Translations under genes and position numbers: made by a program
Assembly (NCBI GenBank): GCA_964587725.1
Contig: CAZPLO010000003.1
Coordinates: 21,660 to 85,659 of the forward strand
Length of the DNA: 64,000 nucleotides
DNA from: an uncultured archaeon
GTDB taxonomy: Archaea > Altiarchaeota > Altiarchaeia > IMC4 > SCGC-AAA252-I15
Direction: 5' to 3'
Notes under the pieces: model-generated
Databases searched by the model: none
Told to the model about the DNA's origin: nothing
Seen by the model: only the letters and a program-made list of their open reading frames with translations
Part shown: piece by piece, positions 1 to 64,000 of the stretch
How the letters are laid out: the number at the start of each line of letters is the position of its first letter
How positions within the stretch are numbered: position 1 is the first letter of the stretch

Positions 1-167
1 ACAAAGGCAACGTGATGGTGAAGTCCCGGGAGTCCCAGGAGAGCCTCTACGACCACGACGTCGCCAGCATGGACGTCCACGGAGGATACGACCAGAAAGA
101 CGCGAAAGGCTTCATAAAACTGAATGCGCTGCGGCTCCGCACGTGGGCGACCAAACACGGTAGATAG
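1..167 (+). CDS. argG: argininosuccinate synthase, C-terminal part (5' truncated by window)
   Basis: Own translation from position 3: [46 protein letters not shown]..., the typical ArgG C-terminus; TAG at 165-167. Confidence 0.85.
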
Positions 168-168
168 T

Positions 169-1239
169 TCAGTTCCCCAGTTCGTGGCGGAGCGGCTTGG
201 ATATCCTGTCATCCAACCCCAGCAGGAAACGCTCCACCCTCTCCGACTTCGTCATCCGCTCGAAGTGTTTCTCCTCAGGTTCAACATCCACGCCGGACCT
301 TATGAGTTCCGCAGCCTTCACCCCTGCAGGGGTCATGGTCTTCACAGTGTCGCTGCTGGAGGCGGCATCGGCGAGCGGCTGCAGGAGATGGTAGTGGCGG
401 AGGTCTCCTATGAATTCAACGGCGTTGGGGATCCAAACAGCCAGTTCCGTGAGAAGCCTGAACTCTTTGTCGCCACACCAAAAATGTGGCCGGTGGTTCG
501 CCAGCTCTGCTTCCGTAGCGTCGTCGAACCTGTGTCCCCACTTGTACTTGGGGAATAATCCCCGAACGGTAGTCTCATAGGTGAGGGTGTGAGACTTGGA
601 TGTGGAGACCCTGTGGGGGTTGTCTCTCATGTAAAGGTCGTTGGTATAGTCTAACCTAATCCTGTCGTCCAGCATGTCCCTGACGCCGTCGTAGGGGTCC
701 ACCATTTCCCCCGTATTCAGCATTCCCACGTAGTCGAACGTATACTGTGCCGCCATGATGTGTTTCCTGAACGCCCACCTGCCGTCGTCCGTCTTGGAGA
801 GGAAGTGGGGGGAGCTAAGGTGCATCCTGTCCGCCAGCGGCTGGCCTCTGTAGTCTCCCTCAAAAACGCTCCTGTTGTTGACTATTATGTCCATGAAGAC
901 GTCTTCGTGCATCCCCAGCTGCCTGGCCCCGTTTGGCCTGCCCACGGCAACGTCTATGTCTCCTAACTGGCTCTCAAAACCCATTATGAGGTTGCGTATG
1001 CTGCTGCCGGCTATCCCGAACATCCAACCCTCCACCGTCCTTGAACGCAGGAGGAATTCTCTGACCGCGCAGTCCGGAAGGTCCCCCTCCACGTCGACTT
1101 TAACGTCCCTGGCGGCTCTGCCTTCCCCGAAGGCCTTACGGAGCATGTCGCCGAACGGGTTTCTCTCAAACTCTCGGACGGTAAGTCCATCCTTCAGAAA
1201 ACTCAGTTGCCTATGGTTTGGCTCCCGCTCTACAGGCAT
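169..1239 (-). CDS. class II nucleotidyltransferase-like protein (CCA-adding/poly(A) polymerase head domain), divergent
   Basis: IAGSSIRNLIMG...GDIDVAV resembles VGGxVRD...DxD; MVDPYDGVRDMLDDRIR resembles iiDPfgGxxDLxxrxiR; the RRD motif is not conserved. Confidence 0.55.
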   Translation of the reverse strand: MPVEREPNHRQLSFLKDGLTVREFERNPFGDMLRKAFGEGRAARDVKVDVEGDLPDCAVREFLLRSRTVEGWMFGIAGSSIRNLIMGFESQLGDIDVAVGRPNGARQLGMHEDVFMDIIVNNRSVFEGDYRGQPLADRMHLSSPHFLSKTDDGRWAFRKHIMAAQYTFDYVGMLNTGEMVDPYDGVRDMLDDRIRLDYTNDLYMRDNPHRVSTSKSHTLTYETTVRGLFPKYKWGHRFDDATEAELANHRPHFWCGDKEFRLLTELAVWIPNAVEFIGDLRHYHLLQPLADAASSSDTVKTMTPAGVKAAELIRSGVDVEPEEKHFERMTKSERVERFLLGLDDRISKPLRHELGN

Positions 1240-1268
1240 AGGATACTATGCGAAGGATAAAGTATTAA

Positions 1269-1853
1269 CTACTCTTCGTCGTCTGTTTCCTCGTACATGA
1301 CGCAGCCTTCGTCTGAGATGCAGCGTTCGTCGTCTGTGCAGGAGCGTATCACGTTCTGGGTCTGGGTGACCTTGCAGCAGCCGTCATCGCAGAACGGCTG
1401 GATGTAGTTGCGGTACATCTTCTCGGTGCCCTGGATGCTCCGGCACCGGGTGACGTTCTCATAGTGTGCCGCGCCGCAGTCTTCGTCTGACGTGCAGGCT
1501 TCGCAGGTCGGCACATACAGTGTGGTGGTGGTCACGTTCGCGCCGCCGAACCCGCAGGATGCGAGGCACTGGACGCAGTCACATCTCCTGTATGGGTTGA
1601 CTGTCACGTCGTCGCATTCGCAGGGCGGGCACACCACACGCGTGCTCCCGTTACCGCCCTCTATGACCGGGCACTCGGAAAGCCTGTCCTTGACTGTTCC
1701 GTCCGCGCAGACGTATTTCTGAACCACCTTGTCCACCACCATGGTGTCGCCGCCGGGCTTAAGAAACCATATGGTGCCTCCGCCGAATATGATACCCAAG
1801 AGTATGCCTATGGCAATCAGCACCGCAACCAGCATAATCTCCACGCGGGTCAT
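1269..1853 (-). CDS. membrane-anchored Cys-rich hypothetical protein
   Basis: N-terminal hydrophobic helix, many Cys, short Thr tract. Confidence 0.65.
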   Translation of the reverse strand: MTRVEIMLVAVLIAIGILLGIIFGGGTIWFLKPGGDTMVVDKVVQKYVCADGTVKDRLSECPVIEGGNGSTRVVCPPCECDDVTVNPYRRCDCVQCLASCGFGGANVTTTTLYVPTCEACTSDEDCGAAHYENVTRCRSIQGTEKMYRNYIQPFCDDGCCKVTQTQNVIRSCTDDERCISDEGCVMYEETDDEE

Positions 1854-1906
1854 ACTTCATAGATATAAGCCTCAACCCTTAAAAACGTTGGATACAGTAT
1901 GGTAAT

Positions 1907-2611
1907 GTGGACCAAAGACTCATAGCGGCGGCGGGCGTTTTAACGGTTTTGGCCGCGCTTTTATTGGCGTCCACACACAATCCTACTGGAGGTGGCAGAG
2001 TGGCTGAGACACCGGAAACCGATGTGGTGGAATTGTCGGAGCCCTCCACGGGGGGCATTTCCGTCGAGGCTGCGCTGGCGGAAAGGAGGTCTAGAAGAGA
2101 GTATAAGGATCAGCCGCTGACGCTGGAGCAGCTGTCGCAGCTATTGTGGGCCGCGCAGGGGGAGACCAGTCAGTGGGGCGGCCGCACCGCCCCGTCCGCG
2201 GGCGCAACCTACCCGCTGGAACTCTACGCGGTCGTCGGCGACGTGGAAGGACTTCAGCCGGGGGTGTACCGTCACATCCCGTCGGAACACCGGATGGTGA
2301 AGACCGTGGACGGCGACGTCCGTGAAGACCTGGCTGCGGCGGCGCTGGGGCAGGAGTTTGTGGCCGAAGCCCCGGTCGTGTTCGTCATCGCGGCGGTGTA
2401 TGAACGCACAACGCAGCGTTACGGAGACCGCGGCATAATGTACGTGCACATGGAGGCCGGCCACGCAGGCCAAAACATATACCTGCAGGCGGAGTCGCTG
2501 GGCCTCGGCACCGTGGCGGTGGGCGCATTCAACCTGGAACAGGTGAGTGGGCTGCTTCAGCTGCCCGACGGCCAGGAGCCCGTGTATTTATTCCCCGCCG
2601 GCGTAGTGTAA
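1907..2611 (+). CDS. SagB/ThcOx-family nitroreductase
   Basis: RRSRREY, LSQLLWAAQG, RTAPSAGATYPLE, EAGHAGQNIYLQA motifs; N-terminal signal/TM. Confidence 0.9.
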   Translation: MDQRLIAAAGVLTVLAALLLASTHNPTGGGRVAETPETDVVELSEPSTGGISVEAALAERRSRREYKDQPLTLEQLSQLLWAAQGETSQWGGRTAPSAGATYPLELYAVVGDVEGLQPGVYRHIPSEHRMVKTVDGDVREDLAAAALGQEFVAEAPVVFVIAAVYERTTQRYGDRGIMYVHMEAGHAGQNIYLQAESLGLGTVAVGAFNLEQVSGLLQLPDGQEPVYLFPAGVV

Positions 2612-2614
2612 GGG

Positions 2615-2944
2615 ATGCGTATCTGGGATTTGCCTCCGGAACGGCTGTGCAGGAGCCACCTGCTGGGCGAACACCGTGAACTCCATGCACTCTGGACGAT
2701 ACTAACAGAGGACAAAAAGGGTTACCGTTGTCACCCGGAGACCAGGCGGTGGGTGGGGAAGCTGAAGGCGCTGCACAACCGCCACCGCCTGTTAGCCGAG
2801 GAGATGATGTTACGGGGGTACCGGCACAAAAGCCCATTGGATGAGTCGCTCGCTGCGGGAGAACCGGTTCAGACGGAGTACGTGGACACCGTGGAGGAGC
2901 AGGTGAAGAAACTCCGCATGAAAGGCTGCGGCTGCAGGGTCTGA
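2615..2944 (+). CDS. pyrimidine dimer DNA glycosylase/endonuclease V-like protein
   Basis: MRIWDLPPERLCRSHLLGEHRELH start; HPETRRW; EMxxRGYxH. Confidence 0.75.
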   Translation: MRIWDLPPERLCRSHLLGEHRELHALWTILTEDKKGYRCHPETRRWVGKLKALHNRHRLLAEEMMLRGYRHKSPLDESLAAGEPVQTEYVDTVEEQVKKLRMKGCGCRV

Positions 2945-2969
2945 TTATTTATTGTCTCCATCGTAATCT

Positions 2970-4592
2970 GTGTCAATGCTTCAGGAGCTCGTGTTCGGGG
3001 TGTTCGGGGGATTGGGCCTGTTCATCTACGGCATCCACGCGATGAGCTCCGGCATGCAGAAGGTGGCGGGCGACCGCCTCCGCTCCATCATAGCGAAGTT
3101 CACCAGCAACCGTTTCATGGGCGTACTCGTCGGCGCCGGAACAACCTCTGTCATTCAGAGCAGCAGCATCACCACCGTCACCGTCGTAGGCTTCATAAAC
3201 GCGGGGCTGATGACGCTGACCCAGGGTATAGGCGTCATAATGGGCGCCAACATAGGAACCACCATCACCGCCCAGCTGATAGCATTCAGGCTCACCGACT
3301 ACGCCCTCCCAATAGTCGGATTGGGGAGCCTGCTGTTCGTTCTCGGCAGGAGCAAGAGGCAGAGGGACCTGGGGGAGGCGGTGTTCGGCTTCGGCATACT
3401 GTTCCTGGGGTTGAGCATCATGACCGGCGTCACCAAGCCCCTGGGGGGTACGCCGATGGTCCACACACTGTTCGCGTCGCTGCAGGGCAGCCCGCTGCTG
3501 GCGCTGCTCGCCGGCCTGCTGGTGACGATGATGGTTCAGAGCAGCAGCGTCACCGTCGGCCTAACCATAGCCCTGGCCGCGGCCGGCCTGCTGGATTTGA
3601 GGACGTCCATCTTCATAATATTCGGCGACAACATAGGAACCTGCATCACGGCGTTGATTGCGAGCGTTGGCACCAACCTGTCGGCGAAGAGGGCGGCGCT
3701 CGCCCACGTCATGTTCAACGTCCTGGGCGTCTGCATGGCCTTCATACTGCTGCCGGTCTACTACTCTGTGGTAACCTCCTTTTCCGGAGACATCGCCCGT
3801 CAGATAGCCAACACCCACACCCTGTTCAACGTCGTAAACACCATGATATTCCTGCCCTTCGTTCCCTTCTTCGCGGCCATGCTCAAGCGGGTTCTCCCCG
3901 GCGAGGACGTGGCGGACGTGATGAAGCCCAGGCACCTGGACCGGCACCTGCTGTCTACGCCCACGGTCGCAATCGAGGCGGCGAGGAAGGAGCTGGTGCA
4001 CATGACGTCGATGGTGCGCTCCATGTTCGACCAGACCATGGAGTCGTTTTTCGACGGCGGAGACTCCCTGATGAAGAAGGTGGTTAAGACGGAGGTGGGG
4101 GTGGACTCCCTCCAGGATGCCGTAACCCACTACCTGGTGGACTTGACCCAGGAGGAACTGTCTGTGCAGCAGTCTGAACGCATTCCCCGTCTACTGCACA
4201 GCGTCAACGACCTGGAGCGCATAGGAGACCACGCCGTGAATCTGATGGAGCTGGTGGAGGACAAGAACACCAGCAGGTGCGTGTTCTCCGACAAGGCCAG
4301 GGAGGAGCTGCGGAGACTGCAGACGGTGCTGTCGGAGATGTTCGACGACACCGTGTTGACTCTGGGGGAAGACGACATCCAGGCCGCCCGCCGCGTGCTG
4401 GTGAACGAGGAGGAAGTGAACGCACTCACTTTAAAGTTCAGGGACAACCACGTGAAACGCCTGGAGTGCAGGGAATGCAACATCAACGCCGGCGTAATCT
4501 ACACCGACATACTCATGAACCTGGAGAAAATCGGAGACCACCTGTCCAACATCGCCCAGGCCACCCTCGGGTCCCTGGGCATAAGAACCTAA
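2970..4592 (+). CDS. Na/Pi cotransporter family protein with PhoU domains
   Basis: Two QSSS motifs, GANIGTT and GDNIGT, C-terminal LERIGDH and LEKIGDH. Confidence 0.92.
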   Translation: MSMLQELVFGVFGGLGLFIYGIHAMSSGMQKVAGDRLRSIIAKFTSNRFMGVLVGAGTTSVIQSSSITTVTVVGFINAGLMTLTQGIGVIMGANIGTTITAQLIAFRLTDYALPIVGLGSLLFVLGRSKRQRDLGEAVFGFGILFLGLSIMTGVTKPLGGTPMVHTLFASLQGSPLLALLAGLLVTMMVQSSSVTVGLTIALAAAGLLDLRTSIFIIFGDNIGTCITALIASVGTNLSAKRAALAHVMFNVLGVCMAFILLPVYYSVVTSFSGDIARQIANTHTLFNVVNTMIFLPFVPFFAAMLKRVLPGEDVADVMKPRHLDRHLLSTPTVAIEAARKELVHMTSMVRSMFDQTMESFFDGGDSLMKKVVKTEVGVDSLQDAVTHYLVDLTQEELSVQQSERIPRLLHSVNDLERIGDHAVNLMELVEDKNTSRCVFSDKAREELRRLQTVLSEMFDDTVLTLGEDDIQAARRVLVNEEEVNALTLKFRDNHVKRLECRECNINAGVIYTDILMNLEKIGDHLSNIAQATLGSLGIRT

Positions 4593-4613
4593 ACCAGCCG
4601 TATGCTGTCCAGG
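4581..4613. repeat. 33-bp direct repeat, copy 1
   Basis: ATAAGAACCTAAACCAGCCGTATGCTGTCCAGG, identical to 5263-5295. Confidence 0.95.
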
Positions 4614-4684
4614 GGCTACCGACATAGCATGGACGAGTCCCTAGCCATACCATGTCACATCCAACATCGTTTCTCTGTGGTTGG

Positions 4685-4954
4685 TTATTTGTATGATTTG
4701 TACCATCGTTCGTATTCTTTGTGGTTTTGGAAGCAGCGTATTATGTGTGTAGTTTCGCCTTCGTGGTGGTAGATTATTCTAGCCTGTCTGGTGACTTTTT
4801 CGACGTGGTGGGGTATTCCGTGTCTCATGTGTCGTCTCGGAGGCATGGACTGGATTTTTTCGAAGTGTTTAAGGAAAATCTGTTTCAGGTCCGGGGGCAT
4901 TGCCTTAAGCTGTTTCTTGGCTGTTTCAGAGAACAGTAACGCCATCCTATCCAT
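4685..4954 (-). CDS. RelE/ParE-superfamily toxin
   Basis: 89 aa basic protein, LLFSETAKKQLKAM...ARIIY...HKEYE; overlaps the 3' end of an RHH gene. Confidence 0.7.
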   Translation of the reverse strand: MDRMALLFSETAKKQLKAMPPDLKQIFLKHFEKIQSMPPRRHMRHGIPHHVEKVTRQARIIYHHEGETTHIIRCFQNHKEYERWYKSYK

Positions 4955-5192
4955 TGAGTTCGTCCCTTACTTCGTCGAGGGTGTATGTCTTAACCCTGCC
5001 GGCTCTTATCTCGTCCATCTCCACTTCAACGGCTTTGTGGACCAGCCTTAACTCCTCCTCCTCGAGCATTCTGTCGTAGGCGGTTATCGCCTGCCTAATA
5101 ACCTCTGTCTGGTTGCCGGCGTATCCCTTCTCGATAATCCTCTGGATGGCCGACTCATACGGTGCACCCAAATTGACGTTCAATGCAATCAC
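4947..5192 (-). CDS. ribbon-helix-helix antitoxin
   Basis: LNVNL...IIEKGYAGNQTEVIRQAI RHH pattern; acidic C-terminus GRVKTYTLDEV. Confidence 0.75.
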   Translation of the reverse strand: MIALNVNLGAPYESAIQRIIEKGYAGNQTEVIRQAITAYDRMLEEEELRLVHKAVEVEMDEIRAGRVKTYTLDEVRDELNG

Positions 5193-5262
5193 CTATGTAT
5201 ACTCAATGTGCATTCAACTATATAAATAATGTGTATCTGTTCACTTGCACCTGATTCATAGG

Positions 5263-5295
5263 ATAAGAACCTAAACCAGCCGTATGCTGTCCAGG
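5263..5295. repeat. 33-bp direct repeat, copy 2
   Basis: Identical to 4581-4613; contains the fttA 3' end (LDSIRLV*). Confidence 0.95.
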
Positions 5296-7157
5296 TTTCT
5301 CGGCGCGGTTGCTTCGTAGCCGAACATGTCGTATAACGTCATGGCGAGGTTGTTTGTTTTGCTGGCTTCACCGTGCATGATGATCGCCCTCTTGGGTCGT
5401 GGATTAATCTTTTTCGCGTACCCCAGCAGCTGCCGGCGGTCGGCGTGTCCGCTGAACCCGTCCACCGTCTTGACGCCGATGTTCACCTTCAGGCCCTTGG
5501 TGCGGCCGTTTTCTTCAATAGCGATTTCGTTCAGCCCGTTCTGTATCCTCCGCCCTAAGCTGCCTTCGGCCTGATATCCTACGAAGGTTATCATGTTCTT
5601 GGGGTCATCCGCCCACGCCTTGAAGTATTCTACGCTGGGGCCGCCCGTCATCATGCCTGACGTCGCCAAAACCACGCAGGGGTCGTCGCTCTCTATTATC
5701 GCCGGCCGCTCCTTGTGCTCCACCTTCTCGAACGCGTCCACGAGGAACGGGTTGTGGCCGTTGAATATCCTGTGTTTGATGTGCTTCTTCAGATACTCCG
5801 GGTAGGAGGTGTGTATTGCCGTCGCCTCCCATATCATCCCGTCCAAATACACGGGAACGTCGAGTTCGCCGTAGCGGTACGCGTTCTCCAAAACCATCAT
5901 CACCTCCTGGCTGCGGCCGACGCTGAACACCGGCACCAACACCTTCCCCCCTCTCTTAACCGTCTTCTTTATGGTGTTTATGAGGAGGCTTTCCGCGTCC
6001 CTTCTCTTAGGCTGCGCGTCGTATCTTCCGCCGTACGTCGACTCCATAATCACTGTCTCAACCCGGGGGAAGTCGTAGTTTGCCGCCTCCAATAATCGCG
6101 TGTCCCCGAACTTGAAGTCTCCAGTGTACACGAGGTTGTGTAGTCCCTCTCCCACGTGGAAGTGGCATACGCTGCTCCCCAGGATGTGGCCCGCATTGTA
6201 TAACGTCAAGTGTATGTCCGGTGTGATGTCCGCCACCTCCCCGTACTCCAAGGGGATGGTGTGCTTTATCATCTCCCGCACCTCCTTACTAGTGAAGGGG
6301 AGCTCGTTCTGTCCTTTAACTCCTATTTCAACGGCGTCCAAAACCAGCAGAGCCATAAGGTCTCTGGTAGGCTCCGTGCAGTATATGGGTCCGTCGTACC
6401 CGTACTTGTACAGGTACGGTACGAAGCCGCAGTGGTCCAGGTGGGCGTGCGATATCACAACCGCATCCAACTCGCTTATCGCCAATTTCACGGCGCGGAA
6501 GTCCGGGAACCGGTTCGTGTCCTGCGCCGCAACGTTTATGCCGCAGTCTATCAGCACGTTGCTGGCGGGCGTCTGCAGCAGGACCGAAGAACGGCCGACC
6601 TGCTGTGCGCCTCCCAATGGGGTGACGCGTATCCAGTCGCATTCAGCGTCCGGTTTACGGTAAATCTTCTTCCCCACGTTTTTGAGTATCTTCTGCCGCT
6701 CCTTCGCGTTCTCGAACAAAGTCTTCCGTATGGTTCGGACGGTGTCGGACTGCAGCGGCGGCTTCCTCAGCAGTTTTGGGTTCCAGTGGGTCGCCTTGGT
6801 TATCTCGTCGAGGGTGCTGCCGTGTTTGCCGATGACCAGGCCGAGCTTCTCCGCCTCTATCCTGACTTCCCCGAAGTATTCGTCGAATTCGATGTCTACG
6901 ATGTTGGCTTCCTCTGGTATTATCTCCTCAATCATCCGCTTGGCTTCGGCAGGCTCGATGAGTGATTTGGATGTGCTTCTGACGATGACCCGCTTCTTCA
7001 GGGAGGTGGCGAGATTCCGCACTTCGTTGCTGTTCTCCACGAAATACGGCATGTCGTCTGTGTACAGTATGACCTTCGGTCCTTCCACGTCGACCTTGGC
7101 TATTTTGCCGTCGGGCGCCGTCTCCTCTACGATGCTCTGTATCTCCTTAAATTCCAT
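5271..7157 (-). CDS. fttA: beta-CASP ribonuclease aCPSF1 / termination factor FttA
   Basis: KH domains (GLVIGKHG), SHAHLDH, AGHILGS, GFSGHAD, HGE; adjacent to psmB as usual in archaea. Confidence 0.95.
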   Translation of the reverse strand: MEFKEIQSIVEETAPDGKIAKVDVEGPKVILYTDDMPYFVENSNEVRNLATSLKKRVIVRSTSKSLIEPAEAKRMIEEIIPEEANIVDIEFDEYFGEVRIEAEKLGLVIGKHGSTLDEITKATHWNPKLLRKPPLQSDTVRTIRKTLFENAKERQKILKNVGKKIYRKPDAECDWIRVTPLGGAQQVGRSSVLLQTPASNVLIDCGINVAAQDTNRFPDFRAVKLAISELDAVVISHAHLDHCGFVPYLYKYGYDGPIYCTEPTRDLMALLVLDAVEIGVKGQNELPFTSKEVREMIKHTIPLEYGEVADITPDIHLTLYNAGHILGSSVCHFHVGEGLHNLVYTGDFKFGDTRLLEAANYDFPRVETVIMESTYGGRYDAQPKRRDAESLLINTIKKTVKRGGKVLVPVFSVGRSQEVMMVLENAYRYGELDVPVYLDGMIWEATAIHTSYPEYLKKHIKHRIFNGHNPFLVDAFEKVEHKERPAIIESDDPCVVLATSGMMTGGPSVEYFKAWADDPKNMITFVGYQAEGSLGRRIQNGLNEIAIEENGRTKGLKVNIGVKTVDGFSGHADRRQLLGYAKKINPRPKRAIIMHGEASKTNNLAMTLYDMFGYEATAPRNLDSIRLV

Positions 7158-7199
7158 TTTTCAGCTAGCAACCGTTCGTTCAGTTAGAAGTTGCTGTCT

Positions 7200-7832
7200 T
7201 TATTTTGCCACGGCCTTTTGCGTCAGGCTTTCGACTTCCTCGTCGCTGTATCTCCTGAAGCCGTCTTTGGTGATTGTGACCAGTTCCATGCCGTCTCCGG
7301 TGTACGCGTCCCTTGAAAGGGCGCTCTTCAACGCCTTCAACGCCACGGGAATGTTCTCTTCGACCGTTTTGTCTTCGCTGTACTCCATCTCCAACACGCC
7401 GTAGGCCATGGGGCTTCCGCTTCCGGTCGCGGCCATCTTCTCCTCGATGAGTCCGCCTATGGGGTCGAGCGTGTACAGCCTGGACTCGCCCTTCAGGTGG
7501 CCGCCTATGAGCAGCTGCACCAGGTAGGGGAATATCTTGTTGCCCTGCAGTATGTTCGAGAGCAGGACGCTCACGGCCTTGGGGTTCATTTTTTCGCCGT
7601 TGTTCATCTCGTACAGCTTGGCTTCGGCCTGAATCAGTCTCATCAGGCTTTCAGCGTCTCCCACGCTGCCCGCCACCGTTGCCCCCACGTAGTCGTTTAC
7701 GTTGAAGCTCTTCTGCGCCCTCTTGCTGGCTATGAAGCCTCCCATGCTCGCCCGCCTGTCGGTGGCGAACACTATCCCGTCACTGCACGTTAACCCGATG
7801 GTCGTAGTGCCCTTCAAAGTCTTAGATTCCAA
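7200..7832 (-). CDS. psmB: proteasome subunit beta
   Basis: KG/TTTIG processing site, DRRASMG, ATGSGS, RDAYTGDG; probable TTG start at 7832 behind GGAGG. Confidence 0.95.
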   Translation of the reverse strand: MESKTLKGTTTIGLTCSDGIVFATDRRASMGGFIASKRAQKSFNVNDYVGATVAGSVGDAESLMRLIQAEAKLYEMNNGEKMNPKAVSVLLSNILQGNKIFPYLVQLLIGGHLKGESRLYTLDPIGGLIEEKMAATGSGSPMAYGVLEMEYSEDKTVEENIPVALKALKSALSRDAYTGDGMELVTITKDGFRRYSDEEVESLTQKAVAK

Positions 7833-8004
7833 AGAAACCGCCTCCAGTAGAAAAAAGGCTTTTCTAAAATTCTTGTACATCTATATGTCAGCCATCCTTT
7901 AAAAGCTTGCGGTAGTGTAACGGAAAGCTAAGGCGGCTCAAATAGACAAAATTGTATCTTTCATGTAAAAAATCAAGGAAAGATAAACATTTGTCTATCT
8001 TTCC

Positions 8005-8304
8005 TCATATCTTGCATTCCTTGGGTTTCCTGCTGAACACGTTCCTGGTCATGCACACGAGCCAGTTCCAGTGCAGTATGAAGTGAACCAGCATCAAAGC
8101 AACCATCAGTATGCCGGTCCAGTTGTGTACGCTGGTCCACACCGTCTTCTGCACACCCACGAACTCCTGCAGCCCGCCCTGACGCACACCCTCGGGCATG
8201 AACAGGAAAACCGCCAATCCGGTCACGGCCACGACTACCAGGCACACGGCCAGCAGCACGTCCACCACGTAGTTCACGTTCGTCATCTTCACTTCCACAG
8301 CCAC
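8005..8304 (-). CDS. DUF4405-like small membrane protein
   Basis: Two TM segments; WTSVHNWTG...HFILHWNW His pattern. Confidence 0.75.
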   Translation of the reverse strand: MAVEVKMTNVNYVVDVLLAVCLVVVAVTGLAVFLFMPEGVRQGGLQEFVGVQKTVWTSVHNWTGILMVALMLVHFILHWNWLVCMTRNVFSRKPKECKI

Positions 8305-9137
8305 CCCAGCAGCCCCTTGCTGTTCTTCTCCTCTTGGGCCAGCTGCCGCAGCCGGTTCTGTTCCTGCTGGAGGTTCTGCATCTGTTCCTGCAGCGCCTCC
8401 TTCACTCCCTCGCTGCAGTCGCAGGAGTCCTTAAGCTGGTTGAGTTCCAGCAGCCGCTCCTGATTCTGCTCAACCTCCTCTTCTATATCGTCGGCGGCTT
8501 CGTCGTCGCCTCCGAAGAAAAACCGTGTGAGGCCGCCCCTCTTCTCAATCTTCTTCTCCGCATGTATGGTCTTCTGCACGGAGTTGTTGAACTTCCTCGC
8601 TATTTCTGAGATGTTTCGGCCTATGCCGCCTGTGAGGTTGTCCACCGCCAGCATGGCGTGAACCGCCTCCCTCACCCTGTTCTGGTTGCGGTAGACCTTC
8701 CGGTCGTCTTCGCTCATGTTCTCGAGCTCCTGTTCCATAACCTGCTTTCTCTCCCGTATCATCTGCTTCAGATGGGTGAGGTTCGCGGCGTTCAACCCCG
8801 GACCCACGCCTTGTCCCTCGCCGGTGCCGATTCCCAGACCCCTGCCGGTCTGGTTTCCGCTGAGGCCGGGCGCGGTCTCCCATCCAGGGGACTCGTTGCC
8901 TGTCCTGTTCCCTGCAAGTCCGGGAGCGTTCTCTCGGCCGCTACTGTTCTGCAGCCCCGGCGCGCCTTCACGGCCGAGCCCATTCAGGCCGCCGTCCACG
9001 GCACCCCGGCCGTTCCCCTGCCCTGTCTGCACGCTGCCGTCGCCGGGGTTCTGAAGGTTCCCCAGGCCGGCCGCGTACGCGGTTGAAGCGGTTAAAGCCA
9101 ACACCACGAAAACCGCCGAAGCCTTCGAATAATCCAT
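8289..9137 (-). CDS. secreted hypothetical protein with Gly/Asn-rich repeats and coiled coil
   Basis: Signal peptide (AYA), three G(R/W)ExAPGL repeats, helical C-terminal half. Confidence 0.7.
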   Translation of the reverse strand: MDYSKASAVFVVLALTASTAYAAGLGNLQNPGDGSVQTGQGNGRGAVDGGLNGLGREGAPGLQNSSGRENAPGLAGNRTGNESPGWETAPGLSGNQTGRGLGIGTGEGQGVGPGLNAANLTHLKQMIRERKQVMEQELENMSEDDRKVYRNQNRVREAVHAMLAVDNLTGGIGRNISEIARKFNNSVQKTIHAEKKIEKRGGLTRFFFGGDDEAADDIEEEVEQNQERLLELNQLKDSCDCSEGVKEALQEQMQNLQQEQNRLRQLAQEEKNSKGLLGWLWK

Positions 9138-9155
9138 GTTACATCCTACTATCTA

Positions 9156-9713
9156 CTAGATTAAAAGCGTCAGGACGCCGGTGAGGATGAACAATATCCC
9201 CCCGGCATTGGATACCGTGTTCCGGTCGACTTTCTCGGAAACCCAGCCGCCTAGGTAAACCGCCGCCGCCGACAGCACGCCTAAACCCAGCAGCGAGCCT
9301 GCTAGGACCGCCGTCGGCTCGTATCTGGTGGCCAGCAATGCGGCCGTCAGCTGGGTTTTGTCACCCCATTCGGTCAGAGATATCAACGCGAACCCGGACA
9401 GGAACGTGTTCCGCCGCAGACTGGCTCCCGTTCCCTCCTCTCCTCTGCCGCGCAGAATCAGCAGTCCGAATAATATGAACAGGAGAGAAGCAGCGGCCTT
9501 CAATATGTTCTCAGGAAGCACGGTGGTCATCCAGGCGCCGAACAGCACGGCGGCTCCGTCCACGAGAAGGAAGCCGGCCATCACACCCAGCAACAGCCGC
9601 AGCCGGCTTTTGGTATTGGACGCCAGCAGTATCACGGCCAGCTGGGTTTTGTCGCCGAGCTCCGCCAACCCCACCAGAGTCAGCGAGGCCAGCACACCCT
9701 CTAAGGCCGCCAT
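9156..9713 (-). CDS. TMEM165/GDT1 (UPF0016) Ca/Mn transporter
   Basis: Two motifs ELGDKTQL and EWGDKTQL. Confidence 0.92.
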   Translation of the reverse strand: MAALEGVLASLTLVGLAELGDKTQLAVILLASNTKSRLRLLLGVMAGFLLVDGAAVLFGAWMTTVLPENILKAAASLLFILFGLLILRGRGEEGTGASLRRNTFLSGFALISLTEWGDKTQLTAALLATRYEPTAVLAGSLLGLGVLSAAAVYLGGWVSEKVDRNTVSNAGGILFILTGVLTLLI

Positions 9714-9766
9714 GGTATTACTCCGTCAGACGTCTTTAATAACGTCGGTTCACACTCAATAACAGC

Positions 9767-10831
9767 ATGTCTCGCCCCCCCAAGAAGCGGTCTAAGAAGG
9801 CGGGGTTGCCGCCAGGCTCTCCCGTGCACATCGGAGAGAAGCGTTCTGAAAGGGTTAAGATAACCGTCATAGACTACGACGACAAAAAACACACGGAGAA
9901 GGTCGTGGGGAAGGTCGAGGACTGCTTCCCCTTCAAGGACAAGCCCACCGTCACCTGGATTAACGTCGACGGCATACACGACATAAACGTGATAGAGGGG
10001 GTTGGTGCGCACTTTGGGCTTCACCCGCTGCTGATAGAGGACCTGGTGAACACCGACCAGCGGCCGAAGATGGAGGACTTCGACGAATACCTGTTCATCG
10101 TGTTGAAGATGCTGACGTGCTGCGACAAAGGCAACCTCATAAGCGCGGAGCAGGTCAGCCTCGTGCTGGGTCCGAACTTCGTCATCAGCTTTCAGGAGAA
10201 GGAGGGTGACGTATTCGACCCCGTCCGCAGCAGGATACGGGAGGGTAAGGGGAAGAGCAGGAAGGGGGGCGCCGACTACATCGCCTACTCGCTCATAGAC
10301 GCGGTAGTCGACAACTACTTCGGCATAATAGAGGATTTGGGGGAGAAGATTGAGTCATTGGAGGAGAAGATTGTCGCAGACCCGTCGCCGAACACACTCC
10401 GTAAAATACACGCTCTGAAGGGGGAGATGATTTTCCTCCGGAGGAGCGTTTACCCCCTCCGTGAAGTCGTCAGTTCCCTGGAGAGAACGGAGAGCCAGCT
10501 GGTGAGGAAGTCCACTAAAATCTACCTCCGCGACGTATACGACCACACCATACAGGTCATCGACATGATTGAGACGTTCCGGGACATGATGTCGAGCATG
10601 ATAGACATCTACATGTCCAGCATCAGCAACCGGATGAACGAGGTCATGAAGGTGCTGACGGTCATCGCAACCGTATTTATCCCGTTGACGTACATCACCG
10701 GCTGGTACGGGATGAACTTCCGCTACATGCCCGAACTCGAACATCCGTGGGGGTACCCTGCCGTCATACTGATAATGGTGGCTTTGGCGGCGGTGATGTT
10801 CCTGTACTTTAAGAGGAAGAAGTGGATTTAG
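9767..10831 (+). CDS. corA: magnesium/cobalt transporter CorA
   Basis: KAGLPPGS, QRPKME, YGMNFRYMPEL signature. Confidence 0.95.
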   Translation: MSRPPKKRSKKAGLPPGSPVHIGEKRSERVKITVIDYDDKKHTEKVVGKVEDCFPFKDKPTVTWINVDGIHDINVIEGVGAHFGLHPLLIEDLVNTDQRPKMEDFDEYLFIVLKMLTCCDKGNLISAEQVSLVLGPNFVISFQEKEGDVFDPVRSRIREGKGKSRKGGADYIAYSLIDAVVDNYFGIIEDLGEKIESLEEKIVADPSPNTLRKIHALKGEMIFLRRSVYPLREVVSSLERTESQLVRKSTKIYLRDVYDHTIQVIDMIETFRDMMSSMIDIYMSSISNRMNEVMKVLTVIATVFIPLTYITGWYGMNFRYMPELEHPWGYPAVILIMVALAAVMFLYFKRKKWI

Positions 10832-11169
10832 CCGCAGACGCAGCCGGGGGTTATCCCGCAGCACTGGGTGTTCGATACCGTGAATTTGCAAGTCAGCCCG
10901 CCGTCGCACGCCGCCTCCGCGCACGCCTTCGGGCTGGGGTTCTTCACCGAGTAACACGACACCCTCTCCACGGTCGTCGTCGTGGAAGTTGACGACGTCG
11001 TTGTGCTGGTGGAGGTTGTTGGCGTCGTCGTTGTCGTAGTGGATGTTGACGCGGCCGCCGTCGTGCTAGTGGTTGACGTCGTCAGCGTAGTCGTCGTTTC
11101 CTCAACGGTTTCATGCACGCACACGCAACCGCATAGTGCCGCCGCCACCAGCACCAGAACTCTTTTCAT
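10828..11169 (-). CDS. Thr-rich putative lipoprotein with Cys-rich C-terminal domain
   Basis: Lipobox-like LCGC, poly-Thr/Ser linker, Cys-rich tail. Confidence 0.65.
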   Translation of the reverse strand: MKRVLVLVAAALCGCVCVHETVEETTTTLTTSTTSTTAAASTSTTTTTTPTTSTSTTTSSTSTTTTVERVSCYSVKNPSPKACAEAACDGGLTCKFTVSNTQCCGITPGCVCG

Positions 11170-12233
11170 CCCCCGCTCCTCTGCCTCTTCAGTTCGTCGT
11201 AGAATTCGTCCGGCTTGTCCTCAGCCAACGGTATTAGTTCGTCCGCCGTAAGGGAGAGCTTGTACCTGCTCCCCTGTTTGGTGCCCCGGGCCTTCAGCTC
11301 CTTCTCCACCCGCGGCGTCACAATGTTGCGGTAGGTGTTCCATTCGGGAGCCAGCTTTATTTCGAGGCCGCAGTCTTTGGACATCCGCTGTATCAACACG
11401 TAGGGGCTGAGGTGCTCGAGGAAGTCCGCAACTAGTTTGACGTACTGTCTGAAGCCGAGGCTCTTGTACTGTCCGGTCCTCCACATCTCCGCCAGCCGGG
11501 TGTCCTTCATCACCACCAGCGGGTAAATCTTCACCGCGTCGACTCCGATGGCGGAGATCATCCGGGCGGTCTCCATCATCTCGTCATGGGTCTCCCACGG
11601 CATACCCAGTATTATGAAAGCGAGCAACGGGATGTCCCTCGCATGGCATTCATCCACCGCACGTATCAGCTCCGCCACCCCGTGCTGCCGGTTGGTTTCG
11701 CGGAGGGTGTGCTGGTGCATGGTCTGCTGCCCCGCCTCCACCCACACCTCATACCCTGATTCACGGTATTCTCCGAGGAGGTCCAGCACCTCGTCCGGCA
11801 GGCAGTCCGGCCGCGTCCCCACGGTGAACCCTATGACGTCTTCGTGGGCGTTCACTGTTTCGTCGAATATCTGCCGCAGCCGGTCCAACGGCGCGTACGT
11901 GTTGGTGCCGAAGGCTATGTAGACGAGGCCCTTCTCGCCGGCGCCTTTTTCCTGGTAGTGCTGCACCTGCGTTTTTATCTGTTCAGTGAACCCCTTGTCT
12001 ATGACCTCCCGGAAGCTCTGGTACGTGAACTGCTTCGCGTGGCTGGGGCAGAACACGCACCCGTCTTCGCTGAGGCGACCGTCCCAGTTGGGGCACACGA
12101 ACCGCGCGTTCAACGGCACCTTGAAAATCTTGTATCCGTGTATCCTCCTCTCGTACATGCCGTAAGCCGAATACAGGCGGCTTTCGTCGTAGAGTGCGTC
12201 AACAGCCTTCCGGTCCACTATCTGCTTTATCAT
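11166..12233 (-). CDS. TIGR01212 (YhcC-like) radical SAM protein
   Basis: CPNWDG...GCVFC, TNTYAP, GTRPDCLPD motifs. Confidence 0.88.
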   Translation of the reverse strand: MIKQIVDRKAVDALYDESRLYSAYGMYERRIHGYKIFKVPLNARFVCPNWDGRLSEDGCVFCPSHAKQFTYQSFREVIDKGFTEQIKTQVQHYQEKGAGEKGLVYIAFGTNTYAPLDRLRQIFDETVNAHEDVIGFTVGTRPDCLPDEVLDLLGEYRESGYEVWVEAGQQTMHQHTLRETNRQHGVAELIRAVDECHARDIPLLAFIILGMPWETHDEMMETARMISAIGVDAVKIYPLVVMKDTRLAEMWRTGQYKSLGFRQYVKLVADFLEHLSPYVLIQRMSKDCGLEIKLAPEWNTYRNIVTPRVEKELKARGTKQGSRYKLSLTADELIPLAEDKPDEFYDELKRQRSGG

Positions 12234-12261
12234 ACTGCATACCCTACTACAGAATCAGGCC

Positions 12262-12927
12262 TTATAATTCCTTGGTCCAGCCGACGCCCCCTTCCTCGGT
12301 CGCGTTCGGGTGTTTCTCCCGTATTTCAAGCCGGTGCTGGGTGCAGTGCGTCGGCACAATCAGTTTCAGGCCGTCGAGTGCGCGGTAGTCGTCGAAGCCG
12401 TGCAGGCCGCCCACGAGGCCGTACAGTCTGCCTCGTTCGCGGGCCGCTTCGAGTATCTGTCCGACCCCCGAATGCGAGCACCCGGTCAACGCAACCACTC
12501 CCTCCTTGGTTTCCAATGCGAGGCTCTGTTCCATGATAACTCCCTTGTATTCTCCCGCCAGTTCGCCGGTCGAGTATGCGTTGTCGGATACTTTCACCGG
12601 CCCGCCGACTTCCACCAGTTCCGCGTGCCTGCCTATCTCACCCTTCAAGTGGTCGCTGAAGGATTTCGGCGCATACACCCTCACATCTGCGTTGTTGAGC
12701 ACGCAGGTGAGTCCGCCGGTGTGGTCCCAGTGGTCGTGGCTGAGGACGACGGCGTCTACTTCACTGATGTCTTTGCCGAGCGCCCGCATGTTGTGGAGTA
12801 GGTCGCTGCCCTTCCACCCCGTGTCGAAGAGAATATTTTCCCCGGCCTCTATGAGGCAGCTGAAGCCCCAGCCCTCTCGCAACCCATCCTTCAATACGGT
12901 GTTGTCGTAGACGATGGTCAGCTTCAT
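12262..12927 (-). CDS. MBL-fold metallo-hydrolase
   Basis: ILFDTG, SHDHWDHTGG, TGCSHSG, GGLH, PTHCT. Confidence 0.88.
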   Translation of the reverse strand: MKLTIVYDNTVLKDGLREGWGFSCLIEAGENILFDTGWKGSDLLHNMRALGKDISEVDAVVLSHDHWDHTGGLTCVLNNADVRVYAPKSFSDHLKGEIGRHAELVEVGGPVKVSDNAYSTGELAGEYKGVIMEQSLALETKEGVVALTGCSHSGVGQILEAARERGRLYGLVGGLHGFDDYRALDGLKLIVPTHCTQHRLEIREKHPNATEEGGVGWTKEL

Positions 12928-12978
12928 GTTCTTCTATTGTGTTTTGGTTTTTAAACCCTGGCTTCTGTTACGTATCTG

Positions 12979-13509
12979 ATGAAGACGCTGGAGTCTGTCG
13001 AGGGAAAGGATGTCGTGGACGGCGCCGGCGAGAAAATGGGTGTCGCGGGCGGCATAGACGTGGATTTGGGCGACTACGATTTGTTCCTCCGCGTGACCGG
13101 CGACAAAATCAAGTCGGTGCGGGGCCGGGAGACGGAGTTCTTGGAGTTGAAGGAGATAGACTACATAGACGACGTCATACACCTGTACAAGGACCTCGCA
13201 TCATTGGAGCCGGAGATTGTGAAAACCCACATGGCGGAGGAGAAAACCTATCGTTCATCGGAGTTCATAGGCAAGGACATCACGTCATCCGACTCCATGG
13301 TGTTCGGCAAGATAACGGACGTGGTGTTCAGCGAAGACTTCAACGAGGCCTTCCTGGTGGTGGAAGGCCCCAAGGTGAAGGAGATACGCGGCAACGACCG
13401 CGAAGTACTGTCTCTGCTGATGTTCATCGACGTGGACAAGACCGTCCACCTCATACACGACTACGAAACCATATCTGGAAGACTACAGGAAAAGGCCGAT
13501 AAAAGATAA
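12979..13509 (+). CDS. tandem PRC-barrel-like domain protein
   Basis: Two internally similar halves, each starting GKDV/I...G(V/K) and ending (V)IHL/VHL. Confidence 0.6.
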   Translation: MKTLESVEGKDVVDGAGEKMGVAGGIDVDLGDYDLFLRVTGDKIKSVRGRETEFLELKEIDYIDDVIHLYKDLASLEPEIVKTHMAEEKTYRSSEFIGKDITSSDSMVFGKITDVVFSEDFNEAFLVVEGPKVKEIRGNDREVLSLLMFIDVDKTVHLIHDYETISGRLQEKADKR

Positions 13510-13564
13510 ACTACTCTTTATTGAGTAAATCATCATTTTTAAGTATGCCCGTTTAATATCTTCG

Positions 13565-14640
<1,076 letters not shown>

Positions 14641-14651
14641 GTGAATGTGAA

Positions 14652-15101
14652 ATGGCTAGGATAAGAATTGGGTTCGTGGTGGGGGAGTTCAACGCCGACA
14701 TCACGCAGCTCATGATGGAGCGCGCGAAAGCGCACGCGGAGTTCCTCGAATGCGACGTCACCCACATAGTGAGGGTGCCGGGCGCATTCGACACCCCCTT
14801 GGCGGTTAAGAAGATGCTTGAACGAAGCGACGTGGACGCGGCCGTGGCCCTCGGGGCCGTGATAGAGGGGGACACAGAACACGACCAGGTGGTGGCCCAG
14901 CACGCGGCGAGGAAGGTCATGGACTTGGCGCTGGAGTACGGGAAGCCGGTGGGCCTAGGCATATCCGGGCCGGGCATGAGCCGGGCGCAGGGTCAGGCAC
15001 GCATAGACGACTACGCCCGCAGGAGCGTCGAAGCCGCAGTTAAGCTGGTGAAGCGTATGCGGGTTCTCTCTAAGAAGGATGCGCCGGTGATGATAGGGTG
15101 A
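14652..15101 (+). CDS. ribH: 6,7-dimethyl-8-ribityllumazine synthase
   Basis: VGEFNADIT, VPGAFD, LGAVIEGDTEHD, GISGPGM; ATG at 14652. Confidence 0.95.
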   Translation: MARIRIGFVVGEFNADITQLMMERAKAHAEFLECDVTHIVRVPGAFDTPLAVKKMLERSDVDAAVALGAVIEGDTEHDQVVAQHAARKVMDLALEYGKPVGLGISGPGMSRAQGQARIDDYARRSVEAAVKLVKRMRVLSKKDAPVMIG

Positions 15102-15667
15102 ACGTCTCCGAAGAGGCGTCCCTCCCGTCGGAATACGGGACGTTCAATGTGAGGGCGTTCCGGGACGGCGAAGGCAGGGAGCACCTCGCAGTCTACAAGA
15201 ATCTCGGCGGCGAGAAGGTGCCTGTGCGCATACACAGCCAGTGCCTCACCGGAGACACGCTCGGGTCGCTGAAGTGCGACTGCCGTGAACAACTGGTGGG
15301 CGCCCTCCGCCGCATCGAAGGGGAGGGGAGGGGAGTCGTAGTCTACCTGGAGCAGGAGGGCCGCGGCATAGGTTTGTTCAACAAAATCAACGCCTACTGC
15401 CTCCAAGACAACGGCTGCGACACCGTCGAAGCCAACAACCGGCTGGGTTTCCCCACCGACGCCCGCGACTACCGCGTGGCGGCGGAGATACTGGATTACT
15501 TCAATGTGAAGTCGGTTGCGCTGCTCACCAACAACCCCGACAAAATCAGGGGCCTGGAGGAGTCCGGCATCAACGTGGTGGAGCGCATTCCGTTGACGGT
15601 GGAGCCGGGCGAATTCAACCGCAAGTATTTGGAGACGAAGCGGGAGAAGATGAACCACCTCCTATAG
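15098..15667 (+). CDS. ribA: GTP cyclohydrolase II
   Basis: VRIHSQCLTGD...CDC, QEGRGIGL, LLTNNP, YLETK. Confidence 0.95.
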   Translation: MNVSEEASLPSEYGTFNVRAFRDGEGREHLAVYKNLGGEKVPVRIHSQCLTGDTLGSLKCDCREQLVGALRRIEGEGRGVVVYLEQEGRGIGLFNKINAYCLQDNGCDTVEANNRLGFPTDARDYRVAAEILDYFNVKSVALLTNNPDKIRGLEESGINVVERIPLTVEPGEFNRKYLETKREKMNHLL

Positions 15668-15755
15668 ACGGCAGCATGCTGCTGCCGTATATGTCGAATT
15701 GCGCCAAAACAAAGAGATGAAGACGAAAAAACCGGGTGAAAACGCAATCCGCCAC

Positions 15756-16802
15756 ATGAAAGACGAGGATTATATGCGGAGGGCGCTGCAGATGTCGCTG
15801 AAGGGCAGTCCGTCCCCCAACCCGTACGTCGGCGCCGTAGTGGTCAAGGACGGCAGGATTGTGGGTGAAGGCTATCACAGGCGTGTCGGTGAACCGCATG
15901 CGGAGGTTGAGGCATTGAAGGACGTCAACGGGTTAGGCACTACACTGTATGTGACTCTTGAACCCTGCAGCCACCACGGCAGAACCCCCCCGTGCACGCA
16001 GGCGATAATAGACGCGGGCGTGTCCGAGGTCGTGTATGCGGTCGAAGACCCCACGGACAAGGTGAAGGGCCGTGAGGTGTTGGGGGCAGAGGGCGTGGAG
16101 GTAAGGTCAGGTGTATTGAAGGAGGAGTGTGAGAAAGCGAATGAAGTGTTTATGAAATACTCGAAGACGGGGAGGCCGTTTGTCGTGCTGAAGGCTGCTG
16201 TGTCGTTGGACGGGCAGATTGCCTCGAAGACAGGAGACAGCAGGTGGATTACGTCCGGGGAGTCCAGGGAAATAGTGCATGAACTCCGCGGCAGATACGA
16301 TGCAGTCCTCGTTGGAGTAGGCACCGTGTTGAAAGACAATCCGCAGCTCACGTGCAGGACCGGCGGAAGGGATCCACTCCGCATAGTATTGGACAGCGGA
16401 CTCAGAACTCCACTGGACGCGAACGTCCTGGCGGACGACAACGTCTTGATGGTGACAACCAAAAAGGCTGGTGAAAAGGTGGAGGAATATGGGGGAAAAG
16501 CCGAGGTCGTTGTGGCGGGGGAGGATACGGTAGATCTGAAGGCATTGCTATCAGTCCTAGCCGAACGCAATATCACCTCCGTCCTCGTCGAGGGCGGTTC
16601 GCAGGTGAACTACAGTTTCGCTAAGGCGGGGCTGGTGGACAAGTACGTGTTCTTCACCGCCCCGAAGCTTCTGTTGGGTTGCAACACGCCGGTGTTCGGG
16701 GGCGAGGGCGTAAACGCCCTCGCAGACGCGTTGAACCTTCGTTTTGACTCTGTGAAGCGGGTCGGCTCGGACGTCATGTTGGAAGCATACCCTCTTAAAT
16801 AA
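15756..16802 (+). CDS. ribD: bifunctional pyrimidine deaminase/reductase
   Basis: PNPYVGA, HAEV, TLEPCSHHGRTPPC, SLDG, VEGG; ATG at 15756. Confidence 0.95.
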   Translation: MKDEDYMRRALQMSLKGSPSPNPYVGAVVVKDGRIVGEGYHRRVGEPHAEVEALKDVNGLGTTLYVTLEPCSHHGRTPPCTQAIIDAGVSEVVYAVEDPTDKVKGREVLGAEGVEVRSGVLKEECEKANEVFMKYSKTGRPFVVLKAAVSLDGQIASKTGDSRWITSGESREIVHELRGRYDAVLVGVGTVLKDNPQLTCRTGGRDPLRIVLDSGLRTPLDANVLADDNVLMVTTKKAGEKVEEYGGKAEVVVAGEDTVDLKALLSVLAERNITSVLVEGGSQVNYSFAKAGLVDKYVFFTAPKLLLGCNTPVFGGEGVNALADALNLRFDSVKRVGSDVMLEAYPLK

Positions 16803-16818
16803 CCCTGTAGCGTAATCT

Positions 16819-17604
16819 TTGAGGATGACATTAAACATTCCAATTGAAAAGAACAAGAAGTTGAAGAAGCTCCTGGACAGGGTTAACTCCGACACGGAGC
16901 TGCAGACCCTGTGGAGGAGCAGCAACATCACCGCAATCGACAGAAGCCATTTGAGCGACCACGGGCCAACCCACGTCGCCATCATAGTGAATGCGGGGTT
17001 GAAGATGCTCCGCAACCTGGTGAAGGCGGGTGTGGAGCCGTCGGTGGTGAAAGACCATAAGATGGCGGCGGAGGACGCGGAAGTGGTTGTGTTTCTCGCG
17101 GGCTGCCTGCACGACGTAGGCCACGTGGTCCACCGCACAGACCACGCCCACTACAGCATACCCGTGGCGTCGCCTATTCTGAAGCGGCTGCTGAAGGGAG
17201 TTTATGATGAACACCTGGCGGCCGTATTGTACGGCGAAGTCTTGCACGCCATCATCTGCCACAACACCGACTACCGCCCCCTCACCGTGGAGGCGGGCGT
17301 CGTCCGGATAGCGGACGCCCTGGACATGGCCGAAGGAAGAACGCGCATACCATTCCGCATCGGCGAAAAAAACATCCACTCCGTGTCCGCGATGGCAATC
17401 AAGAACGTGAAAATCGAGTACGCGGAAGACCGGCCCATAACACTGCGCATCGAGATGACGAATTCCGCCGGCATATTCCAGATAGACAACCTGTTGAAGG
17501 AGAAGGTCCGCGGCAGCGGCTTGGAGGAGTACGTGAAGATAGCGGCGGAAGTCAAGGACCAGCGGGAGAAGAGCATCATAGACTCGTTCGAGATAAACCT
17601 GTGA
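16819..17604 (+). CDS. HD-domain phosphohydrolase
   Basis: DHGPTH, LHDVGH, ADALDM, IHSVSA. Confidence 0.88.
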   Translation: MRMTLNIPIEKNKKLKKLLDRVNSDTELQTLWRSSNITAIDRSHLSDHGPTHVAIIVNAGLKMLRNLVKAGVEPSVVKDHKMAAEDAEVVVFLAGCLHDVGHVVHRTDHAHYSIPVASPILKRLLKGVYDEHLAAVLYGEVLHAIICHNTDYRPLTVEAGVVRIADALDMAEGRTRIPFRIGEKNIHSVSAMAIKNVKIEYAEDRPITLRIEMTNSAGIFQIDNLLKEKVRGSGLEEYVKIAAEVKDQREKSIIDSFEINL

Positions 17605-17607
17605 ACC

Positions 17608-18375
17608 ATGGCCTCCGTAGTTTCATTGGAGGATGTGAGCAAGTGGCTGGGCGACAAACTCGTGCTCGGCGGCGTGAACTGGAGTGTGTCTGAGGGAGAG
17701 CACTGGGTGGTGTTGGGAGCCAACGGCTCGGGAAAGACGACCATGCTCCGCATAGCCTCCGGCTACCTGTGGCCGACCTCCGGCACGGTTTCGGTTCTGG
17801 GGCGTCGGTTCGGGTCCGTCGACCTCCGCGAGCTGCGGAAGAAGATTGGGTGGGTTACGTCGGCGCTGACGTCCAGGATTCCGCCCGGCGAACAGGCGTT
17901 GAATGTTGTTTTGTCTGGCAGGTACGCGAGCATGGGGCTGTATGACGAGCCGTCGGAAGCCGACAGAGGGAAGGCTGCGGGTATTCTCGAGTTCATGGAT
18001 TGCGGAGAACTCGCGTGCAGGTGCTTTGGTGTTTTGTCGCAGGGGGAGCAGCAGCGCGTGCTGATCGCCCGTGCGCTGATGTCCGACCCGCGGCTGCTGA
18101 TACTGGATGAGCCGTCCGCCGGCCTGGATTTGAAGGCGCGCGAGGGGTTTCTCGAATCAGTGGCCAAACTGACGGAGGAGCATACGGTGGCGTACGTCAC
18201 ACACCACATCGAAGAGATTATCCCTGAGTTCACGCATGTGATACTGCTGAAGGACGGCCGTGTGTTGCGCAGCGGCGTGAAAGAGGATGTATTATCCACC
18301 GGAAACCTGCGGGAGGCCTTTGGCGTCGGCCTGGAGGTTGATTTCAAGGGCGGCAGGTACTCGGTCAGGCTCTAG
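17608..18375 (+). CDS. ABC ATP-binding protein (ModF/YlmA-like)
   Basis: GANGSGKT, LSQGE, LILDEP, VTHH. Confidence 0.9.
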   Translation: MASVVSLEDVSKWLGDKLVLGGVNWSVSEGEHWVVLGANGSGKTTMLRIASGYLWPTSGTVSVLGRRFGSVDLRELRKKIGWVTSALTSRIPPGEQALNVVLSGRYASMGLYDEPSEADRGKAAGILEFMDCGELACRCFGVLSQGEQQRVLIARALMSDPRLLILDEPSAGLDLKAREGFLESVAKLTEEHTVAYVTHHIEEIIPEFTHVILLKDGRVLRSGVKEDVLSTGNLREAFGVGLEVDFKGGRYSVRL

Positions 18376-19558
18376 AACGCCTCCAAGCATAGTACAGGTA
18401 TGCTGTGCCCATCAGCGCCAGCAGCAGGAACGCCCACAGCCACCCGCTGGAGTATATTATTTCGGTGGTGTTGTTGACTATGTTGAACAGTTTCTCCTGC
18501 ACGTCCTTGAACCTGCGTCCCAGTTCCCTTACCGTCGGCAGCTTGATTCTGGCCACGGGTGTTTCAATAACAAAGGGTTCCTCAACGGTCACGTTGCTGC
18601 TGTTGGAGGCCACATGAAGTCTCCTGTTGTCTCTGACGTCCACCCTCACCTTGTATTCGCCTTCGTCCACGTCGTCGGTCGCGTCCACGTCCAGGTCGAA
18701 TTCTGCGCCCCCGCTGTCGTCCACCGTCACCTCCCTGACCGTCCGGTCCCTGCCTTCGAAGCCTTCCGGGAGGCGGATGTCGACGCCGTAGGAGCCGGGC
18801 CAGCTGGCGTTCAGACGCACCCTAACATTGAACAGGTCCCCTCTGTCGACGCGGCCGGGGTTCTCCACGACAACTGAAACGTCGGGTAGGGTGCAGGGCC
18901 TGCACGGTCCGCCGCAGTCAATCCACTCCTCGCCCTGGTTCTGCCGGCCGTCGAAGCAGCCGGGTTCCGGAATGGTTGTTGTCGTGGTAGTGGACGTGGT
19001 CGTTGAGGTGGTTGACGTTGAGGTTGTGGAAGTCGTGGATGTGGTGGTGTAGAGTTCTCCCGCATGAGGGTACTGGAACAGCGTGGTGGTGGATGTGGTC
19101 GTCGTTCTGAGAGGCCTAGTGGTGGTGGTTGCGAACGTGGTGGTCGTATCCGGCATGCACTCGCACATGAAATCCCCTGTTTCAACGCACGAGCTCCCCG
19201 GCGGGCAGTCTCCGACGCATCCGCCTGCGAGGGTGTCGTGGAAGCAATAGTACTGTTGGGTGGTGGTGGTCTCGCACGGCGGAGGATAGCATTTAAGTGT
19301 GATGTCGTCGACGCAGCACCCGCAGGAGATGCATTCGCCGGGGCTCTCGCAGGTGCAGTCGACGCAGCAGTCGTATACTTCGTAGTTGTCGCTGGGGGTG
19401 CAGCCTGCGGCGGTCCACTCGCAGACTCCGCAGCTCAGGCACTGCGCCTCGTAGAGGCAGCTGCAGCGTATGCAGCATTCGTCTCCTGTTTTGAGGGACT
19501 GGGCTGTGGCTGCGGGGAGAAACGCCAGCAATGTGAGCAGGATTAGTGCACGCCTCAT
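18365..19558 (-). CDS. Cys-rich, Thr-rich surface protein with C-terminal TM anchor
   Basis: Signal peptide, dense Cys domain, Thr tracts, CFDGRQNQGEEWIDCGGPC motif, Ig-like domain, TM followed by RRSR. Confidence 0.8.
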   Translation of the reverse strand: MRRALILLTLLAFLPAATAQSLKTGDECCIRCSCLYEAQCLSCGVCEWTAAGCTPSDNYEVYDCCVDCTCESPGECISCGCCVDDITLKCYPPPCETTTTQQYYCFHDTLAGGCVGDCPPGSSCVETGDFMCECMPDTTTTFATTTTRPLRTTTTSTTTLFQYPHAGELYTTTSTTSTTSTSTTSTTTSTTTTTTIPEPGCFDGRQNQGEEWIDCGGPCRPCTLPDVSVVVENPGRVDRGDLFNVRVRLNASWPGSYGVDIRLPEGFEGRDRTVREVTVDDSGGAEFDLDVDATDDVDEGEYKVRVDVRDNRRLHVASNSSNVTVEEPFVIETPVARIKLPTVRELGRRFKDVQEKLFNIVNNTTEIIYSSGWLWAFLLLALMGTAYLYYAWRRSRA

Positions 19559-20172
19559 TTGCCTTCAAGCTCCTTTATCTGGGACTCCAATTCTATGAGT
19601 TTCTGCTGGTGTTCACGGGTTATCTCCCGGAAGCTTTCCTCGTCCAGCTCGCGTCGGTGGTATTTGCTCTTGGTCAGCTCCAGCATCTTCTGAAGCCGGT
19701 CCCGTTCTCCCTTCAAATCCTTGACCCCTGGTTTTCTGCTCCTGCGCAGGAACAGTTGGTCAACGAGGATAATGAACAGTATCAGCAGCGCCACGGCGAC
19801 GACTACTCCGAAGCCGTATTTCTCCACCACCTCGCCGCCGTACGCGGACTCGGATGCGATGTTGAAGTTGAGGGTGTAGACTGCACCGGCCGACACCGCC
19901 TCACTGGTCCTCTGGTTGGGGTTGCTGCCCCCCATCCGGAGGTATACGTCGTAGTATGAGCCCGGCTGCACCGCCACCGAGTAATAGCCCCTGCTGTCCG
20001 TCTCGGTCAGTGCGACGGTGGTGCCGTAGTCGCCGCTACGGTACACTGCCACATTGACGCCCGTTATGCTGGTCCCGGATTTGGCGTCGCGGACGTATCC
20101 TTCCACGGTCGCGTGCTGGGCTGCCGCGGAACCCATCAGAAGCATCAACACTAGGGCGGACACATGCCTCAT
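19555..20172 (-). CDS. membrane protein with carboxypeptidase-regulatory-like domain
   Basis: Signal peptide, VEGYVRD...TDSRGYY, TM helix, cytoplasmic coiled coil. Confidence 0.7.
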   Translation of the reverse strand: MRHVSALVLMLLMGSAAAQHATVEGYVRDAKSGTSITGVNVAVYRSGDYGTTVALTETDSRGYYSVAVQPGSYYDVYLRMGGSNPNQRTSEAVSAGAVYTLNFNIASESAYGGEVVEKYGFGVVVAVALLILFIILVDQLFLRRSRKPGVKDLKGERDRLQKMLELTKSKYHRRELDEESFREITREHQQKLIELESQIKELEGK

Positions 20173-20205
20173 TTCAGGAAAACTATTAGCTGGTGTCGAA
20201 TAAAA

Positions 20206-21429
20206 CTAGTAGTCCGACAGCGTCTTCTGCCCGCCTTTATAGTATCTGTCTTTTTCACCTTCCAACGTGGGTCTGCCGTACATGCCTCCGCCGCCTGCGA
20301 CGTACTTCATCCGCCCCTGGCGGAACAAATTCACTATGGTGCCGACTTCCCGGTCCGCGGCTATCACCTCCCCTATGTCTGCGTCCACGAGCACGTTTAT
20401 TTCGGAGCCGAAGCGTTCCACCAGCATGTCCCACCGGTCCTTAACCTTCTTGCTGGTTATGGTCTTCGTCTTCGTAGCCAGCGCGATGACTTCCGCCAAC
20501 GGTATTATGTGTATGTACGGGGGCCGGTGGCTGGGGTGCCTGGGTTCGTCCCATGTCGCGAGATCGCTTATCCTGTCCGCCACACCCTTCTTTATGATGC
20601 CCCTGCACTCCGGACACCGTCTTTTGAGATTCAGAGCGTCCTCCCACCTGAACTTGAGGTAGCATCTGCTGCACGCCGTGATATGGTATTTCCCCTCCAG
20701 CGGGTTCAACCCCACGTTCAACGAGAACCCGCGTCCGCCGTCCCGCATTATGGCCTTCCGCATTTCATTGAAAGACGGCTCCTTGACGCGTATGCGGTTG
20801 AATTCTCGGCCCAGCCGGTGGGGCCAGGGGCTGTGGCAGTCGCTGTTGCTCATGAACGTAAGGTCCTGCAGTTCTTCCACCCTGTCGGCGCGGCCGGTGT
20901 CTGCGCTCAAACCCAGCTCAAGGAAGCTGACGTGCTTCAGGTTGTCGCCGTAGCAGTCACGGAGCGAATCGTATTCCTTGTAGACGGCGGTCCACGGCGT
21001 GAACGCGTGCGACGGCCCAACCAGGCCGCCTGCGTCGACGACGTAGCCTACTATCTCCTCCCCGGTCAATGACAGGTTGGGTCTGCCGTCGGACTTCATG
21101 TTCGGCGAGAAACGGGATAACGCGTCGGCGAGGTTGTCCGCGGCCGTGAGAGACGGCAGCAGTATCACGTGGTGAACCCGCTTCTTGTCCTCCACTTCAA
21201 CCTGGACGATGAACCTGGTCTTAGAGTTTTCCGCACTGTAGAGTCCATTTTCCTCCACCAGGTTCTCACGCAGGTGCTTCCTCCACCTCGGATGCAGGGC
21301 GTCGGCGGTGGCGACGACATCCAACCCCTTCAGCGGCGCCTGCTCGGCCAGCAGCGGCACCGTCATGTTCTTGCTGGTTCCGCCGCTGTACCGTCCGTGG
21401 ACGTGGAAGTCCGCGTCTAACTCAATCAT
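20206..21429 (-). CDS. endonuclease Q family (TIGR00375) PHP-domain protein
   Basis: DFHVHGRYS, HAFTPW, ELGLSAD, NSDCHS, LGREFN, GKYH, CxxC...CxxC zinc finger. Confidence 0.88.
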   Translation of the reverse strand: MIELDADFHVHGRYSGGTSKNMTVPLLAEQAPLKGLDVVATADALHPRWRKHLRENLVEENGLYSAENSKTRFIVQVEVEDKKRVHHVILLPSLTAADNLADALSRFSPNMKSDGRPNLSLTGEEIVGYVVDAGGLVGPSHAFTPWTAVYKEYDSLRDCYGDNLKHVSFLELGLSADTGRADRVEELQDLTFMSNSDCHSPWPHRLGREFNRIRVKEPSFNEMRKAIMRDGGRGFSLNVGLNPLEGKYHITACSRCYLKFRWEDALNLKRRCPECRGIIKKGVADRISDLATWDEPRHPSHRPPYIHIIPLAEVIALATKTKTITSKKVKDRWDMLVERFGSEINVLVDADIGEVIAADREVGTIVNLFRQGRMKYVAGGGGMYGRPTLEGEKDRYYKGGQKTLSDY

Positions 21430-23120
21430 CGTTCCTTGAGGCGGTATAGTGTGGCCTGGTATACGCCGGAGTCCAGGTCTTTGTGGTGCCAGTCCTCGTT
21501 CTCCATGGTGAACTCCTTGGTGGTCTTGAATTCGTTGAAGAGTTCGAGGGCGTAGAGTCCGCTCAGCGGCAGGGCTTCGTGGCTGTCCCGGTCGACCACG
21601 ATTCTCCTGTCCGGGTTCAGCACGAGGTTCTCGTACGCCTTGCCGGTGGCTCGGTTGAACAACACCTGCTGTTCCTGGTCGTAGGCGAGGATGTTCTGCG
21701 GGAGGAAGTCGTAGCTCAGTCCGGCGGTGGTGACGTAAACGTTCGTTCCGTTGCGGAGGTACTCGTGGATTAGTCTGAAGTGCTCCTGCATGGCCTGCTG
21801 GTCCATGGGGTTGGGGTGGCCCATGGGCTTCCGGATTCCGCCGTAGTATTCATAGTGCTGCGTCTCGTCCATGCCTATCACAGCCGAGTTCTCAGGCACT
21901 TCCTCGCCTATTTTTTCGGCGAACTCGCAGGGGCCGCAGCGGCGGCTCCTGTATTCGAAGACGCTGTGGGTGTTCAATAGCATCAGTATCACCAGCGCGG
22001 CAACGGCGGAGTGTGTGATGTGGCCCCACCGTTTGAACGCGTACTCGAGCCCCCACCCCATCATTATCACCGCGGGGGGGAACGCGTGGAAGAAGAAGTA
22101 CGGGGACACGCCCTGGAAGTTCCCGAACACCATGAAATACGAGACCATCCAGAACACCAGCGCAAACCACACCCCCTTTCTGCGGCGGTAGTTCACCAGC
22201 AAGCCTCCGGCGAGTATAAGCCACCCCAGCAGGCTGATGGTCTTCGTCACCCAGGGGATGGAATAGTTCAGCAGGTTGTCGGAGAACAGGCTGAACCCGC
22301 TCTGCTCTCCGCCGGCGAACAGAAACGCGTCTATGAGGCTCCAACCCGGCTGGTGTATCATCCTCGGCACGTAGAAGAGTGCGAACACGATGAACACCGG
22401 CACCACCAATGCAATAACGTCCTCGACGATACTCCACGGGCTGTCGCTGAACTTTATCCTCACTGCATCCTTTTTCTTCTTAACCGCCACGGGCAGCCGG
22501 TCTGAGTAGTAGAACAGTAGGAGTGCGGGTATGAACAGGAACTCCTGCTGCCTCACGGCTGCTGCGTAGCCGAGCATCGCCCCCGCCCCTATCTTCCATT
22601 TCAGCTCCTGGTTTTCACGCGCCTTCAAGGCCAGCCACACCGCCAGCATTATCGCCGCCGACCCGAGGGTAAGGTCCTTGGGGAACGTGGAGAGTGAAAT
22701 GTGTTCCGGGAGGAATGCTAGTATGGCTCCTGCATAGGCCCCGGCTTCCCCGCTGCCGGTGAGCTCCTTCGTGAGATAGTATATCATGACCGCCCCCAAA
22801 GCGCCTACCACTGCGTTGGAGTACAGCAGTATGTTCTCCGCGGACTGGCTGCCGGTGAGCAGGTGCCATCCGCCGTACACGAGGACGTTGAATGCTGCGT
22901 AGCCGGGGTAGCCGAGGACGCCCTGCAGGTAATACAGTCTGCCGTCGCGTATCGACCCTTCGGCACGGCGGGCTGCTATCACCGAGTCGGTGTGCCAGAG
23001 GCCAGGGTGGAGGTAGTAGAGTCTAACCGTCAGCGCCAGCAGCAATAACGCCGCCACCACATACTTCTCCTTGCCTTTGTCTACCACGCCGAACAGTTTC
23101 TTCCCAGCCATCTCCTTCAT
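21426..23120 (-). CDS. GT-C (family 39-like) membrane glycosyltransferase
   Basis: Multi-TM protein, LTVRLY...WHTD loop, glycosylation-cluster context. Confidence 0.7.
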   Translation of the reverse strand: MKEMAGKKLFGVVDKGKEKYVVAALLLLALTVRLYYLHPGLWHTDSVIAARRAEGSIRDGRLYYLQGVLGYPGYAAFNVLVYGGWHLLTGSQSAENILLYSNAVVGALGAVMIYYLTKELTGSGEAGAYAGAILAFLPEHISLSTFPKDLTLGSAAIMLAVWLALKARENQELKWKIGAGAMLGYAAAVRQQEFLFIPALLLFYYSDRLPVAVKKKKDAVRIKFSDSPWSIVEDVIALVVPVFIVFALFYVPRMIHQPGWSLIDAFLFAGGEQSGFSLFSDNLLNYSIPWVTKTISLLGWLILAGGLLVNYRRRKGVWFALVFWMVSYFMVFGNFQGVSPYFFFHAFPPAVIMMGWGLEYAFKRWGHITHSAVAALVILMLLNTHSVFEYRSRRCGPCEFAEKIGEEVPENSAVIGMDETQHYEYYGGIRKPMGHPNPMDQQAMQEHFRLIHEYLRNGTNVYVTTAGLSYDFLPQNILAYDQEQQVLFNRATGKAYENLVLNPDRRIVVDRDSHEALPLSGLYALELFNEFKTTKEFTMENEDWHHKDLDSGVYQATLYRLKER

Positions 23121-23153
23121 CTTTAATTAACGTACAGGTTTAATATACCTGGG

Positions 23154-24344
23154 ATGAAGGTACTGTTCCTGTCGAATGAGCGGCTTCTTCCGCTGTCCGG
23201 CGGCGGCAGCGTCGGCAACCTGAAGATTGTGGGCAAGATGGTGGAGCGCGGCCACGACGTCACCGTAGCCACCCCCATGTATCTGGGGGTGGAGGAGCTC
23301 CGCCGCATAGAAGTCGAACACAACATCCGTCTGAAGCCGTTTTCACCCTACTACATACACCGGAACATATCACTCCGCGGCCCCAAATACATTCTGTACT
23401 CTGTCTTGTTCACCTTCCACATCCTCCGTCTCCTGCTGGCTGAAAGGTATGATGTCCTGTTCGTCCGGAACTGCCTGATCGGGGCTCCTGCTCTGCTGTT
23501 CAAGCCGTTCGTGAAAAGCCTGTACGCAATCAGTTTGACCGACTTCCTCACAGGGTTCCTCCACGAGCACGGCCTCTACCCTAGCCCGGTTGTGGACCTG
23601 CTGTTTTGGCTGGAGCGAAAGGTCCCTTGCGGCTTCGACCAGGTGTTCGTGATTACGCCGGAGATGAAGCGGATTCTGTCGGAGGCGGGGTGCCACCCCA
23701 GCAAAATCGTCGTCTCCTACGACGGCGTTGAAACCAGCGTCTTCAACCCCGACGCGGTCTCGGACGAAGAGGTTGGTTCCATAAGGGAGTCGTTCGGCGT
23801 GGAGCAGAAGCTTGTGTTGTTCCACGGAGCCATACTGTTCACGGACGAGAAGGCCATGCAGGGCCTGCGGGAGGCGATTAAGCGGACGGTTGAGCGGAGC
23901 GACGACATAACCTTCGTGCTGATAGGGCACGGGAAGAAATACGACGTCATCAAGGCGGAGATGGGGTCCGACCGCGTGCGGTTCCCAGGGTACATAGAAC
24001 ACGACCTCCTGCCCAAGTACATTAGGGCTGCGGATGTCGGCATAATACCGTATAAGCGGAACTTCAACAACGACATCATCATCACGTTGAAGCTGCTGGA
24101 GTACCTGTCTATGGGGCTGCCGGTGGTGTCGACTAGGCTGAAGAGCATCGCGGAACTCTTCGGCGGGTACGATTTCGTCCGCATCACCGACACGCCGGAG
24201 GAGTTCGCCGCCGCAGTCGTGGAGGTGAGCGAGCACGGTAAGTCCGGGGACGCGGTGAACCTGATAAGGGACCGTTTCAGTTGGGACCACGTAACCGAAC
24301 ACATCGTCTCGTCTGTGGAAGACAGTCTGGGCTCCGGAGGTTGA
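23154..24344 (+). CDS. glycosyltransferase family 4
   Basis: RGHDVTV, ADVGIIP, KLLEYLSMGLPVVST, FSWD. Confidence 0.9.
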   Translation: MKVLFLSNERLLPLSGGGSVGNLKIVGKMVERGHDVTVATPMYLGVEELRRIEVEHNIRLKPFSPYYIHRNISLRGPKYILYSVLFTFHILRLLLAERYDVLFVRNCLIGAPALLFKPFVKSLYAISLTDFLTGFLHEHGLYPSPVVDLLFWLERKVPCGFDQVFVITPEMKRILSEAGCHPSKIVVSYDGVETSVFNPDAVSDEEVGSIRESFGVEQKLVLFHGAILFTDEKAMQGLREAIKRTVERSDDITFVLIGHGKKYDVIKAEMGSDRVRFPGYIEHDLLPKYIRAADVGIIPYKRNFNNDIIITLKLLEYLSMGLPVVSTRLKSIAELFGGYDFVRITDTPEEFAAAVVEVSEHGKSGDAVNLIRDRFSWDHVTEHIVSSVEDSLGSGG

Positions 24345-24389
24345 AGAACGAGTAAACTGTATGCAGCCGCTGCCGCGGTCACGGCGTTT

Positions 24390-24995
24390 ATGTTCGCGGC
24401 CACCCTGTTCTTTTACGGGCAGCTGCCCGACAGAGTGGCTTCGCACTGGAGTATTAGGGGTGAAGTGGACGGCTACATGGGCAGGTTCTGGGGTGCGTTC
24501 CTCATCCCGTTGATGACCGCCGCCCTGATGGTGGTGTTCAAGGTAATCCCCCGGATAGACCCGCTGCGGAAGAACATAGAATCATTCAAAGAATACTACT
24601 ACGGGTTCGTGCTGGTGCTCGCATTGTTCCTGGCTGGCTTGCAGCTTCAGATTCTGCTGTGGAACGTCGGCGTCAAGGTGAGCCCGTCGGCTACGATGCC
24701 ATTCGGCATCGGCATGTTGTTCCTCTATCTGGGGTATCTGCTCAACCATACCAAACGAAACTGGTTCGTGGGCATCCGGACTCCGTGGACGCTGAGCAGC
24801 GACCGGGTGTGGGATAAAACACATGAAAAGGGCTCGGTGTTGTTCAAGGCGTCCGGCGCGATAGCGTTGGTGGGCGCGTTGTTCCCCGACCAAAGCATCT
24901 GGTTCATATTGGTGCCGGTGCTCGCCTCAACGGCGTACCTGTTCATATACAGTTACCTGGAGTATCAGAAGGAGCGGAAGCCTACTTCCCCTTGA
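24390..24995 (+). CDS. DUF1648/SdpI family membrane protein
   Basis: LPDRVASHW...GEVDG, RNWFVGIRTPWTL...WDKTH. Confidence 0.88.
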   Translation: MFAATLFFYGQLPDRVASHWSIRGEVDGYMGRFWGAFLIPLMTAALMVVFKVIPRIDPLRKNIESFKEYYYGFVLVLALFLAGLQLQILLWNVGVKVSPSATMPFGIGMLFLYLGYLLNHTKRNWFVGIRTPWTLSSDRVWDKTHEKGSVLFKASGAIALVGALFPDQSIWFILVPVLASTAYLFIYSYLEYQKERKPTSP

Positions 24996-26430
24996 GCAGG
25001 TACGTCGTCTTGCCGAGGACGTTGTCCAGTAGCGCTTTTGCGCCGCCGTAGTCGTGTATCATCTTCAGGTACTGGAGGCTCTGCCGGGGGTTCAGCGCGA
25101 CCTTCATCATTATCTTGCGGCGGCACCGGTGCATCATCCCGCTGATTTCGACGCCGCTCAACCCAGGGTACTCCACGACCGCGTCTTTTGTCGTGTAGTC
25201 CCGCCAGTCTTCAACGTTCAGCCACCCGTTTTCTTCTGCGAGGCGGTAGAATTCCGTGCCCGGGTAGGGTATGGCGACGCTGAACTGCGCCGTGTCGGTG
25301 CCAAGTTCGAACGCGAACTTCATGGTCTCCTCCATGGTCTCCCGCGTCTCCCCCGGGAGGCCGAACATGTATGTGGCGTGGGATTCGATGCCTATCCTCT
25401 TCAGCAGCTTCACCACCCGCTTCACCTCGTCGAGGTTCACGTGTTTTTTGATGTTCTTCAGGATTTCGGGGTTGGCGCTTTCCACGCCGAATTTTATGGC
25501 GACGCACCCCGCATCCTTCATCGCAACTAATGTATCCTCTTCGAGTTTGGCGTCGGCCATGCACGACCAGCTCACCTTCAACCCCCTCTGCATTATTTCC
25601 TCGCATATCTTCAGCACCCTGTCCTGGTCTACGCTGAAGCTGCTGTCGTCGAAGTATATCTCTTTGGCGCCGTAGTTTTCCATCAGATACTGCATCTCGT
25701 CGACGACTTCTTTCGGCTTGCGGGCGCGGTAGCTCCTCATCCCGTAGAAGAGGTGGGGTTCGACGCAGTATATGCACTGGTAGGGGCAGCCGCGGCTACT
25801 CCACATCTGCGCGTTCGGCGCGTGCTTGCAGAACGGGTCAATGTATTTTTCCATCGGCAGCTGCTCCCGCAGCGGATACGGCATGCTGTCGACGTCCGCC
25901 AGCGGAGCCTTCTCGTTTACTATGGGCTTTTCGTCTCTCCTGCACCCGAGGCTCTTTATATCCGAGATGTCCCCTCCTTTCTCCAGCGCGTCGGCGAGCT
26001 GCAGCAGCGGCTGCTCATACTCATACGTTATTACGTAGTCCACGTATTCCTCTTTGAGGAGTTCTTCGGGGCGGGCGGTGGCGTGCGGCCCCGTCAACAC
26101 CGTTGTAGCCAACTCTTTCGCCTTTCGCGTCCACATCAAATCGTTCCCTATCGACGGCGTAGACGTCTCGAACACCACCAAGTCGGGATTCACGTCATCA
26201 ATCAGCCGGAGAAATTCCGCATCCGACATCTCCTCGGCGATGCAGTCCTTCAAAACGACCTCGTGGCCGCCCTCCTTCAAAACGGCGGCGGCGTAGGCGA
26301 GGAAGAACGGGAACGGGTAATAAGGGAGCTGCTCCCGCTTCAATTTCAGGTGCGGCCACCTGCTGCCCGCGCGCAAACCCATTTTTTCGCCGTCGCTTAT
26401 CCAGGGCAGGTTAGCCAGCAAAACCCTCAT
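24982..26430 (-). CDS. B12-binding radical SAM protein (HpnJ-like)
   Basis: RAGSRWPH, cobalamin-binding N-domain, SRGCPYQCIYC, GVES, PYPGT. Confidence 0.88.
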   Translation of the reverse strand: MRVLLANLPWISDGEKMGLRAGSRWPHLKLKREQLPYYPFPFFLAYAAAVLKEGGHEVVLKDCIAEEMSDAEFLRLIDDVNPDLVVFETSTPSIGNDLMWTRKAKELATTVLTGPHATARPEELLKEEYVDYVITYEYEQPLLQLADALEKGGDISDIKSLGCRRDEKPIVNEKAPLADVDSMPYPLREQLPMEKYIDPFCKHAPNAQMWSSRGCPYQCIYCVEPHLFYGMRSYRARKPKEVVDEMQYLMENYGAKEIYFDDSSFSVDQDRVLKICEEIMQRGLKVSWSCMADAKLEEDTLVAMKDAGCVAIKFGVESANPEILKNIKKHVNLDEVKRVVKLLKRIGIESHATYMFGLPGETRETMEETMKFAFELGTDTAQFSVAIPYPGTEFYRLAEENGWLNVEDWRDYTTKDAVVEYPGLSGVEISGMMHRCRRKIMMKVALNPRQSLQYLKMIHDYGGAKALLDNVLGKTTYLLKGK

Positions 26431-27376
26431 CGTCTCCTATCTTTTGGTTCCACGCGATTAAATAGCCTGCCAGCGCCACCGGCGCCAGCGACAGCAGCAA
26501 CAGCATCGCAGACAACGCTATCATGTGTTCGCGGCCGACGCCCATCAGCCCGAACAGAAACAGTATGGTGGCGTCCCGCGTCCCCAGTCCCATCACCGAC
26601 AGCGGCAGCACCTCCGCCACCGATATGATGGGCACGAACATGATGAACATCCACCACTCCACCTCCAACCCTATGGCCTGTCCGAAGAAGTACGGCCGCG
26701 TGAAGATTATAACCCACCCCGTCAGGGTCAACGCCATGACCGTCCACTTCCTGTTACTGTCCCTGAACTCACCTACCGTTTCATGGAATGTGCTGAACAG
26801 CTCACGGGTGTTCCTCCTGAACCGTTCGGGTATGAGGAAGGCATGCAGCGGCCTCAGGATTGTCATCGACAGCCGCTGGTTCAACGCCACCGCCAGCGCG
26901 CACACGACCGCGGCCGCAGGAACTGCAAGGGCAAGTATGCTGCCTGCTCCGCCAGCCAATGTGAACGCTAAGGCTGCAGACGCGGCTGCTGCTCCGATGA
27001 ACAGGAACATGAAGTTTATTATCCTGTCCAGCAGTCCGACGGTGAACGCCTTGGTCAGCGACAATCCGGTGTCGTCCCTGATTCTCGTGACTTTGACGAA
27101 GTCCCCCGCCTTCCCCGGCGTAACAGCCCCGAAGGCGACGCCTATCATGTACGCCCTGAAAGCGTTCCAGTAGCCGATGGGGGAGTACGTTCCAACCAGG
27201 ACCATCCAGCTGAGGCTCCTTACTAGGACCTCCAGTGTGACGAACGACAGCCCCATCACCAGATACGCGGGGTCTGCGTTCAAAATTATTTCCGCCGTCT
27301 TGCCCACGTCGACGGTCGACAGTATGCCGATGAACAGCAGCAGCCCGACAGCCGACAGATACCTCATCCACCTCAT
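26411..27376 (-). CDS. flippase-like protein (lysylphosphatidylglycerol synthase TM family)
   Basis: VTPGKAGDFVK, LLDR, LPLSVMGLGTRD. Confidence 0.85.
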   Translation of the reverse strand: MRWMRYLSAVGLLLFIGILSTVDVGKTAEIILNADPAYLVMGLSFVTLEVLVRSLSWMVLVGTYSPIGYWNAFRAYMIGVAFGAVTPGKAGDFVKVTRIRDDTGLSLTKAFTVGLLDRIINFMFLFIGAAAASAALAFTLAGGAGSILALAVPAAAVVCALAVALNQRLSMTILRPLHAFLIPERFRRNTRELFSTFHETVGEFRDSNRKWTVMALTLTGWVIIFTRPYFFGQAIGLEVEWWMFIMFVPIISVAEVLPLSVMGLGTRDATILFLFGLMGVGREHMIALSAMLLLLSLAPVALAGYLIAWNQKIGDDEGFAG

Positions 27377-27433
27377 TTGAAATTGTTTATAATTTTTTTA
27401 TATTATTTTGAATTTTGTTTAAACTGTTTAAAC

Positions 27434-28357
27434 TCATCTCCGCCAGTGTTCGAGGGTGTCCTCCAACGTCTTTTCAATCCCTATCTCCTGCTTCCACCCC
27501 GTATCATTCACGAACTTTCTGTTGTCGCCCATGATTATCGGCTCGTCCGTCGGCCGGAGTAGGTTAGGGTCTTCGAATGTTTCCACCTTCCCGTCGGCCA
27601 TGCCGACGAGTCCGTCGAGGAGGTCGCCTATCCTGTACGCCTTCATGCCACAGAGGTTGTATGCTTCACCGTAGTCTGCGTCGCGGCACATGTACAGCGC
27701 CCGTGCCATGTCGCGGACGTCCGTGATATCTCTCTTAGCCTCCAGGTTCCCGTGCCTAACCTTGTCCCTTTTACCTGCTTCGCATTCCGCCACCCGCTTG
27801 GCGAAGTCGGACACCACGTCCTTCACCTTGCCCGGGCCGGTGGTGTTGAATATCCTCGCCCGCACAGTCTTCACTTCGTTGTTCCTGTAATACTGGTATG
27901 CAAGCAGGTCCTGCGCGACCTTGCTGACGCCGTAGGGGTGAAGCGGCTTCAGCAGATGGTCTTCCCTCACCGGCACCTCGTCTTCCGACACGAACCCGTA
28001 TTCCGCCGAAGAACACGCCACCACGATTACAGGGTCCATCCCATGCTTCAATACGCTCTCGAACAAATTAGCAGTCCCAACAACGTTGGTCTCCAGCGTC
28101 AGCTGCGGCTTCTCCCACGACACGGTGGGGTAGCTCTGCGCCGCCAGATGGAATATCAGCTCCGGCATGGATTTGCCGACGGCGTCGTTGACTTCCTCCA
28201 TGGAGCGGACGTCGCATTTCACATACCTGTCAGCGTCCAGTCCTTTCGCGTATTTCCCCTCCTGCACGGACGCCCACACCTCATGCCCCTCAGCCTTCAG
28301 CAGTGTGAGGAGGTGCCGCCCTATGAACCCTTCCGCCCCCGTGACCAATGCATTCAT
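27434..28357 (-). CDS. GDP-mannose 4,6-dehydratase / GDP-4-keto-6-deoxymannose reductase-like SDR
   Basis: TGAEGFIG, HLAAQS, SSAEYG, PYGVSK, GNLEAKRD. Confidence 0.85.
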   Translation of the reverse strand: MNALVTGAEGFIGRHLLTLLKAEGHEVWASVQEGKYAKGLDADRYVKCDVRSMEEVNDAVGKSMPELIFHLAAQSYPTVSWEKPQLTLETNVVGTANLFESVLKHGMDPVIVVACSSAEYGFVSEDEVPVREDHLLKPLHPYGVSKVAQDLLAYQYYRNNEVKTVRARIFNTTGPGKVKDVVSDFAKRVAECEAGKRDKVRHGNLEAKRDITDVRDMARALYMCRDADYGEAYNLCGMKAYRIGDLLDGLVGMADGKVETFEDPNLLRPTDEPIIMGDNRKFVNDTGWKQEIGIEKTLEDTLEHWRR

Positions 28358-29370
28358 TTGAACAGTTCACCGTGTTCCACGGTCCACTCCACAATCTCCT
28401 TCACGCCCTCTTTCACGCCGACCTTCGGCTTCCACCCCGTCTCCTTTTTGAGGCGGGTGGTGTCGCTTATGTAGACTCTCTGGTCCCCCATCCGCCAGTC
28501 GTCGTACGACACCTCCGACCGCTTCCCTGTCAAGTCCTCTATGACGTCCAAGAGTTCGGTGAGGGAGATGGTGTTTTCGGGGCCGCCGCCGAGGTTGTAT
28601 GCGCGGCCGTCAGTCTTCCTGATTTTCTCGGCCAGGGTCTCGAACGCGGCGTTCTGGTCTGTTACGTAGAGTATGTCCCGCACCTGCTTCCCGTCGCCGT
28701 ATATGGTGATGGGTTTCCCTGTTACGGCGGCGATGGTGAACCATGCCACCCACCCCTGGTCTTCGTTCCCGAACTGGCGTGTCCCGTAGATGCAGCTCAT
28801 CCGCGCCTTAGCGGTCTTCAGTCCGAAGCTGCTGTTGTATGTGTCGAGTATGAACTCGGATATTATCTTGCTGCCTCCGTAGGGGCAGTTGCTCTCCAGC
28901 GGATACGACTCGTCTATCCCCATTATCTCACTGTAACTGTATCTGCTGTCGCCTTCGTCCACGGGCAGCTCTAGGTCGCCGTATACCTTGTTTGTCGAGC
29001 ACAGTACGATGGCTGGGTCGCAGCTTCCCTGCCGCACGGCCTCGCAGAGGTTGAAGGTTCCGTCCGCGTTCGTTTCGTAGTCTAGGCGCGGATTTTCCAG
29101 GGATGTGGTGACAGCCACCTGCGCCGCACAGTGGTACACCGTCTCCACACAGTCCATGATTCCGTCGAAGGTCTTCGGCTCCGATATGTCCCCTTTCACG
29201 AACTTCAGCCCCGGATAGTTGTCGCGGAGGTATCCTATGTTGTATCCGGTCCTCGACAGGTTGTCCACTACCGTCACATCGTCTCCATTTTTCACATGGT
29301 GTTCCGCCAGGTGCGAGCCTATGAACCCCGCGCCGCCAGTCACAAGAACCTTCACTTCAAACGCCTCCAA
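28354..29370 (-). CDS. CDP-paratose 2-epimerase-like NAD-dependent epimerase
   Basis: TGGAGFIG, AQVAVTTS, STNKVYG, RMSCIYG...EDQGWVAWF. Confidence 0.85.
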   Translation of the reverse strand: MEAFEVKVLVTGGAGFIGSHLAEHHVKNGDDVTVVDNLSRTGYNIGYLRDNYPGLKFVKGDISEPKTFDGIMDCVETVYHCAAQVAVTTSLENPRLDYETNADGTFNLCEAVRQGSCDPAIVLCSTNKVYGDLELPVDEGDSRYSYSEIMGIDESYPLESNCPYGGSKIISEFILDTYNSSFGLKTAKARMSCIYGTRQFGNEDQGWVAWFTIAAVTGKPITIYGDGKQVRDILYVTDQNAAFETLAEKIRKTDGRAYNLGGGPENTISLTELLDVIEDLTGKRSEVSYDDWRMGDQRVYISDTTRLKKETGWKPKVGVKEGVKEIVEWTVEHGELFK

Positions 29371-30064
29371 TCTTCGCTCTCAACATGATATTGTTTATTA
29401 TGTTTCTCAGTATCTTATTTAACGTTATCTTCGACGCACCCGCCTTCCGCTGCCGGAACAGTATCGGCACCTCCTTCACCCTGAACCCTTTCCTCGCAAC
29501 CCGTAGCAGTGTCTCAGGTCCGTCGTATATGCGCCGGTCTGTTACGTAACCGTCGAGGTCGAGCTGTCTCAGCACCTCTGTCTTGAATGCCTTGTAGCCT
29601 CCGGTGCAGTCCCTGTACGGCAGACCAAGTACGAGACGGGCGTAGGCGTTGGCGGCGCGGCTTATCAGCTTCCTCATCGGACTCCAGCCGGGCGTCCCCC
29701 CGCCCTCAACGTACCGTGAACCGACGACCACGTCGCATCCGTGGAGTTCACTGAGAAGCCTTTTTATGTCTGCCGGGTCGTGGCTGAAGTCCGCGTCCAT
29801 TTCAACGAGGGCGTCGTATCCTCTTTCGACGGCCCACTTGAACCCTGCGCGGCCTGCCTTTCCCCTCCCTCTCTCCTTTCTGTGAAGAATATGTACTCTC
29901 CCGTCTTTGGCCGCCAGCTCATCAACCACCTTCCCCGTCCCGTCGGGGCTATCATCGTCCACTACGAGGACGTCGAGGCCAGGGTCCTGCTCCACCAATG
30001 CCCCTATAATATCCACTATGTTCTCGCGTTCGTTGTATGTGGGCAGCATCGCGACGGCCTTCAT
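29357..30064 (-). CDS. polyprenol-phosphate glycosyltransferase (GT2, Dpm1-like)
   Basis: PTYNEREN, VDDDSPDGT, MDADFSHDP, GSRY. Confidence 0.9.
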   Translation of the reverse strand: MKAVAMLPTYNERENIVDIIGALVEQDPGLDVLVVDDDSPDGTGKVVDELAAKDGRVHILHRKERGRGKAGRAGFKWAVERGYDALVEMDADFSHDPADIKRLLSELHGCDVVVGSRYVEGGGTPGWSPMRKLISRAANAYARLVLGLPYRDCTGGYKAFKTEVLRQLDLDGYVTDRRIYDGPETLLRVARKGFRVKEVPILFRQRKAGASKITLNKILRNIINNIMLRAKIGGV

Positions 30065-30261
30065 GACATAGGGATTTGGTTTCAGAACTTAAATTAAGGA
30101 GGAGCATGAGGAGGGGGGTGTGGGCTATGTCCCCCTCCGTTGTGGGTGGTCTAAATTCGGTGTATTTCACCTAGGATAGCTTTCTTAAAGCAACTATCCA
30201 TATGATAATCTCTTTGCTTGCATTTAAGTATTTAGGTTTCCTATGAGAAACTAAAAATAAG

Positions 30262-30576
30262 ATGACTAAGAGAGAGAAGGAGCTGGACATCATGGGGTTC
30301 CTGGCGTCGAAGAAGTGGATACTCCTGGTGCTGACCGAACTCTACTTCCACGGCACCCAGCGGTTCAACGAACTCCTGGAGAACATGCGTGTGGTGAGCC
30401 CGAAGATATTGTCGCGGCGGCTGAAGGAACTGGAGGAGCGCGGCCTCGTGGTCCGCCGGAAGTTCAACGAGATCCCCCCGCGGGTCGAGTACACCCTGAC
30501 TTCCAAGGGCATGGAGTTGGTGAAGTCGTTCGAGGGCATCGGGAAGTGGGCTATCAAGTGGGAGCGCGACCTCTAG
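30262..30576 (+). CDS. HxlR-family winged-helix regulator
   Basis: KW...RFNEL...SPKILSRRLKELE..GLV.R...PPRVEYTLT. Confidence 0.92.
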   Translation: MTKREKELDIMGFLASKKWILLVLTELYFHGTQRFNELLENMRVVSPKILSRRLKELEERGLVVRRKFNEIPPRVEYTLTSKGMELVKSFEGIGKWAIKWERDL

Positions 30577-31099
30577 ACTCCAGGACCTCCGTGAACTCAG
30601 GCGTCCAATCCCTTTCCAGAATGTGTTTTCCGCCGGTCTGGAGCCAATCGACTATCGCTTCCACATCAACCCCTTCCGTGTTGTCCAACTCCAACACGTT
30701 CCCGCACCTTTTAAGGCTCTCATATAATATGACTCCTTCATATTCTGCTTCCAGGTTTTCCATAATCTTCCCGTCCGCGTAGCCGCGTTCCTTCATCCGT
30801 TTCTCCAGCAGGCGGGGGTCACACCGCAGCACCAGGACGTGGGTGGGGTCGAGTAGGTGGCTTAGCAACCCGTCCAATATGGTATTCGATTCCACTAGCC
30901 TCCAAACCTTCTCCTTCAGTCTGCCGGCGTCCACCACTTTGGTGTTCCTCTCTTCGTCGAACCTGTCGCACAGGCCTTCGCGTTCGACCAACAATGTCAA
31001 TTCCATGACCTTCCACCCGAGGCGTTCCCCCAGTTTCCGGGCCAGCGTGGTCTTCCCCGTGCAGGGGGTGCCGGTGACCGCCAATACATTGTACGCCAT
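30554..31099 (-). CDS. adenylate kinase, AK6/Fap7 family
   Basis: TGTPCTGKTT, SHLL, VLRCDP..L.KR...RGY...KI.EN.EAE. Confidence 0.88.
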   Translation of the reverse strand: MAYNVLAVTGTPCTGKTTLARKLGERLGWKVMELTLLVEREGLCDRFDEERNTKVVDAGRLKEKVWRLVESNTILDGLLSHLLDPTHVLVLRCDPRLLEKRMKERGYADGKIMENLEAEYEGVILYESLKRCGNVLELDNTEGVDVEAIVDWLQTGGKHILERDWTPEFTEVLESRGRAPT

Positions 31100-31130
31100 T
31101 TTTTAACCGCTGAAGCGAATACTTTAACAG
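31099..31130 (+). promoter_or_regulatory. conserved upstream element of pilin gene 1 (also before genes 2-5)
   Basis: TTTTTTAAC-N-GAAG(C/T)GAATA...TAA pattern at about 31099, 31513, 31959, 32350 and 32853; contains a TATA-like TTTAA. Confidence 0.6.
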
Positions 31131-31152
31131 TATTTGGGGAGGCGACTATATT

Positions 31153-31494
31153 ATGTCCAACTGGAAGCTGCAGGTGCTGTTTTTGGCTCTGCTGGTGGTG
31201 TCGGATGCGGCAGCCGCCGCCACTGAGATGAAAGACATAGCCTGCAATGTCATCAAACCCATCTACGAAACCCTGAAGACCATCGCCCCCGCCCTGGTCC
31301 TGTTGATGTTCACCTACGGCGCCGTCAAGTACGCCCTCGCATCCGACGACCCCGGCGGCCGGAAGCAGGCTAAAAACATCATGATACACGCCATCATCGC
31401 AGGCCTCATCATCGGCATCATATTATGGTTGATGGATGATGTTCTAGGACTCCTTAGCCAAGACTTGAAGAACTGTCTAGGCATAACGGCTTGA
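31153..31494 (+). CDS. VirB2/TrbC-like pilin paralogue 1
   Basis: Signal peptide; TM-YGAVKYALASDDPGGRKQAKNIMIHAIIAG-TM. Confidence 0.7.
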   Translation: MSNWKLQVLFLALLVVSDAAAAATEMKDIACNVIKPIYETLKTIAPALVLLMFTYGAVKYALASDDPGGRKQAKNIMIHAIIAGLIIGIILWLMDDVLGLLSQDLKNCLGITA

Positions 31495-31508
31495 TGTTGA
31501 ATCTGTTT

Positions 31509-31613
31509 GTTGTTTTTTTAACCTGTGAAGTGAATACTGTAACGGAGGCGTTGTTGTTATGGTTAGGCGGTTGCTGGTTTTGCTGGCTGTTTTCACGCTG
31601 CTGGCTGTAGCAG
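31509..31613. repeat. 105-bp perfect direct repeat, copy 1 (upstream region plus signal peptide of pilin 2)
   Basis: Identical to 31955-32059; match extends about 16 nt further with 2 mismatches. Confidence 0.93.
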
Positions 31614-31939
31614 CGTTTCCCGCATCCGCGGCGACAAACAAGTTGAAGGAAAACTTCTGTGAGATAGTGGTGTTGCTGCATAAGGTCCTGACGTATGTTG
31701 GGCCCACGATAGTGCTGCTGATGTTCCTCTACGGCGGCATCAAATACGTTTATTCCGCCGAGGACCCCGGCGGCCGGAAGCAGGCTAAAAACATCATGAT
31801 ACACGCGCTCATAGCGGGCATACTGCTGGGGCTCGCTGTGGTCATCATCGAGTTCGTGATCCCCACCATAAAAAACGACATTGATGCCTGCTACAGGCTA
31901 GCTGGTGCGGGGGCCAGGGTCGACATTCAACCCACCTGA
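31559..31939 (+). CDS. VirB2/TrbC-like pilin paralogue 2
   Basis: ASA cleavage site; YGGIKYVYSAEDPGGRKQAK core. Confidence 0.7.
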   Translation: MVRRLLVLLAVFTLLAVAAFPASAATNKLKENFCEIVVLLHKVLTYVGPTIVLLMFLYGGIKYVYSAEDPGGRKQAKNIMIHALIAGILLGLAVVIIEFVIPTIKNDIDACYRLAGAGARVDIQPT

Positions 31940-31954
31940 TTAGACTCCTGGTTG

Positions 31955-32059
31955 GTTGTTTTTTTAACCTGTGAAGTGAATACTGTAACGGAGGCGTTGT
32001 TGTTATGGTTAGGCGGTTGCTGGTTTTGCTGGCTGTTTTCACGCTGCTGGCTGTAGCAG
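31955..32059. repeat. 105-bp perfect direct repeat, copy 2 (pilin 3)
   Basis: Identical to 31509-31613. Confidence 0.93.
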
Positions 32060-32337
32060 TGTTTCCAGCATCCGCTAATATGGAAAAGAGCCTTGACGAC
32101 ACGCTCTGCGACATCCTGAAGGCCATAGGGTATGCGTTGGGAACCGTCGGCCCCATGCTTGTCGCATTGATGTTCCTCTACGGCGGAGTCAAGTACGTTT
32201 CTTCCGCAGACGACCCCGGCGGTCGCAAGCAGGGCAAGACCATATGCATACATGCGGTGATAGGCGGCATAATCATAGCATTGGCTCACACGCTGGTGAC
32301 TATGGTGGTTAATGTTCCATGCGACTTCTACTCCTGA
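32005..32337 (+). CDS. VirB2/TrbC-like pilin paralogue 3
   Basis: YGGVKYVSSADDPGGRKQGK core. Confidence 0.7.
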   Translation: MVRRLLVLLAVFTLLAVAVFPASANMEKSLDDTLCDILKAIGYALGTVGPMLVALMFLYGGVKYVSSADDPGGRKQGKTICIHAVIGGIIIALAHTLVTMVVNVPCDFYS

Positions 32338-32393
32338 CCGCGCAAACGGTTTTTTAACGCATAAGCGGAATATATAACAGCGAGGGGCTTCAA

Positions 32394-32759
32394 ATGCGTA
32401 TCAGCGGTTTCAGGGTCTTCCAGCTAACAATAATCGCATTATACCTGCTGTCTTGTTTTTCAACGGCGGTTGACGAGTTCGCTTTAAGGGATTCCTTCTG
32501 TGGCGTAATCAACGAAATAGGCGACGTATTGGAGAAAGTCGCCCCGGTCCTGGTGCTGCTGATGTTCACCTACGGCGGCGTCAAATACGTGTTCTCCGCG
32601 GACGACCCCGGCGGCCGGAAGCAGGGGAAGATGATATGCATATACTCCATTATCGGCGGAATCCTGATAATCCTCACATGGGAGATGATAAAGCTAATAT
32701 TCGGTTCCCTACCCCAAAATTTCCGATGCCCTACAACACCTTGGATGTCGAACCTATAG
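32394..32759 (+). CDS. VirB2/TrbC-like pilin paralogue 4
   Basis: YGGVKYVFSADDPGGRKQGK core. Confidence 0.7.
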   Translation: MRISGFRVFQLTIIALYLLSCFSTAVDEFALRDSFCGVINEIGDVLEKVAPVLVLLMFTYGGVKYVFSADDPGGRKQGKMICIYSIIGGILIILTWEMIKLIFGSLPQNFRCPTTPWMSNL

Positions 32760-32761
32760 GA

Positions 32762-32821
32762 CTAATATTCTGTTCCATCCCATATGATCTCTGGTGCCCT
32801 AAGGGTTTTTACTGGCCATGA
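32762..32821 (+). pseudogene. orphan alternative C-terminal cassette of pilin 4
   Basis: Reads LIFCSIPYDLWCPKGFYWP* versus gene 4 LIFGSLPQNFRCPT; 29/39 nt identical without gaps to 32694-32732. Confidence 0.7.
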
Positions 32822-32900
32822 TTTCTAGGCAGCCCCAAAGTCCGTCAAAATCTTTTTTTAACCTGTGAAGCGAATATTTAATCACCTCAACGGTGAACCC

Positions 32901-33233
32901 ATGAACAGAGACAACCTACTCCATATTCTCATGCTGGTGGCGGTTCTCGCGGCATCCGTCGACGGAGCATCCGCTAACCTGCACTCCAAGGTCTGCCCTA
33001 TTCTGGAGGCGTTCATCGACGTGTTGGAGACCATAGCTCCGGCGTTGGTTCTGCTGGTGTTCACCTACGGCGGCGTCAAATACATTTCGTCGGCGGACGA
33101 CCCCGGCGGCCGGAAGCAGGGTAAATCCATACTGATACACGCCATAATCGGCGGCATAATAATAATTATAGCCCGGTTCGTCGTGGGGATTGTGTTCTCA
33201 GGATGGGGCGACCAATGCCCGGGGGTTCTCTAA
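32901..33233 (+). CDS. VirB2/TrbC-like pilin paralogue 5
   Basis: ATG at 32901 after GGTGA; YGGVKYISSADDPGGRKQGK core. Confidence 0.7.
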   Translation: MNRDNLLHILMLVAVLAASVDGASANLHSKVCPILEAFIDVLETIAPALVLLVFTYGGVKYISSADDPGGRKQGKSILIHAIIGGIIIIIARFVVGIVFSGWGDQCPGVL

Positions 33234-33235
33234 CC

Positions 33236-33610
33236 ATGCGGGGTTTATATTCAAACACCAGGGTGGGGTTGAAGGCGGCGGCGGCCGTCCTTCTTTTACA
33301 GTCGGTGTCAGCCACCACGGACATTGCCTTGGCTTTCAAGAATGCGCCGTGCATGATAATCGGCCAGGCATACGGTGTCGTCAACACGGTCGGCCCCGCC
33401 CTGATACTGGTCATGATGTTCTATGCGGTGGCAAAGTACGCGTACAGCGCGGACGACCCCGGCGGCCGGAAGCAGGCCAAAACCATATTCATCCACGCCA
33501 TCATCGCGGGTATGTTCTTCGCACTGGTGGCCATAGTCTTCAGGATACTGGAAACCAACATTAGCTGGCTGTTCAAGGCCGGGAATCTCTGCTCGGGGGT
33601 TACTCTATGA
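33236..33610 (+). CDS. VirB2/TrbC-like pilin paralogue 6
   Basis: YAVAKYAYSADDPGGRKQAK core; ATG 2 nt after the gene 5 stop. Confidence 0.7.
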   Translation: MRGLYSNTRVGLKAAAAVLLLQSVSATTDIALAFKNAPCMIIGQAYGVVNTVGPALILVMMFYAVAKYAYSADDPGGRKQAKTIFIHAIIAGMFFALVAIVFRILETNISWLFKAGNLCSGVTL

Positions 33611-33957
33611 GGACAAGAAACCTCATGCATGCTCTGACCCTGGTTTCACTGCTTACGTCCGGATCCAGTGTGTCGGGCGCATCGAACGCCATACACACGG
33701 TGCCGTGCAAACTATTGGGTGGCCTGTTCTCGGCGCTCACCACCATCGGCCCGTCCCTGGTGTTGTTGATGATGGTCTATGGAGCCGCCAAGTACGCGTT
33801 CAGCGCGGACGACCCCGGCGGCCGGAAGCAGGGGAAGACCATATTCATCCACGCAATCATCGGGGCCGTCATTATGGGGCTCATATACATAATAGTTAAG
33901 GCTGTATTGGGTGCCTCATACGGTGACTATTTATGTTCGGGGGTGAAGTTCACGTAA
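33607..33957 (+). CDS. VirB2/TrbC-like pilin paralogue 7
   Basis: YGAAKYAFSADDPGGRKQGK core; ATGA overlap with gene 6. Confidence 0.7.
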   Translation: MRTRNLMHALTLVSLLTSGSSVSGASNAIHTVPCKLLGGLFSALTTIGPSLVLLMMVYGAAKYAFSADDPGGRKQGKTIFIHAIIGAVIMGLIYIIVKAVLGASYGDYLCSGVKFT

Positions 33958-33958
33958 A

Positions 33959-34306
33959 ATGTCGCTCGCACACAAGATTAAGTGGGTGGCGCCAACCGTC
34001 CTAATGTTCCTGTTGGTGTTAAGCCTGTTGGCGCCCACGGTGTCTGCATCCTACCTGGGCCCAATAACAACATTCTTAAAATCTTTAATCAACTCTATTC
34101 GCATAATAGGGAACTCAATCGCAGTCGTAATGTTCATCTACGGGGCGGCCAGGTACGTCTACGCATCCGATGACCCCGGCGGCCGGAAGCAGGCCATAAG
34201 CATATGCATAGCCTCGGTTGTGGCGTTGATAATCATCTTTATAGCGGAGTCTGTTATCGGCGCTATCTGTGCGTCGATGGGGCCTGACTGTAATCCTGTT
34301 AGCTAA
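33959..34306 (+). CDS. VirB2/TrbC-like pilin paralogue 8
   Basis: YGAARYVYASDDPGGRKQAI core. Confidence 0.7.
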   Translation: MSLAHKIKWVAPTVLMFLLVLSLLAPTVSASYLGPITTFLKSLINSIRIIGNSIAVVMFIYGAARYVYASDDPGGRKQAISICIASVVALIIIFIAESVIGAICASMGPDCNPVS

Positions 34307-34307
34307 A

Positions 34308-34625
34308 ATGAGGTATAAAATAGCGTATGCGGCGGCTTTGCTGGCTTTAATCTCAGCCGGCGTTCAGGCCACAACCGTCGACGCAGCCGGCATAATAGCG
34401 AATGTCATATGCGACCTGGTGCCTGAGGTCATAAACCTGGCTTACGTTCTAGCGTTGCTGATGTTCATCTACGCGGGCGCCAAGTACGCGTTCAGCGCGG
34501 ACGACCCCGGCGGCCGGAAGAAGGCGAAGTCGATTGCGGTCCAGGCGATTGTGGGTTTCCTGATAGTCGGCGTGTCGAAGGCCCTGGTGGAGGCCATAGC
34601 CGGTGCAGGCAACGTCTGCCCCTAA
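34308..34625 (+). CDS. VirB2/TrbC-like pilin paralogue 9
   Basis: YAGAKYAFSADDPGGRKKAK core; ATG at 34308. Confidence 0.7.
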   Translation: MRYKIAYAAALLALISAGVQATTVDAAGIIANVICDLVPEVINLAYVLALLMFIYAGAKYAFSADDPGGRKKAKSIAVQAIVGFLIVGVSKALVEAIAGAGNVCP

Positions 34626-37495
34626 CCTGTTAAAATCGTCTCTGAAGCACTGGTGGTGGATGCGAAGCCGTCGTAGCTTATCTCATAGGACCTTACGAAC
34701 CCCCAGCTGAAGTCTCCGTCGGGGCTGCCGTCGCCGTCGTAGTCTGGAACCAGGCGGAAGTGCTCCAGCGGCTCGACCTCCCTGTTGTACAGCCCCAAGG
34801 CCCTGTACTCATCCAGGTACCTGCCGAGGTACAGGCGGGTAATCATGAAGTCGTTAAACTCTTGTGGAACGTAAACAAGGGTTCTGAACTGCGGCATCCT
34901 GCAGATGCTCCCCTCCGGCAGCTGCTTCCAGTTCAACGCGCAAGCCATTATACTGGGTATTCTCTGCTCGTCGTATCCCACCAAGGGGACTACGCCAAGG
35001 AGTGATGCGTCGTTGGCGTCCCTCCAACTGTTCCACGGTATCCTGTTCCCGTACGGGCCGATGACGGTTATGTCCGCTATGCTGTCCTCCACTATCTCGA
35101 ACACTACTCCCGCGATGTAGCCCTGGCACCCGAATACCACCTGTTTGACTCGCCTGAAGTTGCCTTCGTCGTCGACCACCAGCTGCTCCTCCACCTGGCT
35201 CTGGTCCGGGAGGAAACTGCACTGGACGTAGTTTTTGAAGGACCCTGGAGTTACGTTCTCTATGACGCCGGTGGCTATGAAGTGCAGTGCGCTGCCCTTC
35301 GGCACCATAGTCCAGTCTATGGTCACGTAGTTCAACCCCATCCCCCGTTTCTCGTAAACCTCGTTATACTCTTCAACTATCTTGAAAGCCTCTTCCTCGC
35401 TGGTCTTGTTGACGAAGAAGCGGGCGACGTCCTGTATCTCATAGTAGTCGGCCTGCAGGTTGTCTATGAGCACCGGCCGCTGGCTCACGCTGGTGAACCA
35501 GTGGCCGTAGTCCCACCACGTCAGTATCGCGTCCCCCGGGTCGGTGTTCTGCTCGTGCCATTGGAGTGCGGGCTCCCAGTAGTATCTGTCGCTGGTGGCG
35601 CCCATGTGCATGACCTGGTAGCCCACGAACTTGTTATACTGCGTAGCCCCAAGAAGGGGGACGTAGAACACGGGTATGAACAGCACCATGATGGCGCCCA
35701 CCACCCGCAGGCTCTCCAAATCCTCCCTTTTAACCACCGCGAACAATCCTATGGTGGCTCCCAATGCTGTCACGGCTGTGCTGGACGCGAAAATCCATGC
35801 GCTCTTATGGTATGCCCCCCACAGCATCGGCAGGCTCCACGTAAGCAGGAACAGCGCCCCCACGCTACCCTTCCTGTACACCAGGTACGCGAGCACCGGA
35901 ATCATCATCAGCCCGTACAGTAATGCTATGCCGTAGCGGTTGTAGCCCTGCGCCAGGAACTCCTGGAACGACCCGGCAAGCGGGTTCTGCTCCGAAACGG
36001 TCATGTGCACGACGCTCCTGGTTCTGGCGGACATCAACCCGTTGATGACGAAATCTATCATACTGGAGGGGGTGATGAAGAATGTGAACGCCACTGTCCC
36101 AGCCACCAAGGCGACCACACCCAAAACCATTATGTTCTTACCCATCAGGTTCACCGTCCTGCTCTCCACCGAATCCCCTGATACCGTGTCCTCCCCGTAC
36201 ATGCGCACCCTCAATAACTCCAGTACGATGGACGCGCCCACAGCCGCTATTATCGGGTATACGGCGTTGGGCGTCATGTCCGGGAGCGCCGGCAGCCCGC
36301 CCCTCTCATGGAGTATGAGGCCGCCGCCCAACTGCGCAATAAAAACGGGAATCAGTATGTACGGTAGCGCCTCCACGGCGTTGCGTTTGTGCAGGAAGTT
36401 GACGAACGCGTACGCGGTCCCGAAGGCGCCCAGGGTGAGGAACGCGTACTGGGCTCCCCCCCACGCCACATTGAGCATGAGGAACGCCACGCCCGAGTAG
36501 GCAGCGTATTTGAAGCTGCGGCGGTGGTATCCCGCGAAGAACAGGTAGAGGGTGCTGACGAGCAGGAACATTCCCAGGGCGTCGTCTTCGCTGTTCGTCG
36601 CCACAGCCTTCATCGCGAAGGCTGGGCTGAGTATCAGCATGAACGCGGCCATGAACGCCGCCACCTTGTTGTACGGCCGCATGTCCGTGAACATCTCCTT
36701 CACCAGCAGGTACATAATCACCACCGTGAACGCCGATATGGCGCCGGGCAGCAGCATCGCCACGTCGTGCAGGCTGATTCCGAACGGCTCCAGCGCCAGG
36801 GCCAGCGACGAGTAAAGGACGGGCGTCATCATCCTCGTCGACGACTGGTCTAAGCCGTACATGCCCGCACGCCCGCCCATTGCAGACGGGTCGTTGCTGT
36901 GGGCCAGCCCTCCTAGCAGGGGATAAACCAGCGGGTCGAATTCAGGCGGGTATCCGCCGTCGTATATGCCCCGCATCCACTTGTAATGCCAGTAGGGGTC
37001 GAGCGCGGCCAAATAATCTGTTTTCGCAGGCGCCATGTGGGTTATCATCCCCGACAGGAACAGCGCCGCCACGCCGGCCACCTCAGCCTTCACTACCCCA
37101 TGGTAGGAGAGCGAGTACCCTAAAGCGAACACCGCCGCCACCGCGCTGAAGTACGTGTAGTCCTCGTTCAACGGGAACCCTATGGTGTTGCTGTAGTGTG
37201 AAAACAGCGCCGTTAAAAAAAGCAGGACGGGTATGCCGATGCTCCAGTAGTCCTTCTTCAGCCTCTTGTCTCTCAGAATAGTGGCGGCGGTCCACAGGAA
37301 CAGCGCCGCCATCATCAATGGTGTGCTGTCTCGCAGGAACCCCCCACTCAACGGTTTAACGGACGCCAGAACCAGTGCGGCCAGCGGCGCAAGGAACAGG
37401 GGCCTGTCAAGGTGTTCGCCGACTTTCCCGAGGCCGTCGACGGGGAGGCTGACGGAAACCTCCTTCTTCTTTTTCCTCCTCTTAGAAGCCATCAC
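34622..37495 (-). CDS. aglB: oligosaccharyltransferase AglB (STT3)
   Basis: LDPYWH, EDD, TVSEQ, WWDYGHW, DN motifs; multi-TM N-terminal domain. Confidence 0.92.
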   Translation of the reverse strand: MMASKRRKKKKEVSVSLPVDGLGKVGEHLDRPLFLAPLAALVLASVKPLSGGFLRDSTPLMMAALFLWTAATILRDKRLKKDYWSIGIPVLLFLTALFSHYSNTIGFPLNEDYTYFSAVAAVFALGYSLSYHGVVKAEVAGVAALFLSGMITHMAPAKTDYLAALDPYWHYKWMRGIYDGGYPPEFDPLVYPLLGGLAHSNDPSAMGGRAGMYGLDQSSTRMMTPVLYSSLALALEPFGISLHDVAMLLPGAISAFTVVIMYLLVKEMFTDMRPYNKVAAFMAAFMLILSPAFAMKAVATNSEDDALGMFLLVSTLYLFFAGYHRRSFKYAAYSGVAFLMLNVAWGGAQYAFLTLGAFGTAYAFVNFLHKRNAVEALPYILIPVFIAQLGGGLILHERGGLPALPDMTPNAVYPIIAAVGASIVLELLRVRMYGEDTVSGDSVESRTVNLMGKNIMVLGVVALVAGTVAFTFFITPSSMIDFVINGLMSARTRSVVHMTVSEQNPLAGSFQEFLAQGYNRYGIALLYGLMMIPVLAYLVYRKGSVGALFLLTWSLPMLWGAYHKSAWIFASSTAVTALGATIGLFAVVKREDLESLRVVGAIMVLFIPVFYVPLLGATQYNKFVGYQVMHMGATSDRYYWEPALQWHEQNTDPGDAILTWWDYGHWFTSVSQRPVLIDNLQADYYEIQDVARFFVNKTSEEEAFKIVEEYNEVYEKRGMGLNYVTIDWTMVPKGSALHFIATGVIENVTPGSFKNYVQCSFLPDQSQVEEQLVVDDEGNFRRVKQVVFGCQGYIAGVVFEIVEDSIADITVIGPYGNRIPWNSWRDANDASLLGVVPLVGYDEQRIPSIMACALNWKQLPEGSICRMPQFRTLVYVPQEFNDFMITRLYLGRYLDEYRALGLYNREVEPLEHFRLVPDYDGDGSPDGDFSWGFVRSYEISYDGFASTTSASETILTG

Positions 37496-38188
37496 TCACC
37501 TGCCGTATCTCCGCTCCGTGCCGCTGAAGTCGTCCAGTATCCTGGCCAGGTCCTCCTTCTCGAACTCAGGCCACAGCTTGTGTACGAAGTATATTTCGCT
37601 GTAGGCCGACTGCCACAGGAGGAAGTTGCTGAGCCGTTCCTCGGAAGTTCGTATGATGATGTCGGGGTCGCTTTTCACCCACAGGTTGGCCCGGAGGTTG
37701 TCTTCCGTAACCTCCACTCCATGCTCAACCATGTTTTTTATGGCGTTCAAGACCTCCTGTCGGCCGCCGTATCCGATGGCCAGGTTCAACGTGAAGTTCT
37801 TGTAGTCTCTGGTGGCCTCCTCCAGCTTGGACAGGTTCGACACCATATCAGACGCCAGCTTCTGGTTGGGGCTCTGCCTTATCAGTGAGTCAATGTCTCC
37901 GCAGACGTTGACCCGCACCTGTTTTTCCCGGAGGTTCTTGTCCTTCAACCCCTTCTTCGCGTTTTTGTTGAAGGCCTTGAAGAGGGTGTTTATCTCCCTG
38001 CTGTCGCGGTTGCCGAGGTTCTCCAGAGACAGTGCATACAGTGTTACCTCGTCGACTCCGAGGTCGTAGCTCCACTGCAGGAAGTCGTAGAACTTGTTTA
38101 TGCCCATGTTGTACGAGCTCAGCAGGTTCCTTATGTGTTTCTTCAGCATGAACCTGCGGTTCCCGTCCGGAATCACGCCCACGTGCAT
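37496..38188 (-). CDS. uppS: cis-polyprenyl diphosphate synthase
   Basis: IPDGNRR, YALSLEN, GYGGRQE, IIRTSEERLSNFLLWQSAYSE. Confidence 0.93.
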   Translation of the reverse strand: MHVGVIPDGNRRFMLKKHIRNLLSSYNMGINKFYDFLQWSYDLGVDEVTLYALSLENLGNRDSREINTLFKAFNKNAKKGLKDKNLREKQVRVNVCGDIDSLIRQSPNQKLASDMVSNLSKLEEATRDYKNFTLNLAIGYGGRQEVLNAIKNMVEHGVEVTEDNLRANLWVKSDPDIIIRTSEERLSNFLLWQSAYSEIYFVHKLWPEFEKEDLARILDDFSGTERRYGR

Positions 38189-38249
38189 TTTAAATAACTT
38201 AACCTCTGATGTCTAAAATATGTGCAAACATATAAATTAATAATATACT

Positions 38250-38723
38250 ATGGAAGTGCAGGTCTTGGACGCGTCCGCGATACTCCGCAGCACCATGGAT
38301 TTTTCCCGCGGAAACTACCTGATTCCGCAGGCGGCGTATGCGGAAGTCTTGGACGGAACCGCCCGGGCCGCATTGGAGGATGGAATACGGAACGGCGACA
38401 TAAAAGTGGCTGAACCGGCTCCCGAGGCGCTGGAGAAGGCGCGGGAGGCGGCTTCCGCCACAGGAGACGTCGAATCATTGAGCGACGCGGACCTGCAGTT
38501 GCTGGCGTTGGCCCTGGAACACGCCGCCGCCGTCGTATCCGACGACTACGCCATACAGAACACTGCCGCCGAACTCGGCCTGGAGGTGGTCGCAACATCG
38601 GCAGACGGCATAAAAAAACACATCAGGTGGCGGTGGGTGTGCGGCGGCTGCGGGAAATCCATGGACGGGTCTGGCGTATGCGGCGTATGCGGCCACAAAG
38701 CTAGGAGGAAGCCTAGCCCTTAG
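38250..38723 (+). CDS. nob1: Nob1 PIN-domain endonuclease
   Basis: VLDASA, LSDAD, SDDYAIQN, C-terminal CxxC..CxxCG. Confidence 0.9.
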   Translation: MEVQVLDASAILRSTMDFSRGNYLIPQAAYAEVLDGTARAALEDGIRNGDIKVAEPAPEALEKAREAASATGDVESLSDADLQLLALALEHAAAVVSDDYAIQNTAAELGLEVVATSADGIKKHIRWRWVCGGCGKSMDGSGVCGVCGHKARRKPSP

Positions 38724-39357
38724 CCTGTTCCACATACCATCTGAAGGAGTCGTCCAAGTCCTCTTTCACGGCGTCCGGCCACAGCCGCTCAAAGACGTGC
38801 AAGTAGGCGTAGGCGCTCTGGTACGGCAGGAACCCGCTCAACCTGCTCCGGCCGCCCCACCGCACAATCAGGTCTATCTCAGGTATCCTGTAGGAGTGCA
38901 TCCTGTGCCTCAGCCCCACCCTGCCGAGGTCCCACTTGTAGTCGTAGTTCACCAGCAGGTTCAGCCGCATTGACGCGTTTTTGCTGTGCCTTCTGTTCAC
39001 GTATTTCCTCAGTTTCTTGGGGAAAATCTCGGAGTCTCGTTTACCCACAATGTTGAGGGAAAGCCCGTCTATGTCGTTCAGCCGGTCCACCAGGTTGACT
39101 ATCGACTTCGAATAGGATTCAACCTCATGCGGTTCTCGCTCCCTGCTGTAGGGGAGGAATCCGTAGGCGGTGACTTCATTGACGCCGCATTCCATGCTGT
39201 ACGTCAGTATCTCAACCGCCCTCTCAACCGCCTTCCCGTAGGCTTTTCCGACGTCGACTCCGTTTTTCCTGGCCCACCTGCGGTTGCCGTCCGGTATCAC
39301 GCCCAGGTGCCCCGGCACCCTCTTTTCTTTGCTCATGTAGTCTTCAAATCGCACCAC
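38713..39357 (-). CDS. second cis-prenyltransferase (UppS family)
   Basis: HLGVIPDGNRRWA, DLIVRWGGRSRLSGFLPYQSAYA, LWPD. Confidence 0.88.
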   Translation of the reverse strand: MVRFEDYMSKEKRVPGHLGVIPDGNRRWARKNGVDVGKAYGKAVERAVEILTYSMECGVNEVTAYGFLPYSREREPHEVESYSKSIVNLVDRLNDIDGLSLNIVGKRDSEIFPKKLRKYVNRRHSKNASMRLNLLVNYDYKWDLGRVGLRHRMHSYRIPEIDLIVRWGGRSRLSGFLPYQSAYAYLHVFERLWPDAVKEDLDDSFRWYVEQAKG

Positions 39358-39369
39358 ATCTATAAAAGT

Positions 39370-40758
39370 TCACCCGAACCACTCCTGTTCCGTCGCAACC
39401 CGCATGTAGTCCGTTGAATCGTCCGTAAGGCTTTTCGCGGCCGTCAACCCCATGCTGATGCTGTGGTCCATGTTGTTGTAGCGGAACAGTCCGTTGCGTC
39501 CGAACACCCGCAGGTTCACCATGGAGTTCAGGTAGTCCAATATTGTCTTCAGGTTTTCCCTGTACCCTATGTCGTATACGGGGTACGCGTACTCCATCCC
39601 GTGCGCCTCGCACCCCATGTACTCCCCCTCATCCACCAGCCCCATGGACGCCATCTCCTCCACGACACTGCCGCCGAGCTCCCCCCCGGCGTTCCATACT
39701 TCATCGCCGCGTCGGCAGGTCAGTTCCGCGGCCACAATGGTCTTGCCCTCCGGCGCATTGGCTTCGCTGAAGTTCTTGGACTCGCTCAGCCGGTTCGCGA
39801 TGAACCTGGGTTCAGGCAGGTATATCCAGTTGTCCAGGCTCACCCGGTCCCTGTCGAACCGCATGTTAATCAGGTTTATGGACCTGAACCTGAGTTTCTC
39901 GGCAGCCTCCACGACACCTTCAGGCGGCTTCGGCTTCACCGCCCTGACGAAGTCCGTCAACGGGATGGTGGAGAACACGACATCCTCTTCGCCGACCTCC
40001 ACCCGCCCCCCATTCAACCCGACGTAAGTAACCCGTCCGTCTTCCACGCCGACATCATCCACCTTGGTGTTCAACCGTATCTCACCACCCCCCTCCACTA
40101 TCCTTTCAGCATATGCCTCTCCAATGGCCCCGATGCCGCCGGTGCGCGGATAATAGAATCTGCTCACGTAAGTTCGGGGTACGTTCTCCCGCCGGAACAC
40201 GGTCTTCACCAGCGTGTCCCACAGGCTCAGCAGCGTAATCCTCTGCGCGGCCCAGTCGGCGCTCAACTCCGTGCACGGCAGGCCCCACATCTTCTCCGTG
40301 TAGACTTTAAAGTATATCTCGTACATTTTCCGGCCGAAGCGGCTCACCACCCACTCCTCGAAGTTCCGGTCCCTGCTCGGATGTATTATGCCGCCTGCCT
40401 TCGCAGTCAGGTAGTCCACCACTATTTTTGCGGTGGTCAGAGGCGGCATCTTCAGGAAGGCGTTTTTCACCCGCAGCGGGTAGTCGAAGAACCTGCCCTC
40501 CAACTGTATCCGCGACCTCCTCGTCCTCTCCTCGAGCCTGCCCCCCAGCAGTTCTCTCACGTGCTCCAGAAGCTCCGGGTCCTGGGTGTGGAAGCGGTGC
40601 GGCCCCAGGTCGTGGGTGAATCCGCCGGACTCGTAGCTTCTGGCCAGACCCCCCACCCGCGCCTCTTTCTCTAACACGGTCACGGGGACGCCGTCCCCGG
40701 TCAGCTGGTGGGCGGCGCTCAAACCCGCCAGGCCCCCGCCCAACACCCATACTTTCAT
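39370..40758 (-). CDS. FAD-dependent oxidoreductase (HemY/UDP-galactopyranose mutase-like)
   Basis: GGGLAGLS, EK...GGL, DLGPHRF, YAYPVY, GRNGLFRYNNMDHS; ATG at 40758. Confidence 0.85.
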   Translation of the reverse strand: MKVWVLGGGLAGLSAAHQLTGDGVPVTVLEKEARVGGLARSYESGGFTHDLGPHRFHTQDPELLEHVRELLGGRLEERTRRSRIQLEGRFFDYPLRVKNAFLKMPPLTTAKIVVDYLTAKAGGIIHPSRDRNFEEWVVSRFGRKMYEIYFKVYTEKMWGLPCTELSADWAAQRITLLSLWDTLVKTVFRRENVPRTYVSRFYYPRTGGIGAIGEAYAERIVEGGGEIRLNTKVDDVGVEDGRVTYVGLNGGRVEVGEEDVVFSTIPLTDFVRAVKPKPPEGVVEAAEKLRFRSINLINMRFDRDRVSLDNWIYLPEPRFIANRLSESKNFSEANAPEGKTIVAAELTCRRGDEVWNAGGELGGSVVEEMASMGLVDEGEYMGCEAHGMEYAYPVYDIGYRENLKTILDYLNSMVNLRVFGRNGLFRYNNMDHSISMGLTAAKSLTDDSTDYMRVATEQEWFG

Positions 40759-40812
40759 GTGTGAAGTTATTTGACCCTTCATATTTAATCTGTTAATTCC
40801 ATTGTCAACGAA

Positions 40813-41925
40813 ATGAAGGTTCTTGTAACGGGCGGAGCGGGGTTCATAGGCTCCCACATCGTCGACGCCCTGGTGGAAGAAGGGCATGAGGTCGTCATAC
40901 TCGACAACCTGGAGGAGCAGGTCCACAAGGGGGAAGTCCCCGACTACCTGAACGGGGAGGCTGAGTTCATTCGCGGGGACGTCCGCAGCAGAGAAGATTT
41001 GCGGAAGGCGCTGGACGGCGTTGAAGTGTTGTTCCACGAGGCGGCCGCGGTGGGCGTCGGCCAGAGCATGTACCTGATAGAGGACTACGTGGACAAGAAC
41101 ACCAAAGCCACCGCCACATTGATGGATTTATTGGTGAACGAAGAGCACTCTCTGAAGAAATTAATTGTTGCGTCGTCGATGAGCATCTACGGCGAAGGAA
41201 CCTATGAATGCGACTCACACGGCCTAATGCATCCGCCGCTGCGGCCCATGGAGCAGCTGAAATCCCATGGGTGGAGGATGAAGTGTCCCATATGCGGGGA
41301 GCCGATGAAACCGGTTCCCACCAACGAGGACAAGCCGCTGCGGCCGACCTCAATATATGCGCTGTCGAAGCGGGACCAGGAGGAGCTGTGCATTATCACG
41401 GGCTCCAGCTACGGCATACCCGCCGTGGCACTGCGTTACTTCAACGTCTACGGCCCCCGGCAGTCACTGAGCAATCCCTACACGGGGGTGGCTGCGATAT
41501 TCAGCAGTAACATAAAAAACGACAACCCGCCGATAATATACGAGGACGGATTGCAGAGCAGGGACTTCCTCTCAATCAAAGACATCGTTCAGGCGAACCT
41601 GCTGGTTATGAAGTCGTCGAAGGCGGACTACGGCGTATTCAACGTCGGGTCGGGTAAACCAACCACCGTCCTGCAGATTGCGGAATTGTTGGCTGAACTC
41701 TACGGCAAAGACATTGAGCCGGAGATACAGAACAAGTACCGCGTCGGCGACATAAGACACTGCTACGCCGACATCTCCAGGATAAGGAAGCTCGGCTACG
41801 AGCCGAAGGTGGACATACGCGAAGGCTTCAGGGAGCTGGTGGACTGGGGCAAGACTGCGGAGGCGGTGGATGAGAGTAGGAAGGCCGCCAAGGAACTTGT
41901 CGACCGGAACCTGGTTGAGAAGTAG
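40813..41925 (+). CDS. NAD-dependent epimerase/dehydratase (WbiB-like)
   Basis: TGGAGFIG, VGVGQSMY, ASSMSIYGEG, YALSK, LRYFNVYGPRQ. Confidence 0.88.
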   Translation: MKVLVTGGAGFIGSHIVDALVEEGHEVVILDNLEEQVHKGEVPDYLNGEAEFIRGDVRSREDLRKALDGVEVLFHEAAAVGVGQSMYLIEDYVDKNTKATATLMDLLVNEEHSLKKLIVASSMSIYGEGTYECDSHGLMHPPLRPMEQLKSHGWRMKCPICGEPMKPVPTNEDKPLRPTSIYALSKRDQEELCIITGSSYGIPAVALRYFNVYGPRQSLSNPYTGVAAIFSSNIKNDNPPIIYEDGLQSRDFLSIKDIVQANLLVMKSSKADYGVFNVGSGKPTTVLQIAELLAELYGKDIEPEIQNKYRVGDIRHCYADISRIRKLGYEPKVDIREGFRELVDWGKTAEAVDESRKAAKELVDRNLVEK

Positions 41926-41926
41926 C

Positions 41927-43066
41927 TCAAACCTCTGCCCTGCCCTTGAGCATCACATACACTGCAGCGTACTCCGGCAGCTTCACCACGTCACCCGCAT
42001 TATACGGGCCGTAGTCGTTCTCCATAAGCTGGAACACTCCAACATCCTCTGCAACATTCACCTTAACTTCCTCGTCTCCGAAGGCCACCGCGTCGACGAG
42101 GGGGTCGAACGACTCCAACTTATTGGTTTTTTTCGCCAGCAGTCCGCTGCCGCCGTGTATCGTATCCGGCAGCCGAATGAGCCGTGACGTGTCCAATGTG
42201 ACTTGTTTGTCCGCATCCTTTATCGCGGCAGCCTTCGAGTATATCTGCCGCTGGATGTTGCCGCGGAACAGATCCCACAGCGCATCCCATTTCCCGTCCC
42301 TCAGGAGCCTCAGGTTCCTGTTGCGGTTGGACACAATCTTCTCCGCCGTCTTCTTCCCCACCCCATCCATTTTCACCAGCTCCTCCGCAGGCGACTTAAT
42401 CAAGCCCTCGGTGACGTCGTATATGCGTTTAGCCCATCCCCTGCTGTCCGCTGTCGGCCCCACCCTGCCACCCGCCCGGGCCCTGGCCTTTCCGCGTTCG
42501 AAGGTTATGCCCTCCATGCCGTCGGATTCGCTGATGAAGTATTCGATGTCCAACCCCGTCCCCGTAATGTAATCCACTATCTCCCGCCGGGCTTCGCCGT
42601 TGAGGCTGCGGACTTCGTCGCCGGTGACGTGGATGTGGTAGCCTTTGCTGCCCGAGAAGTTCACCCGCATCTCTTTTTCGGTGAAGCCGAAGTCGTTTTC
42701 GAGGAAGTCGAGTATGCCGAACGCCTCCTCCTTCACCTCCTCCAGTCTCACGCGGTTCAAATACTCCATGGGTTTGTCCAGGTCGAATACCAGGTCTGCT
42801 CCGAGCCAGTTCTTCCTCTGCATGGGCTGGTTCTCCGGGAACTCATAGTACGCTGAAGAGTAGGAGATGAAGTACGGCGCCTCCGTCCGCAGGTACTGGT
42901 GCAGCCGCTTCCCGGTCTGGAAGCTCTTGTGCCGGAACTTGATTTTGTCGTCCAAGGTGCCTACGCCGAACTCCCGCAGGTGTATTTCAGACGGCGGCTC
43001 AGGCCGATGCCTCCAATAATACTGTTTGAACGTCTTCTTCAGCCAAACCTTCGTCTCCGTGTTCAT
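41927..43066 (-). CDS. priS: DNA primase catalytic subunit
   Basis: REFG, GADLVFDLD, FSGSKGYHIHV, VTLDTSRLIRLP..IHG. Confidence 0.95.
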   Translation of the reverse strand: MNTETKVWLKKTFKQYYWRHRPEPPSEIHLREFGVGTLDDKIKFRHKSFQTGKRLHQYLRTEAPYFISYSSAYYEFPENQPMQRKNWLGADLVFDLDKPMEYLNRVRLEEVKEEAFGILDFLENDFGFTEKEMRVNFSGSKGYHIHVTGDEVRSLNGEARREIVDYITGTGLDIEYFISESDGMEGITFERGKARARAGGRVGPTADSRGWAKRIYDVTEGLIKSPAEELVKMDGVGKKTAEKIVSNRNRNLRLLRDGKWDALWDLFRGNIQRQIYSKAAAIKDADKQVTLDTSRLIRLPDTIHGGSGLLAKKTNKLESFDPLVDAVAFGDEEVKVNVAEDVGVFQLMENDYGPYNAGDVVKLPEYAAVYVMLKGRAEV

Positions 43067-43299
43067 ATCAGCCCCATGGACTTCATCCGGTCGATTCCTA
43101 CGCCCGCCGCCAGCACCTTCATGAACGCCGGCTCCAATCCCTCCTCGCCAACCCTTCTCTTAAGCTGCTTGAGGTTGTAGGACACCGCCCCCTGCGTTAT
43201 GTCAAGTTCCGCTGCTATGTCGGACTGCGTGTATCCGAGGCCGCGCATCATAACAATCCTCGCTACTTCACGGTCAGACAACATAACCAACCACCTCAA
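43063..43299 (-). CDS. small HTH protein
   Basis: LSDRE...GYTQSDIAAELDITQGAVSYNL. Confidence 0.75.
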   Translation of the reverse strand: MRWLVMLSDREVARIVMMRGLGYTQSDIAAELDITQGAVSYNLKQLKRRVGEEGLEPAFMKVLAAGVGIDRMKSMGLI

Positions 43300-43326
43300 T
43301 AAAAAAATAGAATAGTTGATAATATA

Positions 43327-43956
43327 TTAGAATTCTTCGCGTATCATGTCTTCGCTGCCCTCCAACGCGTCGGGCACCCTGTACACACTCCCGGATACGA
43401 TGTCGTACAGGAGCGGCAGCACCTTCACCCCGCCCTCTCTAACCCGCTTATACTGTCTCGGATAATCCAGTTTCAGGAACCCCCGTATAGCCTCCGCCTG
43501 CAGCCTGCACCCCTCCTCTATCACCAGCTGCTCGAAATCCTCGTCCAGCAGCTTCACCCTCAGCCCCTCCACGTAGGCTGTGGCGCGGACGCGGGCGTGG
43601 AACCCGCCGTAGTCCACCATGTGCTTCCGTATCTGGGATTCGGTATTGTCGTCGCCGAGGGAATGGTAGCCGCCGCACCTGGTATGATGCAACACAACAA
43701 TGAAGTCCGGATTCAAATGGTTCAGCGCGTACACCAGCGCCGCCTTCGCGTCGTCGCTGAACAGTCCGCCGACGTTCTTCGCCTCGAAAATCGTCCCCGG
43801 CTCCCGCAGATCGAATATCTCGTGGACGCTCACCCTAGAATCGCTGCAGCTCAACGCAAACACCTTAGGGTCCTGCCCGCCCTCCAACGCCCGCCGCAGC
43901 CGACGGAAGTGCCGGAGATGCCGGTGCCACCCACCCCTCAAAGCATCCAACTCCAT
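43327..43956 (-). CDS. beta-carbonic anhydrase
   Basis: CSDSR, NVGG, HTRCGG zinc ligands, YDIVSG. Confidence 0.85.
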   Translation of the reverse strand: MELDALRGGWHRHLRHFRRLRRALEGGQDPKVFALSCSDSRVSVHEIFDLREPGTIFEAKNVGGLFSDDAKAALVYALNHLNPDFIVVLHHTRCGGYHSLGDDNTESQIRKHMVDYGGFHARVRATAYVEGLRVKLLDEDFEQLVIEEGCRLQAEAIRGFLKLDYPRQYKRVREGGVKVLPLLYDIVSGSVYRVPDALEGSEDMIREEF

Positions 43957-44011
43957 AACAGAATATTAATCAACCTGCACGAATTAAATACATAACGTGT
44001 AATACACAAAG

Positions 44012-44050
44012 ATGAAACTAGATCATCAAAAGCCGGGGTTCAAGTGCGGC
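44012..44050 (+). pseudogene. degenerate duplicate of the gatE 5' end
   Basis: Encodes MKLDHQKPGFKCG versus GatE MDMDYNKLGFKCG; GGGGTTCAAGTGCGGC is identical at 44035 and 44141. Confidence 0.7.
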
Positions 44051-44117
44051 GGCCTTTTTCTTTTTGGGAAAAAGAAAAACGCCGGCGAAAAAGAAAAACC
44101 ATTTACTATAAAATAAG

Positions 44118-45965
44118 ATGGATATGGATTACAACAAGCTGGGGTTCAAGTGCGGCATCGAAATCCACCAGCAGTTGGACACCCACAAGCTGTTCTGCCC
44201 ATGCCCGTCTGTCATACGGGATGAGCGGCCGGACGTTACCGTGGAGCGGAGGATGCGCGCCGTCGCAGGCGAGCTGGGTGACGTGGACCCGGCGGCGTTG
44301 CACGAGTTCCTCCGCGGCCGCACACTCTTGTATGAGGCGTACGCCGGCACCAACTGCCTGGTGGAACTGGATGAGGAGCCGCCGCACCCCGTCAACCAGG
44401 AAGCGTTGGACATCGTGTTGGAGATTGCGTTGCTGCTGAACGCCAGTCCCGTGGACGAGATACAGGTGATGCGGAAGACGGTGATAGACGGCAGCAACAC
44501 CGGCGGCTTCCAGCGCACCATGCTGGTGGCGGAAGACGGCGTATTGGAGACCGGCGACGGCGATGTCGGAATCCCCACTGTCTGCCTGGAGGAGGACGCC
44601 GCCCGCATAATCAGCGAAGAAGATGGCACAGTAACCTACCGCCTCGACCGCCTCGGCATACCGTTGGTGGAGGTTGCTACGTCACCGGACATCAGAAGCC
44701 CGCAGCATGCGAGGGAGGCCGCTGAAAAAATCGGCTCCATCATGCGCGCCACCAGGGTCAAGCGGGGCCTCGGCACCATACGCCAGGACATCAACGTGTC
44801 CATTGAAGGCGGGGAACGCATCGAAGTCAAAGGCGTGCAGGATTTAAGGATAATCTCCAAGGTGGTGGAAGGCGAGGTGATGCGGCAGCTGATGCTCATA
44901 CAGGTCAAGGAAGAAATAGAAAAACGCGGGGTCAAAGAAGAAGACTACGACCTAGAACCCGTTGACGTAACAAAACTGTTCAAGAAAACCAGGTCGTCGG
45001 TGATAGACAAGGCGCTGTCGTCCAACGGAGTCGTGTTGGCTGTGAAACTCCGCGGACTCGACGGGTTGCTGAAGAACAAGCTGGGTCCGCAGCTGGCGCA
45101 GTACGCCCGCGCCCTCGCAGGCGTCAAAGGAATCTTCCACGGCGACGAGTTGCCGGCCTACGGCGTCAGCCCCGAAGAAGTTGCGGCCGTTAAGAAGAAG
45201 CTGTCCGCATCGGGGAAAGACTCATACGCCCTCGTCGCCGCGCCGAAGGAACAAGCAGAGAAGGCGTTATCCGCCGTATTAGGCCGCTGCAGGACCGCGT
45301 TGGAGGGGGTGCCGGAGGAGACCCGCAGGGCCCTCGAAGACGGCAACACGGAATACATGCGGCCGCTGCCAGGCAGCAACAGGATGTACCCTGAAACCGA
45401 CGAACCATTGGTTCCGGTCACAGACGAACACCTGTCCGAAATCGAATCGGACCTGCCGGAGCTCCGCTCCGACCGGGCGAAACGGTATGCGGAATTGGGT
45501 TTGAGCGGCGAGCTCGCATCCCAGCTGTCCCGTTCAGAGGAGGCTGATTTGTTCGAGAAACTTGCAGAGGAATATGACGTTCCGGCTACCGTCGTAGCCA
45601 CAACCCTCACATCGTATCCCAAGGAGGCTGCGTCCCGGTACGGCGTGGACGTGTCTGTGTTGACGGAAGAACACTTCCGCGGCATCATACGCCTACTGTC
45701 TGAAGGCAGGCTGACCAAGAACGTGCTCGTTGACCTGCTGGCGAAGGTTGCTGAGGACCCTGACAAGGGTGTGCTGAAGGTCGCCGAGGAAAACAACCTC
45801 ACTACACTGTCGGATAAGGAGCTGAAGAAGATGGTCGAAGACGTCGTGTCCGCAAGCAAGGACATGAATCCGGTACAGCTGATGGGGCGGGTGATGGCTG
45901 AGGCCGGCGGCCGCGCAGACCCTAAAAAGATTCAGGAGCTGATTAAAGGCCTTCGACGTGGCTGA
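44118..45965 (+). CDS. gatE: Glu-tRNA(Gln) amidotransferase subunit E
   Basis: GIEIHQQL, MRKTVIDGSNTGGFQRT, LEEDA, RGLGTIRQD, RMYPETD. Confidence 0.96.
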   Translation: MDMDYNKLGFKCGIEIHQQLDTHKLFCPCPSVIRDERPDVTVERRMRAVAGELGDVDPAALHEFLRGRTLLYEAYAGTNCLVELDEEPPHPVNQEALDIVLEIALLLNASPVDEIQVMRKTVIDGSNTGGFQRTMLVAEDGVLETGDGDVGIPTVCLEEDAARIISEEDGTVTYRLDRLGIPLVEVATSPDIRSPQHAREAAEKIGSIMRATRVKRGLGTIRQDINVSIEGGERIEVKGVQDLRIISKVVEGEVMRQLMLIQVKEEIEKRGVKEEDYDLEPVDVTKLFKKTRSSVIDKALSSNGVVLAVKLRGLDGLLKNKLGPQLAQYARALAGVKGIFHGDELPAYGVSPEEVAAVKKKLSASGKDSYALVAAPKEQAEKALSAVLGRCRTALEGVPEETRRALEDGNTEYMRPLPGSNRMYPETDEPLVPVTDEHLSEIESDLPELRSDRAKRYAELGLSGELASQLSRSEEADLFEKLAEEYDVPATVVATTLTSYPKEAASRYGVDVSVLTEEHFRGIIRLLSEGRLTKNVLVDLLAKVAEDPDKGVLKVAEENNLTTLSDKELKKMVEDVVSASKDMNPVQLMGRVMAEAGGRADPKKIQELIKGLRRG

Positions 45966-46275
45966 GTCTTAATTGAGCGAACAGTTCCCTCGGGCGTTTC
46001 TTTTCCTGTATGCCGTAGAGGTTGAACAGCCGTATAAGTTTCTTCCTCAGCATCTTGCCCTGCTGGTCCATGTCCGTTAAAATAATGACTTCGTCACAGT
46101 CCTGCAGTACCTCAACGGTTTCCAATAGGCTCTGCCCTTTATTCAGTATAATTACGTCCTCAACGCCGTGGCGTTGGAGTGCTTCGGCGTCCTTCCGGCC
46201 TTCGACTATGGCGGGGCAGTCGATGGATTCCAAGAATTCTCTGAGAATCTCCTGTTTGTCTTCTACTGTCCCCAT
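45943..46275 (-). CDS. small TOPRIM-domain protein
   Basis: IVEGRKD...IILTDMDQQG; ATG at 46275. Confidence 0.85.
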   Translation of the reverse strand: MGTVEDKQEILREFLESIDCPAIVEGRKDAEALQRHGVEDVIILNKGQSLLETVEVLQDCDEVIILTDMDQQGKMLRKKLIRLFNLYGIQEKKRPRELFAQLRLSHVEGL

Positions 46276-46397
46276 TTGTTCCCGCATGAGTTGCAGATGC
46301 ACCTTACTATGCCCAGGTCGTCCGGCAGGTGCACGTCTATGTCCCTGCTGTTGCAGTATGTGCATCGTTGCAGCCTGCGCATGAACCGTTCCCTCAT
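46263..46397 (-). CDS. 44-aa zinc-ribbon protein (absent from the ORF track)
   Basis: Own translation MRERFMRRLQRCTYCNSRDIDVHLPDDLGIVRCICNSCGNKWGQ*; overlaps the TOPRIM start. Confidence 0.65.
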   Translation of the reverse strand: MRERFMRRLQRCTYCNSRDIDVHLPDDLGIVRCICNSCGNKWGQ

Positions 46398-46633
46398 CTT
46401 AACCCTACTAAGATCCAGCGCAACCACAAAGTATTTACATATGCATGTCAGCCTTTAAAAATATGTGAATTAGAATAATCTGTCTGATGTGCAATGCTCC
46501 GGTGGAGCCGACCAAATAACGGGGGCGTTCATAATGATGGAAAAATGATTTTAAAGATAGTGGGTAATAGGGGGCTTTATAAAGGTTCTTTCACAATAAA
46601 TAGTAAATATTAAATATTCTGTGAATACTGAAA

Positions 46634-47134
46634 ATGTCGGATAAGTTGGGTGAACTGAAGCAGGACTTCATGGACCGGTACGCCAAGATATTCAGCAGCT
46701 GGGGCATCAACCCCACCGTATCGAGAGTGTACTTCACCATATTCCTGTCCACCGAACCCCTGGGGTTGAAGGAGATATCGGATGAAACCGGATACAGCGT
46801 CTCAACAGTAAGCAACGTGATGGAGATACTGGAGCGGATGACGGACATCAGACGGTTCAAAAAGCCTGGGAGCAAAAAAATATACTACGAGTGCCAGCAC
46901 GACTTCCTGCTGGTCCAGAAGAAGAAATTCCAGCAGGCATACGGCCAAATGCATGCGGTCAAGGGACTGTTCAAGGAGTCGGAGGAGAAACTCCAGGGCG
47001 AAGACGACCCGGAGTCTGTGAAAGTCCGCGGCTACATGAAGCAGGCGTACGATGACCTGCAGAAGGTGGAGGAACTCCTGGCCGAACTTCGGAAGAGCAT
47101 AGAGGATGCTCAGAGGAGCGACTATGAAGAATAA
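46634..47134 (+). CDS. GbsR/MarR-family regulator
   Basis: WGINPTVSRVY...EISDETGYSVSTVS...PGSKKIYY. Confidence 0.85.
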   Translation: MSDKLGELKQDFMDRYAKIFSSWGINPTVSRVYFTIFLSTEPLGLKEISDETGYSVSTVSNVMEILERMTDIRRFKKPGSKKIYYECQHDFLLVQKKKFQQAYGQMHAVKGLFKESEEKLQGEDDPESVKVRGYMKQAYDDLQKVEELLAELRKSIEDAQRSDYEE

Positions 47135-47834
47135 GGAGGCAACATGCAACGGGGAGGCGATTATTGAGCTACAGGACGTGTGGAAGATATACAAGATGGG
47201 TGAGGTCGAAGTCCCCGCGTTGAGGGGGTTGACGTTGAAGGTGTACCCGTGCGAGTTCGTCTCAATAACAGGCCCGTCCGGCAGCGGCAAGAGCACGGCC
47301 ATGAACATGGTCGGATGCCTGGACGTCCCAACCAAAGGCCACATATTCCTCGAGAGAAGGGACATTGCGGAGATGGAGGAGTCCGATTTGGCGCAGATAC
47401 GCGGGAAGAAGATAGGGTTCGTGTTCCAGCAGTTCAACCTCATACCCAACCTAACCGCGTTGGAGAACGTGATGCTGCCGATGATGTTCCAGGACATGCC
47501 CGTGTACGACAGGGAGAAGAGGGGTAAGATGCTGATGGAAGCGGTCGGCCTCGGAGACCGTATGGAACATAAACCCACGGAACTGTCGGGCGGCCAGCAG
47601 CAGAGGGTTGCGATAGCCAGGTCGCTGGCAAACGACCCGGACGTGGTGCTGGCTGACGAGCCCACAGGCAACCTCGACACCAAAACCGGGGAGGAGGTAT
47701 TGGACCTGCTGAAGAAACTCCACCGGGAGGAGAACAAGACCATCATAATGGTAACACACGACCTCAAGCTTTCCAAGAAGGCGGAGAGGGAAATCAAGAT
47801 AAGAGATGGAAAAGTAGTTGAAGGAGGTAAATAA
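47124..47834 (+). CDS. ABC transporter ATP-binding protein (MacB/LolD-like)
   Basis: GPSGSGKS, IGFVFQQFNL, LSGGQQQRV, ADEPTGNLD. Confidence 0.95.
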   Translation: MKNKEATCNGEAIIELQDVWKIYKMGEVEVPALRGLTLKVYPCEFVSITGPSGSGKSTAMNMVGCLDVPTKGHIFLERRDIAEMEESDLAQIRGKKIGFVFQQFNLIPNLTALENVMLPMMFQDMPVYDREKRGKMLMEAVGLGDRMEHKPTELSGGQQQRVAIARSLANDPDVVLADEPTGNLDTKTGEEVLDLLKKLHREENKTIIMVTHDLKLSKKAEREIKIRDGKVVEGGK

Positions 47835-47835
47835 G

Positions 47836-49137
47836 ATGAGGAAATTTTTAACGGTATTGGCGTTGGTTTTGTTGATGGCCTCACCCGCATTGGGTCAGGC
47901 GCGGTTCGACTCGGTGTCCATGGAGCCGTCGTATGTCGAACCCGGAGACGACGTGGAAGTTGTGGTCAAATTCCACGAGGGACTCACCACACGCGAACTC
48001 TATGCGACCCCCACCAGGGATGAGGAGCCTCTCCCCCTGTACGAGAACAAGGACACATCCTATGTGGCCACATTGACGCCGAAGAACGCGGCGGCAGCCG
48101 AACATCTGCTTGTGAAGCAGGACCAGCGGCGCGTCGGCCACCTGTTCACGGGGGAGTCGTGGAGCGTCCCGTTCGACGTCCACGTGTCTGACGACACGCC
48201 ACCGACAAACTACACACTAGAGTTCCGGCTGCTGAAGACCGACTTGGAGGGCACCGGCGAAACGACTGTTGCATTGTCCAAGGACATACAGGTGAAGGTG
48301 AACGGCGTCCCCAAGTTCACGCTGGACTCCGACAGCCAGCTGACTGCAGGAGAGACGCAGGACTTCACCGTACGCGTTGGTAACGTGGGCGGCGCCACCG
48401 CCCGGCAGGTTACGCTGACATTGAACTCCACCTTCCCTTTGACTGTGCTCCGCTCATCAACGGCGTACATAGGAGACATGCCCGGGGACGCACACCAGGA
48501 GCTGGTGTACGACCTCAACGTCGACAGCTCCGCGGACCCGAAATCATATACCATGCCCGTGGACATAAAATACGTCGACCGCGCCGGCGCCACCCAGACG
48601 GTCACCAAGAACCTGGGCGTTAAGGTGGAGGGAATGCCGGTTATTTCCGCAAGCCTGGACAGCTTCGACGACTTCATGGCCGGCGTCGAAGGCACGGTGA
48701 CGGTGAGCGTCATAAACAAGGGGTTCGTGGACGCAAACTTCCTGTCCGTGGAGCTGGTGGAGACGGGAGACTACACCGTAACCTCGAACAGCGAAGTCTA
48801 CATAGGCAACCTCGCCTCAGACGACTTCGAAACAGAGGACTTCACCATAAAGGTGGCCGACGGCGTGTCCGGGAAGATTCCGCTGAAGGTGAAGGTGTCG
48901 TACACGGAGGAGAACCGGAACCAGGTCCACGAGGAAGACCATAACCTGGACCTGAACGTCCTCGCAGAAGATGAATACCTGATGAAGCACCCGCGTGCCA
49001 ACGGCATCCAGTCCCTCATCGGCATGGTGGCGGTAATACCCCTGCTGATAATAGCCTATTTGGTGCTGTGGCTGCTGTGGAAGCTGGTGGGCCTCATCAC
49101 GGGCTTCATAGACCGGAAGGTGTTCAAGAGAAGCTGA
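47836..49137 (+). CDS. COG1361 S-layer-like protein
   Basis: Signal peptide, repeated Ig-like domains (N.GGA.A..V, YIGDM and YIGNL), C-terminal TM; GGAGG upstream. Confidence 0.82.
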   Translation: MRKFLTVLALVLLMASPALGQARFDSVSMEPSYVEPGDDVEVVVKFHEGLTTRELYATPTRDEEPLPLYENKDTSYVATLTPKNAAAAEHLLVKQDQRRVGHLFTGESWSVPFDVHVSDDTPPTNYTLEFRLLKTDLEGTGETTVALSKDIQVKVNGVPKFTLDSDSQLTAGETQDFTVRVGNVGGATARQVTLTLNSTFPLTVLRSSTAYIGDMPGDAHQELVYDLNVDSSADPKSYTMPVDIKYVDRAGATQTVTKNLGVKVEGMPVISASLDSFDDFMAGVEGTVTVSVINKGFVDANFLSVELVETGDYTVTSNSEVYIGNLASDDFETEDFTIKVADGVSGKIPLKVKVSYTEENRNQVHEEDHNLDLNVLAEDEYLMKHPRANGIQSLIGMVAVIPLLIIAYLVLWLLWKLVGLITGFIDRKVFKRS

Positions 49138-49138
49138 G

Positions 49139-50368
49139 ATGATAGCGGATTACGTGAACTTCGCGTTAAGGAGTCTCAGCAACCGCGGCCTCCGCAGCTG
49201 GCTGACCATGCTGGGCATATTCGTGGGCATAGCGGCGGTTGTGGCTTTAATCTCCCTCGGCCAGGGCCTCCAAAACTACGTCAACGCGGAATTCGAGAAG
49301 GTCGGCGCAAACCGGATAATCATCACCCCCGGAGGCGGAGGCGGCGGAGTTGTTGCTTTCGCAGCCTCCGACATCGCCTCCGCGAAACTCACCGACCGAG
49401 ACCTCGACATAGTATTGGATGTCCGGGGGGTGGACTCCGGCATAGGGTTGGCGCGGAAGACCCTGGACGTCGAATACAAGGGGGAGTCGAAGTCTGTTTT
49501 CGTTTTTGGCGCCCCCTTCGCATCTGAGGACGTTGAGTTCATGAAATCCCTCGACTACATGATAGTTGATGAAGGCCGATACCTCAGCCCCTCAGACACC
49601 TACAAGGCGGAGGTGGCGAGGCCGCTGGCGGAGGACGGCTTCAGGAGGGAGATAACTAGGGGCACCAACGTGGTGATAAAGGACATAGACTTCGAGGTGG
49701 TGGGGTTCACCAAGAAGGCCGGCAACCCCGCCCACGACAACAAAGTGGTCGTGCCCCTGGACATTCTCAGGGAGATGTATGGCATGGGCGACGAACTCTC
49801 CATGATATCCGTTAACGTGCAGGAAGGCTATAACGTGACGGGGGTGGCTGAGAACATCGAACGTAAGCTGCGGCGCGACCACGGTCTCAAGGAGGGGGAG
49901 GAGGACTTTAACGTGCAGACGTCAGAGCAGCTTATTGAAAGCTTCAGCACCATAATCGGGATTGTGCAGGCATTCCTCACCGGCATAGCCGCGATTTCAT
50001 TGATAGTCGGCGGCCTGGGGATTATGACGACAATGTACACCAGCGTTCTCGAACGGACGAGGCAGATTGGAATCATGAAGGCTGTTGGAGCCCGCAACAA
50101 CGACATACTCGCATTGTTCCTGGTGGAGGCTGGGCTGCTCGGAACCGCCGGCGGCATAATAGGCGTCATCATCGGCCTCGCCCTCAGCTTCGGAACCTCG
50201 TATGTGGCGGAAACATACTTCGAGATTGAATTATTGAAGGCGTCCGCGGACCCGATGCTAATATTCGGGGCTCTGGCGTTCAGCTTCGTAGTCGGCTGCA
50301 TGTCCGGGCTGACCCCGTCATTGAAGGCCGCGAAGATGCGGCCGGTGGAGGCGATACGGTACCGTTAA
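49139..50368 (+). CDS. ABC transporter permease (MacB/FtsX-like)
   Basis: RSWLTMLGIFVGIAAVV, ISLIVGGLGI, SVLERTRQIGIMKAVGA. Confidence 0.93.
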   Translation: MIADYVNFALRSLSNRGLRSWLTMLGIFVGIAAVVALISLGQGLQNYVNAEFEKVGANRIIITPGGGGGGVVAFAASDIASAKLTDRDLDIVLDVRGVDSGIGLARKTLDVEYKGESKSVFVFGAPFASEDVEFMKSLDYMIVDEGRYLSPSDTYKAEVARPLAEDGFRREITRGTNVVIKDIDFEVVGFTKKAGNPAHDNKVVVPLDILREMYGMGDELSMISVNVQEGYNVTGVAENIERKLRRDHGLKEGEEDFNVQTSEQLIESFSTIIGIVQAFLTGIAAISLIVGGLGIMTTMYTSVLERTRQIGIMKAVGARNNDILALFLVEAGLLGTAGGIIGVIIGLALSFGTSYVAETYFEIELLKASADPMLIFGALAFSFVVGCMSGLTPSLKAAKMRPVEAIRYR

Positions 50369-50369
50369 A

Positions 50370-51575
50370 ATGATTTCCGACTACTTCCTCCTGGCGTTCA
50401 GGAACATCACCAAGAAGGGAGTCCGCAGCTGGCTGACCATGCTGGGCATATTCGTGGGCATAGCGGCGGTCGTATCCCTGATTTCCCTGGGTCAGGGGCT
50501 GCAGGACGCGTTCAACAAGCAGTTCGAGATGCTGGGCACCGACATCATAATGGTTATGCCGGGCTCCCAGTTCGGGACCAGCTTCGGCAGCACCCTGCTT
50601 ACGGAACACGATGAAGACCTAATAGCCGGCGTACGAGGAGTCGACACGGTGTCTCCGTGGATAACCCGCCTGTCGAAGGTCACTTACAGGGGCGAGGTCA
50701 TCTACACGTGGGTTAGCGGCATCCCAGTCGACGACAGATACAAGATAATAGAGGACATGCAGGGGATAGACATAAGGGGGGGCCGGAGGCCGCAGCCAGG
50801 CGACAAATACAAGATCATAGCCGGGTATTTGATGGCCGAGGGCGACGTGTTCGGCCACCCAGTCACGGTCGGGGACAAGATGATGGTGGAGGACGAGGAG
50901 TTCCGCGTCATGGGCACCCTCACCAAAATAGGCAACGCCCAGGACGACAGCAGCGTATGGATTCCGCTGGAGACCGCGCAGGAACTCTACAACGAAGAAG
51001 GCTACGACATACTAATCTTGAAGCCGAAGGAGGGCTTCCCCCCGTCGGAGGTCGCCGAAGACATTAAGGAGAGGATGCGCCGCGACCGCAACCAGAAGGA
51101 GGGGGAGGAGGACTTCAACGTGCAGACGTCGGAGCAGCTGATGGAAACCTACGGCTCCATACTGTCTGCCGTCCAGGCCGTCTTGGTGGGCATAGCATTC
51201 ATCTCCCTGATGGTCGGCGGAATCGGCATCATGAACACCATGTACACGAGCGTGTTGGAGAGGACGCAGGAGATAGGGGTGATGAAGGCGGTCGGCGCGA
51301 AAAACAAGGACATACTGCTGATGTTCCTCATAGAGTCTGGCGTCCTCGGCCTCGTCGGCGGCGCCGTCGGCGCCGCCATAGGACTGGCTATGAGCAAGTC
51401 CGTGGAATACTATTCCACCATGGTACTTAACGAGGAGCTGCTGCAGGCGAGCACGGACCCCATGATTATCGTGGGGGCGCTGGCGTTCAGCTTCATAGTC
51501 GGCGCCGTCTCAGGGGTTCTGCCTGCGCGACAGGCCAGCAGGCTGCAGCCCGTGGAAGCCCTCCGCTACGAATAA
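50370..51575 (+). CDS. ABC transporter permease (MacB/FtsX-like), paralogue
   Basis: Same motifs as the preceding gene; SVLERTQEIGVMKAVGA. Confidence 0.93.
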   Translation: MISDYFLLAFRNITKKGVRSWLTMLGIFVGIAAVVSLISLGQGLQDAFNKQFEMLGTDIIMVMPGSQFGTSFGSTLLTEHDEDLIAGVRGVDTVSPWITRLSKVTYRGEVIYTWVSGIPVDDRYKIIEDMQGIDIRGGRRPQPGDKYKIIAGYLMAEGDVFGHPVTVGDKMMVEDEEFRVMGTLTKIGNAQDDSSVWIPLETAQELYNEEGYDILILKPKEGFPPSEVAEDIKERMRRDRNQKEGEEDFNVQTSEQLMETYGSILSAVQAVLVGIAFISLMVGGIGIMNTMYTSVLERTQEIGVMKAVGAKNKDILLMFLIESGVLGLVGGAVGAAIGLAMSKSVEYYSTMVLNEELLQASTDPMIIVGALAFSFIVGAVSGVLPARQASRLQPVEALRYE

Positions 51576-51605
51576 ACCTTTAATACCCTGTACTAATATC
51601 TAAGG

Positions 51606-52658
51606 ATGATGCGGAGGAACCTGTTCTGGATTGCCTTGGGTCTTCTAGCAGTCTACCTACTGTATTTGATGGTGTCTCCCTTCATCGACGTCGTAGTGTA
51701 CAGCGTCTTCGTATACTATGTGGGCCGGCCGGTCTACCGCCGCCTCCAGAAGAAAATCAAGTCCCATCCAGCGAGCGCGTTCATAACACTGTTCCTGCTG
51801 CTGCTGCCGGTGACGGTAATATTCATCTACGGCCTCGGCGTGGCCTCTGTCGAATTGTTGAATGCGTTGAACACCATGGACGTCCCCTACGCGGTAACCA
51901 TAAACAACATGATAGCCGAGTATTTTGCCGTGTTGGCGGAGCTCCGGCCGTCAGACATCATACAGATGATAACCGAGGACCAGAGCATCCAGGAGTCCCT
52001 GAACCTCACCCAGGGCCTGATATTAAGCGCCATGGGCGTCATATTCAGGGTGATGCTGATGTTTACCATCGCATTGTATCTGCTGATGGACGGCTCGCAT
52101 CTTAGGGATTGGATGCAGTCGAACCTGTGTCCGAGCAAATGCGATTTGACCAGGAAGTTCTTCGACGAGGTCGACCGCGACCTCCACGGCGTCTTCTTCG
52201 GCAGCATATTGACGGCGATATTCATAGCCATCATGGGCGCCCTCCTGTACACGCTGTTGAACGTGTTCGTCGCCCCCCCGTCGCTGAAGATACCCTACCC
52301 CGTACTTCTTGGCATGGTGTGCGGCGTCACCAGCCTGATACCCGCCGTCGGCGTCGCATTCTTCTGGGTGCCAGCCACCCTGGCGTTCCTAGCCTACGCA
52401 TACTACAGCGACGTCCTGTTCACCGACGGATGGTTCATCCTCGCCTTCACAGCCTCCACAGCCGTGCTCGTCGACTGGGGCCCCAACCTCCTGTTCAAAC
52501 CCCGGGTTACCGGCAAACGCATCCACCCCGGCCTGATGATGATGGCCTACCTCCTCGGGCCCATAGCATTCGGCCTAGCCGGCCTGTTCATAGGGCCAAT
52601 CGTATTGGTGGTGTCGTTGAACTTCGCCAAAGTCGTGCTGCCACAGCTGAAGACCTGA
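51606..52658 (+). CDS. AI-2E family transporter
   Basis: Multi-TM, IPAVG, KPRV.G..IHP, FGLAGLFIGP. Confidence 0.88.
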   Translation: MMRRNLFWIALGLLAVYLLYLMVSPFIDVVVYSVFVYYVGRPVYRRLQKKIKSHPASAFITLFLLLLPVTVIFIYGLGVASVELLNALNTMDVPYAVTINNMIAEYFAVLAELRPSDIIQMITEDQSIQESLNLTQGLILSAMGVIFRVMLMFTIALYLLMDGSHLRDWMQSNLCPSKCDLTRKFFDEVDRDLHGVFFGSILTAIFIAIMGALLYTLLNVFVAPPSLKIPYPVLLGMVCGVTSLIPAVGVAFFWVPATLAFLAYAYYSDVLFTDGWFILAFTASTAVLVDWGPNLLFKPRVTGKRIHPGLMMMAYLLGPIAFGLAGLFIGPIVLVVSLNFAKVVLPQLKT

Positions 52659-52690
52659 TTTTTTACCGCCTGTTTTCATATATTCAAACG

Positions 52691-54073
52691 ATGGAGGACT
52701 TTGGCGAATGGTACCGGCGGATGCTGTTGGAGAACGGTCTCGTGGACGACCGATACGACGTCAAGGGCATGCTGGTGTACCGCGGCAACGGCATGTACAT
52801 GATACGTGAGATGAGCCGTTTCCTCGAAGCCCTTCTTGAAGCGGACGGCCACGAGCCGACCCTGTTCCCCATACTCATACCGGATACGCTGCTGGAGCAG
52901 GAGAAAGAGCATATAGCCGGGTTTGAGGAGCAGGTATACTGGGTGACGCACGCAGGGAAGAACGAGCTGGACCGTAGGATGGCGTTGCGGCCGACAAGCG
53001 AAACCTGCATGTACCCCATGTTCTCGGTGTGGGTGAGAACCCACACCGACCTGCCGATAAAGGTTCATCAGACCGTCTGCGTGTACCGTTATGAGACCAA
53101 GCAGACCCGCCCACTCATACGGAGCCGTGAGATACTGTGGAACGAAGGCCACACCGCATTCGCGACGCGGGAGGGGGCGCTGGAGAACATAGAGGCGATT
53201 AAGAGAATCTACACCGACCTGATAACGGGGCTCTGCTGCATCCCGGTTCAAATCAACCGGCGGCCTGAGTGGGACAAGTTCCCCGGCGCAGAATACACCA
53301 TAGCTTTTGAAACATTGATGCCGGACGGCAGGACACTGCAGTTGGCGACGATACACAACCTCGGCCAGCACTTCAGCAAGGTCTTCAACATACAGTACGA
53401 CGACGAAGGAGGAAACAAGCATTACGTGTGGCAGACGTCGTATGGGCCGGGCTTCGGCCGCCTCCTCTCGGCCGTGGTTTCAGTCCACGGCGACGACAAA
53501 GGCATGGTGCTGCCTCCGCGTCTGGCGCCGGTGCAGGCTGTGATAATCCCCATAGTGTTCAAGGATGCGGACCGCGAGGCGGTGACGAAGGCCGTCGAAG
53601 ACATTGAATCCGGGCTGAAGGCCTCCAACGTGCGGGTGAAGGTGGACGACGGCGACGAACGCCCCGGCTCCAAATACTTCAGGTGGGAGCGACAGGGCGT
53701 GCCGCTGCGCATCGAAATAGGGCCCCGCGACGTTAAGGAGGGTAAGGTGGTTGTCGTCCGCCGTGACACCGGCGACAAACAGGACGTGAAGGCGGATAAA
53801 CTGGATGTTGTGAAAATATTCGCCAGCATAGAGGAGAACATGCGGAAGAAGGCGAAGGAAAAATTCGACGCCCGTATGCACACGGCGGACACGCTGGTGG
53901 AGTTCCGCGACAAGGTCGGGGAGGGCATAGTCACGGTCGGCTGGTGCGAAAGCGACGGCTGCGCGAAGCCCATAGACGAAGCCGGAACCATGCTGACGGT
54001 GTTGGACGAGGAGGCCAATTGCATCGTCTGCGGCAAAAAAGGCAGGAAAATACGCGCAGCAAAAACATATTAA
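52691..54073 (+). CDS. proS: proline--tRNA ligase (archaeal/eukaryal type)
   Basis: LRPTSET, RYETK.TRPLIR.RE, HNLGQHFS, GVPLRIEIGPRD, C-terminal AKTY; ATG at 52691. Confidence 0.96.
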   Translation: MEDFGEWYRRMLLENGLVDDRYDVKGMLVYRGNGMYMIREMSRFLEALLEADGHEPTLFPILIPDTLLEQEKEHIAGFEEQVYWVTHAGKNELDRRMALRPTSETCMYPMFSVWVRTHTDLPIKVHQTVCVYRYETKQTRPLIRSREILWNEGHTAFATREGALENIEAIKRIYTDLITGLCCIPVQINRRPEWDKFPGAEYTIAFETLMPDGRTLQLATIHNLGQHFSKVFNIQYDDEGGNKHYVWQTSYGPGFGRLLSAVVSVHGDDKGMVLPPRLAPVQAVIIPIVFKDADREAVTKAVEDIESGLKASNVRVKVDDGDERPGSKYFRWERQGVPLRIEIGPRDVKEGKVVVVRRDTGDKQDVKADKLDVVKIFASIEENMRKKAKEKFDARMHTADTLVEFRDKVGEGIVTVGWCESDGCAKPIDEAGTMLTVLDEEANCIVCGKKGRKIRAAKTY

Positions 54074-54129
54074 CAATAATCTATAAAAAATTATAAATAA
54101 TTTAAACAAAATTCAAAATAATTGTTAAA

Positions 54130-55392
54130 ATGGTATTGGTGGATGTGGATTTCGAATACGGGGGCGCCTCCCCAGACGACCTGAAAGAACTGCAGAAGAT
54201 ACCTGCACAACTGAAACCCGACTACCTGTTCGACAGCGACAAAGCGTTGCCTGAAGACAAAAGAGACCCCATATCCAACCACCTGGTCGGCGGCGTACCC
54301 CGGTTCCACGCCTACGAGGCGAAACCCGGCGAAGTTTCAGCCGCGGCAGAGAAGATAAGGAATGCCTACGGCGTCGACCCAACGGACGTAATCCTTATAG
54401 GGAACGGCGGCTCCATAAGCAGCTCCGAAGCAGTATACGACATGCTCCTGAAGTACGGTGATGGGCCCCGACTCCATATCGTAGACAGCATGGACCCCGA
54501 CCAGATAACGGCTGTGAAGGGCATATGTGATCCCTCCTCCACTGTTGTGGTGGCTGTCAGCAAGTCCGGGAAGACGCAGGGCGTGCTGGATGCGCTCACC
54601 CAGTTCACAGACTACTCCCTCGCCGCCGTTACAACGAAGGAGGACGGCCGCCCACTTTATGAGCTGGTGAAAAAAGCGGTCGGCGGCAAAGCCGACGACG
54701 TCATCGTAGACCATCCGCCCATCGGCGGCAGATACACCGGACGAACGCCGGTGGCAACACTGCCTCTGGCTTTGCTGGGGATGAGTGCGGAGGAAATGAA
54801 GGCGTTCGACCAGGGTGCACAGGAAATGTACCTGCAGGTGTTGGCGGACGTCACCGTCGAAAGAAACCAGGCCCTCTGGCTGGCGGCCTCACTCTACCAA
54901 CTCGAACAGTCGGGCTACGAAATCATTTTTGCGCCGATGTACAGCCACCGGTTCGACGGCTTCGCCCACCTCATCACCCAGCTGCTGCATGAGAGCAGCG
55001 GCAAACTCGGGCGCGGCCAGGTTATATTGACTGCGGCGGCTCCAGAAAGCCAGCACCACACCAACCAGCGGTTGTTCGGAGGAAAACGGAACATGGCCGC
55101 CGTGTTCTTCACAATAGGCTGTGAACACGCCGGCCTGAAGGCAGCAGACGGAACCCCCCTCCATAAGGTGTTGGAGTACGAGTACCAGGGGACGCGTGAC
55201 ACGGCCGTGGAAGAGGGGATACCGAACTTCACAGTCCGCGTTGAAAAACCCTCCGCGGAGGCCGCCGGCTCGTTGATGGCGTTCTGCCACTACGCATTCG
55301 GAGTCTACCCCGCCCTGCTGAGGAACGTGAACCCATTCGACCAGCCCCGGGTGGAACGCAGCAAGGAAATCAGCCGGCAGCTGCGGGATTAA
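54130..55392 (+). CDS. pgi: glucose-6-phosphate isomerase family (SIS) protein
   Basis: GNGGS, SKSGKT, IGGRY, QLLHESSGK, NPFDQPRVERSK. Confidence 0.82.
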   Translation: MVLVDVDFEYGGASPDDLKELQKIPAQLKPDYLFDSDKALPEDKRDPISNHLVGGVPRFHAYEAKPGEVSAAAEKIRNAYGVDPTDVILIGNGGSISSSEAVYDMLLKYGDGPRLHIVDSMDPDQITAVKGICDPSSTVVVAVSKSGKTQGVLDALTQFTDYSLAAVTTKEDGRPLYELVKKAVGGKADDVIVDHPPIGGRYTGRTPVATLPLALLGMSAEEMKAFDQGAQEMYLQVLADVTVERNQALWLAASLYQLEQSGYEIIFAPMYSHRFDGFAHLITQLLHESSGKLGRGQVILTAAAPESQHHTNQRLFGGKRNMAAVFFTIGCEHAGLKAADGTPLHKVLEYEYQGTRDTAVEEGIPNFTVRVEKPSAEAAGSLMAFCHYAFGVYPALLRNVNPFDQPRVERSKEISRQLRD

Positions 55393-55433
55393 ACCCTCTT
55401 TTATACCCGCCCACCCTATATCTTCTCTGGAAG

Positions 55434-55601
55434 ATGCCTTCTTTGAAGAGACGCAAGACGGAGGGGCCGATGGGCGGCGCAGGCCTCATACGCTACTTCG
55501 ACGTGGACGAGGGCGGCCCCAAGATAGACCCCAAGTTCATCGTCGGAGTCGTCGCAGCCGTCATCGTGCTGGAGATACTGTCCAAGATAATACTGGGTTA
55601 A
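55434..55601 (+). CDS. preprotein translocase subunit Sec61-beta (absent from the ORF track)
   Basis: Own translation MPSLKRRKTEGPMGGAGLIRYFDVDEGGPKIDPKFIVGVVAAVIVLEILSKIILG*; AGLIRYF and KIDP signatures. Confidence 0.92.
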   Translation: MPSLKRRKTEGPMGGAGLIRYFDVDEGGPKIDPKFIVGVVAAVIVLEILSKIILG

Positions 55602-56746
55602 TCCGCACCCCTGTTTATCATCAGCCATATCCGCCGGTCATATCTCAAAACATAGGAGGTGGCTGCGATGGTCACCAGGGCGAGGGCGGTAACTATTGAG
55701 AACACGGTGTCGCCGATGTGCCCTAAGACCAGCCCCTGCATGATTATCACCAGGCTGAATTCGCTCACCTGCAGCAGCGACAGACCCGACCTGAACGACA
55801 CCTCGCGGGTGAAACCCACCATCCTAGACGCCAACGCTATCACCGCTGGCTTGAACACCATCGCGACGATTAGGAAGGCAGCGAACGGAACCACCACCTC
55901 CAAGAGGCCGCTCAGCATCACACCCATCCCCAATGCGACGAAGAATAGGATGCTGAAGAAATCCCGCAGCCCCCTCACCTTCTGCATGACTCCGTAGTGG
56001 CAGGGGCAGGTGGATGTGGCAATACCCGCGATGAAGGCGCCGATGGAGGGGCTGAATCCCACGGCCTCGCTTATGCCCAGGAACAGGAACAGAAACGAAA
56101 GCGACGTCAGGAGCATCAGTTCGTCCGTATGCTGTGCGGGGTAGAGGCGGTTTATTATCTCCCTGCTCGCAACCGCTGCCACCGCGAACGCCGCCACCGC
56201 AACCCCCAGGCTGTTGACGACGCCCTCCACTGAGAATCGGCCGATGGACGCAGTCAACCCCAACGCCACGACCACGAGTATGTCCTGCACCATCAGCACA
56301 CCCAACGTGAGCTGGCCGTGGACGGAGTCCAGTGCGCCCTCGTCCGACAGCAGCCTCACCACAACCATGGTGCTGGAGAACGTCAAAGCCAACCCGATAT
56401 AAAGTGATTCGGTGTCTGTGAATCCGAGGTAGTGGGCGGACAACAAGGCGACGGTGAACACCGCAGCCGCAGCCGCCAAAGCCACCACAGCAGCCTTCAC
56501 TCCGACGTCCTTGACCTTCGTCAAGTCCAGCTCCAACCCCACGATAAACAGCAGGAACACTATGCCTAGTTCGGAGAAGGTGGTTATCACGTCCGGGTTG
56601 GTTATCAGCTCCAGACCCGACGGCCCAATCAGTATGCCGGCGAGTATGTAGGCGGGTATGTGCGGCTGCTTCATCAATCTGCTGACGTGGGCCAGCACTG
56701 TCGCCACCCCAATCATGAACCCTATGTCCGTGAGGAAAAACTCCAT
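55598..56746 (-). CDS. cation:proton antiporter (CPA2/Kef-like)
   Basis: YILAGILIGP, ELGIVFLLFIVGLE, FSSTMVV, VQD, LRDFF, QVSEFS; ATG at 56746. Confidence 0.9.
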   Translation of the reverse strand: MEFFLTDIGFMIGVATVLAHVSRLMKQPHIPAYILAGILIGPSGLELITNPDVITTFSELGIVFLLFIVGLELDLTKVKDVGVKAAVVALAAAAAVFTVALLSAHYLGFTDTESLYIGLALTFSSTMVVVRLLSDEGALDSVHGQLTLGVLMVQDILVVVALGLTASIGRFSVEGVVNSLGVAVAAFAVAAVASREIINRLYPAQHTDELMLLTSLSFLFLFLGISEAVGFSPSIGAFIAGIATSTCPCHYGVMQKVRGLRDFFSILFFVALGMGVMLSGLLEVVVPFAAFLIVAMVFKPAVIALASRMVGFTREVSFRSGLSLLQVSEFSLVIIMQGLVLGHIGDTVFSIVTALALVTIAATSYVLRYDRRIWLMINRGAD

Positions 56747-56754
56747 CTTACTCG

Positions 56755-56892
56755 GTTTTGGCGGATGATATTCGGTATAGTGCAGTGGGGTCGCAGACGC
56801 CACACACAGCCGACGTTTCGTCGGGTGTGTGTTCGAGCTGCGTTCGGCCACATCCGCTGCGCACGTAAACCGGGCGCTGCAGTTTTGGCGGA
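56755..56892. repeat. 11-bp direct repeat GTTTTGGCGGA enclosing a structured 116-bp segment
   Basis: Copies at 56755-56765 and 56882-56892; the second overlaps the SRP RNA 3' end. Confidence 0.6.
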
Positions 56893-57157
56893 CGGCCGGG
56901 AGTGGAGTCCAGAACCCGCGTAGGGGTTGCTCCCACCCGGTTCTCGTCCCCGCGGCCTCACAAGCACCGTTGCACCAGAGTTATGGCTGCTCCCTTCCGG
57001 GCCTGACCAGGTTCCTGAGGTGAACGGTCCAGTGAGACGAGGACTCACGGTTCCGGGTCGGACCCCGACGCCGGCTCCGGACCCGCCTCCCGGCTTCAGC
57101 CCCCCCATAGACGATTGAGGGTTACAGGCTACGCCTAACAGCCCGGCCTAGTCCACC
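56887..57157 (-). ncRNA. ffs: archaeal signal recognition particle RNA (7S)
   Basis: Helix 8 GGTCAGGCCCGGAAGGGAGCAGCC; Alu-domain CTAGGCCGGG...CCTGTAACCC; 5' GGTGGAC pairs with 3' GTCCGCC. Confidence 0.92.
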
Positions 57158-57293
57158 ACTGAATTATGGGGGAGCCATAGTATATAAAACAGGGCGGTTG
57201 CCTGCGGGCTACCTGGGCGTTTAAATAGGCGTTTAAACAATACTTAAGTGAGGTTGGCTGCGGGTGTTGGCTGATTCTAGAAGTGGTGGGACA

Positions 57294-58376
57294 ATGGATT
57301 CGATAGTCAACGCGGCCATACAGCACGGTACACTGGAGCGGCGCCTCTACGACGAGTTCGACGAGGCCGACCATCTTAAGATAGTCGTCTGCGGCATAGG
57401 CGGCGCAGGCAACAACAGTATCAGCAGGCTCAACCGCATCGGCATAGGCGGCGCGGAACTGGTTGCGATAAACACAGACAAACAGGACCTCCAGAAACTG
57501 GGGGGCGACATGACCAAAATACTCATCGGCGCCAAACTGATGCGGGGTCTGGGCGCAGGCGGGTTCCCGGAGCTGGGCGCCAAAGCGGCTGAAGCCAGCC
57601 ACCATGAGCTCGCCGACGTCCTGGCAGGCACCCACCTGATGTTTCTGACGGCGGGGATGGGTGGCGGCACCGGAACCGGAGCCGCACCCGTGGTGGCGGA
57701 GATCGGGAAGGAGTTGGGAGCCATCGTCGTCGCGGTCGTTACGTACCCGTTCAATCTGGAGCGGGCGCGCCTGAACAAGGCGAAGGAGGGCATCGAGCGC
57801 CTGCGCAAGGTGGCGGACACGGTCATCGTAGTGGACAACAACAAACTAGTCGAATACGTCCCTAACCTGCCGTTGGACAAGGCGTTCAGCGTCGCGGACG
57901 AGGTCGTCGCCAGGGCGGTGAAGGGTATTACGGAGACGATTATGGAGCCGAGCCTAATCAACCTCGACTTCGCCGACATACGGTCTGTTATGGGCGGCGG
58001 CTCCGTGGCAGTGATAAGCGTAGGCGACGGCGAAGGCGTCGACAAATGCGAGCTCGCCGTGCGTAACACCCTCGACCATCCTCTGTTGGACGTCGACTAC
58101 AGGGGAGCAACCGGTGCGTTGATACACATTACCGGCGGAGCCGACCTCACCCTGGGTGAGGCCAACAGCGTCGGCCAGCTGATAACCGACCAGCTAGACT
58201 CCAAGGCCTCTGTCACCTGGGGAGCCCGCGTGGACCCCGACTTGGAGGACAAGATAGAGGTTATCGCCATAATAACTGGAGTGAAGAGTCCGAACATCGT
58301 CGGCGCCACCACGCAGTCGGCGTACAGCGGCTACGAGCAGCCGGACCAGGAGAGTTGGGGCCTCAAAGGCCTTTAG
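57294..58376 (+). CDS. ftsZ: cell division protein FtsZ (FtsZ2-like)
   Basis: GIGGAGNN, GLGAGG, AGMGGGTGTG, DNNKL..YVPNLP, INLDFAD. Confidence 0.96.
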   Translation: MDSIVNAAIQHGTLERRLYDEFDEADHLKIVVCGIGGAGNNSISRLNRIGIGGAELVAINTDKQDLQKLGGDMTKILIGAKLMRGLGAGGFPELGAKAAEASHHELADVLAGTHLMFLTAGMGGGTGTGAAPVVAEIGKELGAIVVAVVTYPFNLERARLNKAKEGIERLRKVADTVIVVDNNKLVEYVPNLPLDKAFSVADEVVARAVKGITETIMEPSLINLDFADIRSVMGGGSVAVISVGDGEGVDKCELAVRNTLDHPLLDVDYRGATGALIHITGGADLTLGEANSVGQLITDQLDSKASVTWGARVDPDLEDKIEVIAIITGVKSPNIVGATTQSAYSGYEQPDQESWGLKGL

Positions 58377-59574
58377 TCATCTCACCAATCAGCTTCCACG
58401 CCTCAGTGAGGGCGCGGCTTCCGTTCTCTTTTATCCCGCGTTCACTGTATGATCTGGCAGCGTCCCCTTTTCTGCGTGTGTCGTAGAGTGCGTAGGGGAC
58501 GGGCTCGTTGGTGTGGGTGCGGACTTCTATCGGCGTGGGATGGTCCGGTATTACAAGTACTGCGTAGTCTCCGTCCAAGCCGTCAAGGACCCTTCCGAGG
58601 ACACGCCGGTCCACGTCCTCTATCGCCCGTATCTTGTGTTCGACGCTGCCTTCATGGCCTGCCTCGTCGGTGCTCTCCACATGCACGTATGTGAGGTCGA
58701 CTTCCTTAAGGCTGTCTACTGCGGCGTCCGCCTTTCCTTCGTAGTTTGTGTCCAGGTATCCTGTGACGCCCTCCACCTCCAACACCTCTAGGCCGATTGT
58801 TCTGGCGAGGCCGTTCAACAAATCCACTGCTGACACCAGCGACCCCCGGAGCCCGTAGAGTTCCTGGAACGGCGGCATGTCGGGGCGGGTTCCAGCCCCC
58901 CAGAACCACACGCGGTTCGCGGGGTTTTCCCCGTCACCGGTTCTCCTCATGTTCACCTCATGTTCTTCCAGTATGCCCGCGGCGTCCTCCGCCAGCCGGT
59001 TTAGGAGTGCTACCGTCTCGGCAGACCCGTGGTCCGCTGGTTTGATAGCGTGTTTCACTGTTTCTTCGCCGACTATGTCGTGGGGTTGGGTGGTGGTGAA
59101 GTCGACGGACGGGTTCCTGTTGGAGCGTATCACCAGCAGGTTCCGGTAGCTTACTCCGGGATAGAATTCCACGCCGTCGCCGCCCAGCCGCCGGTCCAGT
59201 TCCTCCATCAGCCGGCGGGCTTCGGCGTTGCCTATGTGGCCTGCGGTGAAGTCCTTCATCCTCCCATCTTCCGCAGTAACAAGGTTGCAGCGTAAAGCCA
59301 CGTCCCCTTCGCAGAGTTCCACGCCGAGGTTCGCGGCCTCCAGTGGGGCGCGGCCGCTGAAGTATCTGCGGGGGTCGTATCCCATGATGCCCATGTTGGC
59401 GATGGAGCTGTCGTATGGGAGTTCCCGGTAGAATGTCTGCGCCATACCGCACACCCCCTCCCGCGCAACCAAGTCCATGTTCGGGGTGTCCGCGGCCTCC
59501 ACCGGCGTCCTGCCACCAAGCTCTTTCACGGGGTGGTCCGCCATCCCGTCCGGCACCAGTATCACGTACTTCAT
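58363..59574 (-). CDS. apgM: cofactor-independent phosphoglycerate mutase
   Basis: DGMAD...TP..A.TPNMD, GRAPLEA, HVESTDEAGH, PDHPTP...RTHT.EPVP. Confidence 0.9.
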   Translation of the reverse strand: MKYVILVPDGMADHPVKELGGRTPVEAADTPNMDLVAREGVCGMAQTFYRELPYDSSIANMGIMGYDPRRYFSGRAPLEAANLGVELCEGDVALRCNLVTAEDGRMKDFTAGHIGNAEARRLMEELDRRLGGDGVEFYPGVSYRNLLVIRSNRNPSVDFTTTQPHDIVGEETVKHAIKPADHGSAETVALLNRLAEDAAGILEEHEVNMRRTGDGENPANRVWFWGAGTRPDMPPFQELYGLRGSLVSAVDLLNGLARTIGLEVLEVEGVTGYLDTNYEGKADAAVDSLKEVDLTYVHVESTDEAGHEGSVEHKIRAIEDVDRRVLGRVLDGLDGDYAVLVIPDHPTPIEVRTHTNEPVPYALYDTRRKGDAARSYSERGIKENGSRALTEAWKLIGEMTKGL

Positions 59575-59615
59575 CCTGCCTAGGTTATTATCCCCCCGTA
59601 GTAATAAATCATGCC

Positions 59616-60062
59616 ATGATACGCTCGTTCAGGGCTTCGGACGCCGACGCCATACTCTCACTATACAGGAGTGTGGGACTGTGGTTCGAGGATGTGGGCG
59701 TAAACCGCGACTTCATACTCGCGTCCTCTAGGAGGCCGGACTTCCGTTTCATGGTTGCTGAAGAAGGCGGCGAGGTTGTTGGTTTCGCGGGGGCTCTGTT
59801 TTTCACCGCAGTGGCCAGGGCTGAACTTGGCCCTGTGGGTGTGGGCGAGCGCCGGCGAAGGTCCGGCGTAGGGTCGGCGCTGACGGAGGCCATGCTGGAT
59901 TTCCTCCGCGGCGAAGGCATCCGGAGGGTGGTGGTGAAGGTGAAGGCAGGCAACACAAAAGCGGTGCGTTTCTTCATGGGGCAGGGCTTCGCCCACGACG
60001 CCTACCTGCGCAAATACACGCTGAAGGGGGAGGACGTGGTCCAGCTGGTGCGTTACCTGTAG
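59616..60062 (+). CDS. GNAT acetyltransferase
   Basis: VAEEGGEVVGF, RRRSGVGSAL, N.KA..F....GF. Confidence 0.88.
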   Translation: MIRSFRASDADAILSLYRSVGLWFEDVGVNRDFILASSRRPDFRFMVAEEGGEVVGFAGALFFTAVARAELGPVGVGERRRRSGVGSALTEAMLDFLRGEGIRRVVVKVKAGNTKAVRFFMGQGFAHDAYLRKYTLKGEDVVQLVRYL

Positions 60063-60160
60063 GTTACCCACACGCTTATATATAACTTAACCCTATCATA
60101 GTGGCGTAGTATATGGTGCGGTTGGCTTAGTATATAAAGTCTTAAATAACATATTTTACG

Positions 60161-62236
60161 ATGGAAAGTAAGTCACGCGTTGTTTTTTGCATCCTACTTA
60201 TTTTATCCCTGGGCTCGTATGCCGCGGCCCTAAGCACAAGGGGGATAACGGTCTCAGACGACCCCGTAGACTACTGGGACTCGTTTGAGGTTACTGCGGA
60301 ACTTGGGGGTGATACCTGCAGTCTCGTGGCCGACTTCTACGTAGACGACTTCCGTTTCGCCCGCCAGAACGTGGGCTGCGGCGACAACGAGATTACTGGG
60401 AAATTTGACCTCGACAAAGACGACTGGGAGCTCAGGGGCATCACATGCGGGCCGCATAAGGCGAGGGTGGAGCTGCTGAGACTCAACACCATCATGTTAA
60501 ATGACAGCGTCGACTTCAACATAGGGACTGTGCCGGACCTGGAGTTCACCCCTTTGAAGCCGACGCCCGGCAAGGACGTGCGGGTTAAACTAAAGGACCC
60601 GGACACAGGCAACGTGCTGAAGACCGTGGACGTCAGGATACGCGACCAGTTCGGCGGAGACCCGGTGAGCAGGCGGACCGGCGGAGACGGGACGTTCACT
60701 TTCAAGCCGAACGTCGCCGGCGAATACACCATGAGTGTGCTGGAACGCGACTACTGCGGCGACATAAAATTCTACATCAAGCGGCCGATGATAGTGGACG
60801 GCCCCCACCCCGAGAACCCGGTGGTGAACGAGAACATACTCATTGCCGTCCCCACCGGCGCCTCCGTCGGCGTCAAAGTCATTGACTCGGCAGGGGAACT
60901 CTATCAGACGGTGCCTGTTTCATACAACGGCGGAGCCAACTTCACCATATCCGATCCGGGCGACTACACCATAGTGGTGGGGGAGCTCAGCACCAGATAC
61001 TGGAGCCTCAACAAAACCCTCACCGTCTCGGAGAGGCCGGTGCCTGAAATCACGATAGCGCCGGAGCAGCCGGTGGTGGGCAAGCCCATAACCATCACTG
61101 TGAAATCCAGAGACGACCCGCTGCAGGCCGCCACCGTCGCGGTGCAGAAACCGGACGGCGTGGAACGCGAGTACACGACGTCTTCCGGCGGAACAGTCAA
61201 CTACGACGCCGTCACCGCCACAGGCGAATACACTATACGCGTCTCAAAGGCAAAGTATGAGACGGTGTCCGACACATTCGAAGCCTATCACGGCTTCAAT
61301 GTCGTGTTGGAGCCGGAGTCCCCGACGGTCCAGGACACCATAACCATGACCGTCAACGACCAGGACGGCAACCCCGTCGGAGACGCGTTGGTGGAGATTC
61401 CGGAGGCTGGGTTCAGACGGGTGACCGACATGGGCGGCAGATTGACGTTGAATCTTCAGGAGCCCAGGGAGCACTCCATCCAGATCACCAAGGACCTGTT
61501 CTGGGACAAGACCGTACAGCTCACCCCGTACGGGATGCTGTCCATAGGCGACTGCGTTTCGGAGTTCGAGCTCGGGAACAGCGTAACCATATCCGTGTTC
61601 GACAACTTCAACGACCCCATAACCGCGGACATAAAGGTAACCGACCCAGACGGCATCGTCAGATACTACAGCTCCGAAAGCCAGACGATCACGCCGGAGA
61701 AACCCGGCAGCCACGTGGTCACAGTCAGCAAGACAAACTATCTCAGCGCCAACACCACCTTCACCGTGACCCCCCACCCCCTCGAATTGACATCTACGAT
61801 GGATTCGGGCCGTCTGTTCATAAACGTGACCAGCAGGGGCGAGGGCGTCCCCGGCCTGAGGGTTTCCGTGGCCAGGGACGGGACCGTGCTCAACGGCACC
61901 ACCAACGACGAAGGAGTCGTCTCCTTTGAAATGCGGAGTGAAGGTAACCTCACCGTCACGGTCAACCAGGGCGCGGGCAACAGAGTCTACGAGGAGAAGG
62001 TGGTGGACCAGCAGGTAGTCCGCGCATACAACCTCGTGCTTTTGACCACGCCGCTGCTTCTGATAGGTGGCATAACGTTCCTGACGATATTGGCGATACA
62101 GTTGGGCCGCCACTACTTCGGCAGGGAGTGGAAGCTGCCTGAACGCAAGAAAAAGAAGGTCCGCGGCAAAAGCAGACACGACTCCAGTCTCATGGGCGGC
62201 GAAGGCAAAGGCGGGTCCCGCCTGTCGGACATATGA
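60161..62236 (+). CDS. large surface protein with tandem Ig-like domains and C-terminal TM anchor
   Basis: Signal peptide, repeated P..P.VG..I.I.V...G.Y.I.VSK units, TM followed by a basic tail. Confidence 0.82.
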   Translation: MESKSRVVFCILLILSLGSYAAALSTRGITVSDDPVDYWDSFEVTAELGGDTCSLVADFYVDDFRFARQNVGCGDNEITGKFDLDKDDWELRGITCGPHKARVELLRLNTIMLNDSVDFNIGTVPDLEFTPLKPTPGKDVRVKLKDPDTGNVLKTVDVRIRDQFGGDPVSRRTGGDGTFTFKPNVAGEYTMSVLERDYCGDIKFYIKRPMIVDGPHPENPVVNENILIAVPTGASVGVKVIDSAGELYQTVPVSYNGGANFTISDPGDYTIVVGELSTRYWSLNKTLTVSERPVPEITIAPEQPVVGKPITITVKSRDDPLQAATVAVQKPDGVEREYTTSSGGTVNYDAVTATGEYTIRVSKAKYETVSDTFEAYHGFNVVLEPESPTVQDTITMTVNDQDGNPVGDALVEIPEAGFRRVTDMGGRLTLNLQEPREHSIQITKDLFWDKTVQLTPYGMLSIGDCVSEFELGNSVTISVFDNFNDPITADIKVTDPDGIVRYYSSESQTITPEKPGSHVVTVSKTNYLSANTTFTVTPHPLELTSTMDSGRLFINVTSRGEGVPGLRVSVARDGTVLNGTTNDEGVVSFEMRSEGNLTVTVNQGAGNRVYEEKVVDQQVVRAYNLVLLTTPLLLIGGITFLTILAIQLGRHYFGREWKLPERKKKKVRGKSRHDSSLMGGEGKGGSRLSDI

Positions 62237-62315
62237 TTCAGCCCCTTAGAGTCCGTTATATGCCTTTTTTATTGCCTCAATATTAATGTAATAAAACGCG
62301 GTTTAAGGTGTTTCT

Positions 62316-64000
62316 ATGGCTTGTATAGAACTTTCGAAAAGGAGTTTAATCGCTTTAACGATGGTAGCCGCCCTCCTGTTTCTGGGCGTGAACGTCTCGG
62401 CAGTCGACGTCGACGGAATAAGCGTCGTCGTCCCGTCCTCGATTGAGGCGGGGGAGAACTTCGACGTGGACATAACGTTGGAGAACCCCGACGACACGGA
62501 CACCGCCGAATTCGACATCGAAATCTACGTCGAAGACGTATTGGTCCACGAGGAGGAGGATTACTCCATCGGCTTGGTGGACGGGGACGACGAAACATTC
62601 ACCATCAACTCCAACAACTTCGAAACCGACGACGGCGACGTGTGGGACAAGAACCTGATGGCGTACGCATGCAACGACAACGTGGAAGTCCTCGTCGTGC
62701 TGTCCGGCGACATAGACTGGGAGGACAGCGACGACATAGACATCGAGCCCGACGGCGACAAGGAGCTCAGCTACGACCTGGAGCCCTCCAGCTTCGCGTT
62801 GGACGAGGAGTTCAAGGTGATAGTCTACGATGAAGACGACGACGAGCTCAGCGGCGTCAGCGTGAAGCTGACGTGGATAGACGACACCTCCGGCGATGAA
62901 GCCGGCGCATGGGACATCGAAGACGACTACGAGGCCGAGAACACCGACAGCGACGGGGAGGCGGAGTTCCGCCTGTCCAGGGACATAGGCCGCGACGCAT
63001 ACGGCATGTACCAGGTGGACATATGGGATGACGGATACTGCAAGATAACCTCCACACTGGACATGCGCAACATACTCAACGTAACCGACCCCGTGCCCGC
63101 GAACCCGAAGGTCGGTGAACCCTTCAAGGTTAAGGTGCTCGACCAGTCAGGTGACCCCGCAGTAGGGTTGACCGCCGTGTTAAGCCCCACTACCGCGCGT
63201 TCCACCGTCACATTGGACGGTGAGGTGACCTTCACAGTCGACGCACCGGGCAAATACAGTATCGTGGTCGGCGGCACCGGAACACCGTATGAGGAGACCA
63301 TAAAGACGATTGACGTGTCCGTGCGGCCGCCGCTGTCGGTGACTGTTTCACCGGACCCGCAGGCAGTGGGCAGCGAAGTAACCATAACCGTCACCTCCGA
63401 CGGCGACCCCGTGGAAGGCGCCACCGTTAAGGTGATGCGGGTGGGCGGCGCCGAGCAGACGCTGCCGGGGACGACGTCCAGCTCCGGAGCCATAAGGTAC
63501 ACGCCAACGGAGTCTTCCGACTACACGGTCAAGGTCTCCAAGACCGGCTACGAGGACGGCACCGAAGCGTTCACCGCCAGAAACAGCTTCCAGGTGGACC
63601 TGCCGCCTTCCTCGGAGTTGAAGAGGGGGAATGAACTATCCATAACCGTGCGGGACCAGTCCGGGAACGCGGTGTCCGGAGCCAGCGTGTCCTTGGAAGG
63701 GAGGAGTCTGGGACTAACGGATTCATCAGGCGGTCTCTCATTCATACTTGAAAACGTGGGTTCGATGGAGCTGACCGTGACAAAGAACGGGTTCATGGAC
63801 AGGACCCTGTCTCTCCGGTCTCAGGGCTCCCTGCAGGTTACTTTGGACAGGGCTGAGATAACGTTGGGTGAGAGTGTCACCATCACGGTAACAAACTCCG
63901 ACGGCGAGCCGGTTCAGGCTTCCATCAAGGTGACAGGGCCGGCGGGCAGCGAAACCCACATGGCATCTGAGTACACGCTAACCCCGAATTCGGCGGGTGA
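62316..64000 (+). CDS. large surface protein with acidic N-terminus and Ig-like repeats (3' truncated; absent from the ORF track)
   Basis: Own translation MACIELSKRSLIALTMVAALLFLGVNVSA/VDVDGIS...; Asp/Glu-rich region, then repeats like the upstream gene; frame is consistent at the window end. Confidence 0.82.
   Translation, partial: MACIELSKRSLIALTMVAALLFLGVNVSAVDVDGISVVVPSSIEAGENFDVDITLENPDDTDTAEFDIEIYVEDVLVHEEEDYSIGLVDGDDETFTINSNNFETDDGDVWDKNLMAYACNDNVEVLVVLSGDIDWEDSDDIDIEPDGDKELSYDLEPSSFALDEEFKVIVYDEDDDELSGVSVKLTWIDDTSGDEAGAWDIEDDYEAENTDSDGEAEFRLSRDIGRDAYGMYQVDIWDDGYCKITSTLDMRNILNVTDPVPANPKVGEPFKVKVLDQSGDPAVGLTAVLSPTTARSTVTLDGEVTFTVDAPGKYSIVVGGTGTPYEETIKTIDVSVRPPLSVTVSPDPQAVGSEVTITVTSDGDPVEGATVKVMRVGGAEQTLPGTTSSSGAIRYTPTESSDYTVKVSKTGYEDGTEAFTARNSFQVDLPPSSELKRGNELSITVRDQSGNAVSGASVSLEGRSLGLTDSSGGLSFILENVGSMELTVTKNGFMDRTLSLRSQGSLQVTLDRAEITLGESVTITVTNSDGEPVQASIKVTGPAGSETHMASEYTLTPNSAG

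What the first reader, a model, noticed from the sequence alone, without database searches (positions are those of the whole stretch)
31153..34625. Tandem array of nine VirB2/TrbC-like pilins in an archaeon: candidate diversified pilus system
Seen: nine co-oriented genes of about 105-126 aa. Each has an SPase-I-type leader (mostly AxA-like, not class III), two hydrophobic helices around a near-invariant YG..KY...(D/E)DPGGRK(Q/K) loop, and very divergent mature N- and C-termini. Known: this layout resembles the T4SS-type pilins (VirB2/TrbC) seen in CPR bacteria and the archaeal Ced/Ted pilins. No VirB4/VirB6 homologue or mobile-element gene lies in the window; the array sits between AK6 and aglB. 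Inference: a chromosomal repertoire of variable pilins for adhesion, cell contact, DNA exchange or virus evasion.
Basis: partly seen in the sequence, partly recalled or inferred. Interest (0 to 1): 0.9.

Follow-up and report, generated by a model that had tools for sequence, protein, structure and literature searches.

The report
Archaeal array of nine conjugation-type pilins
Nine neighbouring genes in an uncultured archaeon encode small membrane proteins of the family that builds bacterial conjugation pili; the array is real and conserved in related genomes, but similar arrays are already known in ultra-small bacteria.

Summary
Nine co-oriented ORFs at 31153-34625 match Pfam PF18895 T4SS_pilin; 8 of 9 pass the curated cut-off and 2 of 9 also pass TrbC/VirB2.

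- **Organism:** a 1.56 Mb MAG whose relatives are titled Candidatus Altiarchaeota.
- **Machine elsewhere in the genome:** the window has no T4SS machine, but contig C41 carries a VirB4-like ATPase, a PrgI/VirB3-like protein and two more pilins. Giant proteins with pilin-like N-termini lie on C28 and C7.
- **Conserved locus:** 4-14 pilin genes abut the 3' end of aglB in 10 of 10 distinct related loci.
- **Ordered types:** the last two genes form position-conserved orthogroups. The promoter-proximal genes are lineage-specific duplicates, each with a copied promoter-like motif.
- **Cysteine pair:** an N-terminal and a C-terminal Cys co-occur in 64 of 75 array pilins.
- **Fused forms:** sister families join 2-11 such units into single ORFs.

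Best reading: several non-redundant subunit types of one T4SS-type pilus or conduit, rather than a purely variable repertoire. Closest analogue: Patescibacterial VirB2 arrays. Filament formation is untested. Novelty: new member of a known kind.

The parts
31153..31494 (+). pil1, 113 aa, T4SS_pilin
   Evidence: ORF; PF18895 38.9 bits against a cut-off of 26.6
31559..31939 (+). pil2, 126 aa, T4SS_pilin; recent sister of pil3
   Evidence: PF18895 33.7 bits; pil2 and pil3 are sisters, SH-aLRT 93
32005..32337 (+). pil3, 110 aa, T4SS_pilin and TrbC/VirB2
   Evidence: PF18895 49.1 bits; PF04956 30.1 bits against a cut-off of 27.9; AF2 helical hairpin, pLDDT 87.8 and 89.3
32394..32759 (+). pil4, 121 aa, T4SS_pilin
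   Evidence: PF18895 42.6 bits
32901..33233 (+). pil5, probable start 32901 (longest ORF starts at 32865); first gene of a likely pil5-pil9 operon
   Evidence: PF18895 39.9 bits; the promoter-like motif overlaps 32865, and an ATG stands at 32901
33236..33610 (+). pil6, probable start 33236 (longest ORF starts at 33203)
   Evidence: PF18895 26.0 bits, just under the 26.6 cut-off; 135 bits to the HMM built from the array itself; start candidates
33607..33957 (+). pil7, 116 aa; overlaps the pil6 stop by 4 nt
   Evidence: PF18895 39.1 bits; forms an orthogroup with 4 relatives, SH-aLRT 85
33959..34306 (+). pil8, 115 aa; conserved penultimate type that lacks the N-terminal Cys
   Evidence: PF18895 36.0 bits; orthogroup of 9 rows, one per locus, SH-aLRT 98; alignment
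34308..34625 (+). pil9, probable start 34308 (longest ORF starts at 34269); conserved last type, tail-to-tail with aglB
   Evidence: PF18895 30.5 bits and PF04956 29.2 bits; orthogroup of 9 rows, SH-aLRT 95
31100..31122 (+). promoter-like motif TTTTTAAC-N10-AATAY before pil1; further copies at 31515-31537, 31961-31983, 32351-32373 and 32855-32877
   Evidence: 8 matches in the whole genome on both strands, 5 of them 38-55 nt before pil1-pil5; a close variant stands before the first pilin of the same-genus relative. Promoter function is inferred.
31505..31629 (+). 125-nt direct repeat, 98% identical to 31951-32075; covers the promoter motif, 5' UTR and signal peptide of pil2 and pil3
   Evidence: family D3
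30554..31099 (-). AK6-like kinase, upstream flank of the syntenic locus
   Evidence: AAA_18 76.3 bits; orthologue upstream of the array in 7 of 10 distinct related loci
34622..37495 (-). AglB oligosaccharyltransferase, convergent downstream flank
   Evidence: STT3 50.0 bits and AglB_core-like 34.2 bits; orthologue next to the array in 10 of 10 distinct related loci

Best explanation
The nine genes encode Sec-exported two-helix membrane proteins of the VirB2/TrbC pilin superfamily (Pfam T4SS_pilin). Leader cleavage by signal peptidase I is inferred. In the membrane both ends would face outward, and the invariant positively charged DDPGGRKQ turn would face the cytoplasm. A conserved cysteine before helix 1 and another after helix 2 probably form a disulfide that ties the two outward ends together.

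I infer that these proteins are the building blocks of a pilus or short conduit. A chromosomal, apparently relaxase-less T4SS-like machine encoded elsewhere in the genome would assemble it. That machine comprises a VirB4-like ATPase, a PrgI/VirB3-like protein and VirB6-like giants with pilin-like N-termini. In such a structure the conserved turn would line the lumen or lipid side, and the variable ends would form the outer surface.

The array is not a set of interchangeable variants. It holds at least three to five non-redundant subunit types in a fixed order, with pil7-, pil8- and pil9-types last. In this genome the promoter-proximal type has also been duplicated together with its promoter.

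The likely use is cell-to-cell contact or macromolecule exchange, as proposed for Patescibacterial VirB2 arrays and shown for the archaeal Ced system. Shown here: family membership, genome content, synteny, orthology, Cys co-occurrence and the fused forms. Inferred: cleavage, disulfide, assembly by the distant VirB4 locus, filament formation and function.
For: - **Profile matches:** PF18895 passes the cut-off in 8 of 9 and PF04956 TrbC in 2 of 9. The NCBIfam pilin-like conjugal transfer family NF045849 is listed for 9 of 9, but below its cut-off.
- **Fold:** AF2 gives a long helical hairpin with a 4-residue turn at the conserved motif, pLDDT 87.8 and 89.3.
- **T4SS parts in the genome:** contig C41 carries a 756-aa VirB4-like protein (TraG P-loop 84.5 bits, AAA_10 54.7, DUF87 51.5), PrgI (33.8 bits) and two pilins. 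C28 carries a 1036-aa protein with a pilin domain (27.1 bits) and a weak TrbL match.
- **Full operon in a relative:** the same-genus genome has, in order, proteins of 1382, 155, 682 (weak pilin-like N-terminus) and 398 aa, then PrgI, VirB4 and 3 pilins.
- **Conservation of VirB4:** 66-83% identical in 5 of 5 relatives searched.
- **Spread of the pilin family:** PF18895 is found in 40 of 41 genomes of the order, with 2-30 matches each.
- **Synteny:** arrays of 4-14 genes lie next to aglB in 10 of 10 distinct loci.
- **Orthology:** pil8- and pil9-type clades hold one row per locus at the same rank, SH-aLRT 98 and 95.
- **Cys pair:** both present in 64 of 75, neither in 4, C-terminal only in 7, N-terminal only in 0. 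In a wider set, 75 of 77 have both, and the other 2 have two Cys in the C-tail.
- **Disulfide capacity:** the genome encodes a membrane-anchored DsbA-like protein with a CPYC site.
- **Fused forms:** polypilins with 2-11 units occur in sister families, and library representatives have up to 17 matched stretches.
- **Conservation pattern:** the loop scores 0.82 and the termini 0.34-0.35.
Against: - No filament, transcript or protein has been observed.
- The array is not next to VirB4. The VirB4 locus has its own, different pilins that lack the DDPGGRKQ motif, so the machine may not use the array proteins.
- Foldseek found no PDB match at E <= 0.001, and no pilin appeared among the listed hits, for either the full-length or the mature model.
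- A profile search of PDB sequences found no pilin chain.
- The TrbL and giant-protein matches are at or below cut-off.
- Fused polypilins are polytopic membrane proteins. They fit a membrane-embedded platform at least as well as an extruded filament.
- No VKOR was found.
- The rows in the Cys statistics are related to each other, so the Fisher p of 2.7e-4 overstates the support.
Confidence: 0.55

Rival explanations
1. The proteins never leave the membrane. They are stacked hairpin modules of a translocon or platform, comparable to the pilin-like N-terminal part of VirB6/CedA, and not subunits of an extracellular filament.
For: - Sister lineages join 2-11 units in one polytopic ORF after a single signal peptide, and library representatives show up to 17 matched stretches.
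- Giants with a pilin-like N-terminus plus a weak TrbL match exist in this genome.
- Passages of PMC9905601 state that the CedA and VirB6 N-termini are homologous to their pilins.
- The VirB4 locus has its own separate pilins.
Against: - The best profile matches are to pilin families, not to VirB6.
- The variable, Cys-linked outward ends and the conserved turn match the surface/lumen pattern of T4SS pili. That pattern is recalled knowledge of F- and T-pilus structures.
- Linkers between fused units join two outward-facing ends, which does not exclude a filament.
Confidence: 0.25
2. The array is a variable repertoire. Alternative pilins are expressed one or a few at a time to change surface specificity, for partner or host range, virus evasion or antigenic-type variation, as proposed for Bartonella, Anaplasma and Patescibacteria arrays.
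For: - pil1-pil5 each carry a copy of a promoter-like motif.
- Copy number ranges from 4 to 14 among relatives.
- The termini are the least conserved parts.
- A 98%-identical 125-nt tract is shared by pil2 and pil3, while their mature parts have diverged. This suggests recombination or recent duplication.
- Passages of PMC12102498 propose this role for such arrays.
Against: - pil8- and pil9-type genes are one-to-one orthologues at fixed positions across 9 loci.
- pil5-pil9 have no intergenic space.
- Fused multi-unit ORFs force co-expression of different units.
- No inversion or cassette structure, and no within-population variants, were seen in the four DNA runs laid on the locus. Those runs are contigs only, which is weak evidence.
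Confidence: 0.15
3. They are secreted small hydrophobic peptides, such as bacteriocin-like toxins or signalling peptides, that only resemble pilins in composition.
For: They are small, have Sec leaders and a Cys pair, and occur as tandem paralogues.
Against: - Specific matches to two pilin families pass curated cut-offs.
- Homologous pilins sit directly beside VirB4 and PrgI.
- No immunity or transporter gene is visible in the locus.
- The locus is conserved across a whole archaeal family.
Confidence: 0.03

Closest known systems
VirB2-like pilin arrays of Patescibacteria (CPR) T4SS
   Same: - Same Pfam family (PF18895/PF04956).
- Tandem arrays of divergent paralogues. Passages of PMC12102498 report 441 arrays of 2-11 genes with mean identity 25% and maximum 54%. 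Here there are 9 genes with mean 36% and maximum 53%.
- The partner set is PrgI/VirB3, VirB4 and VirB6-like proteins.
- The closest plasmid relatives of this VirB4 are from monoderm bacteria.
- No relaxase was found.
   Different: - The host is an archaeon.
- The array sits at a fixed housekeeping locus between AK6 and aglB, far from VirB4.
- The last genes are position-conserved orthogroups.
- A conserved Cys pair is present.
- Sister lineages fuse units into polypilins.

I did not see the last two features in the passages read. The paper's supplements were closed and may bear on this.
Archaeal Ced (CedA1) and Ted (TedC) DNA-import pili
   Same: - These are chromosomal, domesticated T4SS derivatives in archaea with VirB2-like pilin, VirB4 and VirB6 homologues.
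- TedC has an SPase-I-type leader.
- The pilin-like N-terminus of the VirB6 homologue is noted (passages of PMC9905601).
   Different: - There is no detectable sequence or fold match to solved pilin chains.
- In the passages read, Ced and Ted loci carry the pilin beside the ATPase and channel genes, with no multi-gene array described.
- The phyla are different.
Classical TrbC/VirB2 conjugative pilins (RP4 TrbC, Ti VirB2, F TraA)
   Same: - Leader plus two hydrophobic helices around a short charged turn.
- PF04956 passes its cut-off for pil3 and pil9.
- Cyclic TrbC and TrhA join their N- and C-termini covalently (abstracts listed). The Cys pair here could do the same job through a disulfide.
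   Different: - The genes are not plasmid-borne.
- No relaxase or coupling protein was found above noise.
- There are many paralogues.
- The disulfide replacing peptide cyclisation is inferred only.

Membership tests
Pfam PF18895 T4SS_pilin / VirB2-TrbC superfamily | Profile match above the curated cut-off | tested here: met
   8 of 9 pass 26.6 bits (30.5-49.1); pil6 scores 26.0. PF04956 TrbC passes 27.9 bits in 2 of 9.
Pfam PF18895 T4SS_pilin / VirB2-TrbC superfamily | Cleavable Sec-type leader followed by two hydrophobic helices joined by a short charged turn | tested here: met
   AF2 gives helices 30-66 and 71-102, with the leader helix at 2-18. The mature model has helices 6-42 and 47-84. 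A-x-A-like leader ends were read by eye; cleavage was not predicted by any program.
Pfam PF18895 T4SS_pilin / VirB2-TrbC superfamily | Fold similarity to solved T4SS pilins | tested here: inconclusive
   Foldseek against PDB gave 0 matches at E <= 0.001. The listed hits are generic helical hairpins and none is a pilin. A two-helix hairpin discriminates poorly.
Pfam PF18895 T4SS_pilin / VirB2-TrbC superfamily | Encoded with a VirB4-type ATPase and VirB3/VirB6 partners | tested here: inconclusive
   The partners are present in the genome on another contig, which has its own pilins. They are conserved in 5 of 5 relatives. They are not adjacent to the array.
Pfam PF18895 T4SS_pilin / VirB2-TrbC superfamily | Polymerises into a lipid-associated extracellular filament | not testable with these tools
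   No RNA holder or proteome was available. No complex job was run.
Ced/Ted archaeal DNA-import systems | Pilin homologous to CedA1 or TedC | tested here: not met
   A profile of 37 sequences against all PDB chain sequences at E <= 10 gave only a designed coiled coil and a chemokine receptor. That CedA1 and TedC chains are in the PDB is recalled from PMC9905601 and was not checked.
Ced/Ted archaeal DNA-import systems | Pilin gene clustered with the VirB4 (CedB/TedB) and VirB6 (CedA/TedA) homologues | tested here: not met
   The array lies between AK6 and aglB in this genome, and next to aglB in 10 of 10 related loci.
Patescibacteria-type T4SS with VirB2 arrays | Tandem array of divergent VirB2-like genes | tested here: met
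   9 genes with 24-53% pairwise identity.
Patescibacteria-type T4SS with VirB2 arrays | MPF-FATA-like VirB4 with PrgI/VirB3, and no relaxase | tested here: inconclusive
   PrgI scores 33.8 bits. The best plasmid hits of VirB4 are 'CD1110 family' ATPases of Firmicutes and Actinobacteria at 26-31% identity. No VirB4 phylogeny was made. Only one relaxase family (PF03432) was searched, in a 92%-complete genome, and gave 0 matches.
Patescibacteria-type T4SS with VirB2 arrays | Host is a Patescibacterium | tested here: not met
   Related loci are titled Candidatus Altiarchaeota archaeon. The neighbours are archaeal AglB and AK6.
Archaeal type IV pilins (class III signal peptide) | Short charged leader cut before a hydrophobic N-terminal helix; match to an archaeal pilin family | tested here: not met
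   No such Pfam family is listed at E <= 1 for any of the 9. The leaders are long, with A-x-A-like ends, followed by a polar segment (by eye).

The most novel reading that the evidence does not exclude
Altiarchaeota build a heteropolymeric T4SS-type pilus or conduit from several fixed, non-redundant VirB2-like subunit types. Each subunit is closed by a disulfide that mimics the head-to-tail cyclisation of TrbC-type pilins. In some lineages the same structure is made from covalently concatenated 'polypilins' of up to 17 units. Together with a conserved, relaxase-less VirB4-PrgI-VirB6-like machine, this would be an archaeal counterpart of the essential Patescibacterial cell-contact apparatus. 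It would point to an ancient, cross-domain machine for cell-to-cell exchange in uncultured lineages.
Probability: 0.3. Interest if true: 0.8.

Novelty: new member of a known kind. Interest (0 to 1): 0.55.

Why it matters
T4SS-type pilins in archaea are so far characterised only in the Ced and Ted systems of Thermoproteota. I found no paper linking Altiarchaeota with T4SS pilins:
- Altiarchaeota + VirB4: 0 papers.
- Altiarchae + T4SS: 1 paper, a type IV pili census seen only as a listing.
- VirB2 + DPANN: 6 papers, none on this in the listing.

The family is found in 40 of 41 genomes of the order, with 2-30 matches each, so it is a major unexplored surface or membrane feature of this lineage. 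Three features give concrete handles on how VirB2-type subunits assemble and how such arrays evolve: the fixed gene order, the Cys pair and the fused polypilins. They also offer a natural comparison with the essential pilin arrays of Patescibacteria.

Tried and rejected
- **PDB sequence search:** the profile search found no pilin.
- **CagE_TrbE_VirB family (PF03135):** no match in the genome. VirB4 was found instead through my own ORF scan and other families.
- **VirD4 family (PF02534):** only two P-loop-only matches of about 20 bits, in roughly 508-aa proteins that look HerA-like from their N-termini by eye. I did not pursue them.
- **N-glycosylation link to the neighbouring aglB:** only 4 N-X-S/T sequons in 2234 residues of the outward segments of 75 pilins. 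I rejected this as a general link.
- **Expression:** no RNA holder was listed.
- **Reads:** four DNA runs from one study, three of them possibly the source of the window, were laid on 28000-39000. The contigs break inside the array, as expected for repeats. They show no variants in the array. This is no evidence on absence of variation.
- **First motif pattern:** it had wrong spacing and gave 0 matches. The corrected pattern was used.
- **Relaxed motif in relatives:** it matched none of 8 related loci. A near variant before the first pilin gene was then seen by eye in L015, L007 and L011.
- **sigma-70 and terminator scan:** not above the shuffled background and not suited to archaea.
- **Taxonomy look-ups:** both failed to find the phylum name. 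The organism label rests on record titles.
- **Complex prediction:** not used. A filament is a poor case for it by the tool's own text.
- **Supplements:** closed, and not consulted.

Full report
**1. The observation**

One search lists nine + strand ORFs of 110-135 aa at 31153-34625, exactly as described. All are intact. Upstream lies a 181-aa AAA_18 kinase (AK6-like, 30554-31099, - strand). Downstream and convergent lies a 957-aa STT3/AglB (34622-37495). A cis-prenyltransferase, a GT2 glycosyltransferase, an epimerase and an HxlR regulator are nearby.

The nine proteins share an invariant D-P-G-x-R-K turn. Majority-residue frequency is 0.82 in the turn region, 0.54-0.58 in the two hydrophobic helices and 0.34-0.35 in the mature N- and C-terminal segments. 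Pairwise identity is 24-53%, mean 36%.

The starts of three genes are probably later than the longest ORFs: pil5 at 32901, pil6 at 33236 and pil9 at 34308. The leaders look like Sec/SPase-I leaders, with a basic n-region, a hydrophobic core and an A-x-A-like end. I judged that by eye; no predictor was available.

**2. Family**

Pfam T4SS_pilin (PF18895) matches all nine. Eight pass the 26.6-bit cut-off (30.5-49.1 bits) and pil6 scores 26.0. TrbC/VirB2 (PF04956) passes its 27.9-bit cut-off for pil3 (30.1) and pil9 (29.2). It is listed below cut-off for three more. NCBIfam lists the Mbov_0395 pilin-like conjugal transfer family for all nine, all below cut-off. No archaeal type IV pilin family appears.

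AlphaFold2 gives a confident hairpin:
- With a 37-row alignment, pLDDT is 87.8, with helices at 30-66 and 71-102 after a leader helix.
- The mature part with 77 rows gives pLDDT 89.3, with helices at 6-42 and 47-84.

Foldseek against the PDB returned only generic hairpins, such as ATP synthase subunit c and chemoreceptor or kinase coiled coils. It gave nothing at E <= 0.001. A profile search of PDB sequences found no pilin. The family assignment therefore rests on sequence profiles and genome context, not on fold matching.

**3. Organism and the rest of the machine**

The window is part of a 1.56 Mb, 48-contig, 92%-complete genome. Related loci and proteins carry the titles Candidatus Altiarchaeota or Altiarchaeales archaeon. 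One homologue is already named 'pilin' by NCBI.

The genome has 15 PF18895 matches over the cut-off:
- the nine array genes;
- two solitary genes of the same DPGxRKQ subtype, on C14 and C34;
- two different pilins on the 6.4-kb contig C41;
- one match each inside giant proteins on C28 and C7.

C41 carries, in a row, a PrgI/VirB3-like protein (33.8 bits), a 756-aa VirB4-like ATPase (TraG P-loop 84.5, AAA_10 54.7 and DUF87 51.5 bits) and the two pilins. The C28 giant (1036 aa) has a pilin domain (27.1 bits) followed by a weak TrbL/VirB6 match (20.1 bits, below cut-off).

In the same-genus genome G001 the full operon reads, in order: proteins of 1382 aa, 155 aa, 682 aa (weak pilin-like N-terminus) and 398 aa, then PrgI, VirB4 and three pilins. 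It lies beside housekeeping genes.

Further points on the machine:
- VirB4 is 66-83% identical in 5 of 5 relatives searched.
- Its nearest plasmid relatives are 'VirB4-like conjugal transfer ATPase, CD1110 family' genes of Firmicutes and Actinobacteria, at 26-31% identity.
- PF03135 gave no match.
- A VirD4 search gave only P-loop noise.
- The one relaxase family searched gave nothing.
- A second VirB4-like gene is broken across the ends of contigs C27 and C45.

**4. Conservation of the array**

PF18895 is found in 40 of 41 genomes of the order (the count includes this one), with 2-30 matches each.

I collected 10 distinct related loci (11 fetched; L008 and L018 are the same contig). In 10 of 10 a run of pilin genes ends next to the 3' end of an AglB orthologue (40-60% identity over the full length; the tenth, L010, holds only a 97-residue piece at its contig end, 70% identical). 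In 8 of 10 a UPPS orthologue follows. In 7 of 10 an AK6 orthologue lies within 3 kb upstream. Of the other three loci, two begin at or near the array, and one showed no AK6 in 6.8 kb.

Copy numbers are 4, 4, 4 (contig-truncated), 5, 5, 5, 5 (one weak), 6, 11 and 14, against 9 here. The locus is therefore old and chromosomal, not a mobile element.

**5. Phylogeny**

I built a quick maximum-likelihood tree of 75 pilins on 106 columns. Many forks are unresolved: 39 of 72 inner branches are open. The rows left out are the ORFs scoring under 25 bits.

- The pil8-type and pil9-type genes each form a clade of nine rows, one per locus. They are always penultimate and last in the array (SH-aLRT 98 and 95).
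- A pil7-type group of five has SH-aLRT 85.
- pil1-pil6 fall into poorly resolved, lineage-specific groups, and pil2 and pil3 are sisters.
- The two largest arrays (11 and 14 genes, from other genera) form their own partly paired clades.

The array therefore holds fixed, non-redundant types plus recent duplicates.

**6. How the duplicates arose and how the array may be transcribed**

The motif TTTTTAAC-N10-AATAY occurs 8 times in the whole genome on both strands. Five of these stand 38-55 nt before pil1-pil5. A near variant stands once before the first pilin gene of the same-genus relative, and similar strings stand before the first genes of two others. My relaxed regex matched none of the 8 related loci.

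pil2 and pil3 share a 125-nt tract, 98% identical, that covers the motif, the 5' UTR and the signal peptide. pil6-pil9 follow their predecessors with a gap or overlap of only 1-4 nt.

I infer an ancestral single-promoter operon. In this genome its first gene was duplicated several times together with its promoter. That gives five transcription units: pil1, pil2, pil3, pil4 and pil5-9. Promoter function is inferred.

**7. The cysteine pair**

A Cys about five residues into helix 1 and a Cys just after helix 2 are nearly invariant. Among the 75 array pilins the counts are:

| N-terminal Cys | C-terminal Cys | Rows |
|---|---|---|
| yes | yes | 64 |
| no | no | 4 |
| no | yes | 7 |
| yes | no | 0 |

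Several of the seven 'C-terminal only' rows are truncated or poorly aligned.

Within the pil8-type orthogroup of nine:
- three have both Cys, at a shifted position;
- four have neither;
- two, including pil8, have two Cys in the C-tail instead.

In a wider set of 77 sequences, 75 have both, and the other two have the double C-tail pattern.

In the hairpin model the two positions lie at the same, open end of the hairpin, about one helical turn out of register. That is my arithmetic; I could not read the coordinates. The genome encodes a membrane-anchored DsbA-like thioredoxin with a CPYC site but no VKOR.

I infer an intramolecular disulfide that ties the two outward ends together. This would be a functional parallel to the peptide cyclisation of TrbC and TrhA pilins (abstracts listed). 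The rows are related to one another, so the Fisher p of 2.7e-4 overstates the case.

**8. Fused forms**

A profile search of 1.84 billion representatives found 14,198 proteins at E <= 0.001, 599 at E <= 1e-10 and 28 at E <= 1e-30. Many top hits are long proteins with several matched stretches, up to 17 in 1775 aa and 11 in 1147 aa.

The sequences show one leader followed by repeated hairpin units. Each unit keeps both Cys and a charged turn.

In genomes of sister families of the same order I confirmed uninterrupted table-11 ORFs with multiple units:
- 7, 4 and 7 units in three adjacent genes;
- 11 units in one gene;
- 2 units in another.

One cluster member is titled Candidatus Altiarchaeales. 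Only the first unit aligns from the leader region. Later units align from the mature part, which keeps a consistent out-in-out topology.

Fusion of different units argues that the separate gene products of the window's array also act side by side in one assembly.

**9. Interpretation**

The most likely reading (0.55) has these parts:
- The nine proteins are exported, leader-cleaved, disulfide-closed VirB2-type subunits of several fixed types.
- They are used by the conserved, apparently relaxase-less VirB4-PrgI-VirB6-like machine.
- They build a pilus or short conduit for cell contact or macromolecule exchange.
- The conserved positively charged turn faces the cytoplasm in the membrane, and the lumen or lipid in the assembly.
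- The variable ends lie outside.

The rivals are:
- a membrane-embedded platform made of stacked hairpins (0.25), favoured by the polytopic fused forms;
- a true variable repertoire (0.15), favoured by individual promoters and copy-number change but weakened by fixed orthologues, the operon and the fusions;
- secreted peptides (0.03).

No expression data exist, since no RNA holder was listed.

**10. Comparison with known systems**

The closest known analogue is the Patescibacterial T4SS. Passages of PMC12102498 describe VirB4, PrgI/VirB3, VirB6 and VirB2-like genes. They report 441 arrays of 2-11 pilin genes, with mean identity 25%. Relaxases are mostly absent. One array is essential in an epibiont.

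Passages of PMC9905601 describe the archaeal Ced and Ted systems as domesticated T4SS, with a pilin-like N-terminus in the VirB6 homologue. I could show no direct similarity to their pilins.

I found no paper on T4SS-type pilins in Altiarchaeota in the searchable library. Supplements were closed.

**Verdict**

This is a real and correctly recognised pilin array, and a new archaeal member of a known kind. Three features may be new: the fixed subunit order, the Cys pair, and the polypilin fusions in relatives.

Noticed in passing
L022:3008-10372 (+), L024:811-4317 (-), L023:3982-5073 (+); library proteins P0030-P0050: 'Polypilins': single ORFs with one signal peptide followed by 2-17 tandem T4SS_pilin hairpin units, each keeping the Cys pair. 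They occur in sister families of the same archaeal order and carry the name 'hypothetical protein' or no name in the sources.
   Followed up: partly
G000:C41:134-6376 (locus L001), outside the window: A core T4SS-like cluster (PrgI/VirB3-like, 756-aa VirB4-like ATPase, two pilins without the DDPGGRKQ motif) lies next to a class II tRNA synthetase gene. The contig ends inside the cluster. The full operon is seen in the same-genus relative, L019:7209-19958.
   Followed up: partly
G000:C28:7695-10805 (-) and G000:C7:3182-7498 (+), outside the window: Giant proteins of 1036 and 1438 aa have an N-terminal pilin-like domain. The first also has a weak TrbL/VirB6 match. They are flanked by other giants of 1083 and 1166 aa; the 1166-aa one gave no Pfam match, the 1083-aa one was not scanned.
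   Followed up: partly
G000:C3:363-1190 (-), about 20 kb before the window start: A membrane-anchored DsbA-like thioredoxin (Thioredoxin_4, 95 bits) with a CPYC active site. No VKOR homologue was found in the genome.
   Followed up: partly
G000:C27:15401-15867 and G000:C45:9-518: A second VirB4-like gene, 32-40% identical to the first, is split over two contig ends and seems to stop early on C45. It is a possible remnant or an assembly break.
   Followed up: no
G000:C14:30049-30375 (+) and G000:C34:1374-1703 (-): Two near-identical solitary pilins of the same subtype as the array. One lies before a 755-aa membrane protein with no Pfam match. The other lies beside a PMT_2-type glycosyltransferase and three further large genes that I did not scan.
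   Followed up: no
window 31505-31629 and 31951-32075: A 125-nt direct repeat, 98% identical, spans the promoter motif, 5' UTR and signal peptide of pil2 and pil3. Their mature parts are only about 58% identical, which suggests gene conversion or a recent duplication with fast divergence.
   Followed up: partly
window 28000-39000: Public contigs of four microbial-mat DNA runs from one study cover the locus and break repeatedly inside the array. Four single-base differences in the AK6-like gene (30964-31001) separate the runs.
   Followed up: no

Follow-up and report, generated by a model that had tools for sequence, protein, structure and literature searches.

Directly behind the stop codon of a pilin gene, in a tandem array of such genes, lies what appears to be a second version of that gene's 3' end. 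Is it a spare part that the cell can use, or something left over? The question arises in a 64,000-nt stretch of DNA from an uncultured archaeon (hereafter, the window), in which array gene 4 is followed, two bases past its TAG, by 19 codons and a TGA (32762..32821, plus strand). We refer to this segment, the 'cassette', as copy B; it translates to LIFCSIPYDLWCPKGFYWP*. A preliminary description had called it a silent alternative C-terminal cassette and a spare or displaced tip. We find its factual statements correct. In our reading, copy B is probably what remains of a gene-4-like pilin copy, a 3' end that was stranded and is today part of the gene 4 3' UTR.

The ORFs of the window define nine head-to-tail pilin genes of 110–135 codons each, all on the plus strand between 31153 and 34625. 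In a Pfam profile search, all five of the array ORFs submitted passed the cut-off for PF18895 (T4SS_pilin), and three of those five also matched PF04956 (TrbC/VirB2) with E below 1e-5. The array is a tandem set of PF18895 VirB2/TrbC-like pilin genes, with gene 4 among its nine members. Gene 1 (31153..31494) is an ORF that contains the conserved core of repeat families D1/D2 and has a PF18895 match at the corresponding place in the genome. The putative promoter and signal-peptide part of the gene 2 ORF (31559..31939) is nearly identical to that of gene 3 (32005..32337; PF18895, 6.2e-13; PF04956, 5.7e-07). Gene 4 (32394-32759) is an intact, expressed-looking ORF of 121 aa that matches PF18895 with 42.6 bits and an E-value of 6.4e-11 against a cut-off of 26.6. 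We set the start of gene 5 (32901..33233; PF18895, 3.4e-10) at the ATG at 32901 because the GTG at 32865 falls within a conserved intergenic element. Genes 6–9 (33203-33610, 33607-33957, 33959-34306 and 34269-34625; ORFs with approximate starts) abut or overlap one another over 33203..34625 and have no such element; the ORFs at 33607-33957 and 34269-34625 matched PF18895.

Abutting the array is an AglB/STT3 gene, identified with Pfam (34622-37495, minus strand), and a full-length archaeal SRP RNA lies at 56886-57158 on the minus strand (158.6 bits). The host is an archaeon because both of these are present. Other neighbors also belong to glycosylation or surface chemistry: two epimerase/dehydratases, a GT2 enzyme, two cis-prenyltransferases and an LPG-synthase-like protein. 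The genome is a 1.56-Mb metagenome assembly of 48 contigs that is 92% complete, with 15 PF18895 matches genome-wide and, by profile search for a VirB4-type ATPase, no match to PF03135. Two of the PF18895 matches lie inside open frames of 1063 and 1449 aa (C28:10275-10448, minus strand, and C7:3668-3817, plus strand), which are possibly fusions of pilin domains to large surface proteins. On another contig, C41, a 756-aa ATPase (P-loop_TraG, 7.7e-24 / AAA_10 / DUF87 (HerA)) precedes two further PF18895 pilin genes. The group occupies 2-3117 on the minus strand, is not beside the nine-gene array, and may form a compact Ced/Ted- or T4SS-like module away from it.

As read from the translations, an array pilin consists of a signal peptide, a Cys, a hydrophobic helix, a loop of the form YGGVKY-x-SADDPGGRKQGK, another helix, and a tail that is short and variable and holds a Cys, often with a Pro directly after it. 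The gene 4 translation reads as a signal peptide and two hydrophobic helices with a short basic ADDPGGRKQGK loop, and its protein ends in ...KLIFGSLPQNFRCPTTPWMSNL*, with TAG as the stop codon. Across the family, the tails are the most variable part of the pilins. A Cys shortly past the signal peptide is combined with a Cys in the last 25 residues in 49 of 53 distinct pilins. The other four lack the N-terminal Cys; two of them have two tail Cys, one has none, and the last has a single Cys that we judged to be in the second helix. This co-variation suggests an N-to-C disulfide that would tie together both exposed ends of the pilin and that could, in these proteins, replace head-to-tail cyclisation. 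Such cyclisation is known for some bacterial TrbC/VirB2 pilins. The preliminary description is correct that copy B keeps the terminal Cys-Pro of gene 4, but because a tail Cys paired with an N-terminal one is family-wide (49/53), its retention is not distinctive and provides no evidence of function.

A tree of 33 pilins, from which gene 6 was left out by the motif filter, gave no resolution for genes 1–5, and 13 of its 30 inner branches were open. For genes 8 and 9, five or six relatives supply orthologues that group with them in supported clades (93/91 and 100/98). The array therefore seems to have one conserved end (33947-34625, genes 8 and 9) and one that turns over quickly. A genome of the same genus (G001) has a shorter array, and its tails differ.

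The two versions of the gene 4 tail were compared by repeat search. Copy A (32694..32733, plus strand; LIFGSLPQNFRCP), which lies within gene 4 and is the reference copy of repeat family D7, aligns with 32762-32801 at a spacing of 68 nt, gap-free and with 30 of 40 nt identical (75%). This is the same match that had been described earlier as 29/39. Both copies open with CTAATATTC. The match is the best gap-free 40-nt match at any offset of 20–150 nt in the 3.6-kb array, and its 30/40 identities exceed those found in all 60 mononucleotide shuffles of the array (range 22–26). At the edges of the match, identity is exact over 9 nt on the 5' side and over 7 nt (TGCCCTA) on the 3' side, with no similarity outside the 40 nt. 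In the 28 nt that complete each 68-nt unit, only 6 of 28 positions are identical, and a local alignment of these ends with gaps scores 4 versus a shuffle mean of 5.3, with 98% of 2000 shuffles doing as well. A genome search for the origin of the non-homologous 28-nt end of either tail returned just chance matches of 11–16 nt. A homologous part of just 40 nt with unrelated ends fits two separately evolved tails better than it fits a simple 68-nt duplication.

Another source of such a repeat would be replication slippage, in which about 68 nt across the end of gene 4 were duplicated in tandem and the untranslated second copy then decayed neutrally into an inert relic. Slippage would explain why copy B begins 2 nt past the stop, at the very point at which unit A finishes, and why it starts with the same 9 nt; the perfect head-to-tail period of 68 nt and the fact that both units finish near TAGG are likewise as expected. 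Uniform decay, however, would not yield 30 of 40 identities followed by 6 of 28 with no significant gapped alignment. The stops, too, differ in both kind and position, with TAG at offset 63 in unit A and TGA at offset 57 in unit B. Finally, the distribution of differences among codon positions is not one to be expected if copy B had decayed neutrally. The ten differences between copies A and B fall on first, second and third codon positions in a 6/0/4 pattern. The chance of seeing no second-position change is 0.0084, by a test that is post hoc and rests on these 10 differences; in paralogue cores, 7–16 of 48–61 differences are second-position changes. Since the differences shun second positions, most of the divergence between A and B would date from a time when that frame was translated in both, and copy B would have been stranded recently in comparison. 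Taking both sides together, we regard a slippage duplication as unlikely.

Copy B has no start, promoter or partner gene that belongs to it. The sole ATG of its frame, at 32636, lies within gene 4, and the promoter-like conserved element sits after copy B, not before it. With partial homology to a functional gene and no start or promoter, copy B is a gene remnant (a partial pseudogene).

What follows copy B points to where it came from. A 29-nt conserved element occurs upstream of genes 1–5 only and consists of a T-run, then AACCTGTGAAG, then an A/T-rich box. Its five copies (family D4, 69–100%) are at 31100-31128, 31515-31543, 31961-31989, 32350-32378 and 32855-32883, with an ATG ∼16–25 nt past each. 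The element appears to unite a terminator with an archaeal promoter that would give near-leaderless mRNAs. Between genes 4 and 5, a T7 run (32853-32859) and the element with its A/T-rich, TATA-like box together occupy 32853..32883 on the plus strand, and we infer from these motifs that they serve as gene 4 terminator and gene 5 promoter. Copy B ends with its TGA; a T-rich stretch comes next, then the T7 run, 31 nt from the stop, and then the element TTTTTAACCTGTGAAG...AATA. For genes 1–3, the distances from the TGA to the T-run are 18, 19 and 12 nt, versus 93 nt from the TAG of gene 4. The spacing between successive elements is correspondingly longest across gene 4 to gene 5, at 505 nt versus 389–446 nt elsewhere. 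Thus it is copy B, directly upstream of the T-run, that has the native 3' context of pilin genes 1–3. A T5 run at 32806-32810 also lies inside copy B (codons GGT TTT TAC). Oligo-T stretches act as archaeal terminators, and if they do so here, transcription of gene 4 may stop before the end of the relic is reached.

The array also carries signs of exchange at the other ends of its genes. Genes 2 and 3 have in common a segment with the promoter-like element and the signal peptide (family D3; 31505-31629 versus 31951-32075, 98% over 125 nt). In their alignment, 99 of the first 100 columns are identical, and beyond these only 18–40 of every 50 are (36–80%). The segment has the sequence features of a recent gene-conversion or duplication tract. 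The near-identical 5' parts, joined to divergent remainders, indicate that the array does recombine.

These observations lead us to favor the following scenario for the stranding of copy B. The source copy would have been a neighboring paralogue that no longer exists, or an allele that had its tail displaced. Through a non-homologous rearrangement in the array, a different tail with its own stop (32694-32759) would have come to stand directly before the old tail, either by deletion of the remainder of the neighboring paralogue or by illegitimate joining of a foreign or paralogous tail. The old tail would then lie untranslated in the gene 4 3' UTR, before the T-run at which transcription would end and before the gene 5 promoter, and could be used again solely through a rare and irreversible 68-nt deletion between the 9-nt repeats. 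As there is no outgroup for gene 4, the order of these events is one that we infer. The earlier suggestion of a spare or displaced tip thus holds for displacement, which the native 3' context and the 6/0/4 pattern both support, and not for a spare in use.

The arrangement might also have been created by the assembler, as the preliminary description had allowed, by joining two strain alleles in tandem. The genome is indeed a metagenome assembly in 48 contigs, and the two tails do look like alleles. We compared the site with four public runs (X1–X4) from one microbial-mat study that hold this stretch, three of which are possible sources of the assembly; run X4 is not flagged as one. Each run yielded a single contig of 873–878 nt over 32602 (32597 in X4)-33400 with 0 differences and 0 gaps. 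These contigs were built separately for each run at depths of 5.7–79 and are unbranched across the site, and a 9-nt repeat is far below assembler word sizes. Because the contigs of all four runs, X4 included, carry the arrangement unchanged, it is not an assembly artefact, and we give that reading almost no weight. The repeat is a stable feature of the four samples. Two contig joints were listed, neither of them at the repeat. One, in X1–X3, runs from 32075 to 32553 with 82 letters between. We tried it as a deletion allele and rejected it, since it corresponds to the paralogue gene 2, whose signal peptide equals that of gene 3 and whose core resembles that of gene 4. The other, on a 222-nt contig from X4, leads from 33142 back to 31900 with 93 letters between, and was taken for another paralogue joining two conserved parts.

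Could copy B nevertheless serve as a usable tip? Position 32694 is a codon start, 300 nt past the ATG, and removal of 68 nt therefore fuses copy B to gene 4 in frame, as the preliminary description had calculated. A deletion between the CTAATATTC repeats, or gene conversion, could in this way give some members of the population a pilin with the other exposed C-terminal tip. The swap would occur in the most variable part of these pilins and would retain the tail member of the Cys pair seen in the family, and copy B has an intact frame with a stop and a native terminator context. Several results argue against such use. Copy B is single, neither tail being found elsewhere in the 1.56-Mb genome, and the exact repeat is just 9 nt. 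Because 9 nt is too short for homologous exchange of the RecA/RadA type, only a one-way slippage deletion is left, with no return. The contigs of the four runs, which can miss rare variants, contain no 68-nt skip or deletion.

Searches for the cassette in other organisms gave the same picture. Gene 4 had no close orthologue among 5.8 billion proteins, with a best non-self hit of 58% identity over 55% of the query, and its protein cluster has one member. A protein search found no protein of 50–160 aa that has three 5-residue words in common with the copy B peptide. Back-translated YDLWCPKGFYWP (the last 12 residues) and WCPKGFYWP (the last 9) gave 0 matches in the metagenome and genome contig collections. 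DNA matches were obtained in 6 of 40 relatives and covered the conserved core alone (query 191–333 of 561), never the tail. The suggested places to look for the cassette, namely a deletion allele, orthologues that end in the cassette tail, and the peptide in other proteins, have therefore come up empty: within the reach of these data, fusion of the cassette to a pilin is seen in neither a relative nor a read. This is the outcome that the preliminary description had named as refuting its cassette. We also looked for downstream tail copies behind 32 pilin genes, comprising eight of the window's nine and 24 in six relatives. Gene 4 alone has a clear one, with 22 of 30 identities versus a shuffle maximum of 18; two others were one above their own shuffle maximum (19 versus 18), which is at chance level, so that none of the other 31 genes has a clear relic behind it. 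A spare tip in use by part of the population is, on this evidence, quite improbable.

Two other routes from gene 4 into copy B were considered and rejected. Read-through of the TAG would meet an in-frame TAA at the next codon but one. Excision of the 68 nt from the RNA in the manner of a BHB intron is at odds with the predicted fold of 32670-32800, which spans both repeats, leaves them unpaired and is no more stable than shuffled sequence (z +0.09). The AATATT within both repeats is self-complementary.

A further route is programmed −1 ribosomal frameshifting, which would yield a longer pilin isoform that ends in the copy B tail. The frame of copy B is the −1 frame of gene 4, and an A_AAT_TTC heptamer at 32717..32723 (plus strand) fits X_XXY_YYZ in the gene 4 frame. 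As the preliminary description had pointed out, it leads into the cassette frame, the −1 frame being open from at least 32546 to the TGA at 32819-32821. A programmed −1 site consists of an X_XXY_YYZ heptamer and a downstream stem-loop or pseudoknot. The gene 4 site resembles such sites in its in-frame heptamer and open −1 frame, but differs from them in that no downstream structure is present: over 32710-32870, past the heptamer, folding gives z +1.80, and 199 of 200 shuffled versions reach the same stability or a better one; the fold across both repeats is likewise unremarkable. Genome-wide, 1511 such heptamers occur in 363,880 codons of long ORFs (0.0042 per codon). Across tail A (22 codons), 0.09 heptamers are thus expected, and 0.03 if the A/T type alone is counted, and in these long ORFs the −1 frame is open for at least 33 codons at 45% of positions. 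The −1 relation itself follows simply from 68 mod 3 = 2. The heptamer is within reach of chance and probably due to it, as the preliminary description had itself allowed, and we consider a programmed frameshift at this site most improbable.

Some features nonetheless sit uneasily with an inert relic. If nothing here had a function, it would be an unlikely coincidence that a 19-codon frame is intact and has Cys-Pro, that an exact repeat of 9 nt allows a swap in frame, and that an in-frame slippery heptamer leads into the same frame. The corresponding idea is that copy B is a live spare part, such that a 68-nt deletion in a few cells, or a −1 slip at A_AAT_TTC, swaps a disulfide-anchored pilin tip; we judge this very unlikely. 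If it were true, the locus would give a T4SS-type pilus a minimal means of replacing its tip in one direction, comparable to displaced CdiA/Rhs tips. We found no sign that copy B is used, and judging from its sequence it looks like an ordinary remnant in a recombining tandem array.

Comparison with known systems places the stranded tail more precisely. The preliminary description had likened it to the silent pilS cassettes of Neisseria and to orphan CdiA or Rhs tips. Like pilS, copy B is a promoterless partial copy of a pilin 3' end near an expressed pilin gene. The pilin families, however, are unrelated (type IV pili versus VirB2/TrbC here). pilS systems have many silent copies with long conserved blocks on both sides of the variable part, and recombinant variants have been observed. 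Here, in contrast, there is one copy with 9 nt of exact identity, there are no conserved flanking blocks for gene conversion so that an irreversible deletion alone is possible, and no variants appear in the contigs of the four runs, which drop rare ones. With the copy B peptide absent from the proteins and contig collections searched, the pilS comparison is not supported.

The likeness to orphan CdiA-CT/Rhs-CT tips extends to the layout alone. In both cases, a 3' fragment lies directly past a full gene and opens with homology to the region before the tip; a plausible origin is that it stayed in place as a new tip came in or as a neighbor was truncated. Orphan CdiA/Rhs tips have a toxin domain and their own immunity gene; copy B has 19 codons and no toxin domain, and with just 31 nt from its stop to the T-run there is no immunity gene. 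Its exact identity to the gene before it is 9 nt rather than a long conserved pre-tip region, and it belongs to a T4SS pilin family.

Tandem arrays of divergent VirB2-like pilins are, according to the part of the published account at hand, already known from Patescibacteria, in which 441 arrays of 2–11 genes with a mean identity of 25% occur in 383 assemblies (PMC12102498). The same part of the account describes amplification of VirB2 paralogues in Bartonella and Anaplasma (PMC12102498). The Patescibacteria arrays resemble the present one in consisting of divergent tandem pilins that match the same Pfam models (PF18895/PF04956) and in varying through whole paralogues; the sections at hand contain no mention of partial tail relics (PMC12102498). 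The present array differs in its archaeal host and in its location among glycosylation genes, apart from the VirB4/HerA-like ATPase on C41. In archaea, as far as the available part of the source goes, VirB2-like pilins with a VirB4/HerA-like ATPase form the Ced/Ted DNA-import pili (CedA1, TedC), and that part holds no relevant passage on paralogue or tandem arrays or on disulfides (PMC9905601). The possible likeness to Ced/Ted pili lies in VirB2-like pilins in an archaeon plus a VirB4/HerA-like ATPase.

As it stands, the stranded tail is a footprint of turnover in a tandem pilin array and a case of ordinary genome evolution, in which tails are exchanged or stranded by illegitimate joins beside gene conversion of the 5' parts, as in genes 2 and 3. 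Only proof of its re-use would lend it wider importance, as the first indication that VirB2-type pilins switch tips, and this in an archaeon. A more useful lead may be the array as a whole, with nine VirB2-like pilins that have a co-varying pair of N- and C-terminal cysteines and are encoded among glycosylation genes.
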